A stretch of 64,000 nt of DNA from assembly GCA_041687695.1 (NCBI GenBank), contig JAWLBL010000017.1, positions 32,001 through 96,000 on the forward strand. The letters are read 5' to 3'. Made by a program: the position numbers and the translations under genes. The stretch is from Myxococcota bacterium (GTDB lineage: Bacteria; Myxococcota_A; UBA9042; PHBI01; JAWLBL01). The first letter of the stretch is position 1. Each line of letters begins with the position of its first letter. A model generated the notes under the pieces. It was not told the DNA's origin. It was given only the letters and a program-made list of their open reading frames with translations, and ran no database searches. Positions 1 to 64,000 of the stretch are shown here, piece by piece.

Positions 1-79
1 CATCGCGGTGGCGCCGGATCTCGGCGCCGTCATGGACGTCCTCGGGTCGCGCGTCGGCGCCCGAGCCTGAGCGCGCGCG

Positions 80-1342
80 TCAGCGTCTGAGCTGCTCGAC
101 CAGGGCCCAGGCCTGCTCGCGGGTCGTGACCCGGCCCTCGAGCTGCGCGTCCTCGAGCGCCGACAGGGCTTCGGCGAAGAAGGGGCCGGGCGCGAAGCCG
201 GCCTGCTTGAGGTCCTGGCCCCCTAGCAGGCGAGGCGGCGCCAGGGCCCGGCGGGACCACACGGCCAGGTCCCGCGCCGCGGCGCCGAGGCCGTGGCCGT
301 CCGACTGCCCGGCGCGCGCCACCAGGCGGGCGGCGGCCAGGGCGGTGGGCAGCTCGGGACGCCTCAGGAGGCGCTTGCGCCCCGGGACGCCGAGCGCCGC
401 GTAGCGGGCCAGCGCGTGCGCCATGTCCAGCGCGTGGGTGACGTGGCGCACGAGGGCGGTCGACCAGCGGAGCCGGCGTCCGAGCGCCTCGATCGACTCG
501 GGCCAGCCCTCCAGGTCGTACAGGACCGTCGTCCACGCCACCTGAGGCGAGAGCGGGCCGGCGCCATCGAAGCGGAGGGCGGCCCGCTCGGGGTCGGCGA
601 GCTCGCGGAGCACCCGCGGGAGCAGGGCCGAGCGCGTCAGCAGGCGGAGGCCTCGGGCTGCGCCGCCCTCGGTGAGGATGCGCTCGAGCTCGGCGTGGAT
701 GCGCTCGGGGCTGACCGCGCCGATCTCGGGCGCGTGGAGGAGCAGGGCGCGCCAGGTCTCGGGTTCGACCTGGAAGCCGAAGCGGGCCGCGAACCGGATG
801 GCGCGGATGAGGCGGAGGCGGTCCTCGGCGAAGCGGGCCTCGGGAGCGCCGATGGCGCGCACGACGCCGCGGCGCAGGTCATCGACGCCCTCGACGAAGT
901 CGGCGATGCGGTGGTCGACCGGGTCGTAGAGGAGGCCGTTGATGGTGAAGTCGCGGCGGAGCACGTCCTCGCGAGCGTCCGTCCAGGCGACGGCGTCGGG
1001 GCGCCGGCCGTCGGAGTAGCCGAGGTCCGCGCGGAAGGTGGCGATCTCGAACTCGAGGCGCCCGAGCAGGACGCGGACGACGCCGAACTGCACGCCGACG
1101 GGGATGGACCTTTCGAATAGGTCGATGATCCGCTGCGGGTCGGCGTCCGTGGTGACGTCGTAGTCCTTGGGGCGCAGGCCGAGCAGCTGGTCGCGGACGC
1201 AGCCGCCCGCCCAGTAGGCCTCGTGGCCGGCGGCGCGCAGGCGCTCGACGACGGCGACGGCCCCGGTGCGCAGGGGGTCGGCCCTCGGCACGGCAGCGTC
1301 GGCGCGGTCGGTGGCGTCGGAAACGGGAGGCTGGTAGGTCAC
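80..1342 (-). CDS. cca: Class II tRNA nucleotidyltransferase (CCA-adding enzyme family)
   Basis: Motifs GGCVRD, DYDV, RRDFTINGL, RFAEDRLRLIRAIRF, ERIHAEL; flexible loop (GYSDGRRPD) present; lacks the poly(A) polymerase G[RK]RF signature. Confidence 0.85.
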   Translation of the reverse strand: MTYQPPVSDATDRADAAVPRADPLRTGAVAVVERLRAAGHEAYWAGGCVRDQLLGLRPKDYDVTTDADPQRIIDLFERSIPVGVQFGVVRVLLGRLEFEIATFRADLGYSDGRRPDAVAWTDAREDVLRRDFTINGLLYDPVDHRIADFVEGVDDLRRGVVRAIGAPEARFAEDRLRLIRAIRFAARFGFQVEPETWRALLLHAPEIGAVSPERIHAELERILTEGGAARGLRLLTRSALLPRVLRELADPERAALRFDGAGPLSPQVAWTTVLYDLEGWPESIEALGRRLRWSTALVRHVTHALDMAHALARYAALGVPGRKRLLRRPELPTALAAARLVARAGQSDGHGLGAAARDLAVWSRRALAPPRLLGGQDLKQAGFAPGPFFAEALSALEDAQLEGRVTTREQAWALVEQLRR

Positions 1343-1467
1343 GGGCCCTCAGTACACGGTTTGGAGGGGCGCCGCCACGGCCCAGCACGTCGTCCATGGA
1401 AACGGCGTGGATCCATCGGGTCGGGTTTGTGTACAGTACGCGCCTTCGACGCCCTGAGGCGGAGCGA

Positions 1468-4400
1468 ATGATGAAGCATCCTACAGAGTTCCGGTCCCCC
1501 TGGTCGCCCCGCGCGCGGCTCCTGCTGACCCTCGCGGCGGCCCTGTCGCTCGGCCTTTCGGCCTGCGACGAGACGACGGTGGGTGCGCCCGACGTCGTGG
1601 ACACGGAGGACACCAAGGAGCCCGAGATCGGACCACTGCCGACGTTCGGGGTCCGGGTGACCGCGACGCCGCTCAGCGGGAACGCGCCGCTGGCGGTACA
1701 GCTGAGCGCCAGCGTCGTGGGCGACGAGGTCACGCTGGACGACCTCGAGCTGAAGTGGCAGGTGGGCGACACCGCGACCTACGACGGGCCCGAGGTCGAG
1801 CACACGTTCCCGCTCAAGGGCAACGCGACGGTCAAGCTCACCGGCACCTTCCGGACGAGCGACGGACGGGTGAAGACCGAGCAGGACGAGGTGCTGGTCC
1901 GCGTCGCGGGCTGCGCCGGGCTGCGCTTCACCCAGGTGTCGGTCGCCCAGCCGGTCGAGCTGGCGCCGGGCGACACGCTCACCCTGCAGCAGGGCAAGCT
2001 CATCAACGACGGCGACGTCATCGAGTCCCCCTTCGAGGTGCGCCTGGTCGCCTCGCTCGACGACAAGTACGACCCCGACACCGACCTCGTCATCAGCGCC
2101 TGGCAGGTGGACTCGATGGCCGCGGGCGTCTTCAGCGAGTCGTCGATCGATCTCGCCGGGCAGGGCTTCACGGTCCCCGACATCGAGGACGGCAGCTACG
2201 TCGTCTTCCTGGTCGCCGACGCCCTGAACACGGTCAACGAGTGCTCCGAGGACGACAACGTCGCGACGTCGACCAACGCCATCACCATCGACACCTCGGT
2301 GACCTACAAGGCCGACCTGCAGATCGTCGACGTGTCCTTCCCGGCCGGCCTGCAGCTCAAGCACGGCCAGATCTTCAACTACTCCTACCGGGTCAAGAAC
2401 GTCGGGCTCGGCGACGCGGGCAAGTTCTCGCTCGGCTTCTGGCTGTCCGAGGATCAGGTGCTCGACCCGGAGACCGACACCGTCATCCTGTCGCCGACCG
2501 ACAACGGGTCGTCGATGAAGGAGCTGAAGGCGGGCGGCTCGCAGAGCTTCTTCCGCTCGTGGAAGGTCCCCGAGGGGCTGCCCGACGGTGAGTACTACAT
2601 CATCGGCAAGGCCGACGTGGGTCAGACCGTGGTCGAGGACGACGAGGACAACAACGTCGGGATCTCGCCCGAGCCGCTGACCGTCAAGTTCGTCGAGGTG
2701 CAGTGCTTCGACCTGGCGCTCGACGAGATCGTCGTGTCGCCGCTCAGCTCGTACTGGAACGGGTCGGTTCAGCTGACCGCGAAGGTCACCAACGGCGGCA
2801 CGCAGCCGACGCCCGATGGGTGGCCGGCGCGCGCGTATCTGTCGAACCAGCCGTCGCTGAACCCGGCGAGCGCCACCGTCGTCGGCAACTGGTCGCTGCC
2901 GTCCATCCCGGCCGGGCAGACCGTCGTCATCGACCAGGTGGTCAAGATCCCCTCGGGCATCCCCGTGTCGCCCCACTGGGTCGGCCTGCAGCTCGACCCA
3001 GAGACCAAGCTGGCCGAGTGCAACGAGGGCAACAACGCCAAGGTGTTCGGCGAGTCGGTCAGCATCGCCTCCAAGGCGCAGGTCGACCTGGCCGTCAGCC
3101 AGATCCAGTTCCACCCGCAGGTGGCGGCGGCCGGCGAGAGCATCAAGGTCACCTACAACCTGAGCAACAACGGCTCGACGGCCGCGACCGCCTTCAAGCT
3201 GGGCGTCGTCTTCAGCCAGGACGCGACCATCAACGCGACCGACGCCAAGAACGGCAAGGACTACCTGGTCCACGACATCATCATCGGGACCGTGCCGGCC
3301 GGGGCGACGCTGCAGCGGGTCGAGGACGTGGTCGTGCCGCTGGCGCTGCCCAACACGCTGGACACCTTCTGGGTCGGCGTCGTCGCCGACCTGGACAACA
3401 ACCAGCCGTCGGACACCAACAAGAACAACAACGTGGCCGTGGCGACGCAGACCCTGACGGTGCAGGGCGCGATGGGCGGCTGCTTCGAGGACGACGTCGA
3501 GCCGAACAACACGGCCAGCGCGGCCCAGGTGCTCGAGCCTGGCCTGCACGAGGGCATGGGCAGCTGCGGCAACGACGACTGGTGGCGGGTGCAGGTCCCG
3601 GCGGGCCACAGCCTGGTGGTCGACATGGCCATCTCGCCCATCCTGAGCATCCAGCCGGTGCCGTCGGACATCGATCTGGTCCTGCTGGACGCCGCGCAGA
3701 AGGTGGTCAAGAGCTCGACCAACGCTGGCGACGCCGAGAGCGTCCATGTGTTCACGGTCCCCGAGGACGGCGAGTACTTCCTGCGTGTGCATGGCAAGAC
3801 CGCGGCGGTCCGCGCCCACTACGATCTGCACATCACCTTGATGCCGCCCGTCGAGGGCATCGACCTGCTGGTGGCCGACGTGGCCGCGCTGCCCGGCACC
3901 CTGTATCCGGGCGGCGTCATCAACGTGGCGTGGAGCGACGTCAACCTGGGTGACACCCCGGCGCCGCCTCACCTGGCGCGCATCTGGGCCTCCAAGGACA
4001 TCGCCATCGACGCGGGCGACACCGTCGTCGCCGAGGTCATGGTCGACGGCACCCCCGCCCTGACGACGCTGAAGAAGTCGGTCGACCTCAAGCTCCCCGA
4101 GGACATCGCCGGCGGCAACTGGTGGTTCATCGTCGAGACCGACGCGGACGACGACGTGGTCGAGGCGAGCGAGACCAACAACCGCAGCTTCTCCGACAAG
4201 GTCTTCCTCGACGCGGGTCTGACCTGCGCCGACGACGCGCTGGAGCCCAACGACACCAGCGGCCTCGCGAGCCTGCTCACCTTCAACGGCACCACGGCCA
4301 AGGCGAACGGGAGCGTCGTGTGCCCCAAGCTCGACGACTGGTACGCCTTCGACGTCGAGGCCGGTCAGGCGGTGACCGTGCAGGCGAGCTACACCTACGA

Positions 4401-5691
4401 CGCCACCAAGGGCTTGCTGGCGCTGGAGCTGTGGGACCCTTCCGAGACGGCCCTGCTGCTCAAGAACTCGAGCTCGGGCAACGCGCAGGTGACCTTGCCC
4501 TGGGTGTGGCGCTCGGGCCGCTACTACGTGCGGGTCGGCAACCAGGCGCAGAACGGCAAGCAGGGGCCGTACACCTACAACCTGACCGTGACGGCGACCA
4601 CGGCCGACCCCGGCCAGCAGTGCGACGCCGACCTCTTCGAGGACAACAACAGCTTCCAGACCGCCGAGGTCCTGGGCTGCGGCTACCAGACGGCGACCCT
4701 GTGCAAGGGGGACTACGACGTCTACCGGATGGAGGTCACGGGCGGCCAGCAGCTCGAGGTCACGCTCAATCAGGCCAAGAGCGAGCTCAGCATGGCGCTG
4801 TACGGCGACCCGCTCGCGCCGGCGCTCGCGAGCAAGGTGGGCAACGGCAAGCTGGTCTGGACAGCGCCTCAGGACCAGCTGGTGTACCTGCGCGTGTCGG
4901 CCAAGTCGGATCCCATGGCCGTGACCGACGTGAACTACAGCCTCCTCGTCGACGGCGTGCCCGGCGTGGACCTCAGCGCCACGGAGCCGTCGCTGTTCCT
5001 CACCGAGGTCTACCAGGGCGAGGACACGCTGGTGGACTTCTCGGTGGTCAACTCGTGCCAGGACCCCAGCACCGCCTTCATGACGACGCTCTGGCTGTCC
5101 AAGGACGAGCGCCTGGACGCGACCGACATCGACCTGTCGACGGTCGAGCTCCCCGGCGTCGGGGCCAAGGGCTCGCTCGCGCTCAGCCAGAAGCTCTCGG
5201 TGCCCTTCTCGACGACGCCGGGCAACTACCACGTCATCGTCGAGGTCGACTCGATGGCGGACGTCCACGAGAGCAACGAGGACAACAACACCCGCGGCGC
5301 GCCGCTCACGGTCGCCAAGCTCTGCCTGCCGGACGCGTACGAGCCCAACGATCTGCTGATGCCGGCGGCGCCCCACGCGCCCGTGGTCGAGCCCCCGGGC
5401 GCGACCGATCTGGCGCTGTGCCCGTTCGAGATCGACTGGTTCGCCATCGAGGTCGTCGAGCCCGGCTCCGTGCTGACGGTCGCGGCCCGCTTCAGCCATG
5501 CCGAGGGCGACCTGGATCTGCGCCTGTACGACCCGGTCAACTCGAAGACCATCCCGGTGGCGGTCGCGACGTCGAAGGACGACGACGAGGTCATCACCTG
5601 GGACGTCGCGGCGCCCGGGGTCTACCTGGTCCGCGTGCACGGCTTCGACGGCGCCAGCGCCGACTACGACCTCGAGGTCTTCATCGAATAG
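1468..5691 (+). CDS. Large surface lipoprotein with a PKD-like N-terminal domain, about 6 CARDB/Ig-like repeats and about 4 PPC-like domains
   Basis: Lipobox LSAC after a hydrophobic signal; repeated E-x-[NSD]-E-x-N-N (CARDB end) motifs and C-x2-D-x2-E-[PD]-N-[ND] motifs; strong GC3 codon bias; start placed at ATG 1468 behind GGAG. Confidence 0.75.
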   Translation: MMKHPTEFRSPWSPRARLLLTLAAALSLGLSACDETTVGAPDVVDTEDTKEPEIGPLPTFGVRVTATPLSGNAPLAVQLSASVVGDEVTLDDLELKWQVGDTATYDGPEVEHTFPLKGNATVKLTGTFRTSDGRVKTEQDEVLVRVAGCAGLRFTQVSVAQPVELAPGDTLTLQQGKLINDGDVIESPFEVRLVASLDDKYDPDTDLVISAWQVDSMAAGVFSESSIDLAGQGFTVPDIEDGSYVVFLVADALNTVNECSEDDNVATSTNAITIDTSVTYKADLQIVDVSFPAGLQLKHGQIFNYSYRVKNVGLGDAGKFSLGFWLSEDQVLDPETDTVILSPTDNGSSMKELKAGGSQSFFRSWKVPEGLPDGEYYIIGKADVGQTVVEDDEDNNVGISPEPLTVKFVEVQCFDLALDEIVVSPLSSYWNGSVQLTAKVTNGGTQPTPDGWPARAYLSNQPSLNPASATVVGNWSLPSIPAGQTVVIDQVVKIPSGIPVSPHWVGLQLDPETKLAECNEGNNAKVFGESVSIASKAQVDLAVSQIQFHPQVAAAGESIKVTYNLSNNGSTAATAFKLGVVFSQDATINATDAKNGKDYLVHDIIIGTVPAGATLQRVEDVVVPLALPNTLDTFWVGVVADLDNNQPSDTNKNNNVAVATQTLTVQGAMGGCFEDDVEPNNTASAAQVLEPGLHEGMGSCGNDDWWRVQVPAGHSLVVDMAISPILSIQPVPSDIDLVLLDAAQKVVKSSTNAGDAESVHVFTVPEDGEYFLRVHGKTAAVRAHYDLHITLMPPVEGIDLLVADVAALPGTLYPGGVINVAWSDVNLGDTPAPPHLARIWASKDIAIDAGDTVVAEVMVDGTPALTTLKKSVDLKLPEDIAGGNWWFIVETDADDDVVEASETNNRSFSDKVFLDAGLTCADDALEPNDTSGLASLLTFNGTTAKANGSVVCPKLDDWYAFDVEAGQAVTVQASYTYDATKGLLALELWDPSETALLLKNSSSGNAQVTLPWVWRSGRYYVRVGNQAQNGKQGPYTYNLTVTATTADPGQQCDADLFEDNNSFQTAEVLGCGYQTATLCKGDYDVYRMEVTGGQQLEVTLNQAKSELSMALYGDPLAPALASKVGNGKLVWTAPQDQLVYLRVSAKSDPMAVTDVNYSLLVDGVPGVDLSATEPSLFLTEVYQGEDTLVDFSVVNSCQDPSTAFMTTLWLSKDERLDATDIDLSTVELPGVGAKGSLALSQKLSVPFSTTPGNYHVIVEVDSMADVHESNEDNNTRGAPLTVAKLCLPDAYEPNDLLMPAAPHAPVVEPPGATDLALCPFEIDWFAIEVVEPGSVLTVAARFSHAEGDLDLRLYDPVNSKTIPVAVATSKDDDEVITWDVAAPGVYLVRVHGFDGASADYDLEVFIE

Positions 5692-5782
5692 GCGAACGTC
5701 GGACGGCGTGGCGGGGTAGACCCGTCGCGCCGGTCCGACGCGTGAACCGCGGGACCGCGGACGACGGTCGCCCGCGCGGGCT

Positions 5783-6400
5783 TCAGGGTCGCCGCAGCAG
5801 GTCCAGGAAGTTGGTCAGGATGGCGGCGGTGACGCCCCAGACGACCTCTTCCCCGGTGTCGTAGAAGTACAGGCGCTCCTCGAACGCGCCGCGCGTCATG
5901 CGGGCGGTGCGGACGCGCTCGGGGCGCAGCACGTGCGCGAGCGGCACGGTGAAGACGCGCTCGACCTCGCCGGGGTCGGGCACCAGCTCGAGATCCCGTG
6001 GCAGGAGGCCGACGCACGGCGTCACGTGGAACTGCGTGATGGTCGGGTAGTCGTCGAGCTGACCCAGCGGGCGGACGACCTCGGGCGGGATGCTCAGCTC
6101 TTCGTGCGCCTCGCGCAGGGCCGTGTGCCAGCGGTCGCGATCGCCCGTGGCGACGCCGCCGCCCGGGAACGAGACCTGGCCCGCGTGGTGGGGCAGGTGG
6201 CGCGGGCGCAGCGTCAGGACCAGGTGCAGGCCCTCGGGGCGCTCGATGAGTGGCACCAAGACCGAGGCTGGCCGCAGGGGGCCCACGGGCACCAGGCGGC
6301 GCTCGTAGGCAGCCAGGGCGTCGGCGATGCGTTCGGGGTCGGGCGGCGAGGGGGCGTCACCCGCCTCGTCGCGCTCGGGGTTATCGTCCGCTGTGTCCAC
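5783..6400 (-). CDS. Nudix hydrolase, CoA pyrophosphatase (NudL/PCD1) family
   Basis: [20 protein letters not shown] plus Nudix box [10 protein letters not shown] and VWGVTA; GTG start at 6400 inferred. Confidence 0.85.
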
Positions 6401-6941
6401 GCGTGCCGACGATACTGAAGAACTCGGCGCGCGTCGCGGGGTTGTCCTTGAACTCGCCGAGCATGGACGACGTGACGGTGATGGCGTTGGCCTTCTCGAC
6501 GCCGCGCATGACCATGCACAGGTGCGTCGCCTCGAGCACGACCGCCACGCCATGGGGGTTGAGGTGCTCCATCAGGGTCTGCGCGATCTGCCGGGTCATG
6601 CGCTCCTGCACCTGCAGGCGCCGCGCGTAGATCTCGGTGATGCGCGCCAGCTTGGACAGGCCGACGACCCGCTTTCGGGGGATGTAGGCGATGTGCGCCC
6701 ACCCGAAGAACGGGATCATGTGGTGCTCGCAGACGCTGAAGAAGTCGATGTCCTTGCACAGGACCATCTCGTCGTGATCTTCCTCGAAGATCGCGCCGTT
6801 GATGACCTCGTTGGGGTCCTCCTGGTAGCCCTTGGTCAGGAACTTCCAGGCCTCGGCCACGCGGTGGGGCGTTCGGCGGAGGCCGTCTCGCTCGGGATCC
6901 TCGCCGAGCTGCACCAGCATCTGGCGGATGAGGTCGTCCAT
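6381..6941 (-). CDS. folE: GTP cyclohydrolase I
   Basis: [35 protein letters not shown] motifs. Confidence 0.95.
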
Positions 6942-6944
6942 CGG

Positions 6945-7439
6945 TCAGTCGAGCGTGACGTCGATGCGCGGGTCGTAGCCCTCGGGCTTGACGCTGATGA
7001 CGTCGCAGGGCGCGCGACGGACGACCTTCTCGGCCTGGCTGCCCATGAAGATGTGCTTGAAGCCGGTGTGGCCGTGGGTGCCCATCACGATGAGGTCGAC
7101 ATCGTTCTTGCTGGCGAAGCGAAGGATCTCGAGATAGGGCCGGCCGCCGCGGATCTCGAGGCTCATCCGGTCGCGCTCCTCGCGGGTGACCTTGCCGTCA
7201 CGCTCGAGCTCGTCCAGGCGGCGGACGAGGCCCTTCTCGAGGCGGGTCAGCTCCTCGTCCTCGGCCTCGATGTCGTCGAAGGAGCTTTGCGCCATGCGGT
7301 CCTCGCGGACGTGCAGGACGACGAGCTCGGAGCCGAAGAGCTTGCAGTAGCCCACGGCCTTGTAGAAGGCGCGGCGGCTGCAGTCGGAGAAGTCGACGGG
7401 GCAGAGGATCTTCTTGTAGTGGATCTGGATGTCGTTCAC
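6945..7439 (-). CDS. Universal stress protein (UspA family)
   Basis: ILCPVDFS ... DLIVMGTHG ... GSQAEKVVRRAPCDV. Confidence 0.9.
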   Translation of the reverse strand: MNDIQIHYKKILCPVDFSDCSRRAFYKAVGYCKLFGSELVVLHVREDRMAQSSFDDIEAEDEELTRLEKGLVRRLDELERDGKVTREERDRMSLEIRGGRPYLEILRFASKNDVDLIVMGTHGHTGFKHIFMGSQAEKVVRRAPCDVISVKPEGYDPRIDVTLD

Positions 7440-7474
7440 GGGGTCCTCGGACGGATGGACGGGGCGCGCGCGGG

Positions 7475-9016
<1,542 letters not shown>

Positions 9017-9525
9017 CTCTCCTCCGTGGGGCTGTGGACCCGCGCTGACTACCACAGAAGTGTGTGGGATCAGTAGAGGAAAGCGGGCCGCCGTCCACGC
9101 CGGCGGCGGCGGGCGGCGAAGGCGCGAGGAGGAGACGATGCCCGGCCCGGGACGTCGTGTGCGCGCTGTCCGACAGGTGTTCTGTGACGCCGCCCCCAAC
9201 GGGGTCGACATCGTCCTGCGCTCGGGCCGGGCAACCGGAGCAGGCCTATGCATCCCTCGTGCCATGTGCCCACAGGCGCTCGGACGCGGGCGTGATCAGA
9301 GCCTGGCGCGGGCCTCCCGGGAGCAGCTCGGGCGGTCGGCGCGGCCGCGCGCGGGGACACTCGGGACGGGCAGGGCTGCGCGGCGGGAGGGGTCGTCCGG
9401 CCCCGGTGGGGTGCGTTGACCCCGGTTCGCCGTCGGCGCCGGCGCAGCGGCTGGCTCCGGGCTCGACACGGCGCGCGAGGGGCGGTAGGACTCCCCGGCG
9501 ACGCTCGCCGATGAGGATGTCCGAC

Positions 9526-10485
9526 ATGCGCAAGCTCCTGGTCACCATCTGCTCCCTGCCCCTGCTCGCCGCCGCCTGCGCCGAGCCGCCGCCCGACACC
9601 CGGGTCGCCGCCCAGCCCTCGGCCACGCCGCCGCCGGCCGAGTCACCCACCCCCTCGCCCCCGCCTGAACCGGCCAAGGCCGAGGCGCCCGCACCGACCC
9701 CGCCGTCCGCGGCGCCGACCCCGCCGCCCGCCGAGCCCCCGTCGGCCGTGCTGCCCGGCGCCGGCGCGACCGAGGCGGAGGTGCGGGATCTCGAGGGTCA
9801 GGCCGGCAAGACGCCCGCGCCACCGGCCGTGCTGACGCCGGTCGGACACAAGGCGCCCGGGCTCGACGGCGCCCCCGGGCAGTCCCCGGCGATGGGCCCG
9901 AACGACGCCAAGGTGAAGGTCTACGTCTTCAGCGACTTCCAGTGCCCGGTCTGCCGGCGCGTCGTCGAGCCGATGAAGGTGCTCGCGCGGACCTACCCGA
10001 AGGACGTGCAGATCATCTTCAAGCACAACGCGCTCGAGATGCATCGGCAGGCCGACATCGCCGCGCGCGCCGCCATCGCGGCCCAGCGCCAGGGCAAGTT
10101 CTGGGAGTACCACGACAAGCTCTTCCAGAATCAGCAGAACCTGCACGAGCAGGACCTGCTCTCGTACGCCGAGGAGCTGAAGCTCGACGTCGCGAAGTTC
10201 CAGGCCGACATGAACGACGAGGCGGTCAAGGCGCAGGTGCTCTACGAGCGCAAGCTCGCCGAGGCGCTCGAGGCGCGCGGGACGCCGGGCTTCTTCATCA
10301 ACGGCCAGAAGATCGTCGGCTGGGGCAGCTACGGGGGCGTCAAGTCGATGGTCGAGCGCGCGCTGCGCGAGGTCGACGTGCAGGTGGGCAAGGGGCTGCC
10401 CGTCGACGAGGCGCTCGTCGAGGCGACCAAGGCGGCCGGCGAGGACGGCAAGCGCTTCGCCAAGCTGGTCTTCGGGGCCGAGTAG
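9526..10485 (+). CDS. DsbA-family thioredoxin-fold lipoprotein with Pro-rich linker
   Basis: Lipobox-like LAAAC; FSDFQCPVC active site; GTPGFFING cis-Pro loop. Confidence 0.85.
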   Translation: MRKLLVTICSLPLLAAACAEPPPDTRVAAQPSATPPPAESPTPSPPPEPAKAEAPAPTPPSAAPTPPPAEPPSAVLPGAGATEAEVRDLEGQAGKTPAPPAVLTPVGHKAPGLDGAPGQSPAMGPNDAKVKVYVFSDFQCPVCRRVVEPMKVLARTYPKDVQIIFKHNALEMHRQADIAARAAIAAQRQGKFWEYHDKLFQNQQNLHEQDLLSYAEELKLDVAKFQADMNDEAVKAQVLYERKLAEALEARGTPGFFINGQKIVGWGSYGGVKSMVERALREVDVQVGKGLPVDEALVEATKAAGEDGKRFAKLVFGAE

Positions 10486-10532
10486 CCGGGCGAAGGACGA
10501 GGCCTGGGCACGGGCACGCCGAGGTCGCGTGC

Positions 10533-12641
10533 TCAGGCGTCGTCGTCCTCGGGAGCGGCCAGCGGGAGGCGGAGCTCGACGGCCGTCCCGGTGCCCTGGG
10601 CGGGGGCGAGCGAGATGCGCCAGCCGTGCGCGTCCGCGATGCGCTTGACGATGGGCAGGCCCAGCCCGGCGCCGGGGACCACCCGGGCGGCGTGTCGCGA
10701 GTGGTAGAAGCGCTCGAACAGGTGGGGCCGCTCGCGCTCGGGGTGGCCGGGGCCGTCGTCGACCAGGCGCAGCAGCGCCGCGTCCGCTCGCTCCAGGGTG
10801 AGGGTGACCGCGAGGTGGCCGCCGCTGTGGATGAAGCGGAGCGAGTGGCCGGCGAGGTTGTGCATCAGCTGGGCGAGCAGGCCGGGATCGGCGTGGACCG
10901 GGACCGCGTCCTCGGGCGTCTCGACCGCCAGCGTGATGGCCAGCTCGCGGCACAGGGGGGCGAAGAACTGGTGCAGCTCGTGCACCGCGAGCCGGGCGTC
11001 GATGACCCGCGTGTGCGGCTTGGCGCGGCCGGCCTCGAGGCGGGTCATGGCGAGCATGTCCTCGATGAGCGTGCCCAGCCGCTGGGCCTCGCGGTCGATG
11101 ATGCGCAGGAAGTCGATGCGGTCGACCAGCGTCATCTCGGCGTCCTCGAGCATGGTCAGGGCGACGCCGCGCAGGGTGGCGATGGGCGTGCGCAGCTCGT
11201 GGCTGACGTTCGAGAAGAACTCGTCGCGCATCCGGTCGGCCTGCTTGAGCGGCGTGATGTCGCGGAGCGTGACGACCCAGCCCTCGGAGCCGCTGCCGGC
11301 GGCGCTCATCGGCGCGACCGAGAGCAGCGAGTCGCTGATGCGCGCGCCGGGGACGCGGATCTCCTCGACCACGCGGGTGACGCGGCCGGCGCGCAGGGCG
11401 TCGAGCTCGTCGCGTAGCCAGGCGCTCGCGGGGAGCAGGTCGAGCAGGTGGCGGCCCTCGAGGTCGCGTGGGCCGGCGCCGAAGAGGGCGCGCGCGGCGG
11501 GGTTGGTCAGGACGATGCGGCCGTCGCCGTCGGTGACCAGCAGCCCCTCGCCCATCGAGTCCAGGATGTGGGCGAGCCGGTGGCGTTCGTTGGCGAGTTC
11601 GAAGGCGTGCGCGTGGTAGCGCGCTTCGAGGCGACGTTGCGCGGTCACGTCGCGGAGGACGACCATCGTGCCCGTCTCGCCGGGCAGGTCGGGCGTGCGC
11701 ACGGGATAGGAGCTGACGACGAACACCCGGTGTCGCCACACGACCTCGCGGCGGCGGATCCCGCGGGTCGCCTCCCCTCGGGGGAAGCTCGTCTGGCGAG
11801 GGCAGGCCGTGCAGGGGACGCGCTCGCTGCCGCAGACCTCGTCGCAGCGCAGGCCCATGAGCGGGTGCCGCAGCCAATCGCGGACGGTCTCGTTGGCCCC
11901 GTGGATCACGCCGGAGGCGTCGATCAGGAGCGTGCCCTCGAGCGGCAGCTGATCGATGCGCGCCTGGAGGTCGGCGCCGAGCGCCTGCAGCTCGAAGACG
12001 TCGTCGGGTCGGCGCCGGCCGAGGATGTGGCGCAGGTACCAGGTCTGCGAGAGCTGCGACGACAGGTCGGCGGAGAGATCGCCGAGCAGGTTGTGGACGA
12101 GGACGATGACGTCTTCGCTGAGCACGTCGGGGAGGGACTCGCTGGACGGTCGCCCCGGGGCTTCGGGGCCGTGGCGGCTATCGGCGGATTCGTCAGGGCC
12201 GAGGCGGATGCCGCTCGGCACCCCGACGACGAGGCAGCCGAGGGCGCGAGGCCCGTCCTCGGGCTCGACCACCAGCGGCCAGGCCACGATGTTCCATTGG
12301 GCGTCGGGGCTGGGGCCGTCGCGGCGGGCGCCGCGCAGCATGGCCGCGTGACAGACCTCGGCGATGCGCTCGAGCGCGGCGTGTTGCTGCGCCACGTCGG
12401 CGTTGGCCGCGGCGAACCTGGGCTCGGGGCCGACGAGGCGCAGGGTGCCGGGGAGCCGCTCGTCGCCCCGGGCGACGACGTAGAGCCCCATCGGGAGGTG
12501 GGCCAGATCCCCGAGGTCCTGCAAGGTCGACAGGATGCGCTCGGGATCGATCAGCTGGTCCAGGGTCACGTCCGGCTGCGCTCGACCGGAGGGCTGGGGC
12601 GCGCCGGGTGGCGCGACATCGACGACGGGTTCCGTGGCCAT
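10533..12641 (-). CDS. Cytoplasmic PAS-domain sensor histidine kinase (PocR-like N-terminus, two PAS, HisKA, HATPase with atypical N-box)
   Basis: SHELRTP H-box, DDGPG, LFERFY, GAGLGL; PAS segment ILDSMGEGLLVTDGDGRIVLTNPAA. Confidence 0.85.
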   Translation of the reverse strand: MATEPVVDVAPPGAPQPSGRAQPDVTLDQLIDPERILSTLQDLGDLAHLPMGLYVVARGDERLPGTLRLVGPEPRFAAANADVAQQHAALERIAEVCHAAMLRGARRDGPSPDAQWNIVAWPLVVEPEDGPRALGCLVVGVPSGIRLGPDESADSRHGPEAPGRPSSESLPDVLSEDVIVLVHNLLGDLSADLSSQLSQTWYLRHILGRRRPDDVFELQALGADLQARIDQLPLEGTLLIDASGVIHGANETVRDWLRHPLMGLRCDEVCGSERVPCTACPRQTSFPRGEATRGIRRREVVWRHRVFVVSSYPVRTPDLPGETGTMVVLRDVTAQRRLEARYHAHAFELANERHRLAHILDSMGEGLLVTDGDGRIVLTNPAARALFGAGPRDLEGRHLLDLLPASAWLRDELDALRAGRVTRVVEEIRVPGARISDSLLSVAPMSAAGSGSEGWVVTLRDITPLKQADRMRDEFFSNVSHELRTPIATLRGVALTMLEDAEMTLVDRIDFLRIIDREAQRLGTLIEDMLAMTRLEAGRAKPHTRVIDARLAVHELHQFFAPLCRELAITLAVETPEDAVPVHADPGLLAQLMHNLAGHSLRFIHSGGHLAVTLTLERADAALLRLVDDGPGHPERERPHLFERFYHSRHAARVVPGAGLGLPIVKRIADAHGWRISLAPAQGTGTAVELRLPLAAPEDDDA

Positions 12642-12713
12642 TTCGACTCTCCCGGCGGGTTGGGCTACAGTACACCGCCGAATCCTCTCACGCGACCTGT
12701 GCGGGAGCTCAGC

Positions 12714-14144
12714 TTGGCCAAGCGTCAGATCCTCATCATAGACGACGAGCCCGACCTCGGTCGGACCATCGAGTACAACCTCCGCAAGCAGGGCTACGAA
12801 GTCCAGACCGTCCACACGGCCGCCGCCGGCCGCGCCACGGTCGAGGCCGGCTTCGACGGCGTCATCCTGCTGGACCTGCGGCTGCCGGACCAGGATGGGC
12901 TCGAGCTGGTCGAGCCGCTGATGATCGCCAACCCCCACAACCGCATCATCATCATGACCGCGCACGGCTCGACCGACGCGGCGGTCGAGGCGACCAAGAA
13001 GGGCGCCTACGACTTCGTGAACAAGACCGGCGACCTGCTCAGCCGCATCATCGTCGCGGTCAAGAACGCGTTCCGCGACCGGGAAATGTCCTGGCGCGTG
13101 AGCGCGCTCGAGGAGGAGGTCTCGTCCCGGTACCAGTTCGGGATGATCGTCGCGCGCAGCCCGCAGATGCGCAACGTGTTCGACCGGCTGCAGAACGTCG
13201 TCGACTCGCGGGTGACGGTCCTGGTGACGGGCGAGAGCGGCACGGGCAAGGAGCTCGTGGCCAAGGCGATTCACTTCAACGGCCCGCGAAAGGCGGGGGC
13301 CTTCGTGGCCCTCAACTGCGCCGGCATCCCGGACACGCTGCTCGAGACCGAGCTGTTCGGCCACGAGCGCGGCGCCTTCACGGGGGCCGTCACCGCCAAG
13401 AAGGGCAAGTTCGAGGTGGCCGACGGCGGCACGATCTTCCTCGACGAGATCGGCGAGATGCCGCTGCAGCTGCAGGCCAAGATCCTGCGCGTCATCCAGG
13501 AGCGCACCATCGAGCGGGTCGGCGGCACCGAGCCGCGCCACGTCGACGTCCGCATCATCAGCGCCACCCACCGCAACCTGTTGCAGATGGTCGAGGAGGG
13601 GCGCTTCCGCGAGGACCTGTACTACCGGCTCGCGGTGTTCCCGGTGCACCTGCCTTCGCTGCGCGAGCGAGAGGGCGACGTGCCGTTGCTGGCGAACTAC
13701 TTCCTGCGCAAGTACGCGCAGGAAGAGGGCAAGAACCTGGCGGGGATCTCGCCGGCGGCGATGCGCATCCTCGAGGTCTACGCGTTCCCCGGCAACGTGC
13801 GCGAGCTCGAGAACATCATCAGCCACGCGGTCCTGGTCGCCTCCGGCGCCGAGCTGCGTCCGGACGACCTGCCCGCGTCGGTGGTCGACGCGACGCGGCA
13901 CTATCGATTGACCGAAGGGCCCGAGGCCGGCCTGCGGGACCTGACGCTCGAGCGCGCCTTCGAGCTGCTGTTCCAGGCGCCCGAGGAGCTGCCGACCATG
14001 GAGACCCTCGAGCACGAGCTACTGCGGCGAGCCTTGCGGCTGTGCGACGGCAACATCGTCCAGGCGGCCAAGCTGCTGGGACTGTCGCGCGCCACCATCT
14101 ACCGGCGGCTGGACCGGTTCGGGGGCAAGGACGAGCTGCTCTAG
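12714..14144 (+). CDS. NtrC-family sigma-54-dependent response regulator
   Basis: Receiver (IIDDEP, LLDLRLP, MTAHG), AAA+ GESGTGKE, GAFTGA, FPGNVREL, C-terminal Fis-type HTH; TTG/GTG start uncertain. Confidence 0.92.
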   Translation: MAKRQILIIDDEPDLGRTIEYNLRKQGYEVQTVHTAAAGRATVEAGFDGVILLDLRLPDQDGLELVEPLMIANPHNRIIIMTAHGSTDAAVEATKKGAYDFVNKTGDLLSRIIVAVKNAFRDREMSWRVSALEEEVSSRYQFGMIVARSPQMRNVFDRLQNVVDSRVTVLVTGESGTGKELVAKAIHFNGPRKAGAFVALNCAGIPDTLLETELFGHERGAFTGAVTAKKGKFEVADGGTIFLDEIGEMPLQLQAKILRVIQERTIERVGGTEPRHVDVRIISATHRNLLQMVEEGRFREDLYYRLAVFPVHLPSLREREGDVPLLANYFLRKYAQEEGKNLAGISPAAMRILEVYAFPGNVRELENIISHAVLVASGAELRPDDLPASVVDATRHYRLTEGPEAGLRDLTLERAFELLFQAPEELPTMETLEHELLRRALRLCDGNIVQAAKLLGLSRATIYRRLDRFGGKDELL

Positions 14145-14169
14145 CCGGCGCGGCCGGGGCGCGCGACGG

Positions 14170-15006
14170 TCAGTCCGCCAGCAGCGCGTCGAGGGCCGCG
14201 GCGCGGGCGGGATCGAGCGCGGGCCGGGACAGGGCCAGGGCCGTCGTCGCCAGGGCGCGATACGTGGCGGCGAGGTGGGGGTCCAGCGCGTCGAGGCGCG
14301 TCAGGTGACCGGCGACGGTCTCGACGTCGCCGCGCGCGATGGGGCCGGTGACGACCGCCTCCGGCAGGCCGGCGGCCAGGTTGACCAGGGCGCCACGGGC
14401 GAGCGGGAGCAGGGCGTCGCGGGCCTCGGGGCGGGTGAGGCCGCAAGCCTCGAGCATGGTGACGGCCTGCGCGAACAGGGCCGTGGCGTGGCCGGCGACC
14501 GAGACGGCGGCCGCGTGGTAGAGCGGCTTGGTGCCCGGGGCGAGGCGGCGCGGGACCATGCCCAGGCGCTGGGCGATGTGTTCGGCCATGGCCAGCGCGC
14601 GCGGGTCGCCGTCGAGGCCGGCCGTGGCGCCGGCGAGGTGGTCGGGCGGGACGAGCGGGCCCGGCAGGGCTTGCAGGGGGTGGAGTGCGCCAGCGGCGCC
14701 GGGCACGCGGGCGTCGACGCGGACCACGTCGCCGGGGCGGGAGCCCGAGGCGTGCAGCCAGACCTCGCGCGAGGCGCTGGGCCGAGCGGCCATGCGGGTC
14801 GCGGCGGCCTCGATGGCGGCGTCGGCCACGACGAACCAGACGACGTCGACCTCGGGCAGGTCGAGCGGGTCGAGCGCGTCGCCGCGGCTCCAGTGCCAGG
14901 ACGGCGTCAGTCCGGCGCGCTCGAGCAGGACGGCCAGGCTCTGTCCGGCACGTCCGCGCCCGACGAGGCCGACGCGCGGCCATCCGGGGTCAGCGGTACA
15001 GGCCAT
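14170..15006 (-). CDS. Rossmann-like + DUF2520 oxidoreductase (PanG-like)
   Basis: VGRGRAG, HASGS, LHPLQAL, YHAAAV, VTGPIARGD motifs. Confidence 0.8.
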   Translation of the reverse strand: MACTADPGWPRVGLVGRGRAGQSLAVLLERAGLTPSWHWSRGDALDPLDLPEVDVVWFVVADAAIEAAATRMAARPSASREVWLHASGSRPGDVVRVDARVPGAAGALHPLQALPGPLVPPDHLAGATAGLDGDPRALAMAEHIAQRLGMVPRRLAPGTKPLYHAAAVSVAGHATALFAQAVTMLEACGLTRPEARDALLPLARGALVNLAAGLPEAVVTGPIARGDVETVAGHLTRLDALDPHLAATYRALATTALALSRPALDPARAAALDALLAD

Positions 15007-15562
15007 GGGCTTCGATGAGGTCCAGTGCGCCCGGCGGGACCAGGTGTCCGACGGGCTGCCCGCTGGCGATGCGCGCGCGGATGTCCGTCGAGGAGACCGG
15101 AGGCAGGCGCGCCGCGATGGTGGCTCCCGGCGGGTCAGGCTCGCCGTCGCGGCCGAGGATGATGAAGCGCATCAGGCGTTGGAGGTCGTCCCAGCGCTTC
15201 CAGCGGTGGCGATCCCGGAACAGGTCCGTGCCGCCGACGAAGGCGAGCTCGGCGCCGGGGTGCTCGGCCAACAGGGCCTCGACGGTGTCGATGGTGTAGC
15301 TGGTCCCGCCGCGGCGCTGCTCGACGCGATCGACCCGGATCCGGGGGCCGAGGTGAGCCATGGCGGCCTCTATCATCGCGCAGCGCAGCTCGAACGGGGC
15401 CATGCGCTTGCCGAAGGCGTGCTGGAAGACCGGCACGACGCGCAACTCGTCGACGTCCTCGCGGCAGAGCACCCAGGTGGCGGCGAGCACGTGACAGATG
15501 TGCGGCGGGTCGAAGCTGCCGCCGTACAGCGCGATGCGCGGCGGGCGCGCCTCAGGGCGCAT
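14990..15562 (-). CDS. nadD: Nicotinate-nucleotide adenylyltransferase
   Basis: LYGGSFDPPHICH, SYTIDTV, VGGTD, W(K)RW, VSSTDIR. Confidence 0.88.
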   Translation of the reverse strand: MRPEARPPRIALYGGSFDPPHICHVLAATWVLCREDVDELRVVPVFQHAFGKRMAPFELRCAMIEAAMAHLGPRIRVDRVEQRRGGTSYTIDTVEALLAEHPGAELAFVGGTDLFRDRHRWKRWDDLQRLMRFIILGRDGEPDPPGATIAARLPPVSSTDIRARIASGQPVGHLVPPGALDLIEAHGLYR

Positions 15563-16679
15563 CCGGCTTCCAGGCCGCCGCCTCGGCGGAGGCCTGCTCG
15601 AGCACCTTGTCGACGTCCTGGCCCTTGTCGAGCGCCTTGCGGAGCGACTCGGAGCCCCACAGGAGGTCGATGGCGGGCACCCCCGGCGGTCCGCCCCAGG
15701 TCGCCGCGTCGGCGTCTCGCCAGGCGAAGGCGGCGGGGGCGACGCTCTTGACGGCGTGCAGGACGAACAGGCCGGTCGCCACTGCGTTTGCGACCGTGCG
15801 GTCGTAGATGCGCACGAACACGCCGGTGCAGCGCTCGCCGGCGTGCGGCCCGGCGGTCGGCCGGAAGACCTGGGGGACGAAGTCGACCCCAGGGTTGTCG
15901 CGCTTGCGAAGGGCGTCGACCAGGGCGACGGGGTCGAGCCCCGGCGCGCCGACGAGCAGGTAGGGCGTGGTCGTGCCGAGGCCCACGGACAGGGTCGTGG
16001 CCTCGAGCAGCCCGATGCCCGCGTAGGCGACGGCGGCCTCGAGCGAAGGGAGCCGTGGGACCGGCGGGACGTAGGCGATGCGTCCGTGGCGATCGCAGGC
16101 GACCACGCGCAGGTCGGCTCGGGTCGCGGCATCATGGCCGGAGGCCAGCCACTGCGCGAGCTGTCCGCCGGTCAGCCCGTGACGCAGGGGAAGGCCCGGC
16201 GCGACGCCGCGAGCGCTCTCGAAGCCGGAGCGGAGGACGGGGCCCTCGCGCTTGAGGCCGATGGGGTTCGGGCGGTCGAGGACCCACACGGGCACCTGCT
16301 TGGCGGCGGCCTGCGTCAGCAGCGCGTCCAGGCAGCGCGAGGTCGCGGCCGTGCGCGTCCCCGGGTCGCGCAGGTCACAGACGACCGCGTCGACGTCCGC
16401 GAACGCCGGGTCGGCCCAGCCGCCCTGACCCCGCGCCTCGAAGCGCGCCACGGGCAGCCCGAACACCGGATCGACGGCCTCGTCGTCGGCGCCGGCGGCC
16501 CAAAGGCCATGTGGCGGCGCCAACAGCCGAAGCACGCGCACTCCCGGGATGCCACGAAGGACCTGGGCGGCGTGCCGTCCCCACATGTCGACGGCGGTCG
16601 CGTCGGCCAGCAGCGCCACACGCCGCCCCGCCAGCCCCTCGTCGAACCCCGATGCCAGCTTGTCGAGTCCGGTCTGCAT
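15552..16679 (-). CDS. DUF1343 / NamZ exo-beta-N-acetylmuramidase family protein, divergent
   Basis: MQTGLD start, VLDRPNPIG, PLRHGLTGG, PxPRLPS, GLGTTTPY, DLLWGS typical of DUF1343. Confidence 0.75.
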   Translation of the reverse strand: MQTGLDKLASGFDEGLAGRRVALLADATAVDMWGRHAAQVLRGIPGVRVLRLLAPPHGLWAAGADDEAVDPVFGLPVARFEARGQGGWADPAFADVDAVVCDLRDPGTRTAATSRCLDALLTQAAAKQVPVWVLDRPNPIGLKREGPVLRSGFESARGVAPGLPLRHGLTGGQLAQWLASGHDAATRADLRVVACDRHGRIAYVPPVPRLPSLEAAVAYAGIGLLEATTLSVGLGTTTPYLLVGAPGLDPVALVDALRKRDNPGVDFVPQVFRPTAGPHAGERCTGVFVRIYDRTVANAVATGLFVLHAVKSVAPAAFAWRDADAATWGGPPGVPAIDLLWGSESLRKALDKGQDVDKVLEQASAEAAAWKPDAP

Positions 16680-16685
16680 GCGCCC

Positions 16686-17483
16686 CTACTGGTTCCGATG
16701 CCACTCCCGCCACAGCGGGTAGTCCTCGCCGAAGTTCTTGCCGGTCTGGTGCGTCAGCGCCCCGGCCACCGATCGCCGCATCAGCGTGTCCTCGGTGTTC
16801 AGCGCCTCGATGAGCGGCTTGACGGCCGGCGCGTACTTCACCCACTTGAGGCCGTCGGCCGCTACGCGTCGGATCTCGTCGTCCACGTCGTGGAGCGCCT
16901 TGACGAGCGCCGGTCCGCACTCGGGCCGCCCCGACAGCCCCAGGCCCAGGACGGCCTCGCGCCGGACGTTCTTGTCCCGGTCCAGCGCCGCGTGGGCCAG
17001 CGCCTTGAGGATCCTGGCGTCTCCGCCGTGTGGCCAGTTGCCCAGCACGCGAATCACCGCCGCTCGGACGCTGGCGTCGGGGTCCTCGACCAGCTTGAGC
17101 AGCGCCCGCTGCACCTGCTTGTCGCGTCGCTCGGCCAGCAGGCTCACCGCCAGCGAGCGGATGAGCGGCGGCATCTTCCGATCGGCGAGCAGGTTCACCA
17201 ACAGCTGCGTGCTGGCGGCGGACTCGTCGGCCCCGAGGACGGTCATCGACAGGATCTGGCCCGGCTGTCCCATCCTCGGCAGCGCCTGGTAGGTCGGCCG
17301 CAGCCCCGCGGGTCCGGCGTTGGTCAGCGTCGCCGCCGCGTACACGCACACCGGCGCGCCCATGTCCTTGCATGCGACCAGGCGCTCGACCGCCTCGGCG
17401 AGATCCTCGCGCGGAGGGAGCCCGAGCAGCAGCGAGACGATGAGAGCGCCCATGGAGGTCATGGGCGACATCGTAGACGACAT
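16686..17483 (-). CDS. HEAT-repeat protein, probably exported
   Basis: Repeats of L..D.D..VR..A...LG; C-terminal TGKNFGEDYPLWREWH; hydrophobic N-terminus. Confidence 0.75.
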   Translation of the reverse strand: MSSTMSPMTSMGALIVSLLLGLPPREDLAEAVERLVACKDMGAPVCVYAAATLTNAGPAGLRPTYQALPRMGQPGQILSMTVLGADESAASTQLLVNLLADRKMPPLIRSLAVSLLAERRDKQVQRALLKLVEDPDASVRAAVIRVLGNWPHGGDARILKALAHAALDRDKNVRREAVLGLGLSGRPECGPALVKALHDVDDEIRRVAADGLKWVKYAPAVKPLIEALNTEDTLMRRSVAGALTHQTGKNFGEDYPLWREWHRNQ

Positions 17484-17503
17484 CGCTCGGCGCGGCCAGC
17501 GCG

Positions 17504-18166
17504 CTATCCGGTGACGGCGGCCTCGACGGCGCGGACGAAGGCGCTCATCAGGGCCGTGCTCTTGACCCCGGGGCGCGTCTCGATGCCGCTGGCGACGTCG
17601 ACCCCGAAGGGCGCGAGCTGGCGCACCACGGCGCCCACGTTCTCGGGCGTCAAGCCGCCTGCCAGAAAGCCCCTCGGGTGCGCCAACGCGAGGCGCGCCA
17701 GCTCGGTCCGCAGCATGCGGCCCGTGCCTCCCGGCGAGGTCGGGCTGAACGCGTCGACCAGGTAGCCGACCGACGGCTCGCCCAGGTAGCGGGGGATGCC
17801 GTCGACGTCCTGCGCGCCGCGCAACCGAAACGCCTTGATGAAGCGGTGGCCGTGGCGGGCGCACTGCTCGGGCGTCTCGTCGCCGTGGAATTGCAGGATG
17901 TCGGGCTTGACGTGTTCGAGGACGCCCTGGACCAGGTCTTCGTGGGCATCGACGAAGACGGCGACGACCCGCGCGCGGGCGGCGGGGCGGCGCGGGTGGG
18001 CGAGGCGGCGCACGGCGGCGGCGATGGTGACGGCCTGGCCGAAGCTGACGGCGCGCGGCGAGCCGGGCCAGAAGTTCAGGCCGACGAGGTCCGCGCCGGC
18101 CGCGACCGCGTCGCGCGCGTCCTCGGCGCTGGTGATGCCGCACATCTTGATGAGTGGGCGCTTCAC
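17504..18166 (-). CDS. trpF: Phosphoribosylanthranilate isomerase
   Basis: IKMCGIT, SPRAV, LQFHGDE, GGTG, LAGGLTPENV, VDVASGIE. Confidence 0.95.
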   Translation of the reverse strand: MKRPLIKMCGITSAEDARDAVAAGADLVGLNFWPGSPRAVSFGQAVTIAAAVRRLAHPRRPAARARVVAVFVDAHEDLVQGVLEHVKPDILQFHGDETPEQCARHGHRFIKAFRLRGAQDVDGIPRYLGEPSVGYLVDAFSPTSPGGTGRMLRTELARLALAHPRGFLAGGLTPENVGAVVRQLAPFGVDVASGIETRPGVKSTALMSAFVRAVEAAVTG

Positions 18167-18978
18167 CGCACGGGCTCCGGGGTGTCCGCCGCGAGCAGCG
18201 CGCCCAGGGCCGCGCCTGGATCGCCAGCCGCCATCAGGCTCGAGCCGACCAGGAACACGTCGTAGCCGGCCGCACGCAGCCGGCGCACGTCGGCGGCGGT
18301 GGCGACCCCGCTCTCGGTGACGGCCACCGCGTGCGGCGGGATGAGCGGGCGCAACCGCTCGCTGGTGGCGAGGTCGATGTGGAAGCTGCGCAGATCGCGG
18401 TTGTTGACGCCGATGAGGCGGGCGCCGATGTCGACCGCGCGACGGACCTCGTCCTCGTCGTGGGCCTCGACCAGCATCGTCAGCCCGGCCCGCTGCCCGG
18501 CCTCGTGCAGGCGGGCGAGGGTGGTGTCGTCGAGGGCCGCGACGATGAGCAGCGCCATGGCCGCGCCGGCCGCGCGGGCTTCGAGCAGCTGGACCTCGTC
18601 GACGACGAAGTCCTTCCGAAGGCAGGGCAGGGGGACGGCGCCGGCGACCTCGACCAGGTCCTCGAGGCTGCCGCCGAAGTACTCGGGCTCGGTCAGCACG
18701 CTGATGGCCGCTGCTCCGTGCGTGGCGTAGGCGCGCGCCACCGCGACGGGGTCGGCGTCGGTCCGGATGGCGCCCGCGCTGGGGCTGCGGCGCTTGACCT
18801 CGGCGATGACGCGAACGCCGGGGGCGCGCAGGGAGGCGAGGGCGTCGGGCGGCGGGGGCGCGTCGGCGGCGGCCCGCTCGAGGGCGCCGCGGTCGAAGGG
18901 GAAGGCCGCCAGGCGGCGGCGGGTGCGCGCGACGATGCGGTCCAGGATGGTCTCGGCGGCCGAGCCGGCGGAGGTCAT
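18163..18978 (-). CDS. trpC: Indole-3-glycerol phosphate synthase
   Basis: IAEVKRRSPSAG, SVLTE, LRKDF, GVNNRDL, ESG, FLVGSSLM. Confidence 0.95.
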   Translation of the reverse strand: MTSAGSAAETILDRIVARTRRRLAAFPFDRGALERAAADAPPPPDALASLRAPGVRVIAEVKRRSPSAGAIRTDADPVAVARAYATHGAAAISVLTEPEYFGGSLEDLVEVAGAVPLPCLRKDFVVDEVQLLEARAAGAAMALLIVAALDDTTLARLHEAGQRAGLTMLVEAHDEDEVRRAVDIGARLIGVNNRDLRSFHIDLATSERLRPLIPPHAVAVTESGVATAADVRRLRAAGYDVFLVGSSLMAAGDPGAALGALLAADTPEPVR

Positions 18979-20012
18979 GGCGCGAGCTCCTGCGAGAGGG
19001 TGGCGAGCGCGAGCAGGCGCTGCGCGGCGGCCCCGCTGGCGAGCACGTCGGTGGCCAGCGCCACGCCGCTGGCGAGATCGGCGGCGACCTCGGCGGCGAA
19101 GAGGGCGGCGCCCGCGTTCAGGCGGACGATGTCGGCGCAGGGGCCGCGGCCGCCCTCGAGCACGCCTCTGACGATGCGAGCGTTGTCCTGGACGTCTCCG
19201 CCAGCGACGGCGCGGATGGGGGCGCGGGCGATGCCGAACGTCTCGGGCGCGACGGTGAGCTCTCGGACCTCTCCGCCGTCGAGCACAGCGACGTGGCTGG
19301 GCCCAGTCAGCGTCAGCTCGTCCAGGCCGTCGCTGCCGTGGACGACCATGGCCCGGCGCGTGCCGAGCCGTCCGAGGACGGACGCGACCGTTGCCAGGCG
19401 TCGGTGATCGAAGACGCCTACCAGCTGGTGCGTGGCGCGCGCCGGGTTGGTCATCGGCCCCAGGAGGTTCAGCAGCGTGCGGAAGCCTAGGGCGCGGCGG
19501 GCCTCGGCGGCGTGGCGCAGCGCGCTGTGGTGCATGGGCGCGAACATGAAGCCGATGCCGACCTCGTCGATGCAGCGCGTCACGGCCTCGGGGCCCAGAT
19601 CCACGCGCACGCCCAGCGCCTCGAGGACGTCGGCCGAGCCCACGCGCGACGAGATGGCGCGGTTGCCGTGCTTGGCGACGGTGACCCCGGCGGCGGCGCA
19701 GACGAAGGCGACCGCGGTCGAGACGTTGAAGGTCCCGGCCCCGTCGCCGCCCGTGCCGCAGGTGTCCAAGAGCCGCTCGGCACGCGGCTGGATGGGGACG
19801 ACGCGGGAACGCATCGCGCGGACGGCGCCCGCGATCTCGTCGACCGTCTCGCCCTTCATGCGCAGCGCGGTCAGCAGCCCGGCGATCTGCCCCTCGGACG
19901 CCTGTCCGTCCATCACCGCGCCCAGGGCGTCGGCCATCTCGTCCTCGGACAGCGAGCCGCCCTCGACGACGCGGGCCAGCGCGGTCCGAATCGCCTCGTC
20001 AGGTCGCGTCAT
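18975..20012 (-). CDS. trpD: Anthranilate phosphoribosyltransferase
   Basis: [37 protein letters not shown]. Confidence 0.95.
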
Positions 20013-20629
20013 CGTGCGCCCTCCGACGTCTCGGGGCCGCGCACGAGGCCCAGGAAGTTGCCGAGCAGCGGCTTGCCCGCCTCGGTCAGGATGGACTCGG
20101 GGTGGAACTGCACGCCCCAGGTCGGGTGCTCGCGGTGCGCGACGCCCATGATGGTCCTGCCGGCAGGGTCTTCGGTCCAGGCCGTCACCTCGAGGCAGGC
20201 CGGCAGCGTCGCCGAGGCGATGGCCAGGCTGTGGTACCGCGTGGCCGCGAAAGGATCGGGGAGGCCCCGGAACACGTCGCTGTCTCGGTGGAACACCGGC
20301 GAGGTCTTGCCGTGCATGATGACGCCTGCGCGGACGATGTCGCCGCCGAAGGCCGCGCCGATGGACTGATGGCCCAGGCAGACGCCAAGGATGGGGCGGA
20401 TCCCGGAGCCGCGCCGGATGAGCTCGACCGAGATCCCCGCCTCGTTGGGGCTGCAGGGGCCGGGCGAGACGACGTACGCGTCGACCTCGCGCTCGAGGGC
20501 CTCGTCGACGGTCAGGCTGTCGTTGCGGACGACCTCGACCTCGGCCCCCAGCTCACCCAGGTACTGCACCAGGTTCCAGGTGAAGCTGTCGTAGTTGTCG
20601 ACCATCAGCAGACGTACCGCGCCGCTCAT
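20009..20629 (-). CDS. trpG: Anthranilate synthase component II (glutamine amidotransferase)
   Basis: DNYDSFT, SPGPCSP, GVCLGHQ, RYHSL, QFHPES. Confidence 0.95.
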
Positions 20630-22119
20630 GGCTGCCGCTCCGCGAACTGCTGGCGAGCCAGCTCGATGGCGCGCAGGACCGCGCGCGCCTTGCTGCGCGT
20701 CTCGTCCGCTTCGCGCTGGGGGACCGAGTCGTAGACGATGCCGGCGCCGGCCTGCACGTCGAAGCGGTCGCCGCTCGCGACCATCATGCGGATGGCGATG
20801 GCGAGATCCAGGTCGCCCTCGGCGCCGAGGGTGCCGACCGCGCCGCCATAGAAGCCGCGCCGCTCGGGCTCGAGCGCCTCGATGATCTCCATGGCGCGGA
20901 TCTTCGGCGCGCCGCTGAGCGTGCCGGCCGGGAAGGTGGCGCGGACGACGTCGGCGGGGCCGACCTCGGGCCGCGCGAGGCCGCGGGTGTGGCTGACGAG
21001 GTGCATGACGTGGCTGTAGCGCTCGATGATCATCTGGTGGGGGATCTCGACCGAGCCGGTCTCGGCGATGCGCCCGATGTCGTTGCGGGCGAGGTCGACC
21101 AGCATGACGTGCTCGGCGACCTCTTTGGGATCAGCCCGGAGCTCGGCGGCGAGGGCGGCGTCCTCCTCGGGCGTCGCGCCGCGCGGCCGCGTCCCGGCGA
21201 TGGGCCGCGTCTCTACGAGCGGGCCCGTCTTGCGGACGAGGACCTCGGGCGAGGCGCCAAGCAGCGTGAGCTCGCCCAGGTCCAGATAGAACATGTACGG
21301 CGACGGATTCAGCCCGCGCAGCGTGCGATAGACGAGAAAGGGGTGGAGGCCGGCCGCGGGCTGGTGGAAGCGCCGGCTGAGGACGACCTGGATGATGTCG
21401 CCCGCCGCGATGAGCTCGCGCGCCGCCTCGACGGCTGCGCCGTAGGCCTCGTCCGACATCGTCGAGCGGGGCTCGGGCGAGGGGCCTGCCGGGCTGAGGG
21501 GGAGAGCGGGCAACGGGCCGCCCAGGCGCGCTTCGGCCTCGTCGAGGGCGGCCTGCGCCTCGTCCCAGGCGCGATCGGCGTCCGCCGGTCCGGCGACCTC
21601 GGCCAGGACCACCAGCATGGCGCGGTGCTTGAGGTTGTCCCACACCAGGACGAGCCGCGTCTCCATGAAGACGAGGTCGGGGATCTCGGGACGCGGCGCG
21701 TTGCGTCGAGGCAGGCGCTCCATGAAGCGAACGGCGTCGTAGGCCAGCGCGCCGACGAGACCGCCGACGAAGCGCGGCAGGCCGGGGACGCGCGCCATGC
21801 GACGCTGGCCGACGCGGCGCGTCACCTCGGCCAGCGGGTCGGCGACGTCGACCGTCTCGACCGGCCGAGCGCCGTCGGGTCGATGGACCTCGAGCCGCCC
21901 CTCGCGCGCCACGTACACGGCCCTCGGCTCGGTCCCCATGAAGGTGTAGCGCGCCCACTGCTCGCCGCCCTCGACGCTCTCGAGCAGGAAGCTCCAGCGG
22001 CCGCGCCGCAGCTTCCAGAAGGCGGTGACCGGCGTCTCGAGGTCGGCGAAGACCTCGCGGGTGACCGGGATGAGCGTGTGGTCCGCGGCCAGGGCGCGGA
22101 AGGCGTCGCGATCCGTCAT
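20626..22119 (-). CDS. trpE: Anthranilate synthase component I
   Basis: [52 protein letters not shown]. Confidence 0.95.
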
Positions 22120-22183
22120 GGCGCGCACGATAACGCGAACCCCGCCCGAGCACTACGCCCTGCGCGGGGCCCCTCGCCCGGAC

Positions 22184-24436
22184 TCAATAACGATGGCGCA
22201 GCAAGGCCCCGAGCGCCTCGCGGATGGCGCGGCGCGGGTAGCGGTGCTGCTCCACGAGCCGGGCGATGATCTGCGCCCCGCGCTCGCGCTCGCTCGCGTC
22301 GAGCCGCTGGGCGGCCGGGTGCTTCTTGTCCGGCTCCTCTTCCTCGGCCAGCAGATCGAGCACCTGCTCGCTGAGCTTGCGGATGGTCGCCTTCTGCCGC
22401 TCGTAGTAGTCGCGCTCGAGCGCCTCGAAGAGCTTCGGGAACAGCCGCCGGTAGTTGATGGGCTCGCCCGGGAAGTCGATGCGCCACGCCCCGACCCGCG
22501 CGACGAGGTCGCGCCGGAACCGCGCCCGGTCGCTCGGCGCGTCCCAGATGCGCTCGAGGCGGTCCATCAGGTGCGTGTCGGGCGGCTCGGACTTGCCGGT
22601 CTTCTCGTTGTAGATCTTCTCGCCCTTGAGCAGATACGACACGTGCAGGATGTAGCGGCCGAACAGCTCCTCGTACTGCTCCTCGCTCACCAGCCCCATC
22701 GACGCCCGCACGTCGTTGTTCACGCGGTCCAGATACCGCTGGAACACCTGGTCGATGAAGGCGCCGTGATCGTGGTAGCCGCCCTGCGGCTCGATCTTCA
22801 GGAACTCGTAGACGCTGCGGTTCTTCACCAGGGCGCGCAGCTCGTCGAAGATGGCCAGCGCGCTGAGCCCGTAGTAGCGCTCGTTCTGGTAGGCATGCAG
22901 CATCGCCTGCTTCATCTCGCGCGGTGACGCGCCGAAGGCCCCCTCGTAGTCGGGGTCGTCCTGACCTTCGGCCAGCATGTCCGCCAGGATCGCGCGGAGC
23001 TCTCGCGACTGCTCCGGCGTCAGGTCGGGGGGCTCGCGCTCGCCGGCGTACAGCTCGGCCTTCTCGATGGGCTTGAGCCGCGCGACCACCTCTCGGATCC
23101 CGCTCGGGTAGTTCTCGGCCCGCGGTCGCTTCAGGCGCGTCAGCACGGCCCACAGGGCGACGATGAACGTCGCGTGCGGTCCGACCATGTCCTCCATCCC
23201 GCCGGCGCGGATCTGCTCGTCGTAGATGGCCTGCTCGACCTTGTAGTCGCGCAGGTAAGGCATCTTGACCAGATCCATGCGTCCCTTGAACGAGGTGAAG
23301 TCCTGGTACTCCTTGAAGGCGTTCAGGTGCTTCTCGTTGGAGCTCGCCAGGAACAGCTCGTCGAGGTGCAGGATGGCGTTGGGCAGCGTCACCGTGCCCT
23401 TCTCGCAGGTCGCCAGCAGGTACTTGAAGGCGTCGAGCGGCTTCTTCAGGAGATCGTTGTACTCGACCACGCCGCGGTTGCCGTCCACGAGGTCGCCCGC
23501 GGGCTCGTAGAGACTCAGCGAGCGCAACGACGGCGGCAGCGCGTGCAGGCCCTGGTCCATCGTCAGCTGCCGAATGGTGGCGTCGACGTGCATCTGGGGC
23601 TCGATGGTCACGGCCCCGACCCGATAGCGACGCGAGAAGTAGAACCGCTCGACCTGGATGTGCTGGAGGACGCGCTGCAGGTCCCCGGAGTAGGCGGTCA
23701 GAAGGGCGTCCGCGATGGAGCGCGAGCGCGGCGACAGATCCCCGTCCAGCAAGTACTCGCCGATCTGCATGCTCTCGGGCAGGCGCCCCCGCTCGCGCAG
23801 CTCGTCGAACACCCGCCGCCGGTCCTCGCGCGGCAGCAGCAGCAGCGGGTGATCCTTGAGGTCGCCCTGTAGCCGCGCGTCCACGTCCTCGTCCTCGAGG
23901 TGCGCGAAGCTGGTCAGCGAGCGCGAGCCCTCGCCCGAGAAGCCGAGGCGCTTTTTGGCCACGTTCGCCGACGGGAACACCCAGTTGAACCGGTAGATCG
24001 CCCCCTCGTCGGTCCCCGAGTAGTGCTCGAGGGCGCGCATGATGCACTGGATGAACGAGCTCTTGGCCGAGCCGTTGGGACCGTGCAGGAGCAGCAGCCG
24101 GGTCACCCGCCCGTCGCGGATGAAGTTGGTGAGGAGCCGGAAGATCGCGTTCTGGGCCGACTCTTGACCGACCAGTCGGTACTTGCCGTCGTCCCACGGG
24201 CAATCGAACAGCCGGAACCGCGTCACGGTCCCTTCGGGCCGCGTCAGCTCGACCCGGCCGTAGTGGTCCATGCAGTCGAGGACGTACTGCGCCGCCGTCC
24301 GACAGTGCGGGACGGGGTTGTCGCAGAACGCCTCGAAGAACTCGTCGAAGCTGAGCACGCGCCGATTGGCCGCGAAGGCCCGCCGGGTGTCCGCCTCGAT
24401 TCTCCTGAGAACGTCGAGCGCTTCCGCCGATGCCAT
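22184..24436 (-). CDS. PrkA/YeaG-family AAA serine protein kinase-like protein
   Basis: LLLHGPNGSAKSS P-loop variant, DHPLLLLP, GNRGVVEYNDLLK, SSNE, FKGRM..VKMPY, GASPRE. Confidence 0.8.
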   Translation of the reverse strand: MASAEALDVLRRIEADTRRAFAANRRVLSFDEFFEAFCDNPVPHCRTAAQYVLDCMDHYGRVELTRPEGTVTRFRLFDCPWDDGKYRLVGQESAQNAIFRLLTNFIRDGRVTRLLLLHGPNGSAKSSFIQCIMRALEHYSGTDEGAIYRFNWVFPSANVAKKRLGFSGEGSRSLTSFAHLEDEDVDARLQGDLKDHPLLLLPREDRRRVFDELRERGRLPESMQIGEYLLDGDLSPRSRSIADALLTAYSGDLQRVLQHIQVERFYFSRRYRVGAVTIEPQMHVDATIRQLTMDQGLHALPPSLRSLSLYEPAGDLVDGNRGVVEYNDLLKKPLDAFKYLLATCEKGTVTLPNAILHLDELFLASSNEKHLNAFKEYQDFTSFKGRMDLVKMPYLRDYKVEQAIYDEQIRAGGMEDMVGPHATFIVALWAVLTRLKRPRAENYPSGIREVVARLKPIEKAELYAGEREPPDLTPEQSRELRAILADMLAEGQDDPDYEGAFGASPREMKQAMLHAYQNERYYGLSALAIFDELRALVKNRSVYEFLKIEPQGGYHDHGAFIDQVFQRYLDRVNNDVRASMGLVSEEQYEELFGRYILHVSYLLKGEKIYNEKTGKSEPPDTHLMDRLERIWDAPSDRARFRRDLVARVGAWRIDFPGEPINYRRLFPKLFEALERDYYERQKATIRKLSEQVLDLLAEEEEPDKKHPAAQRLDASERERGAQIIARLVEQHRYPRRAIREALGALLRHRY

Positions 24437-24532
24437 GGGGGACCTGCTTTCGTCCGGCCGAGGGGTTGACGGGCCATGGATGCCACCGATCGAGGCGCGG
24501 GGAAAGGGAGCGGTCGACCCACGGGCCCGTCG

Positions 24533-25018
24533 TCAGGGCGTGACCGTCACCTTCACCTCGACGTTGGTCTTCTCGATGAGGCACGTCGTGTCGTTGCACA
24601 CGCTGAAGCGCGCCTCGGCGGTCAACGTCTCCTCGCCCGCCGTCTTGGCGGACACGGGGATGGTGACGGTGGCCTTCTCGTCGGTCGCCTTGAAGTCGCC
24701 CTTGAGCTGGTGGAAGGCCGTCTTGCCAAGCTCGACCTTGCCCCCGGCCTGACCGAACGTCAGCTTGGCCGGATACTCCAGGTTCCACTTGAACCCGGCC
24801 GCCGGCTTGAACGTCACGGTCGCCGTCGCGCTGGCCCCGGCCTTCACCTCGGGGCTGTCGACCGTCACCGTCGCCTTGGGACCGTCCTGCGCGGCGGGCG
24901 CCGCCTCGGGGCTCTGGGCCGGTGCGGTCGCTGGCTCGGCGTTCGGCGTCTCGTTCGCCTGGGACTTGCAGGCGGTGACGACGAGCAGCGTTCCGAGGAC
25001 GATCGAGGACAGCTTCAT
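24533..25018 (-). CDS. Lipoprotein with DsbD-alpha-like Ig domain (CxxxxC)
   Basis: Lipobox VTAC; GFKWNLEYP and FSVCNDTTC motifs. Confidence 0.55.
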   Translation of the reverse strand: MKLSSIVLGTLLVVTACKSQANETPNAEPATAPAQSPEAAPAAQDGPKATVTVDSPEVKAGASATATVTFKPAAGFKWNLEYPAKLTFGQAGGKVELGKTAFHQLKGDFKATDEKATVTIPVSAKTAGEETLTAEARFSVCNDTTCLIEKTNVEVKVTVTP

Positions 25019-25257
25019 TCGGGTGCTCCAGCGCAACGTGAGGACCTCCCGTGGACCGTTGGTGACCGGCCGGCGACCTGCCTACCGGCGACGGGCCTCG
25101 TGGGCCGGGCGACAGACCCGGGACCTACCAGAAATATTCACCTCAGGCAAACCTCGGGGCCGCGTCCGCCCCCGTCCGTCGCAGCCCCGAGAGGCTTGAA
25201 ATGCAAGCCCTTTCCGAATACTTGCCCCGACCGCCCCCCTGGGTATCATCCCGCGCC

Positions 25258-25920
25258 ATGGCGACCCGACTCCTGCTCCCCCTGGCGGTCTTCGGCGTGG
25301 GCTTCGGCCTGGGCTATGGCCTCACCTTCTTCCTCGTCGACGAACCCGACGCCACCGCGACCCAGGCCAGCGTCGCCGCGACCACGGAGCCGGGCGTGCA
25401 GGTCGACGCACCGAGCGCGCTCGCCAGCGACACCGCCCTTCCGCTTGGGCGGGGCGCGGCCGGTGACGGGGAACTGCCGACGGAAGCCAGCGAGGACGGC
25501 GACGAGGAGCGCGTGAAGGCCACCCCGGACCCCGCCCCGGCGGACGACCAGGGCGACGCCGAGGCCGGTTCCCCAGACAGCCCCCCAGCCCCCCCCGAAG
25601 CCGCCGCGCCGCCCTGGTGGGACGCGTGCCGTGGCAAGCGCTGCCTGGTGGACTTCGGAGGCCTCACGGGGGGGCTCAGCGTGCGGCGAGGCTCGGTCGA
25701 ACACGGCGCGGTGGTCGACTGGGACAAGGACTTCGCGGGGGCCAAGCGCATCGAGGTCCTCCCGACGGACGCGGCCCTGCGGGTTCAGGTGGTCGCCATC
25801 GCGCTCGACGTCCAGGGCCGCCCGGCCGCTGCCCAGATCGAGTGGCGCCGCGGCGGCGACACGCTGGCCGGCGTCATCGCCCTGTCCGTCGGCGACAAGC
25901 AGGTGACGATGCGGCCCTGA
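25258..25920 (+). CDS. Hypothetical membrane-anchored protein (N-terminal TM, acidic linker, small C-terminal domain)
   Basis: Hydrophobic N-terminal segment and coding-like GC3 bias. Confidence 0.55.
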   Translation: MATRLLLPLAVFGVGFGLGYGLTFFLVDEPDATATQASVAATTEPGVQVDAPSALASDTALPLGRGAAGDGELPTEASEDGDEERVKATPDPAPADDQGDAEAGSPDSPPAPPEAAAPPWWDACRGKRCLVDFGGLTGGLSVRRGSVEHGAVVDWDKDFAGAKRIEVLPTDAALRVQVVAIALDVQGRPAAAQIEWRRGGDTLAGVIALSVGDKQVTMRP

Positions 25921-26301
25921 CCCAGCGCCGCCCCCGCGCGCGCCGCGTCGCTTCGGATCGGACCGCCCGTGTCAGCTCGCAACTGAATGATATCCCTAGA
26001 CAAGTCGCCGAACGCGGGCCGCGCGCCACCCGGCTCGACGTGGGCGGATTCCTCAATCGGATCGATCACTTAGCGGTTCCGGGCGACGCCGCGTAAGTCC
26101 GTGATCATTGAGCGATTTTTTCGATCCGAGGGCGTTGACGGCCGATCCGCGTTCTGATCTACTCCCGTTCAAATTTTGACGACGACCTCGCGCGCCCCGA
26201 TAACGGGGCTGGCACTCCGGGATCCCAGCCTCCTTGGGCGGTGGGCGCCGGAGTGTCGCGTCGCGCGGGCCGACGCGACAGGACGGGGAGGGACACGACC
26301 G

Positions 26302-26784
26302 ATGGAGCCGCTACGCAAGGATGACCCGAACGACGCGCCCGGGGGCGAGCGCCGGCAGCGCAAGAGCCGCAACCGCCCGCGCACCATCGCGGGGCGCCGG
26401 CTGTCGCGGGCCGAGATCGAGGAGGGCATCCGCCTCGTCGACGAGATGTGGTACGAGCGGCCGAAGACGCGCGCGGACTGCGCCGAGGGACCGCGTCCCT
26501 GTCCCTTCGTCAGCTGCAAGTATCACCTGTACCTCGACGTCAAGGACGACACGCACTCCATCAAGCTGAACTTCCCCCACCTCGAGGTGTGGGAGATGGA
26601 GCACACCTGCTCGCTCGACCTGGCGGAGCGGGGTGGCATGACGCTCGAGGACGTCGGCCACATCATGAACCTGACGCGCGAGCGCGTGCGCCAGGTCGAG
26701 GTCGCCGGCATCGAGAAGCTGCGCGAGACGGGCCTCATCGAGGACATCGAGCGCGTGTTCGGCTCCCTGCGTAAGTTCCAGTAG
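26302..26784 (+). CDS. asgB: AsgB-like DNA-binding protein (Cys/His-rich domain + sigma-70 region 4 HTH)
   Basis: 160 aa; RPKTRADC...[15 protein letters not shown] and [21 protein letters not shown] (sigma region 4.2-like); GGGAGG RBS; size and architecture match myxobacterial AsgB as recalled. Confidence 0.7.
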
Positions 26785-26901
26785 CCCTTCGGGGATCGAG
26801 GGCGGCGCGGGCGTCCCCGTCCACGCCGACGCACCCTTCGGCTTGCCCCACCCGACCGGCCGTGCTACGCGGGCCGCACCCTTTGGCTGGGAGGCGGCCC
26901 C

Positions 26902-28485
26902 ATGCATCGCGTGCGCCGAGCGCTGCTGAGTGTGTCCGACAAGACGGGCCTGGTGGACTTCGCGCGCGCCCTCGCGGCGCGCGGCGTGGCGTTGGTCTCG
27001 ACCGGCGGGACCGCAAGGGCCCTGCGCGAGGCCGACCTCCCCGTGACTCCGGTCCAGGTCGTCACCGGCTTCCCCGAGATGATGGACGGACGCGTCAAGA
27101 CGCTCCATCCCGCCGTCCACGGCGGCATCCTGGCGCGCCGGGATGTCCCGGACGACCTCGAAGCGCTCGAGGGCATCGACGCCGGCTGCATCGATCTGGT
27201 CGTCGTGAACCTCTATCCGTTCCGCGAGACCATCGCCCGGGCCGACGTCACCCCCGACGAGGCCATCGAGCAGATCGACATCGGCGGTCCGGCCATGGTG
27301 CGATCGGCGGCGAAGAACCACGCGTGGGTCGGTGTCGTGACGCGACCCGCCGACTATGCCGAGGTCCTCTCTGGCCTCGACGCCAACGACGGGGTACTCC
27401 CGGAGCCGCTCCGCCGGCGCCTGGCTGCGGCGGCCTTCGCGCACACCGCCGCCTACGACGCCACCGTCGCCGCCTGGATGGCCTCGCAGGTCGCAGCGGA
27501 CGAGGGCGAGCCGGCCGACGCCCCGCCGCGGGTGTGGGGCCAGCCCGTCGAGCGCCTGGCCACCCTGCGCTACGGCGAGAACCCGCACCAGATGGCCGGG
27601 CTCTACGCCGCCGCCGGCCCACGCGTGGGCCTGACCAGCGCCCAACAGCTCCAGGGCAAGGAGCTGTCCTACAACAACTGGCTGGACGCCGACGCGGCCG
27701 TGGCGCTCGCCCGGGACGTGGGCCCCACCGGCGTCGCCATCGTCAAGCACAACAACCCCTGCGGGGCCGCCCGCTCGCCGCGCTCGCTGCTCGAAGCCTA
27801 CGAGCTCGCCCGCGCCTGTGACCCCGTCAGCGCCTTCGGTGGCATCGTGGCGACCTCGGGCGTGCTCGACGTCGAGCTGGCCCAGGCGCTGGCCGACACG
27901 TTCCTCGAGGTCATCGTCGCCTCCGAGGTGACCGCCGAGGCGCGCGCCGTCCTCGGTCGCAAGAAGAACCTGCGCGTCCTCGTCCTCCCGGCTGCAGCCT
28001 GGCCCGTGCAGGGCCGCGTGCTCGAGCCGCGCGCCATCCACGGCGGCCTGCTGGTCCAGGAGCGTGACCCCGGCGGCGTCGACGTGCGTCGAGCCCGCGT
28101 CGTCACGCAGCGCGCTCCCACCGACGAGGAGTGGCGGTCGCTCGAGTTCGCCTGGACCGTGGCCCGGCACGTCAAGTCCAACGCCATCGTGTTCGCCCGC
28201 GGCGACCGCACGGTGGGCGTCGGCGCCGGTCAGATGAGCCGCGTCGACAGCACGCGCATCGCCGCCATCAAGGCGCGCGAGACCGATCCGGCGGGGCTCG
28301 TCGGGTCGGGCGTCGCCTCCGACGCGTTCTTCCCCTTCGCGGACGGCGTGCTCGCCGCCGCCGAGGCCGGCGCCACCGCCCTCATCCAGCCCGGCGGGTC
28401 CATCCGCGACGACGAGGTCATCGCCGCGGCCGACGCCCAGAACCTCGCGATGGTCTTCACCGGGCGCCGGCATTTCAAGCACTGA
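26902..28485 (+). CDS. purH: Bifunctional AICAR transformylase/IMP cyclohydrolase
   Basis: [53 protein letters not shown]. Confidence 0.97.
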
Positions 28486-28543
28486 GCGCGCGCCGACGCT
28501 CGCTCCCGAGTTCCCCGACCGCGCTCAGCGAGGAGGCGTCGCG

Positions 28544-29818
28544 ATGAAGATCCTGGTCGTCGGCAACGGCGGGCGCGAGCACGCCCTGGCCTGGAAGCTG
28601 GCTCAATCCCCGCGCTGCTCGCGGCTCTTCGTGACCCGGCCCAACGCGGGCCTGCGGACGCTCGGGACGCCCGTCGACCTCGCCCCCGACGACGTACCGG
28701 GCCTGCTGGCGTTCGCCCGCGCCGAAGGCATCGACCTGACCGTGGTCGGCCCCGAGCGGCCCCTCACCCTGGGGCTGGTCGACGCCTTCGAGGCCGCCGG
28801 CCTGCGCGCGTTCGGGCCGCGTCGCGACGCCGCGCGCCTCGAGGGATCCAAGGCCTTCGCCAAGGCCGTGATGACGACCGCTGGCGTACCCACCGCCGCC
28901 TACGCTGTGTTCGACTCGCTCGACCCCGCGCGCGCCTGGGTCAGGCAGCTGGGTCGGGGCGTAGCCGTCAAGGCGGACGGCCTCGCCGCCGGCAAGGGCG
29001 TCGTCCTGTGCCACACGCCCGACGAGGCCGACCAGGCGCTGGCCGAGATGCTGGAGGGCAGCGCCCTCGGCGAGGCGGGCCGGCGGGTGGTCGTCGAGGA
29101 GCTGCTCGAGGGCGAGGAGGCCAGCTTCATCGCGGTCTGCGACGGCCAGACGGTGGTGCCCCTGGCCTCGAGCCAGGACCACAAGCGGGTGGGGGAGGGC
29201 GACAACGGCCCCAACACCGGGGGCATGGGCGCCTATTCGCCGGCGCCGGTGGTCACCTCGGCGCTGGCCGACGAGATCATGCAGCGGGTGATGATCCCCA
29301 CCGTCGAGGCCCTGCGCGCCGACGGGACGCCCTTCGTCGGGTTCCTGTACGCCGGCGTCATGGTCACGCCCGATGGCATCCGGGTCCTCGAGTTCAACGC
29401 TCGGCTCGGAGACCCCGAGGCTCAGGTGCTGCTCGTCCGGCTGCAAACGGACCTCGTCGACGTGCTCGAGGCGGCGATCGACGAGCGCCTCGACCGCGTC
29501 AGCCTCGACTGGGATCCCCGCTCGGCGCTGACGGTGGTCATGGCGGCCGAGGGCTACCCCGGCACGGTACGGACCGGCGACCCCATCGAGGGTCTCGAGG
29601 CCGCGGCGGCGCTGCCCGACGTCCAGGTCTTTCACGCCGGCGCTCGCGCCCACGAAGGCCAGGCCGTGACCGCGGGCGGCCGGGTCCTGACCGTCACGGG
29701 CCTCGGCGCCTCCGTCGCCGAGGCGGCCCAGCGCGCCTACGCGGCGGTCGACCTCATCACCTGGCCGGGCGTCCACTTCCGCCGCGACATCGGCTGGCGG
29801 GCCATCGGCCGATCCTGA
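28544..29818 (+). CDS. purD: Phosphoribosylamine--glycine ligase
   Basis: [55 protein letters not shown]. Confidence 0.97.
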
Positions 29819-30262
29819 TCCGCCATCGGCCCGCCCCACCGTCCCGCGCCCGGGTCCCTACCTCCGCAGCGCCAACGGCTGGCGCGCCATCGACCCATCC
29901 TGATCCGCCGTCGGCCCGCCCGGCCGTCCCGCGCCCGGGTCCCCACCTCCGCCGCGCCAACGCCTGGGCGCCATCGGCCCATCCTGATCCGCCGTCGGCC
30001 CGCCCCACCGAACCGCGGCCGGGCGTCCACCTCCGCCGCGCCAACGCCTGGCGCGCATGCGGCCCATCCTGACCCGCCGTCGACCCGCCCGGCCGTCCCG
30101 CGCCCGGGCCCCCACCTCCGCCGCGCCAACGCCTGGCGCGCATGCGGCCGATCCTGATCCGCCGTCGGCCCGCCCCACCGAACCGCGGCCGGGCGTCCAC
30201 CTCCGCCGCGCCTACGCCTGGCGCGCATGCGGCCGCTCCTGATCCGCCGTCGGCCCGCCGTA
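29762..30262. repeat. Degenerate tandem repeat, about 6 copies of an 84-85 bp unit derived from the purD 3' end
   Basis: ATCCTGA-like anchor (CTCCTGA in the last copy) recurs at 29812, 29897, 29981, 30066, 30151, 30236. Confidence 0.92.
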
Positions 30263-30474
30263 CCGACCTGGGCAGTCTCGAGGGATCCGCGGTGGCGGGC
30301 CCCTCATTCGATTCCCCGCGAGCGACAGCCGCGCCGTCTGGTCGGCTCGGTCCAGGCCTCCCCGCCGTTCGGCTCGTGCGTGGTGCGCGGCTGGCGCGTT
30401 CTTGACCGCCTTTCGAAACGACGAAGGCCGACCCTGCTGGGCCGGCCTCCGATGCAGACAGCGCTGTCCGTGAC

Positions 30475-32949
<2,475 letters not shown>

Positions 32950-33149
32950 GGAAGGCTTCGTTCCTCTCGGGCCGGGGTGAGCGCGTTCGGACCAGAGGAA
33001 GGACCGCGGCGCCCTGGGTCAACCCGGGTGGGTATGCGTCGGGCCGCGCCCTCGCGAGGGGGACGCGGCCCGTGTGCTTCAGACAGGATAGGATGTCGCC
33101 TCGGCCTGGCCAGGATCCAGTCTGCTCGGTTCCCAGCCCGCCGGAGGGG

Positions 33150-34475
<1,326 letters not shown>

Positions 34476-34985
34476 CGGTCAGCTCCCTATGCACCCGATG
34501 AACTCGGGACGACTCGCATCGACCTCGCGCCCCGGCGCGCGGATGCCCAGCGCGCGGGGGGGCGCTCCCGAGCCCCTGCTCGAGGGGCCCGGTCATGAGC
34601 GAGCCCGAGCGACGGTCACGAGGGACCTCCCGTTCGGCTGCCCAACTCCAGGATTCTCGGACAATCAACGTCACCCTGAGGCCCTTTGTTCCACCCGCGC
34701 GGGCACGGCTGCGCGGGCTCTCGAGACGTTCGGTGACCATAGCCCATGGGTCACCCGAACACAACGTCCTCACCCGCGCACCGGGCCGCTGAGAGCGGCC
34801 AAGCATGCGGATTCTCTGTGGTTCGAGCGCCCCGTTGGGCGATCCCCGGGAGGCCCGCGCGACGCCGTCGCCGGACCCACCAGGCCGACCCTAAGGACGC
34901 GCCCCGCCGCGACAACCCCCCAGCGAGGAGGGCGTCGCGCGAGGCGCCGTCGTGTCTCGGAGCCAAGGGCACGGTTCGGCTGGGT

Positions 34986-35570
34986 TCAGGACTTGCGGGT
35001 GATGATGCGGTCGATGAGCCCGTACTCGACGGCCTGGTCCGGGCGCAGGAAGAAGTCGCGGTCCGTGTCCTCGTGCAGCTTCTCGACCGTCTGGCCGGTG
35101 CACACGTTGAGGACCTCGAGGATCTGCTTCTTCATGAAGAGGATCTCGCGGGCGGCGATGTCGATGTCCGTCGCCTGGCCGCCCAACCCGCCCAGGGGCT
35201 GGTGCAGCATCAGGCGCGAGTGGGGCAGGGCGAAGCGCTTGCCCTTGGAGCCCGCGGCGAGGAGGACCGCCGCCATGCTCGCGGCCTGCCCGATGCAGAT
35301 GGTCGAGATGTCGCACCCGACGAACTGCATCGTGTCGTAGATGGCGAGGCCGGCCGTGATCGAGCCGCCAGGCGAGTTGATGTAGAGGTGGATCTCCTTC
35401 TCGGGGTCCTCGCTCTCGAGGAAGAGCAGCTGCGCGATCACCACGTTGGCCACGAGATCGTCGATCTCGCTGCCGAGGAAGATGATGCGGTCCTTCAGCA
35501 GGCGCGAGAAGAGACCCCACTCGCGCTCGCCGCGGTGGGTCTGCTCGATGACGGTCGGGATCAGGGTCAT
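34986..35570 (-). CDS. clpP: ATP-dependent Clp protease proteolytic subunit
   Basis: [40 protein letters not shown]. Confidence 0.97.
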
Positions 35571-35579
35571 GCGTAGTCC

Positions 35580-36947
35580 TTACTCGACGCTTTCGCTGTC
35601 CTCGGGGCCCGACGCGGCGCCGGCGGCCGGGGCGGTCGCGCTCTCGGCGGCCGTCTCAGCGGCGTCGGTCGTGCTCTCTTGCGGTGCGTCCGTGATCTTC
35701 GCATGCCGCTGCAGCAGGTCAAGGACGGTGCGCTCACGGAGCTCGAGGCGAAGGCCCTCGCGCTCCTCGGGCTTCTCGAACTGACGCGCGACCCGCTCGC
35801 CACCGGTCTCGATGCGCTTGACGATCTCGGCGTCGACCTGCGCGTCGGTGACCGTCAGCTCCTCGCTGTCGGCCAGGGCCTCGAGGGCCAGGTAGCGCTT
35901 GACGGCGCGCTCGGCCTGCCCGTGTAGCTGCTGGACGTTCTGCTGCACGAACTGGATGGCCTGCTCGCGCGGCAGCCCTTGCATCGTCAACATGGAGGCC
36001 AGGCGACGGGCGTTCGCCTCCAGCTGCCCCTGGACCATCGCCGACGGCACCTGGAAGGGGTTGCGCTCGAGGAGCACGGAGATCAGCCCGTCCTCGAGCT
36101 TGCGCTCGCGCTCGCCAGCGGCCGTGGTCTCGAGGCGCGACGTGATGTCGGCGCGTAGCGCCTCGACGGAGTCGAAGCCGACGTCCTGGGCGAAGTCGTC
36201 GTCGATCTCGGGCAGCTCCTCGACGACGTGCTGGGTGACCTCGACCTCGAACTCGGCGGCCTTGCCGGCGAGATCGGCGTGGTAGTCGTCGGGGAAGTTC
36301 AGCGAGACGGTGCGGGACTCACCGACCCGCGCGCCCATCAGCTGGTCCTCGAAGCCCGGGATGAGCTGGCCGCTGCCGATCTTGATCTCCATGTCCTGGG
36401 TGTCCAGGCGCGGATCGGCCTCGCCCTCGACCTTGCCCTTGGTGTTGACGACCAGGATGTCGCCCGTGTCCGCGCCGCGGTCCTCGACCGGCACGCGCTC
36501 CTTGTGGCGGCCACGCAGCTGCTCGATCTCGGCGTCGACCTGCGCCGCGTCCACGACCGCGGGAGGGACCGAGACCTCGATGCCGCGCCAGCTGGCGATC
36601 TTCAGGTGCGGCTTGACCTGGATGCGGATGGCGTAGCGGAGCGGCTCGCCCTCGCGCGCGATCCCCGGCTCGATGTTGGGCTCGCCGACCGTCGGTCGAT
36701 CGACCTTGTCGAGCGCCTCGGCGAAGCTGGCGTTGATGAGGTTACGCGTCGCGTCGGACGCGATCTGGCCGCCGTAGAGCTTCTTGACCATCGCCCGCGG
36801 CGCCTTGCCCGGCCGGAAGCCCTTGATGCGAGCCTTGCGGCCGATCTCGCTCAACTGCCGATCGAGCTCGCGGTCGACCTCGCTCGCCGCGATCTCGACC
36901 TCGACCTTCATCTCCACATCGCTCAGCGCCTGGACCGACGTCTGCAT
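35580..36947 (-). CDS. tig: Trigger factor
   Basis: GFRPGKAP ribosome-binding motif, LIPGFEDQL, FPDDYH; tig-clpP-clpX-lon synteny. Confidence 0.95.
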   Translation of the reverse strand: MQTSVQALSDVEMKVEVEIAASEVDRELDRQLSEIGRKARIKGFRPGKAPRAMVKKLYGGQIASDATRNLINASFAEALDKVDRPTVGEPNIEPGIAREGEPLRYAIRIQVKPHLKIASWRGIEVSVPPAVVDAAQVDAEIEQLRGRHKERVPVEDRGADTGDILVVNTKGKVEGEADPRLDTQDMEIKIGSGQLIPGFEDQLMGARVGESRTVSLNFPDDYHADLAGKAAEFEVEVTQHVVEELPEIDDDFAQDVGFDSVEALRADITSRLETTAAGERERKLEDGLISVLLERNPFQVPSAMVQGQLEANARRLASMLTMQGLPREQAIQFVQQNVQQLHGQAERAVKRYLALEALADSEELTVTDAQVDAEIVKRIETGGERVARQFEKPEEREGLRLELRERTVLDLLQRHAKITDAPQESTTDAAETAAESATAPAAGAASGPEDSESVE

Positions 36948-36982
36948 GGCGGCCTCGTCCTCGTCGTGCTGCGTTGGGGCCG

Positions 36983-37063
36983 TGCGAGAGGGGGGACTCG
37001 AACCCCCACGGATGAACCACTGGAACCTAAATCCAGCGCGTCTACCAGTTCCGCCACTCTCGC
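36983..37063 (-). tRNA. tRNA-Leu (anticodon TAG); CCA not encoded
   Basis: GCGAGAGTGGCGGAACTGGTAGACGCG CTGGA TT TAG GT TCCAG, long variable arm, GGGGGTTCGAGTCCCCC. Confidence 0.95.
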
Positions 37064-37153
37064 GCGTGCTGGGGCGACGACCGGCTCAGCCGCGGACCCG
37101 AAGGCGGGGGCTGGGGCCAGGCGCCGTAGGTGAAAAGCTTGGGCCTGAAACAG

Positions 37154-37186
37154 AAAAAGACAGGTCGCCGGAGCGACCTGTCTTTT
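37154..37186 (-). terminator. Intrinsic terminator after tRNA-Lys
   Basis: AAAAGACAGGTCGC-TCCG-GCGACCTGTCTTTTT hairpin with T-run on the minus strand. Confidence 0.8.
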
Positions 37187-37261
37187 GGTGGGTGCGGAAG
37201 GAATCGAACCTTCAACCTACGGATTAAGAGTCCGGTGCTCTGCCAATTGAGCTACGCACCC
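37186..37261 (-). tRNA. tRNA-Lys (anticodon CTT); CCA encoded
   Basis: GGGTGCGTAGCTCAATTGGCAGAGCA CCGGA CT CTT AA TCCGT ... GGTTCGATTCC ... CACCCACCA. Confidence 0.95.
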
Positions 37262-37454
37262 GCAGGGGTCACGGGTTTTCGGTCGCTGCCGACCTTGGGG
37301 GCCGGTTAAGTGCCGGATGCGGACCGTCTTGTCAAGACTCTGTTGTCATCTTCTCGCCGACGGCGTCCGCCGCGAGTTCGCGGGGCCCTCGACGACCAGG
37401 GAGGATCCGCTGCGGCGCTCGCGTGCGAGGCGACGCGAGCGGGTCGCAGAGGTG

Positions 37455-37528
37455 TGCGCCCGGCAGGATTCGAACCTGCGGCCTGCGGATTCGAAGTCCG
37501 ATGCTCTATCCAGCTGAGCTACGGGCGC
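37455..37528 (-). tRNA. tRNA-Arg (anticodon TCG); CCA not encoded
   Basis: GCGCCCGTAGCTCAGCTGGATAGAGCA TCGGA CT TCG AA TCCGC ... GGTTCGAATCC; Arg identity A20. Confidence 0.92.
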
Positions 37529-37537
37529 GAAGAGAAC

Positions 37538-37615
37538 TGGGGTGAGTGAGGGGGTTTGAACCCCCGACCTCCGGTGCCACAAACCGGCGCTCTAACCAAC
37601 TGAGCTACACTCACC
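37538..37615 (-). tRNA. tRNA-His (anticodon GTG), with encoded G-1 and CCA
   Basis: GGTGAGTGTAGCTCAGTTGGTTAGAGCG CCGGT TT GTG GC ACCGG ... ACTCACCCCA. Confidence 0.95.
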
Positions 37616-37644
37616 GCAAGGAGACGACTGACTGAAAGAGAGCG

Positions 37645-37718
<74 letters not shown>

Positions 37719-37745
37719 TCAGTGCGTCGGCTTCGGCAGGCGGAA

Positions 37746-37774
37746 TTCATAGTGACGTGCTCAGGGGTTGTCAA
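37746..37774 (-). promoter_or_regulatory. Sigma-70-type promoter for the tRNA cluster
   Basis: Minus strand TTGACA-N17-TATGAA, about 27 nt upstream of tRNA-Arg(TCT). Confidence 0.7.
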
Positions 37775-37910
37775 CGCTTTTTGCGGGGCGGCTACCAACA
37801 CGCCGGACAACCGGCGAACCAGGGCCCGAACCCGGGGTGGGGAGGTGGTCGGCGCGCGCGCTCGCCCGGCCGCGCGCTCGAGCGCGGGCGACGCGCGGAC
37901 CCACGGCCGA

Positions 37911-37938
37911 TTGACACGATCGGCACGCTTGTTACGCT
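37911..37938 (+). promoter_or_regulatory. Putative sigma-70-type promoter (short leader) for the gene at 37948
   Basis: TTGACA-N16-TACGCT with TG upstream of the -10. Confidence 0.45.
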
Positions 37939-37947
37939 CTCGCGCGG

Positions 37948-38634
37948 ATGAGTGAACGGCGGCCAGACGCGTCCGATGGGAACGCAACCGATGGCGGCGA
38001 GGGCGACCTCGTCGATCGCACCGAGGGCATCGCCGATCGGGCCCTCGGACTGTTGCCCCAGGACGTCGGGCTGCCCAACGTCCGCGACGAGGCCGGTCGT
38101 GTGGCCGCCTTCTTCGGCTCGATCCACTCGCGCTTTCTGCTCTTCGTCGTGCTGTTCTACCTGGCAGCGGGCATCGCCGGTTCGGTGATCGCCCTCGTGG
38201 GAGCGCCGCCCTTGGGGGCGCTCCACGACTGGTTCATGCACGTCGGCTTCTACGTCGTGATCTTCGCGTTCACGATCCTCTATGTGAAGGCCCACCTGCT
38301 CCGTCGCCGCATCGCTCGCGGCGTGTTCGCGATCGTCACGGTCGTCTTGCAGTTGTTCTTCGCCTGGGTGCTGGTGGACCTGGTCCCGCCCCGGATCGTC
38401 GTCACGCCGATCGTCGTCGAGGGCCGCGAGACCATCGACGCCGTCCGTCGTGGCGCCCTGCCCGAGCTCTGGATCCCGGCGGTCATGCTGGCCGCTAGCG
38501 CCTCCCTCTTGCTGATGCACTGGCTGGTCCTGGCCCGCTACGCCGGGCCGCGCCCTGGTGCTGGTCGGCCTCAGCCTCGGCCGCAGGGGCGCCGGGCCGA
38601 GGGCCTCGACGGTGCGGAGCCCGCGCCGCGATGA
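37948..38634 (+). CDS. Hypothetical integral membrane protein (about 4 TM)
   Basis: Four long hydrophobic segments; ATGA overlap with the next gene. Confidence 0.7.
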   Translation: MSERRPDASDGNATDGGEGDLVDRTEGIADRALGLLPQDVGLPNVRDEAGRVAAFFGSIHSRFLLFVVLFYLAAGIAGSVIALVGAPPLGALHDWFMHVGFYVVIFAFTILYVKAHLLRRRIARGVFAIVTVVLQLFFAWVLVDLVPPRIVVTPIVVEGRETIDAVRRGALPELWIPAVMLAASASLLLMHWLVLARYAGPRPGAGRPQPRPQGRRAEGLDGAEPAPR

Positions 38635-39329
38635 GTCAGGCCACCCTCGTCGTCGCGATCGAAGACGCGTTGAACGACGCCGGGGCCCGGCTGGCGCGAC
38701 TGGTGGTCACCAACAACCGTGTCCACCTCGTCTCGTGCCGGCGGGTCGACGACGCCCTCGAAGTGCGCATCTCTTCGCGCCTGTTGGTCCTCGGCAGCGC
38801 CGTCGTGGATCCAGTCGTCGGGTTCACCCTGGGCCGCCCCGCGGCCAAGGCGCGGCTGCAGGCGCTGTTCGAGGCCCTGCCTCCCGCGCCCCCACCTCGA
38901 CGGCGTCCGGCTCGCGTCGAGCCACGTGGGCGGTTCCACGATCTCAGGGAGCTCGCGCGCTCCGAGTCGCTTCGACACTTCGGCCGGGACCTCGACGTGA
39001 GGGTGTCCTGGGGGCGACGTAGCCCCGCGCGGCGTCGCCAGCGCAGCATCCGGCTGGGCTCGTACCAGTCGGAGAGCGGGCTCATCCGCGTTCACCCGCT
39101 GCTCGACCACCCCGCGGTCCCGGACTGGTTCGTGGGGTTCGTGCTGTTCCACGAGCTGCTGCACCACGAGCTCGGCATCGACGCGCGCGACGGCGGCGGC
39201 CGGCGCATCATCCACCCTCCCGAGTTCAGGGCCCGCGAGGCGGCGCATCCGCGCTTTCACGAGGCCATGCGGTGGGAGCGCGAGATGCTGCCGTTGCTGC
39301 TCGATGGACGTCTGCAGTCGCGTCGCTGA
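38631..39329 (+). CDS. SprT/YgjP-like zinc metalloprotease-domain protein
   Basis: IRLGSY...IRVHPLLD...VP.WFV.FVLFHELLHH...HPPEF (HExxH + downstream H). Confidence 0.75.
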   Translation: MSQATLVVAIEDALNDAGARLARLVVTNNRVHLVSCRRVDDALEVRISSRLLVLGSAVVDPVVGFTLGRPAAKARLQALFEALPPAPPPRRRPARVEPRGRFHDLRELARSESLRHFGRDLDVRVSWGRRSPARRRQRSIRLGSYQSESGLIRVHPLLDHPAVPDWFVGFVLFHELLHHELGIDARDGGGRRIIHPPEFRAREAAHPRFHEAMRWEREMLPLLLDGRLQSRR

Positions 39330-39358
39330 GGTCGCAGGCGCGTCGCTGAGGTCGCAGG
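39319..39358. repeat. Perfect 20-bp tandem duplication spanning a stop codon
   Basis: CGCGTCGCTGAGGTCGCAGG at 39319-39338 and 39339-39358. Confidence 0.85.
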
Positions 39359-39424
39359 AGCGGCGGGGCTTCGAGCGGCCGCGCCGGCCGGCCGGCCCGT
39401 CGAGGGCGGCGGCCGGGTGATCGG

Positions 39425-41074
39425 CTAAGGACGCGCGACTTCCTGGGCCGCGTCCTTCAAAGCCGTCTCGGCTTCGACGGGGCGCGGCGCGGCGGCCGAG
39501 GAGGGGAGGGCGGCCTTGTCGACGGGCGCTGCGCCGATGAGCCCCGGCGTCGTGCTGTGGACCAGGCTGCGGCCCGCTTCGTGGGCCACCTCGAGGGTGC
39601 TCGAGGGGATGAGGCCCAGGATGACGGTGAGCGCGGCGGCGAGACCGAGGCTCCATCCCAGGGGGCGGCTGGTGACCGTCTCGACGGGCTGCACCTCGGG
39701 CTTCATGAAGGCCACGACGATGATGCGCAGGTAGTAGTAGGCGCTGATGATGCTGTTGATGACGGCCAGGATGACCAGCCACAGGTAGTCGCCCGTCGGC
39801 GACTGAAGGACCTCGCTGAAGATGGTCAGCTTGCCGATGAAGCCCGCCGTGACCGGGATGCCCAGGAGCGACAGGACCGAGATGGTGAGCACGACGGCCA
39901 GGGCCGGGTGGCGGTAGGCCAGGCCGGAGTAGGACGGGTCGGACGCGTCCTCGTTGTCGTTGGCGCCGATGGCGGCGGCGACGCCGAACGCGGCCGCGTT
40001 GGCCAGCGTGTACGCCAGCAGATAGAAGACCAGCCCGGCGCCGAGCGCGTTGAGCGTCAGCGTGCCGTCCGCCACGGCGGGAGCGGCCAGGAGCGCGATG
40101 AGGATGTAGCCGGTGTGGGCGATGGCCGAGTAGGCGAGGACCCGCTTGAGGTTCTTCTGGGCCAGCGCCATCAGGTTGCCGCCGAACATGCTGACCACCG
40201 CCAGGATGGCGACCAGGGTCTCCCAGGAGGCGGCGCCCTCGCGGAACTGATCGTCGCCGAAGCAGGTCAGCAGGACGCGGGCCAGGGCGCCGAAGGCGGC
40301 GGTCTTGACGGCGACCGCCATCAGGCCGCTGACCGAGGCCGGTGCGCCCTCGTAGACGTCCGGGGTCCACATGTGGAAGGGGGCTGCGGCGATCTTGAAG
40401 GCGAAGGCGCCGAGGATGAGCACCATGCCGAGGTGGGCGACGCCTTCGAGCCCGAGCCCCTCCTCGACGTTGCCGAAGGCGAAGACGCGCGCGATGTCGG
40501 GCAGCGTGATGGCGCCGGTGACGCCCCAGACGAAGGCGATGCCGAGCAGGAGCAGGGCGGACGCGAACGAGCCGAGGATGAAGTACTTCATCGCGGCTTC
40601 GATGGCGTAGGGGCTCTGTCGCTTGAAGCCGGCCAGGATGTAGACGGCGATGGACATGACCTCGAGCGCGATGAACAGCGTGAGGAGGTCGTTGGCCGTG
40701 ACCAGGCACATCATGCCGAGGACGCTGAACGAGACCAGGCTGTAGTACTCGGCGTGGTCGGAGCGCTGGGCCGGCAGGTAGTGGATGGCGGTCAGCGTCG
40801 TCAGCAGGCCGCCCACGGCGATGACGGCCATGAGCGCGAGGCCGAAGGCGTCGAAGCGCAGGGCGTTGGAGAGCCACGGCGATTCGAAGGCCACCGGGGT
40901 GCGGTCCCATAGCCACCAGATGGCCACCAGGGCGGCCAGGAAGCCGAAGCCCGTCAAGTAGCCGAGCCAACCCTTGAAGGAGCCGGCCGGTGCGAAGGCG
41001 CCCACGAGCATCGTCAGTAGCCCAACGAAGGTGACGATGAGCAGGGGCGAGATTTGGAGGAGCTCCAGCAACAT
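39425..41074 (-). CDS. nuoN: NADH-quinone oxidoreductase subunit N
   Basis: EAAMKYFILG, FKIAAAPFHMWTPDVYEGAP, KRVLAYSAIAH, SAYYYLR. Confidence 0.95.
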   Translation of the reverse strand: MLLELLQISPLLIVTFVGLLTMLVGAFAPAGSFKGWLGYLTGFGFLAALVAIWWLWDRTPVAFESPWLSNALRFDAFGLALMAVIAVGGLLTTLTAIHYLPAQRSDHAEYYSLVSFSVLGMMCLVTANDLLTLFIALEVMSIAVYILAGFKRQSPYAIEAAMKYFILGSFASALLLLGIAFVWGVTGAITLPDIARVFAFGNVEEGLGLEGVAHLGMVLILGAFAFKIAAAPFHMWTPDVYEGAPASVSGLMAVAVKTAAFGALARVLLTCFGDDQFREGAASWETLVAILAVVSMFGGNLMALAQKNLKRVLAYSAIAHTGYILIALLAAPAVADGTLTLNALGAGLVFYLLAYTLANAAAFGVAAAIGANDNEDASDPSYSGLAYRHPALAVVLTISVLSLLGIPVTAGFIGKLTIFSEVLQSPTGDYLWLVILAVINSIISAYYYLRIIVVAFMKPEVQPVETVTSRPLGWSLGLAAALTVILGLIPSSTLEVAHEAGRSLVHSTTPGLIGAAPVDKAALPSSAAAPRPVEAETALKDAAQEVARP

Positions 41075-41084
41075 CTGGGTTACC

Positions 41085-42746
41085 TCAGCGGGCCTGGGCG
41101 TCGGCGACGGCGCGGCGGGGCGCGACGCGGATGTCGGGGGCGGCGTCGGCCGCCATGTCGCGGCGCTCGAGGCGCTCGCGGTCACGGACCTGCTCGACGA
41201 TGGGCTCGGTGCGATCGATGAGCGCTGCGACCGAGGCGTGCATCTTGCTCAGGAAGAAGTTCGGGAACAGCCCGATGAAGAAGATCAGCAGGATGAGCGG
41301 GGCGAGGACGAGCAGCTCGCGGCCGTTCATGTCCTTGACCTCGAGGTTGGCCTCGTGGGTGACCGGGCCGAAGAAGACCTTGCGGAACATGGTCAGCATG
41401 TAGACGGCGCCCAGCACTACGCCGGTGGTGGCCAGGACGGTCATCAGGACGACGAGCTTGGGCCAGGAGCCGAGGCCCAGCTCGCGGACGACAGGGAGGC
41501 CTTCGGCGAAGGTGCCGCTGAGGATCATGAACTCGCCGATGAACCCGTTGGTGGTCGGCAGGCCGATGGAGCTGAGGGTCACGATGAGGAAGAGCGTCGT
41601 GAAGACGGGGGTGATGGCCGCCAGGCCGCCGTAGTGGGCGATGAGGCGGGTGTGGCGGCGCTCGTAGATGATGCCGACCAGCAGGAAGAGGGCGCCCGTC
41701 GAGATGCCGTGGTTGATCATCTGCAAGATGGCGCCTTCGACGGCGGTCTGGTTGAGCGCCACGATGCCGAGCATGACGAAGCCGAGGTGGCTGACCGACG
41801 AGTAGGCGACCAGCTTCTTGATGTCCTGCTGGGCGAAGGCGACCAGCGCGCCGTAGACGATGCCGACCACGGAGAGGATGAGGATGAGCGGCGAGAACTC
41901 GCCCATGGCCACGGGGAAGAGGGGAAGGGCGAACCGCAGGAAGCCGTAGGTGCCCATCTTCAGGAGGACGCCGGCCAGGATGACGGACCCGGCGGTGGGC
42001 GCCTCGGTGTGGGCGTCGGGCAGCCAGGTGTGGAACGGGAAGAGGGGGACCTTGATGGCGAAGGCCAGGGCGAAGGCGCCGAAGAGCCACATCTGCTCGG
42101 TGGCGGTCAGCTCGATGGCCAGGATGTCGGCGTAGTCGAAGCTGCCGGCCTGCAGGCGCAGGTAGATGACGCCGACCAGCATCAGGAGCGAGCCGACCAC
42201 CGTGTAGATGAAGAACTTCACGGTGGCGTACAGGCGGTTCTTGCCGCCCCAGATCCCGATGAGCAGGTACATCGGGATGAGCATCAGCTCCCAGAACAGG
42301 TAGAAGAGCAGGAGATCCGTCGCGACCAGCGTGCCGATCATCGCGGACTCGAGGATCAGCATGTTGATGCAGAACTCGCGTACCCGCTCGGTGATCGCGG
42401 AGGTCGAGCCGATGAGGATGAGCGGCGTCAGGAACGTGGTCAGCAGGATGATCCACAGGCTGATGCCGTCGACGCCGAGGCGCCAGTCGGCGCCGAGGGC
42501 GCTGATCCACGGGACGGCCTCGACCCATTGAAAGCCCGGCTCGGTGGCGTCGAAGCCCGTGAGCAGGGGCAGGGACAGGAAGAAGACGAGGCCGCTGATG
42601 GCGGCGCTGACGCCGCGGTGGGCCGTCTTCTGGTCGCCCGGGATGAAGGCGAGCAGGAGCGCGCCCAACAGCGGCGTGACGACGAGGATCGTCAGGAGCG
42701 CGATGCCGCCGCCTGGCGTGGCGAGGGTAGGTGCCAGTGCTTCCAT
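41085..42746 (-). CDS. nuoM: NADH-quinone oxidoreductase subunit M
   Basis: GVDGIS, FWELMLIP, KVPLFPFHTWLPDAHTEAP, LLKMGTYG, FIGEF. Confidence 0.95.
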   Translation of the reverse strand: MEALAPTLATPGGGIALLTILVVTPLLGALLLAFIPGDQKTAHRGVSAAISGLVFFLSLPLLTGFDATEPGFQWVEAVPWISALGADWRLGVDGISLWIILLTTFLTPLILIGSTSAITERVREFCINMLILESAMIGTLVATDLLLFYLFWELMLIPMYLLIGIWGGKNRLYATVKFFIYTVVGSLLMLVGVIYLRLQAGSFDYADILAIELTATEQMWLFGAFALAFAIKVPLFPFHTWLPDAHTEAPTAGSVILAGVLLKMGTYGFLRFALPLFPVAMGEFSPLILILSVVGIVYGALVAFAQQDIKKLVAYSSVSHLGFVMLGIVALNQTAVEGAILQMINHGISTGALFLLVGIIYERRHTRLIAHYGGLAAITPVFTTLFLIVTLSSIGLPTTNGFIGEFMILSGTFAEGLPVVRELGLGSWPKLVVLMTVLATTGVVLGAVYMLTMFRKVFFGPVTHEANLEVKDMNGRELLVLAPLILLIFFIGLFPNFFLSKMHASVAALIDRTEPIVEQVRDRERLERRDMAADAAPDIRVAPRRAVADAQAR

Positions 42747-42755
42747 GTCGAACGC

Positions 42756-44714
<1,959 letters not shown>

Positions 44715-44738
44715 CTTGGGGGCGCTCCGGGGTCCGGG

Positions 44739-45047
44739 CTAGTAGCGCATGGCGTTCATCTCGTCCACGTTGACCGACTTCCGATGACGGAAGACGCCCA
44801 GGACGAGGGCGAGACCGACGGCGGCCTCGGCGGCCGCGACCGCGATGACGAAGAAGGTGACGACGTGGCCCGTCATGTCGCCGCGGTAGCGGGCGAACGC
44901 GATGAACACGAGGTTCACGGCGTTGAGCATGATCTCGACCGACATGAGGACGACCAGCGCGTTGCGACGCGTGAAGACCCCGATCGCGCCGATGACGAAC
45001 AGGATGAGCGCGACGATGAGGTACCAGCTCAGAGGGACGGACGGCAT
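44739..45047 (-). CDS. nuoK: NADH-quinone oxidoreductase subunit K
   Basis: RRNALVVLMSVEIMLNAVN, AAAEAAVGLAL. Confidence 0.95.
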   Translation of the reverse strand: MPSVPLSWYLIVALILFVIGAIGVFTRRNALVVLMSVEIMLNAVNLVFIAFARYRGDMTGHVVTFFVIAVAAAEAAVGLALVLGVFRHRKSVNVDEMNAMRY

Positions 45048-45565
45048 CAGAGGGTCCTCTTGGCCAGGACGACGGCGCCGATGACGGCGATGAGGAGCAG
45101 GATGGACGTCAGCTCGAACGGAAAGAGGAACTGACGGAAGAGCATGTCGCCGACACCCTCGACGGTGCCGAAGCTCGCCATGGCAGGCGTGGTGGCGTCG
45201 GCGGCGGGGAGGTTGTCCACGGCCGAAGCGACGAGGGCGACCTTGAGCCCGACCCAGACCATCGCGACGCCGCCGAGGAGCTTGGCGAAGGTCCGGCGCT
45301 CCGTGCCCAGCTCGTCCTCGCGCAGGTTGAGCAGCATGATGACGAACATGAACAGCACCATGATGGCGCCGGCGTAGACCATCACCTGTAGGACCGCCAT
45401 CAGGTGCGCCAGCAGCAGCGCGTAGATGCCGGCCATGAAGAAGAACGACACGACCAGGGCCAGCGCCGCGTAGAGCGGATTGCGACCGGTGGGTGGCAGG
45501 ACCACCATGGCCGCCGTCACGATGGCGCCGCCGGACAGCAGCCAGAAGAAGATCTGCTCGAACAT
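45047..45565 (-). CDS. nuoJ: NADH-quinone oxidoreductase subunit J
   Basis: NPLYAAL, QVMVYAGAIMVLFMFVIMLL, PFELTSILLL. Confidence 0.95.
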   Translation of the reverse strand: MFEQIFFWLLSGGAIVTAAMVVLPPTGRNPLYAALALVVSFFFMAGIYALLLAHLMAVLQVMVYAGAIMVLFMFVIMLLNLREDELGTERRTFAKLLGGVAMVWVGLKVALVASAVDNLPAADATTPAMASFGTVEGVGDMLFRQFLFPFELTSILLLIAVIGAVVLAKRTL

Positions 45566-45678
45566 TCGAATGGTCTCTTGCTGGGGGTGGGGCTCGGGTG
45601 AGCTCCACCGTGTTCGGGTCGGCGTTGGGTCGTGGCTCTGCGAGAGAGCCGAGGTCGGCTGGGGCGTAGGTCGGGTGA

Positions 45679-46970
<1,292 letters not shown>

Positions 46971-46971
<1 letters not shown>

Positions 46972-47471
46972 CAGGCGCCTCCGCCGGACCGGGACGCGGC
47001 CCGCAGCTCGTCGATGAGCCGCTCGAGCTGCTCGGGGGTCATGTCTTCGTGGTAGTCTTCGTTGACCTGCAGGGCCGGCGCCGTCCCGCACGCGGCGAGG
47101 CACTCGACGCCCTCGAGGGTGAAGAGCTTGTCGGGCGTGGTCTCGCCCATCCCGATGCCGAGCTTCTTCTTGGCCACGGCCACGAGCTCGTCCGATCCAC
47201 GCAGATAACACGCCACGTTGTGACAGATCTGCAGGTGGTAGCGCCCCACGGGGCGCTTGCGGAGCATCGTGTAGAACGTGGCCGTCGTCAGGACCTTGGT
47301 CTCTGGAAGATCGAGGCGGCGCGCAACGAGCGCCAACGCTTCGCTCGTCAGGTAACCGAACTCGCGTTGCGCCACGTACAGCACGGGGATGAGGGCGCCC
47401 TGACGGTCGGGGTAACGCTTGACCAGGTCGTCGATGCGTTGCTCGGCCGCGGGGCTGAACGCCAGCGTCAT
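46971..47471 (-). CDS. nuoE: NADH-quinone oxidoreductase subunit E
   Basis: ATFYTM, ICHNVAC, VECLAACGTAP 2Fe-2S ligands. Confidence 0.95.
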
Positions 47472-47530
47472 CGGGATATCCTCAATGATTCCATTCGCTT
47501 TCGGCCCGCTCCGGCCTCCGGAGCGGCCCG

Positions 47531-47559
47531 AACATAGGGGAGATGGTGGGGGGTGTCAA
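47531..47559 (-). promoter_or_regulatory. Sigma-70-type promoter of nuoE
   Basis: Minus strand TTGACA-N17-TATGTT about 60 nt upstream of the nuoE ATG. Confidence 0.7.
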
Positions 47560-47730
47560 GACACTTGAACCGGCGCTCACCCGCGTCAGGCCTTGCGCTC
47601 CCGGGCTTTACGGGGCGTCTGGAGGGGTGTCCTCGGGGCCGTTCACGACCGGTGGCCCGGGGTGGGTGGGCAGGGGCGACCGGTAGGCATACCCTGGGGC
47701 CATTGGTGCGGCGCAAGAGGAGGTCGGTCC

Positions 47731-48393
47731 GTGATCGCTCGACAGGCTCTGTTGCTCTCCGCGAGCCCTGGTGCCGGGTTCCGCCCTGTGTGCGACTCGG
47801 CGTCGCTCGCGTTGTTGCCCTTCTACAACGCTCCGGTGCTCGATGTCGCGGTGGTTCAGCTCGCGCAGGTCGGCGTAGAGCGCGTGTCAGTGACGGTGGG
47901 GGCCTCGGGGGACCCGGTTGCGAGGCACGTGGCGAGCACATTGACGTCCCGCCACCCTGGGATCGCGTTCACCGCCCGGGTCGCCAAGGCGGGCTGCGAT
48001 GGCGACTCCCTCTCGAAGGGCCCGCTCTGGGTCGTCGACACCTCGGTGGTGTTCCTGGGAGCCCTCCACGGTTTGGCCCAGGCGCACGCCATTGGCCGGG
48101 CGCCCGTGACCTGGCTGGCGCCCTCCAGGACCTCGCCGGGCCCGACCCACGAAGTGCGTGCCGCCAGCGCGTCGGGTGGCGTGGCGCTGACCTCGTCGGC
48201 GCAGGAGCTCGGCGCTGGCTCGGCCGTGCCGAGCGACATCCTCGCCCGGCTCGTGACCACGGACGGCGCGCGTGCCTGGCGCCACGCCGGCTTCTGGGCC
48301 GACGTGAGCACGCCGGAAGGTTACCTGGACGCGCACCGCCGCGGATGGGCGCACCTCGACCAGCTGCTTGCGCTGGGGCTGCACCAGCGCTGA
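47731..48393 (+). CDS. Degenerate sugar-phosphate nucleotidyltransferase-like protein
   Basis: GAGGAGG RBS + GTG; ALLLSASPGAGFRP...LALLPFYNAPVL and FWADVSTPEGYL echo NTP_transferase N- and C-terminal motifs. Confidence 0.55.
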   Translation: MIARQALLLSASPGAGFRPVCDSASLALLPFYNAPVLDVAVVQLAQVGVERVSVTVGASGDPVARHVASTLTSRHPGIAFTARVAKAGCDGDSLSKGPLWVVDTSVVFLGALHGLAQAHAIGRAPVTWLAPSRTSPGPTHEVRAASASGGVALTSSAQELGAGSAVPSDILARLVTTDGARAWRHAGFWADVSTPEGYLDAHRRGWAHLDQLLALGLHQR

Positions 48394-48409
48394 ACGCCGC
48401 CGGGCGGTC

Positions 48410-49177
48410 TCAGCGTCCCAGGTACTTCACGCAGATCACGGTGACGTTGTCCTTGCCACCGTTGTCGCAAGCCGCCTTGATGAGGGCCTCGACCGCCTTG
48501 TCGAGGTCGTCCCGGTGACGGTCGACGAGCTCGAGGATCTGCGGGTCCGTGACCTCGCCGCTGAGGCCGTCCGAGCAGAGGACGAAGATGTCGTCGACCT
48601 CCGGCGCGTCGCGGCACACGTCGACCAGCACGGACTCCTTCATGCCGAGCGCCCGCACGATGATGTTCTTGTGCGGGAAGGCCGCCTCCTCCTCGGGGGT
48701 CATGGCCTGGATCTTCTTGTAGTCGTTGAGGAGGGAGTGGTCCTCGGTCATCGGGTCGAGCTTGCCCTTCCGATAGCGGTAGCAGCGGCTGTCCCCGACG
48801 TGGGCGATGACGATGTGCTCGTCGGTCCAGTGGCACCCGACGAACGTCGTCCCCATGCCCTTGTAGCGCATGTCCTCGAGCGCGGTCTCGAAGATGGTCC
48901 GGTTGGCGAGCTTGACGGCCGCCGAGATGCGGTTCTCGTCGTAGCCGAGCTCGCGGTCCATCTTGTAGGGCCACGTGATCTCGTCGTCGCCGTCGGTCTC
49001 GAGGAAGAAGTTCCGGAGCGTGTCGACGGCGATCTTGCTGGCCACCTCACCCGAGCTGTGCCCCCCCATGCCATCGGCGACCACGAAGAGGTTCTGCTCC
49101 GGGAAGAGCATGAGGTTGTCCTCGTTGTGGTCTCGCTTCATCCCGACGTGGGTGGCACCCGCGTACTGCAGCTTCAT
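48410..49177 (-). CDS. PP2C/Stp1-family Ser/Thr protein phosphatase
   Basis: THVGMKRDHNED, VADGMGGH, GMGTT, HVGDSRCY, LCSDGL, GGKDNVT. Confidence 0.95.
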   Translation of the reverse strand: MKLQYAGATHVGMKRDHNEDNLMLFPEQNLFVVADGMGGHSSGEVASKIAVDTLRNFFLETDGDDEITWPYKMDRELGYDENRISAAVKLANRTIFETALEDMRYKGMGTTFVGCHWTDEHIVIAHVGDSRCYRYRKGKLDPMTEDHSLLNDYKKIQAMTPEEEAAFPHKNIIVRALGMKESVLVDVCRDAPEVDDIFVLCSDGLSGEVTDPQILELVDRHRDDLDKAVEALIKAACDNGGKDNVTVICVKYLGR

Positions 49178-49383
49178 CGATGCCTCGATCTCCGGCCTGT
49201 CTCTGAGCCTCTCCGCGCCGAAGGATGGCACGGGAGGCGGCCGGCTGCAACTGGTGCCACGACGCCTGTCGGGCCGAGAGGGGAACGTCGCGGTTGTCGA
49301 TTCGGCGCGCGTGGTTATCCTCGCTCGCCCCGAGCCCGGCAGGCGTGGCCGGGGGACTGGCCGCGGCCGCGGTGGGAGGCGAC

Positions 49384-51950
<2,567 letters not shown>

Positions 51951-51954
<4 letters not shown>

Positions 51955-51980
51955 CACCCCGGACGAGCGACTCCTAACAT
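51951..51980 (+). promoter_or_regulatory. Putative sigma-70-type promoter for the Ser/Thr kinase
   Basis: TTGACA-N18-TAACAT overlapping the uvrA stop codon. Confidence 0.5.
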
Positions 51981-52037
51981 CGCGGCATCCCTCGGGGGGG
52001 CCCGGAGGGAGTCAGACTCAGACCGCGCGCCGAGCTC

Positions 52038-54161
52038 ATGACGCAGACTTTCGGCAAGTACCAGCTCGATCAGCTCATCGCGGTGGGCGGGATGGCCGAG
52101 GTCTTCCTCGCGCGCCAGTCTGGCCCGGCGGGCTTCCAGAAGCAGCTGGTCGTCAAGCGCATCCTCCCGCAGTTCGCGCAGGACGCGAAGTTCATCCAGA
52201 TGTTCCTCGACGAGGCCCGGCTCGCGGCGCAGCTGGCGCACCCGAACCTGGTCCAGATCTTCGAGCTCGGTGAGGAGCAGGGCGCCTACTACATCGCCAT
52301 GGAGTACATCGATGGCGAGACCGTGGCCGACATCATCGACCGCGCCAACGCCCTCGGCGTGCGCCTGCCCTACCACTTCGCGGCCCGCGTCATCGCGCAC
52401 GTCTGCGCCGGACTCGACTACGCGCACCACTTCACGACCAGCAGCGGCGAGCCGCTGAACCTGGTCCACCGCGACATCAGCCCGGACAACATCCTGGTGT
52501 CGTGGACGGGCGCGGTGAAGACCATCGACTTCGGGATCGCCAAGGCCCAGACCAACCGCACGAAGACCCAGTCGGGGGCCGTCAAGGGCAAGTTCTGCTA
52601 CATGTCGCCCGAGCAGGTCATGGGCAAGCCCCTCGACGGGCGCAGCGACCTCTTCAGCGTCGGCATCGTGCTCTACGAGCTGGTGACCGGCGTGAGGCCG
52701 TTCGGGGACGACGCCGGGCTGATGGCGGTCTCCGCCATCGTGAACGAGGACCCGCTGCCGATCCGAGAGCGCGCCCGCGACATCCCCGAGGCGCTCGAGG
52801 CCATCATCTTGAAGGCCCTCGCCAAGGATCCCGACCATCGCTACGCCCGCGCGCGCGACCTGCAGGGCGACCTCGAGACGTTCATCCAGTCGCACGCCAG
52901 GTTCGTCAACGACTCCGAGGTCGGCGAGTTGATGCAGGCGCTGCGCCGGGGCGAGGCGCGCGACGTGACGTTCGTCAAGCGCCTGCAGCGCGAGATCCAC
53001 ACCACCGTCGAGGACGGCGCCGGTGGGGCCCAGGAGTCCAGCGGCAGCTGGCGACTGCCGGGCCTCGCCCGTCGGGGATCCGAGCCCGATTCGCGGTCGC
53101 CACCCGTGGGCGCGAGCGCTCCCAGCGCCGCCTCGACCCAGCCGGCAGCCCTTGGCGGCTTCCGCAAGCGGTCACCGACGGGCCTGGACCCGAAGAAGCG
53201 GAACGCCATCCTCGCGGGCGCGGTCGGGGGGGCGTTGGCGCTCGTGCTGATCCTGGTGTTCACCTCTTCGAAGGACTCGCTCGAACCTCCGGCGGACAGC
53301 CGTCCGCCCGTCGACGCGGCGCTGCCCGAGCCGGTGGTCGCGACGCCGGCACCGCCTCGGCCCCAAGCCGCCACCGAGGACGAAGATGAAGCGCCCGAGG
53401 GACGCGACTACGACGAGCAGGTCGTCCCCACGGCGGCGCTGGGTTCGCTCGAGCCGGCGAGCGCCAGGTTCGGTGACCTGCGGTTGCCTCCCATCCAGGA
53501 TGGAACCGGCCCCGCGGCGGCCGCCAACGAGGCTCACGCCGGCTCGGCCACGGCGGACGTGACCGCCGGCGAGATCGAGGCCGACGCCTCGGCGTCCGAG
53601 TCGACGCCCGATACGCGGGCCAGCGCGCCCGATGACGCCGGTCCCGCTGCGGCCGAGGACACGAGCGGGCCGGTGGCCGAGCCCGACGGCGGCGCGAGCG
53701 GGCTCGAGGAGGACGACGACCAGCCGCGGTCCAACTTTGGAACCATCCGAGGCGAGGGCAAGCTCATCCTCGACAGCAACCTCCATGGCGCCGAGGTCTG
53801 GGCCAACGGTCGCAAGATCGGGACGACCCCGCTGCGGATGAACCTGTTCGACGGGACCTACGACCTCGAGGTGCGCGCGGGCGCGGCGCGTTGGGTCAAG
53901 GACGGTGTGCGCATCGAATACGGTGGCACCCGGACCTTCAACGCGCGCCTGTCGGCCGGACGTGTCGCGATCGAAGGCGTGCCGCTGGGCGTCCTGTGCA
54001 CCCTGGACGGAGTGCTGGTCGCCCGATCCCAGTTCGACGGGGTGTTCGTCGCCTCCGGCGACCACGAGGTCGTGTGCGACGACCCGGCGCGCGGCAAGCG
54101 CAGCGTCAAGGTGAGCGTGCGGGCGGGCGCCAGCGAGCGTGCGGTCATCGCCTGGGACTGA
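52038..54161 (+). CDS. Membrane Hanks-type Ser/Thr protein kinase with C-terminal PEGA-like domain(s)
   Basis: GGMAEVF, VVKRIL, HRDISPDN, DFG, GKFCYMSPEQ, DGRSDLFS; one TM; C-terminal GAEVWANGRKIGTTP. Confidence 0.93.
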   Translation: MTQTFGKYQLDQLIAVGGMAEVFLARQSGPAGFQKQLVVKRILPQFAQDAKFIQMFLDEARLAAQLAHPNLVQIFELGEEQGAYYIAMEYIDGETVADIIDRANALGVRLPYHFAARVIAHVCAGLDYAHHFTTSSGEPLNLVHRDISPDNILVSWTGAVKTIDFGIAKAQTNRTKTQSGAVKGKFCYMSPEQVMGKPLDGRSDLFSVGIVLYELVTGVRPFGDDAGLMAVSAIVNEDPLPIRERARDIPEALEAIILKALAKDPDHRYARARDLQGDLETFIQSHARFVNDSEVGELMQALRRGEARDVTFVKRLQREIHTTVEDGAGGAQESSGSWRLPGLARRGSEPDSRSPPVGASAPSAASTQPAALGGFRKRSPTGLDPKKRNAILAGAVGGALALVLILVFTSSKDSLEPPADSRPPVDAALPEPVVATPAPPRPQAATEDEDEAPEGRDYDEQVVPTAALGSLEPASARFGDLRLPPIQDGTGPAAAANEAHAGSATADVTAGEIEADASASESTPDTRASAPDDAGPAAAEDTSGPVAEPDGGASGLEEDDDQPRSNFGTIRGEGKLILDSNLHGAEVWANGRKIGTTPLRMNLFDGTYDLEVRAGAARWVKDGVRIEYGGTRTFNARLSAGRVAIEGVPLGVLCTLDGVLVARSQFDGVFVASGDHEVVCDDPARGKRSVKVSVRAGASERAVIAWD

Positions 54162-54221
54162 CGAGCCGTCGGTCACGGCAGGTCGGCGACACGATGATAG
54201 CCGGTGGGCGCTCGAAGCTCG

Positions 54222-55259
54222 CTATCGAGGCGTAGCGGGCGTCAGCCACTGGTCGAGCGCCTCGGGCACGCCTCCGAGGATGTCGGCCTCCAGCATGAGC
54301 TGCCGCCAGTCGGGCGGGTCGGCCTGCACCTCGAAGCGGACGTCGTGTGTCGATCGCCCCGGGGGGAGCCCCACCAGGCGACGTTCGAGCACGTAGCTAT
54401 GTGGGGCCAGCGAGAACGTGTCCACCACCTCGCCGTCGACCCAGGTGCGAACGGTGACGGGGCCGCCCGGCTCCGAGCGCACGGCCTTCTGGTTCAGGCC
54501 GACGCGGACCACGAGCGCAGCGCCGGTCGGAGCGCCGGGCCAGGACACGGACAACACCGCGTTGCCGGGGCCCGGGTGCGCGTACAACCAGGCCACCTCG
54601 CGGTGAAAGACGTTGCGGCTCTCGACGCGGGGGTCGAGCCAGGGATCCAGGCCGCAGCGATGGCGTCCGTCCTTCCAAGGGCACTTCACGGCACGGCCAT
54701 CGCTCAGGTGGCGCTCGACGACCAGCCGCGCCACGTCGTCGGTCAGTCGAGCGCGAGCGTCCAGACGCGGCAAGTCGTAGCGCGCCAGGGCCACCCCGTC
54801 TCCCAACTCGACGTGCTCGGCCGGCGTCATTCCGGCGAGGCCCTGCATCGACAGCACGGGCGGCGCATGGAAGGCGCTCAGGACCCAGACGCGATCGAAC
54901 CGAAGTAGCTCGAGCGGGTCGAGCACGTCGCCCCGCTGCAGGGCCGGGAACGGCCAGCGCCCCAGGCCCTCGCCCAGCCCGGCCAGATCCTGCCACACGG
55001 ACTCGTACCAGTTCGGCAGCACCACGATGGCATCGCCGGCCTCGAAGCCAGCGCGGATCTGCTCGACCGCGACCGCGAGGGGCTCGGCGGCGGGCACGCG
55101 CGCCTCGTGACGTCCATCGACGACGAGCGCGGCGATCGAGAGCGCGGCGGCCACGAGGAGGACGACGACCCCTCGCAACGGCCGAGCGTCACGCGAGGCG
55201 GCCGCTGGAGGCTTGGGCGTCGAGGCGATGTGGGGGCTCGAGGGCTCGGCGATGGCCAT
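54222..55259 (-). CDS. Hypothetical membrane-anchored extracytoplasmic protein
   Basis: N-terminal TM (VVVLLVAAALSIAALVV); co-directional with and 51 bp downstream of the CHAT gene. Confidence 0.6.
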   Translation of the reverse strand: MAIAEPSSPHIASTPKPPAAASRDARPLRGVVVLLVAAALSIAALVVDGRHEARVPAAEPLAVAVEQIRAGFEAGDAIVVLPNWYESVWQDLAGLGEGLGRWPFPALQRGDVLDPLELLRFDRVWVLSAFHAPPVLSMQGLAGMTPAEHVELGDGVALARYDLPRLDARARLTDDVARLVVERHLSDGRAVKCPWKDGRHRCGLDPWLDPRVESRNVFHREVAWLYAHPGPGNAVLSVSWPGAPTGAALVVRVGLNQKAVRSEPGGPVTVRTWVDGEVVDTFSLAPHSYVLERRLVGLPPGRSTHDVRFEVQADPPDWRQLMLEADILGGVPEALDQWLTPATPR

Positions 55260-55310
55260 GGCGGCCGTGTACCCCAAAGCGAAGCCTGCGTCACCAAAGG
55301 GAACACGCGC

Positions 55311-57119
55311 TCACCACGAGACGACGACGACCCTGACGCGCTCGCTCTGCGACGCGAGGCGCCCTACCGCGGCGTCGAGGGACGCGCCCGAGCCGGTCTC
55401 GGTCAGGAGCGCCGCGAGCTCCCGCTCGCGAGCGATCGGCTGGGCCATCCCTTCTACATCCCCCGTGGTCAGGACGAAGGCGACGCGATCGGGACGCGCT
55501 GCGGGCGCCCAGCTGCCCCGGCCGGAGGGCCAGTGCTGCGGGTCCGTGGGGGGACGCAGCAGCGTGCCGTGAGGCGCTGGATACAGGCGCGCGACGGTGC
55601 CGCTCGACTCGAGCCGCCAGAGCGCCACGCTCGGCTCACCCGCGACGTCCAACGTGACGCGGATGCGCGCGTCTGGAGCCAGGGCGGCGCCGGACGCCAC
55701 GGGGCGGGCCTCGGGCGTGCCGTCGAGCGCGACGACGTCCAGGTCCGGGCCCCTGGTCGGCTGGATCAGGGTCGGTGTCGCGCCAGGTGGCCACCAGCGA
55801 TGCGTGACGAAGGCGGCCGTGGCGGCCAGGACGACGAGCGCGACCGCAAACGACGCGCGGCTCGCCAACGACGGACGCCGGGGCATCTGCGTCACGCCCG
55901 AGCGTGTCTCGGCGGAGTGCTTCCGGAGCCTGAGCAGGGCCGGGCGGGGCGGCTCCGGGGTGCTCACGGGAGCCCTTGGGAGCGGCCGCGCTCGCGTCTG
56001 GGGGGCGCCGAGGCCGGTTGCGTCCGACGGCGTCGCGGGGCGAACCCCCTCGGCGGGATCGCCGTACAACACATAGGAGGCCCAGAACACGCTTCCCGGG
56101 CCATAGCGTTCGAGCAACGCCCGCCGCGCCGCTCGGAGCGCGACGCCGACCGGAGCGCCGGCGAACGCGGCGCGGTGGAACGCCAGGGCGAGGTGACAAG
56201 CTGGCTCGTCGGGCACGTCCCAGCGCGGGCCGACGAAGTGACGGGCGCCGCAGGCGAGGAAGGTCGCGGCGAAGGACGACTCGGCGTCGGGGCCGCTCGG
56301 GGGGCTGTCGTCGGAGGGGGCCGCCGAGCGGCAGGCGTTCGAGAAGACGAGCCGAGGCCACCGTGCGCCGTCGGAGAGGCGGAGGAGATCCGATCGCGTC
56401 AACGCGCCGTCCTCGAGCAGCCAAGCTCCGGTCTCAGGGGAGCCGGCCAACCGCTTGCCGTGTCCGGCGTAGTGGATGACGTCGTAGTCGCGCCACAGCC
56501 GCTTGAGGTCGGTCAGACGGACCTCGGTCCCGAGGAGGTCCATCTGGACGTCCCGGGTGCCGGCGCCGAGCTCGTCACGCAGAAGCAGTCCCTCGTAGTA
56601 GGCGCCCATCAGATCGCCAAGGGGATCGCAGACCACGAGCATGCGTAGGCGCGGGGGCGCGGCGCGCGGGCCCGCCGCGAGCGGGGTGGCGGAGGGCGAG
56701 ATGCGCCCAACGGCGTGCCGCAGCGCGAGGAAGCTCCGCCCGTCGTGGAGCAGCTCCCAGGGAAGCGCGGCGAGGGCGGCGTCGAGCTCGAGCGAAAGGA
56801 TCCCGTCTGGGCTTGCACGCAACGCGGCCACGATCGAGGCGGGGAGCAGCTCGCCATACAGCAGCTCGCCGAACGGCCGGAGCGCTTCGAAGCTGCCGCG
56901 GTCGTCGTCGCCGAACCGGGTGGCCCCCGAGAGGATCGCGGCCATCTGCGTCGTGACCTCCACCGCCAGCTCGGGACGCCACGCGAGCGTTCCAGCGCCC
57001 AGCGTCCGTGCGGCTCCAAGGCGCCCGGAGGTCAGGGTCGCCTCGAGCAGGCCGTCGACGACCCTGGCTCGCAGGCGCAGCTCGGGGCCGGACCCCATCG
57101 TCGCGCCGGCGGCCGTCAC
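55311..57119 (-). CDS. CHAT (caspase-like clan CD) protease with one TM helix and a C-terminal DUF4384-like extracytoplasmic domain
   Basis: LPWELLHDG, DVIHYAGHG (His), LVFSNACRS (Cys), FLACGARHFVGPRWDV.D, WASYVLYGDP; TM ASFAVALVVLAATAAFV; C-terminal ESSGTVARLYP. Confidence 0.88.
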   Translation of the reverse strand: MTAAGATMGSGPELRLRARVVDGLLEATLTSGRLGAARTLGAGTLAWRPELAVEVTTQMAAILSGATRFGDDDRGSFEALRPFGELLYGELLPASIVAALRASPDGILSLELDAALAALPWELLHDGRSFLALRHAVGRISPSATPLAAGPRAAPPRLRMLVVCDPLGDLMGAYYEGLLLRDELGAGTRDVQMDLLGTEVRLTDLKRLWRDYDVIHYAGHGKRLAGSPETGAWLLEDGALTRSDLLRLSDGARWPRLVFSNACRSAAPSDDSPPSGPDAESSFAATFLACGARHFVGPRWDVPDEPACHLALAFHRAAFAGAPVGVALRAARRALLERYGPGSVFWASYVLYGDPAEGVRPATPSDATGLGAPQTRARPLPRAPVSTPEPPRPALLRLRKHSAETRSGVTQMPRRPSLASRASFAVALVVLAATAAFVTHRWWPPGATPTLIQPTRGPDLDVVALDGTPEARPVASGAALAPDARIRVTLDVAGEPSVALWRLESSGTVARLYPAPHGTLLRPPTDPQHWPSGRGSWAPAARPDRVAFVLTTGDVEGMAQPIARERELAALLTETGSGASLDAAVGRLASQSERVRVVVVSW

Positions 57120-57799
57120 GCCACGAACTCCGAACCCCTCAGCTCCAGCTCGACCACACCGACATCGCTGCCGCTGCGGGCCAGGACCAAACGGTAGGCG
57201 CCTGGACGAAGCGCGCCAAACGTGACCCGTCCCAGGCGGGTGGACAGGCTGGCCAACGCTCGCTCGTCACGGGTCAGGGTGACCTGGACGTCCTCGGTCG
57301 GCCTCCCATCCTGCCCATCATGGCTGACGTCCAGCAGGACGGCGAAGCGACCGGCGGCCGCCGATGACACCTGCGTGCGCACACGGAGCCCACGGCTGCG
57401 CGCCTCCGCCACCAGATCGTGCGCTTCCGTCGCGCGGGTCGGCACGGCCGCGACGGGCTCGCCCATGATCTCGACGGGCACGATCGCGCCCCCGAGCGCA
57501 CGTGCGACGATCCTCAGCAGGACCGCCGTCTGCAGCCGGCGCCGACTCAGGCGCTCGATCGCGGAGGCGATCCGGCCCTGAGGCACCGCCCTGGGCCCGG
57601 CCTCGTGGGCGACCGAGAGGAGCTCGTGGCAGCGCGTGCAACCCTCGACATGGGCGGCCAGGGCCCACGGTTCGCAGTTCGAACCCGCGAACGCCGCCAG
57701 GTCGGGACAAGGGCCTGCGCCGGCGCGCCCGAGCGCGCTCAGCTCCTGGAGGAGCGCCTCGAAACCATGCGGCCTTCGGGCGTCTTCGGATCGGTCCAC
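57116..57799 (-). CDS. Putative soluble zinc-binding anti-sigma factor (zf-HC2/ZAS motif + C-terminal beta-sandwich)
   Basis: CPDLAAF...AHVEGCTRC (HxxxCxxC); C-terminal GRVTFGALRPGAYRL resembles a carboxypeptidase-regulatory-like fold; GAGGAGG RBS before GTG 57799; GTGA overlap with the CHAT gene. Confidence 0.7.
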   Translation of the reverse strand: MDRSEDARRPHGFEALLQELSALGRAGAGPCPDLAAFAGSNCEPWALAAHVEGCTRCHELLSVAHEAGPRAVPQGRIASAIERLSRRRLQTAVLLRIVARALGGAIVPVEIMGEPVAAVPTRATEAHDLVAEARSRGLRVRTQVSSAAAGRFAVLLDVSHDGQDGRPTEDVQVTLTRDERALASLSTRLGRVTFGALRPGAYRLVLARSGSDVGVVELELRGSEFVA

Positions 57800-57857
57800 G
57801 AGCCACCTCCTCTTCGACGGACACCATAGACGTTCGTGTCGTCGCCTCCTCACACCG

Positions 57858-58475
57858 TCAGCCAGCGCCGCCCCTCAGCATCCGCGCGAGCGCCTCGCGA
57901 AGCCGCTGCAGAGCGCGCGTCTTGCGCGTGTAGAGCGTGCCCGTTCGCACGCCGAGCTCGCGCGCCAGGCGCTCGGGAGGGACCTCGTCGACCACCAGCC
58001 GCAGCAGGAGCTCGCGATCCGAGTCGGACAGCGTCTGCAGCGCACGCCTGAGCTCCTCGAGGCGTCCCGCCCTGACCAGGAGGTCGAGCGCCGAGGGCGT
58101 ATCGTGGGGGACGGCGTCGAGCGCCTCGGGGCTGCTGACCCGGGCGCGCGCGGCATCCAGACGATGACGCCGCAGCTGATCCACCACCACGGAGGCCGCG
58201 ACCAGGCGCACCCAACTGGCGAGCGAGCAGCGCCCGCTCCATTGCCGCAGCCGGCGTTGGTCGCGGTCGAAGAGGGCGACGAACACGCTGTCGAACAGCT
58301 CCTCGACCCGGTCGGTGTCCGCCCGCACCTGGGCGCGGCGCAGCGCCGCGTAGATGACCCCATAGACCAGCCGACCGAAGCGTTCGACCAGCTCCTCCCA
58401 AGCGCCGGGTGTCCGCGACAGACACCCGGCGACCAGCTCCACGTCCGCGCTCGCACGCTCGATGGGTAGGTTCAT
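57858..58475 (-). CDS. ECF RNA polymerase sigma factor
   Basis: AWEELVERFGRLVY (region 2), SLASWVRLVA, ALQTLSDSDRELL...ERLARELGVRTGTLYTRKTRALQRLR (region 4). Confidence 0.88.
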   Translation of the reverse strand: MNLPIERASADVELVAGCLSRTPGAWEELVERFGRLVYGVIYAALRRAQVRADTDRVEELFDSVFVALFDRDQRRLRQWSGRCSLASWVRLVAASVVVDQLRRHRLDAARARVSSPEALDAVPHDTPSALDLLVRAGRLEELRRALQTLSDSDRELLLRLVVDEVPPERLARELGVRTGTLYTRKTRALQRLREALARMLRGGAG

Positions 58476-58485
58476 GGCTCGCTGA

Positions 58486-58510
58486 GACGTCGCGCGTCGA
58501 AAAAAGTTCC
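58486..58510 (-). promoter_or_regulatory. ECF-type promoter GGAAC-N16-CGTC upstream of the ECF sigma gene
   Basis: Minus strand GGAAC TTTTTTCGACGCGCGA CGTC, ending 10 nt before the ATG. Confidence 0.65.
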
Positions 58511-58565
58511 GAGCCGTTGTAAAAGGGCCGCGCCCCACCGCGAGGCGACCAAGTACGGAGGTGAC

Positions 58566-59024
58566 ATGCGACGGACTATCTGGCGAGTTCTGGCCCCCGT
58601 GGCCGTGCTGCTGGCCGCGGCCTGCGGGCCGGGCATGGACGAGCGGTCGGGCGGCGACGCCACCCGCGGCGAGGCCGCGCAGGTGGCGCTCGACACGCCC
58701 TTCGACGACCGGGTGAGCGCGCCGCAGGGCGATCACACCGACTGGAAGACCTTCTCCGTCGATGGCCCGACGCGCGCCGAGGTCCACGTGTGGTGGGACG
58801 ACCCCGGCCTCGCGGCCACGGTGACGGTACGAGACCAGTTCTCGGCCGCGCTGGGATCCCTCAAGCACAGGCCGGGCGAGCGCGTCGAACGGCTCGGTCC
58901 GCTCGAGCTCGAGCCCGGCAACTACTTCATCGAGGTTCAGGCGAGCGAGGGAGCGAGCGTCTACACGATGGAGATTCGCACCTCGGCTGGCCGTTCGAAG
59001 GCGCCCTTGCGGCCCGACTTCTGA
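58566..59024 (+). CDS. Small lipoprotein with PPC-like beta domain
   Basis: GGAGG RBS; lipobox LAAAC; GDHTDWKTF and LEPGNYFIEV. Confidence 0.7.
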   Translation: MRRTIWRVLAPVAVLLAAACGPGMDERSGGDATRGEAAQVALDTPFDDRVSAPQGDHTDWKTFSVDGPTRAEVHVWWDDPGLAATVTVRDQFSAALGSLKHRPGERVERLGPLELEPGNYFIEVQASEGASVYTMEIRTSAGRSKAPLRPDF

Positions 59025-59234
59025 GCGGGGAGGGTGACCGGTGCGGCCGTCGGTGCGAAGTGAGGTCAGTCGGCCCCACCTGGGGTCCGATGTCACCGGG
59101 TCGAAGCTCCCCCGGCACGTCGCTCCTGGCCCCCCGTGCCTCCGGTCCGCGGCTCCGAGGGGCGGGCGAAAAAAACTTGGCCGGGGCGGCGCCGATGGGC
59201 TCGTTTTCCTTTGAAAACAGCGTCTTGGGTCGGA

Positions 59235-59264
59235 TTGACACTGGAAAAAGGGCTGTGCTACGGT
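59235..59264 (+). promoter_or_regulatory. Putative sigma-70-type promoter of the eCIS operon
   Basis: TTGACA-N18-TACGGT with TG extended -10, preceded by A/T tracts. Confidence 0.5.
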
Positions 59265-59340
59265 CTGCGCGTCCAGCCGGGCCGGCGAGAGGGCTTCGCC
59301 CCGAAGCGTCGCGTCGGTCCGAGCGCAGGTCGGGTCCCTG

Positions 59341-59934
59341 ATGAGTCAGTTCGAAGTCATCAAAGACATCGGCGATACGGTGAAGGCGCTGCTCGAAGAC
59401 GCATTCAAGAGCGCCGGGTTCACGACCGTGAACATCTCCGTGGACAAGCCGAAGAAGGACAACATCAAGAACCTGCCCACGGTGAACTGCTACATGTACC
59501 ACCTGGCGTTCGACTCGCGGTATCGCGAGCGGACCCAGTCGCTCGTGTCGTCCTATACGAAGGACGGGCGGATCGTGGAGTACTACCGCGACGCCCCGGT
59601 CCACATGCTCGCGCACTACATCCTCAGCGTCTGGGGCAACTCCCCGGCCGAGGAGAACCTGCTGACGGGCCTCGCGGTCAAGACGCTGCTGGAGTATCCC
59701 GTCTTGACGGGTGAGCAGCTCCGCGGCGAGAGCTTCTTTCCGGACGACAAGCTCAACGTCTATCCGAACCTTCAGTCCGACTTCAATGATGTGCTGAGCT
59801 TCTGGCGCAGCATGAACGAGGAGCTACGGCCCGCGGTCTTCTATTTCGTCCGGTTCCGTATCGAGTCCGATCGGAAGTCACCGGAGGTTAGGCGAGTCAC
59901 TGGCAAGGATCTTGCAGTTACCCGCAGCCGGTAG
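59341..59934 (+). CDS. eCIS Pvc16/Afp16-like (DUF4255) cap/terminator protein
   Basis: VNCYMYHL, HYILSVW, EENLL.GLA..TLLEYPVL, FWRSM...RPAVFY; first gene before the sheath. Confidence 0.75.
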   Translation: MSQFEVIKDIGDTVKALLEDAFKSAGFTTVNISVDKPKKDNIKNLPTVNCYMYHLAFDSRYRERTQSLVSSYTKDGRIVEYYRDAPVHMLAHYILSVWGNSPAEENLLTGLAVKTLLEYPVLTGEQLRGESFFPDDKLNVYPNLQSDFNDVLSFWRSMNEELRPAVFYFVRFRIESDRKSPEVRRVTGKDLAVTRSR

Positions 59935-60094
59935 CTACGGCCACCGGTTGGGGGTTCGGGGTGGGCCTCCCGTTGAACGACAGGATCTCAGTCATGCCGC
60001 GGATGCGGGCCAGCGACTAAATCGGGAATCGGTAAGCCCCTTCGGGGCGACACGGGTGGGAACCCCTTAGATCCTTGAGGAGGAGCATTCAACC

Positions 60095-61255
<1,161 letters not shown>

Positions 61256-61275
61256 TTTTCTTGATACCAGCCGGA

Positions 61276-61301
61276 GGGGCCCCGGAAGGGTCCGGGGCCC
61301 C
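61276..61301 (+). promoter_or_regulatory. 11-bp GC hairpin between sheath and tube genes (no U-tract)
   Basis: GGGGCCCCGGA-AGGG-TCCGGGGCCCC. Confidence 0.55.
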
Positions 61302-61339
61302 GAACGCTGGAGTAACTTTGAGAGACTGAGGAGGATACG

Positions 61340-61771
61340 ATGCCGAATCGTCGGCCCCATGACCACATTGGCAACTTCAACTTCAAGGTTGAGATCGAGG
61401 GCGTGACCCAGGGTGCGTTCCGCAACGTCGAGGGCCTCGACTCCGAGACGGAGATCGTCGAGTACCAGGACGGCGACGACATCATCCTCCGCAAGCGCCC
61501 CGGCCGCACCAAGTACAGCAACATCGTGCTGAAGCGCGGCTACATCAACACGACCGAGCTGTGGGACTGGCGCAAGGCCGTCATCGACGGCAAGGTCGAG
61601 CGCAAGTCCGGCTCCGTGATCCTCTGCGCCGACGACGGCACCGAGATCATGCGCTACAACTTCTTCGAGGCGTGGCCCTGCAAGTGGAAGGGCTTCACCC
61701 TCGACGGCAAGGGCACGGACGTGAACGTCGAGGAGATCGAGCTCGCGGTCGAGAAGGTCGAGCGCGGCTAG
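61340..61771 (+). CDS. Phage T4-gp19-like tail tube protein (eCIS Afp1/5-like)
   Basis: FNFKVEIEG, VEYQDG, KRPGRTKYSNIVLKRG, LWDWR, AWPCKW, VEEIEL. Confidence 0.95.
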   Translation: MPNRRPHDHIGNFNFKVEIEGVTQGAFRNVEGLDSETEIVEYQDGDDIILRKRPGRTKYSNIVLKRGYINTTELWDWRKAVIDGKVERKSGSVILCADDGTEIMRYNFFEAWPCKWKGFTLDGKGTDVNVEEIELAVEKVERG

Positions 61772-61792
61772 TCGACTCTGACGGGTTGATGT

Positions 61793-61832
61793 GACGAAGG
61801 CCAGCTCTCTCGGGGGCTGGCTTTCGTCGTTT
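61793..61832 (+). terminator. Probable terminator/attenuating hairpin after the tube gene
   Basis: GACGAAGGCCAGCTC...GGGCTGGCTTTCGTC followed by GTTT. Confidence 0.55.
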
Positions 61833-62018
61833 CGGGCTGGCGCGACGACACGACCGACGGCGCACGATGAGCCCGGTCGCGGGCGCACTCCCGAGACTGA
61901 ACGAGCCCGGACGGCCGCCGTTCGGACCGTCCCCCCACCGGTTGCATCCTCGCCGCGTCCGGGTTACCTATGACGCTCCGAGGATGCCCCTCGACGACGA
62001 TCGGAAGGCAAGCACAGC

Positions 62019-62390
62019 ATGGCGTTCAAGACCGAGTTCGAGTTCACCCTGCCCAAGGGCTACGTCGACAAGGAAGGCAACGTTCATCGCAAGGGCGTGA
62101 TGCGCCTTGCCACTGCGAAGGACGAGATCCTGCCTCTGCAGGACTACCGCGTCCAGAACAACCGAGCCTACCTGGTGATCATCTTGCTGAGCCGCGTCAT
62201 CAGCAAGCTCGGCGACCTCAAGTCGATCAACCCGTCGGTCATCGAGGAGATGTTCTCGACGGACCTCGCGTACCTGCAGGACTTCTACCGGCGCATCAAC
62301 GAAGAGGGCACGAGCGCCGTGAAGGTGAAGTGTCCGGCCTGCGCGCACGGCTTCGACGTCGACCTCGGGGCCGACATGGGGGAATCGTAA
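62019..62390 (+). CDS. eCIS tail assembly chaperone (short, 0-frame product)
   Basis: EFEFTLPKGYVD..G.VHR.G.MRLATAKDEI, LLSRVI..LG, DLAYLQDFYRRIN, C-terminal CPAC; lies directly after the tube gene. Confidence 0.85.
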   Translation: MAFKTEFEFTLPKGYVDKEGNVHRKGVMRLATAKDEILPLQDYRVQNNRAYLVIILLSRVISKLGDLKSINPSVIEEMFSTDLAYLQDFYRRINEEGTSAVKVKCPACAHGFDVDLGADMGES

Positions 62391-62554
62391 GCTACCCCCT
62401 GGAGCGCATCTACCAGGAGGTAGCGTACATCGCGTACCACTTCCACTGGTCCATCGACGAGATCCTCGAGATGGAGCACAAGGAGCGGCAGGTCTGGGTA
62501 CGCGAGATCTCTGAAATCAATAAGGAAATCAACCAGTCGCGACGCAGTTCGTGA
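62381..62554 (+). CDS. DUF6760-like chaperone extension read in the -1 frame (probable programmed frameshift fusion)
   Basis: YPLERIYQEVAYIAYHFHWSIDEILEMEHKERQVWVREISEIN in the -1 frame; no nearby start codon or RBS before the conserved segment. Confidence 0.8.
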   Translation, partial: GIVSYPLERIYQEVAYIAYHFHWSIDEILEMEHKERQVWVREISEINKEINQSRRSS

Positions 62555-62616
62555 CCTCGGGCGCCGGTCGGATGCGAGGCCGGCCCCGGCCCCTATCGCC
62601 TCTCGGAGAAGTTCCA

Positions 62617-64000
62617 GTGGTTACGCCCCGAGCCCCCGGTGTCTATCAAGCCCCCCGGGACCGACGCTACACCCCCCTCACCCTGGGTGAGGTGGGCGTG
62701 CCCGGCTTCGTCGGCGTGGCCGAGCGTGGCCCGACGAACGACCCGGTTCGGATCACGTCCATCGACCAGTTTCACGACGTGTACGGGAACCTCGAGGAGC
62801 ACGGCTACCTCACGGACGCGGTTCAGGGCTTCTTCGAGAACGGCGGCCAAGCGTGTTACGTGCTCCGCGTCGCGCACATGGTCAAGCGCCTCCGCGAGGA
62901 GGTCGCCCGCCCGGCGTCGCTGCGACTCCAAGGGGACGGGGGCAAGCCGACCCTGGTCCTCCGAGCCTCGAACGAAGGGGTCTGGGGGAACAAGATCCGG
63001 GTGACCGTGGCTCGGCAGAAGCCACGCGTGTCCACCTTCCTGACCCTCGACCTCAAGTCGGGCGACACCTCCGCGGTCATCAAGAGCACCATCGGGCTCG
63101 CGCGCGGAACCATCGTCCGCATCTATGACGGCGACAAGGAGACGTTCCGAACGATCACCGAGCTGAGCGGCAAGAACATCAGCTGGTCCATCAGCGAGCC
63201 GCTCGAGCAGGACTTCCGATCCGGGGCGCCCACCTACATCGAGCCCGTCGAGTTCAGCGTGGACGTCCAATGGAAGGACCAGCGCGAACGGTTCCGCAAC
63301 CTGACGATGGCGCGCTCGTCGGATCTCTACGTCGAGCGGGTCATCAACACACAGTCGGCTCTGGTCCGCGTCGAGGATCTGGGCGCGGACGTTCCGGTCC
63401 ACCAGGCGTTTCCAGTGGACGTGCCTGAGACGAACCTCGAGAGCGGCACGGACGGGCTGCTCACGGTCACGCCCGAGGACTTCATCGGCGCGAACATCGG
63501 ACCGGGCGAGCGCTTCGGGCTCGCGGCCTATGAAGCCGTCGAGCAGATCGATCTCCTGTGCGTGCCGGACCTCATGTGGGCGCTCGACAAGAGCACCGGC
63601 TTCCGGACCGAGAAGGACGTCGAGGTCGTCCAGGACGCCATGGTCAGCCAGTGCGAGCGTCTCAAGACCCGCTTCGCGATCCTCGACCTGCCCGACCCTG
63701 TCGACCACCGCCGAGCGCTGCAGTGGCGCCTGCTCTTCGATACGCCGTATGCGGCGTTCTACTACCCGTGGATCCAGGTCGACGGATCGCAGGGCACCCG
63801 TCTCGTGCCGCCCTCGGGCCACATCGCGGGCATCTACGCCCGGTGCGACAACGCCCAGGGGCCCTTCCGGGCACCGGCCAACGAGGACATCGAGGGGGCG
63901 CTCGACATCGGCCGCGTCCTGCAGGACAGCGATCTGGGGCTCCTGAACGACCAGGGGGTCAACTGTCTCAAGCCGTTCCCGCGTCGCGGGATCCGGGTCT
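62617..64000 (+). CDS. Second contractile tail sheath protein with inserted domains (runs off the window end)
   Basis: GGAG + GTG; PGVY, GVPGFVGVAERGP, AVQGFFENGG, GVWGN, RFAILD, AAFYYPW, PPSGHIAGIYAR, APANE; open to 64000 (absent from the supplied ORF track). Confidence 0.9.
   Translation, partial: MVTPRAPGVYQAPRDRRYTPLTLGEVGVPGFVGVAERGPTNDPVRITSIDQFHDVYGNLEEHGYLTDAVQGFFENGGQACYVLRVAHMVKRLREEVARPASLRLQGDGGKPTLVLRASNEGVWGNKIRVTVARQKPRVSTFLTLDLKSGDTSAVIKSTIGLARGTIVRIYDGDKETFRTITELSGKNISWSISEPLEQDFRSGAPTYIEPVEFSVDVQWKDQRERFRNLTMARSSDLYVERVINTQSALVRVEDLGADVPVHQAFPVDVPETNLESGTDGLLTVTPEDFIGANIGPGERFGLAAYEAVEQIDLLCVPDLMWALDKSTGFRTEKDVEVVQDAMVSQCERLKTRFAILDLPDPVDHRRALQWRLLFDTPYAAFYYPWIQVDGSQGTRLVPPSGHIAGIYARCDNAQGPFRAPANEDIEGALDIGRVLQDSDLGLLNDQGVNCLKPFPRRGIRV

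Follow-up and report, generated by a model that had tools for sequence, protein, structure and literature searches.

Can a membrane-anchored protease with a CHAT domain release an ECF sigma factor by cutting a soluble anti-sigma factor? The question is raised by three co-directional genes on the minus strand of the window, the 64,000-nucleotide stretch of Myxococcota bacterium DNA that we analysed, for which an original prediction made from the sequence alone had proposed such a pathway. All three genes lie where they had been described, encoding a sigma factor, a middle protein and a CHAT-TM-DUF4384-like protein (the receptor; Table 1), and the stop codon of the middle gene overlaps the start codon of the CHAT gene as GTGA (57116–57119).

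Table 1 Positions in the window of the operon, its parts and its neighbours
Feature	Position	Strand	Basis or remark
Divergent sigma70-like promoter candidate, TCGAAA-17-TAAAAG, of lipoprotein gene 58566–59024	58500–58528	plus	Overlaps ECF site
Candidate ECF-type promoter, GGAACT-N15-CGTC	58486–58510	minus	10 nt upstream of sigma ATG
ECF sigma factor, 205 aa	57858–58475	minus	TIGR02937 above cut-off; Pfam Sigma70_r4_2
Likely soluble anti-sigma factor, 227 aa	57116–57799	minus	ZAS-like helical N-terminal part, Arg140 loop, Ig-like beta-sandwich 145–242
Arg140 codon, predicted cleavage site	57434–57436	minus	Near-invariant Arg in predicted loop
CHAT-TM-DUF4384-like receptor	55311–57119	minus	PF12770 E 1e-30; His216/Cys263 intact
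Predicted cytoplasmic part: N-terminal alpha/beta domain and CHAT, His216/Cys263	56040–57119	minus	PF12770 and model
Single predicted TM helix, residues 422–440	55800–55856	minus	Hydropathy 1.96; helix 418–441 in model
Predicted outer domain, DUF4384-like, shortened, without RG[ILV][AG]G tag	55311–55790	minus	Leave-self-out profile
351-aa membrane-anchored protein, Myxococcota family without name	54222–55277	minus	Co-directional neighbour

The product of the first gene is an ECF sigma factor, as anticipated. It matches the sigma70-ECF model TIGR02937 with 65.4 bits (cut-off 42.9) over model positions 2–165 of 165, and Pfam Sigma70_r4_2 with an E value of 6e-7. With roughly 200 residues and regions 2 and 4 only, it falls into group 4. 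The same ECF model is matched by 45 of 46 sigma factors of the family, whose six conserved columns are kept here with zero deviations.

The reading frame of the middle gene is open from position 57853, from which the residues named here (C49, H68, C72, C75 and Arg140) are numbered, and the likelier start is a GTG at 57799 that follows GAGGAGG and agrees with the 227-aa database entry P0124. Its product carries the zinc motif H68-x3-C72-x2-C75 together with C49, and an AlphaFold model places helices at residues 29–84. The reported lack of a clear TM helix is borne out: the top 19-residue hydropathy value is 1.70, on a stretch modelled as a helix end plus a beta-strand, and 0 of 109 family anti-sigma factors reach 1.8. 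A homology search with this protein alone returned two proteins only, and the family was assembled from gene neighbourhoods. Within it, HxxxCxxC is kept in 96 of 109 members, and zf-HC2 is matched by 35 of 54, though not by this middle protein alone. The family profile matches the N terminus of DdvA (E 0.0011), RsiW (E 0.008) and the ChrR and RsrA domains; its PDB matches span E values of 0.001–0.3, with DdvA the best by sequence. A fold search with the C-terminal domain gave generic Ig- or macroglobulin-like matches only (best Z 8.6). The middle protein is thus likely to be a soluble anti-sigma factor of the ZAS type, with predicted binding to the sigma factor. The zinc motif stressed in the original prediction is, together with a large portion of the N-terminal part, absent from 11 of the 12 closest loci, all of which retain Arg140.

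This arginine is present in 108 of 109 family anti-sigma factors. In the AlphaFold model, it sits in a loop (residues 131–146) between strands. The residue that follows it (P1′) is Ser in 64, Gly in 34 and Ala in 4 of the 109, and Ala in this copy. Arg140 is our candidate for the scissile residue.

The receptor has the features that had been ascribed to its protease part. Its catalytic motifs, HYAGHG at 216 and NAC at 261–263, are intact, and the His and Cys are found in 54 of 54 aligned homologues. In the structural model, a beta/alpha domain precedes CHAT, and a fold search relates the protease to Csx29, the best match, and to separase (E about 1e-12); separase was not returned by a profile search of the PDB with the protease, and a Pfam scan of the protease found no TPR. 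The single TM helix is kept in 129 of 131 scorable homologues. Lys and Arg are richer on the CHAT side of the helix in 110 of 129 homologues (mean 4.6 versus 1.7), and cyclase domains in some homologues are fused on that side. The CHAT domain is therefore predicted to face the cytoplasm, as originally supposed. Proteolytic activity with a preference for Arg may be inferred from analogy with HetF (see below) and from the conserved Arg of the anti-sigma factor. As a separate observation, a CHAT-domain search of plasmids gave two weak matches.

The linkage of sigma, anti-sigma and CHAT genes is far above chance. Both partners lie upstream of the CHAT gene in 89 of 97 scorable homologous loci, drawn from the best 80 of 578 and the best 80 of 552 matches and mostly from Omnitrophota kin, which supports the co-conservation that the original prediction expected. 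A further 15 loci from this phylum comprise eight with both partners, two with one, two with none and three cut by a contig end. Linked loci carry the taxon labels Myxococcota, Omnitrophota, Planctomycetales, Nitrospirae and Thermodesulfobacteriota. The three other CHAT ORFs of this genome lie on contigs devoid of any match to the sigma profile. Loss is also coupled, with the anti-sigma and CHAT genes jointly absent from relatives G001, G003, G004, G008 and G012.

Two features had been overlooked by the original prediction: the degenerate nature of the outer domain (see below) and an ECF-type promoter element at 58486–58510. Of 14 related loci examined, 11 have the sequence GGAACTTT, and these are all 11 of those linked to the injection-system locus. 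Scanned with a strict promoter motif, the operon site ranks first in this genome by a margin of 18 bits. It was not found in relatives that lack the module, and it has decayed in G004, where the sigma gene alone remains. The GGAACT/CGTC element is thus likely to be the operon's own, autoregulatory promoter.

We regard it as reasonably probable that these parts form a pathway in which the membrane CHAT protease, predicted to be cytoplasmic, frees the ECF sigma factor by cutting the soluble anti-sigma factor after Arg140. If this model is correct, the ZAS-like N-terminal part of the anti-sigma factor would hold the sigma factor until cleavage at Arg140 parts it from the Ig-like tail. General proteases would then clear the fragment, a step documented for PatU3 and suggested for Csx30, and the freed sigma factor would transcribe its own operon, giving positive feedback. 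In four-gene relatives (described below), an exported TPR-CHAT would act as the trigger on an RG[ILV][AG]G tag in the outer part of the receptor. A protease of this kind may do without gating by an outer domain, since the isolated HetF CHAT domain is reported to be active and to complement in the absence of TM or TPR segments (PMC9457339).

The logic of a protease that cuts an anti-sigma factor is not new. The division of labour was presented as novel in the original prediction, and this was overstated, because HetF–PatU3–HetZ (PMC9457339, PMC13342950) and the operons of Kaur 2021 (PMC8195603) precede it. According to the published descriptions, HetF of Anabaena sp. PCC 7120 (CHAT-TM-TPR) cuts soluble PatU3 after Arg117, between R117 and S118 (PMC9457339), and PatU3 inhibits the ECF sigma factor HetZ (PMC13342950). 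A comparison by architecture and published description (PMC9457339, PMC8406250, PMC13342950) finds in both systems a single-pass protein with an N-terminal CHAT and an outer domain, and a soluble inhibitor (here a predicted one) of an ECF sigma factor encoded next door; PatU3 is itself transcribed by its sigma factor. In contrast to the module here, in which all three genes are coupled, hetF is not placed in the hetZ-patU operon in the portions of these accounts considered. HetF is also described as having a TPR outer domain, a divisome location and seemingly continuous action, whereas the outer domain here is DUF4384-like. Sigma-HetZ has at least 401 residues and three insertions, which are bound by PatU3, whereas the sigma factor here is a minimal 205-aa ECF protein without insertions. 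We also count the ZAS motif of the anti-sigma factor as a difference from the PatU3 system.

In a computational study, Kaur 2021 reported genes for caspase-TM-sensor proteins that neighbour genes for ECF sigma factors and DUF1822 proteins (PMC8195603). These EACC2-caspase systems have a constant alpha+beta domain (EACC2), and resemble the module in having a caspase-like domain, a variable tail (TM-CHASE2, STAND and others), and an adjacent ECF sigma gene and second conserved gene. Cyanobacterial plasmids carry the order sigma, DUF1822, CHAT-CHASE2, which corresponds to the order seen here with DUF1822 in the middle position. DUF1822 (PF08852) itself found no match in 54 anti-sigma family members or in this genome. 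An hhalign comparison of the C-terminal halves of the anti-sigma and DUF1822 families gave a weak score of 20.2 (E 0.013, probability 3%), with 30 of 30 shuffles lower (maximum 17.2) and the Arg-Ser pair in register. The receptor N terminus scored 13.4 (E 0.15; shuffles up to 11.2) against eight cyanobacterial N termini, a set that includes one signal-peptide TPR protein.

Two further systems join the same components in other ways. DdvS/DdvA of Myxococcus xanthus also unites an ECF sigma factor, a CHCC-type zinc anti-sigma domain and CHAT in one signalling unit, but is described as a periplasmic TPR-CHAT fused to a membrane anti-sigma factor, with release dependent on RseP (PMC11506125); here, the genes are separate, the anti-sigma factor is soluble and CHAT is predicted inside. 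In the type III-E Craspase (Csx29/Csx30/CASP-sigma), a CHAT protease cuts, as is predicted here, a soluble two-domain anti-sigma factor, relieving an autoregulated ECF-like sigma factor, and some Csx30 C-terminal domains are DUF4384 (PMC10028731, 10.1101/2022.08.17.504292). However, Csx29 is reported to be a soluble TPR-CHAT whose activation depends on Cas7-11 and target RNA and whose cleavage sites follow Met or Leu, and the system involves no membrane receptor. No Cas gene was found among the ORFs scanned at this locus.

The outer part of the receptor varies while the trio stays, and can be DUF4384, TPR, CsgG-like, CHASE2, trypsin or an AAA-TPR tail. DUF4384 occurs in 25 of 39 aligned receptor homologues, and the Omnitrophota family members have TPR. 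The outer domain of this copy has no direct Pfam match, DUF4384 (PF14326) included, but is picked up by a profile made from 20 relatives with DUF4384, from which it was itself left out (E 1.8e-9; reversed control 0.11). The DUF4384-like assignment is thus an indirect one, and a good match is confined to the N-terminal 55 or so residues.

Of scorable loci with the RG[ILV][AG]G tag in the outer domain, 12 of 12 have an exported TPR-CHAT gene downstream of the receptor gene, compared with 0 of 3 untagged loci. This four-gene form of the module (the trio plus an exported TPR-CHAT), recognized by gene content in relatives, is new here. The partner TPR-CHATs also carry the tag inside their own CHAT domain. 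In G008, the exported TPR-CHAT is kept and the receptor is gone. Neither the tag in the receptor nor an exported TPR-CHAT partner was found in this genome. The claim that no TPR is involved is accordingly true of this genome but not of its relatives, with their exported TPR-CHATs, nor of the many family members with TPR outer domains. We propose tentatively, and with more doubt than conviction, that the full module is a two-caspase transmembrane relay, wherein the exported TPR-CHAT cuts the outer tag of the receptor, the inner CHAT cuts the anti-sigma factor at its matching Arg loop, and the present genome holds a three-gene derivative uncoupled from the outer protease. This copy looks reduced because tag and partner are missing and no other of the 54 aligned receptors is as divergent. 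It is likely to be a reduced form whose trigger has been weakened, replaced or made constitutive.

Reduction could have gone further, such that the family works as proposed while this copy is a decaying remnant, its receptor signal-dead after loss of the exported protease and its output low and constitutive, or nil. We consider this unlikely. The three frames are intact, their third-position GC is 0.84–0.88 against 0.86–0.95 in neighbouring genes, and this copy retains the dyad, Arg140, the zinc ligands, the TM helix and a full promoter. Tag-less three-gene forms also persist in G017, G022 and G029, although the joint absence of tag and partner here would suit a remnant. So would the divergence of this copy: its receptor departs from the family at 8 of 60 near-invariant CHAT columns, more than any other of the 54 aligned, and sits on an end branch of 1.12 (median 0.27), and its anti-sigma factor has lost the conserved R190 and E199 and has Ala at P1′. 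Relatives also document stepwise loss, from a short outer domain in G006 through a lone sigma gene in G004 to nothing left in G001 and G012. A less probable reading makes the receptor itself the main substrate, with self-cleavage at an Arg-Gly in its linker freeing the CHAT domain to hit other targets or just to bind the anti-sigma factor through the Arg loop and Ig-like domain. Self-cleavage is possible because an R[VIL]RG-type motif lies in the cytoplasmic linker of the receptor in 10 of 12 close relatives, and autopeptidase activation was proposed for EACC2 systems (Kaur 2021, PMC8195603). The tag within the CHAT domain of the partner TPR-CHATs fits as well. However, a similar motif occurs in just 34 of 123 family members and the aligned position here is RK, whereas the anti-sigma Arg is near-invariant, and HetF is reported to cleave its own anti-sigma factor at such an Arg-Ser site (PMC9457339).

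Control of the contractile injection system that lies head-to-head with the module, here and in 11 related loci, is quite improbable, although the overlap between the ECF site and the divergent lipoprotein promoter could allow occlusion of the latter. In 12 of 12 sequences, a separate TTGAC-type promoter serves the injection operon, and no ECF site lies from the sigma gene to window +45 kb. Furthermore, the injection system is present in the five relatives listed above as jointly lacking anti-sigma and CHAT genes, all of which are without the receptor, and at most other loci the module occurs without an injection system. The divergent promoter layout is identical in 12 of 12 sequences and is retained in the module-less G001, G008 and G012. 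The flanking genes scanned are a kinase and injection-system genes. The 351-aa neighbour has no Pfam match and its Atlas matches are unnamed; its gene follows the module in related loci and occurs as well in loci that lack the module. We regard it as a resident neighbour outside the core and a possible read-through target. We give least credence to the view that the middle protein, rather than being an anti-sigma factor, baits or inhibits the CHAT protease in the manner of securin or PCi, and that the sigma factor does no more than drive the operon, perhaps in a defence or cell-death setting. An Arg loop exposed on an Ig-like fold is compatible with a bait inhibitor, PCi provides a precedent (10.1101/2023.06.23.546230), and the losses of the zinc motif and N-terminal part in 11 of the 12 closest loci point the same way. 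This view is at odds with the prevalence of HxxxCxxC, the profile matches to DdvA, RsiW, ChrR and RsrA, the position of the middle gene directly behind the sigma gene and the decay of the promoter in G004, where the sigma gene has lost the middle gene. In addition, PADLOC returned no match for the three module proteins or for the two genes flanking the module.

If release by cleavage at Arg140, the reading we favour, is true, HetF–PatU3–HetZ would be one case of a general transmembrane mode of sigma activation rather than a heterocyst peculiarity, and the route would bypass site-1/site-2 proteolysis of a membrane anti-sigma factor. The relay, if true, would represent a protease-activated-receptor cascade in bacteria, its sensors interchangeable and its distribution spanning many phyla. 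The covariation of tag and partner suggests a function for DUF4384 domains and for exported TPR-CHATs without known substrate. The compact operon supplies a candidate substrate, a scissile residue, a promoter and natural sensor swaps, and the pathway is therefore directly testable in Escherichia coli, where a four-gene orthologue would be a better object than this divergent copy.

Motif scans of this genome and its relatives found no conserved target promoter other than that of the operon. With the strict motif, there is one site per genome in this genome and in four of five relatives; in G017, the sole match lies away from the module. With a looser motif, five of five module-bearing relatives have the operon site and two other sites, versus four in the control, and a single site occurs in each of two out of five module-less relatives. 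The loosest motif does not discriminate (52–106 sites per genome versus 26–108 in controls). Six looser-motif sites in this genome precede genes for a VIT-vWA protein, an MG2 (alpha-2-macroglobulin-type) protein, a Ser/Thr kinase and three Pfam-less proteins, and are leads only because at least 14 ORFs of the genome match the sigma profile. In the Omnitrophota loci, read by eye, mostly a TATAAT-type element stands upstream of the sigma gene in place of the ECF site.

The three genes of the module lie at the positions given in the original prediction, all on the minus strand, and the claimed GTGA overlap between the anti-sigma stop and the protease start was located at 57116-57119. The His/Cys dyad and the single membrane helix attributed to the CHAT protein were likewise recovered. 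The nearest relatives of this protease carry Myxococcota or Deltaproteobacteria labels, and the other three CHAT open reading frames of the host genome reside on contigs that lack a match to the sigma profile.

Features of the module and its divergent neighbours (window positions)
Feature	Position	Strand	Details
ECF sigma	57858-58475	minus	TIGR02937 score above cut-off
Middle gene	57799 (GTG, the likelier start) to 57116	minus	Residues are counted from 57853
CHAT protein, 602 aa	55311-57119	minus	PF12770, E 1e-30; His216, Cys263; single hydrophobic segment 422-440
Predicted lipoprotein, 152 aa	58566-59024		No Pfam match; precedes the injection operon in every related locus examined
Contractile injection operon	59341-64000, continuing into locus L190		Pvc16_N, two sheaths, tubes, CIS_tube-LysM, baseplate J, PASTA tail protein

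The trio is a real module that is widely conserved. Loci were collected from 12 related genomes, the best 80 of 578 genome-collection matches and, as 78 loci, the best 80 of 552 metagenome matches, leaving 143 CHAT genes after duplicate removal; 97 of them, with 3 kb or more of sequence ahead of the catalytic His, were scorable. In this best-match sample, whose bulk is Omnitrophota and whose related loci are not independent, sigma and middle genes both reside upstream on the same strand in 89 of the 97 loci, and the co-conservation on which the original prediction had been staked is therefore observed. Among the eight misses, four (L048, L053, L081 and L160) carry neither gene, one (L110) has its sigma 4 kb farther away, and in three (L145, L146 and L152) the scored gene was the second CHAT of a tandem pair whose first member has both. 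Labels among the loci include Myxococcota, Omnitrophota, Planctomycetales, Nitrospirae and Thermodesulfobacteriota. An even sample of the host phylum yielded the protease at E 1e-35 in 24 of 401 genomes, and 15 further loci from this phylum comprise eight with both genes, two with one, two with none and three ended by a contig edge.

Of 131 homologues of scorable length, 129 have a membrane segment after the CHAT domain. Lys and Arg are in excess on the CHAT side of this helix in 110 of the 129 (12 ties, 7 reversed), adenylate/guanylate cyclase domains are fused on that same side, and the domains past the helix are DUF4384, TPR, CsgG-like, CHASE2 or trypsin. Because charge bias and cyclase fusions mark the CHAT side and sensor-type domains lie beyond the helix, the protease is predicted to be cytoplasmic, in agreement with the topology first proposed. 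Its structural model matches Csx29 and separase, and His and Cys are retained in 54 of 54 aligned CHAT proteins. Five loci (L222, L225, L227, L229 and L230) encode CHAT proteins of 1350-1600 aa, and four of these adjoin the same sigma and anti-sigma, which indicates a constant core of sigma, anti-sigma and CHAT with an exchangeable sensor. These long proteins represent a cytoplasmic-sensor form of the switch; the one given a Pfam scan (L222) has an AAA-TPR tail. Receptors at L074, L082, L056 and L053 carry a cyclase before CHAT and TPR plus CsgG-like outer domains.

The middle protein is modelled as N-terminal helices bearing C49/H68/C72/C75, a beta-hairpin, a loop (131-146) and an Ig-like sandwich. 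Its family profile shows weak similarity to known anti-sigma domains, those of DdvA, RsiW, ChrR and RsrA (E 0.001-0.3). The zinc motif and the soluble character originally proposed both hold: HxxxCxxC occurs in 96 of 109 rows, and no row has a membrane-like segment. Arg occupies position 140 in 108 of the 109, and the next residue is Ser in 64 rows and Gly in 34. The zinc motif is missing from 11 of the 12 closest loci, which retain the Arg loop and Ig-like domain, and thus the loop Arg is better conserved than the zinc site. As judged from the alignment, this is as expected for a cleavage or docking site.

We consider it rather probable that the CHAT domain of the receptor would cut the anti-sigma after Arg140, the fragment bound to sigma would be degraded, and the freed sigma would amplify its own operon. 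The sequence itself displays the gene set, the dyad, the Arg, the topology signals and the promoter; binding, cleavage, gating and the trigger are inferred. Self-cleavage by the receptor is quite unlikely, and it is highly improbable that the middle protein serves as a bait or inhibitor.

The sequence GGAACT-N15-CGTC lies 10 nt upstream of the sigma start, and 11 of the 14 related loci examined contain GGAACTTT, namely all 11 linked to the injection-system locus. This ECF element overlaps a sigma70-like promoter that points the other way, towards the lipoprotein gene (12 of 12). It was not found in three genomes lacking the module (G001, G008 and G012), where the divergent promoter is retained, and it is decayed in G004, which keeps sigma alone. 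Absence or decay of the element where the module is lost, while the divergent promoter is kept, supports autoregulation of the operon by its sigma as a sequence-based prediction. Motif searches of this genome and its relatives revealed no second conserved ECF target. At the lone-sigma locus of G004 (L258, contig C12, 3500-4270), the anti-sigma and both CHAT genes are gone, and a multi-membrane-segment, glycosyltransferase-like gene comes next. In the host genome, four GGAACTTT-N13-SGTC sites (L269, C15 near 76057; L266, C7 100395; L265, C2 247533; L267, C14 48222) lie 30-70 nt before genes for an MG2-domain (alpha-2-macroglobulin-type) protein, a VIT-vWA protein and two unannotated secreted-looking proteins; these genes may be controlled by this sigma or by a different ECF sigma.

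Control of the injection system by the module, a reading compatible with the others, is very unlikely. The operon has its own TTGACA-type (TTGAC-type) promoter near 59229-59260 and is also present in relatives without the receptor; the system is thus probably a neighbour rather than a target. In 17 of 21 related genomes its sheath shows 86-94% identity. The lipoprotein has a weak paralogue on contig C13. On the far side of the module, a conserved block (48410-54161) encodes a PP2C phosphatase and a Ser/Thr kinase that includes a PEGA domain, and also contains a short UvrA-like gene with a 909-aa frame.

The most interesting aspect of the module is a two-protease relay predicted from relatives and partly lost in this copy. 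Twenty loci have a DUF4384-type outer domain, and in 15 of them the downstream sequence is 4 kb or longer and was scored; a TPR-CHAT gene lies downstream in 12 of 12 whose outer domain carries the tag RG[ILV][AG]G, a pattern derived from the very sequences scored, versus 0 of 3 without it. The other five are tagged, with downstream sequence too short for scoring. All 14 distinct partner reading frames have a signal-peptide-like hydrophobic N-terminal stretch and RG[IV]GG inside their own CHAT domain. Genome-level searches detected the partner in G002, G009, G010, G011, G013, G015 and G016; the query used did not find it in G000 (the host, 99% complete), G006, G017, G020, G022, G029 or G007 (67% complete), and in the first six of these the tag is absent or the outer domain short. 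Within one genus, tag and partner are both present in G013 and both absent from G006 and G017. Tag-plus-partner loci occupy three separate tree regions, which implies few independent events. Against strict pairing, G008 has the partner without a receptor, and the searches made point to the same state in G014 (67% complete). At L232 (G016, contig C82, 4100-10200), a four-gene module has a frameshifted receptor and TPR-CHAT, either pseudogenes or assembly errors.

This copy has neither tag nor partner. In its CHAT domain, 8 of 60 near-invariant columns are altered, the highest count among 54, its anti-sigma has lost the conserved R190 and E199, and its end branch (1.12 versus a median of 0.27) nests among tag-plus-partner orthologues, a placement that the long branch makes unsure. 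That it is a decaying remnant is nevertheless unlikely: its frames and codon bias are intact, as are the dyad, Arg140, the zinc ligands and the promoter. From these sequence features, it looks like a reduced derivative that has either been rewired or come under relaxed selection.

Comparable systems are described in the literature. HetF is a CHAT-TM-TPR protein (PMC8406250) that cuts PatU3 between R117 and S118, and the CHAT domain on its own retains activity and complements the deletion (PMC9457339); PatU3 inhibits the ECF sigma HetZ (PMC13342950, a text that does not mention HetF). By analogy, the window module is predicted to work alike, but its sigma architecture places it outside that pathway. 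In DdvA, CHAT is outside and fused to the anti-sigma (PMC11506125), whereas the window CHAT is separate and predicted to be cytoplasmic, and Csx29/Csx30 depend on Cas7-11 (PMC10028731, 10.1101/2022.08.17.504292). A literature search covering few subscription journals, and made without the Casas-Pastor ECF classification, found no paper on a ZAS anti-sigma whose operon also encodes a membrane CHAT receptor, and none on the two-protease form. Kaur 2021 (PMC8195603) reports caspase genes next to an ECF sigma and DUF1822, their tails varying between TM-CHASE2 and STAND types; the source data of that paper may already include loci of this module. Cyanobacterial plasmids show the same gene order. 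Profile comparisons gave borderline scores for a possible homology to DUF1822 (hhalign E 0.013) and to EACC2 (E 0.15). The DUF1822/CHAT-CHASE2 plasmid loci are likely parallels, and [LMF]RS precedes a beta-rich domain in 5 of 10 DUF1822 C-termini. In plasmid loci L238, L243 and L245, DUF1822 genes adjoin CHAT-CHASE2 and DUF928 genes, with an extra CHAT gene in the latter two.
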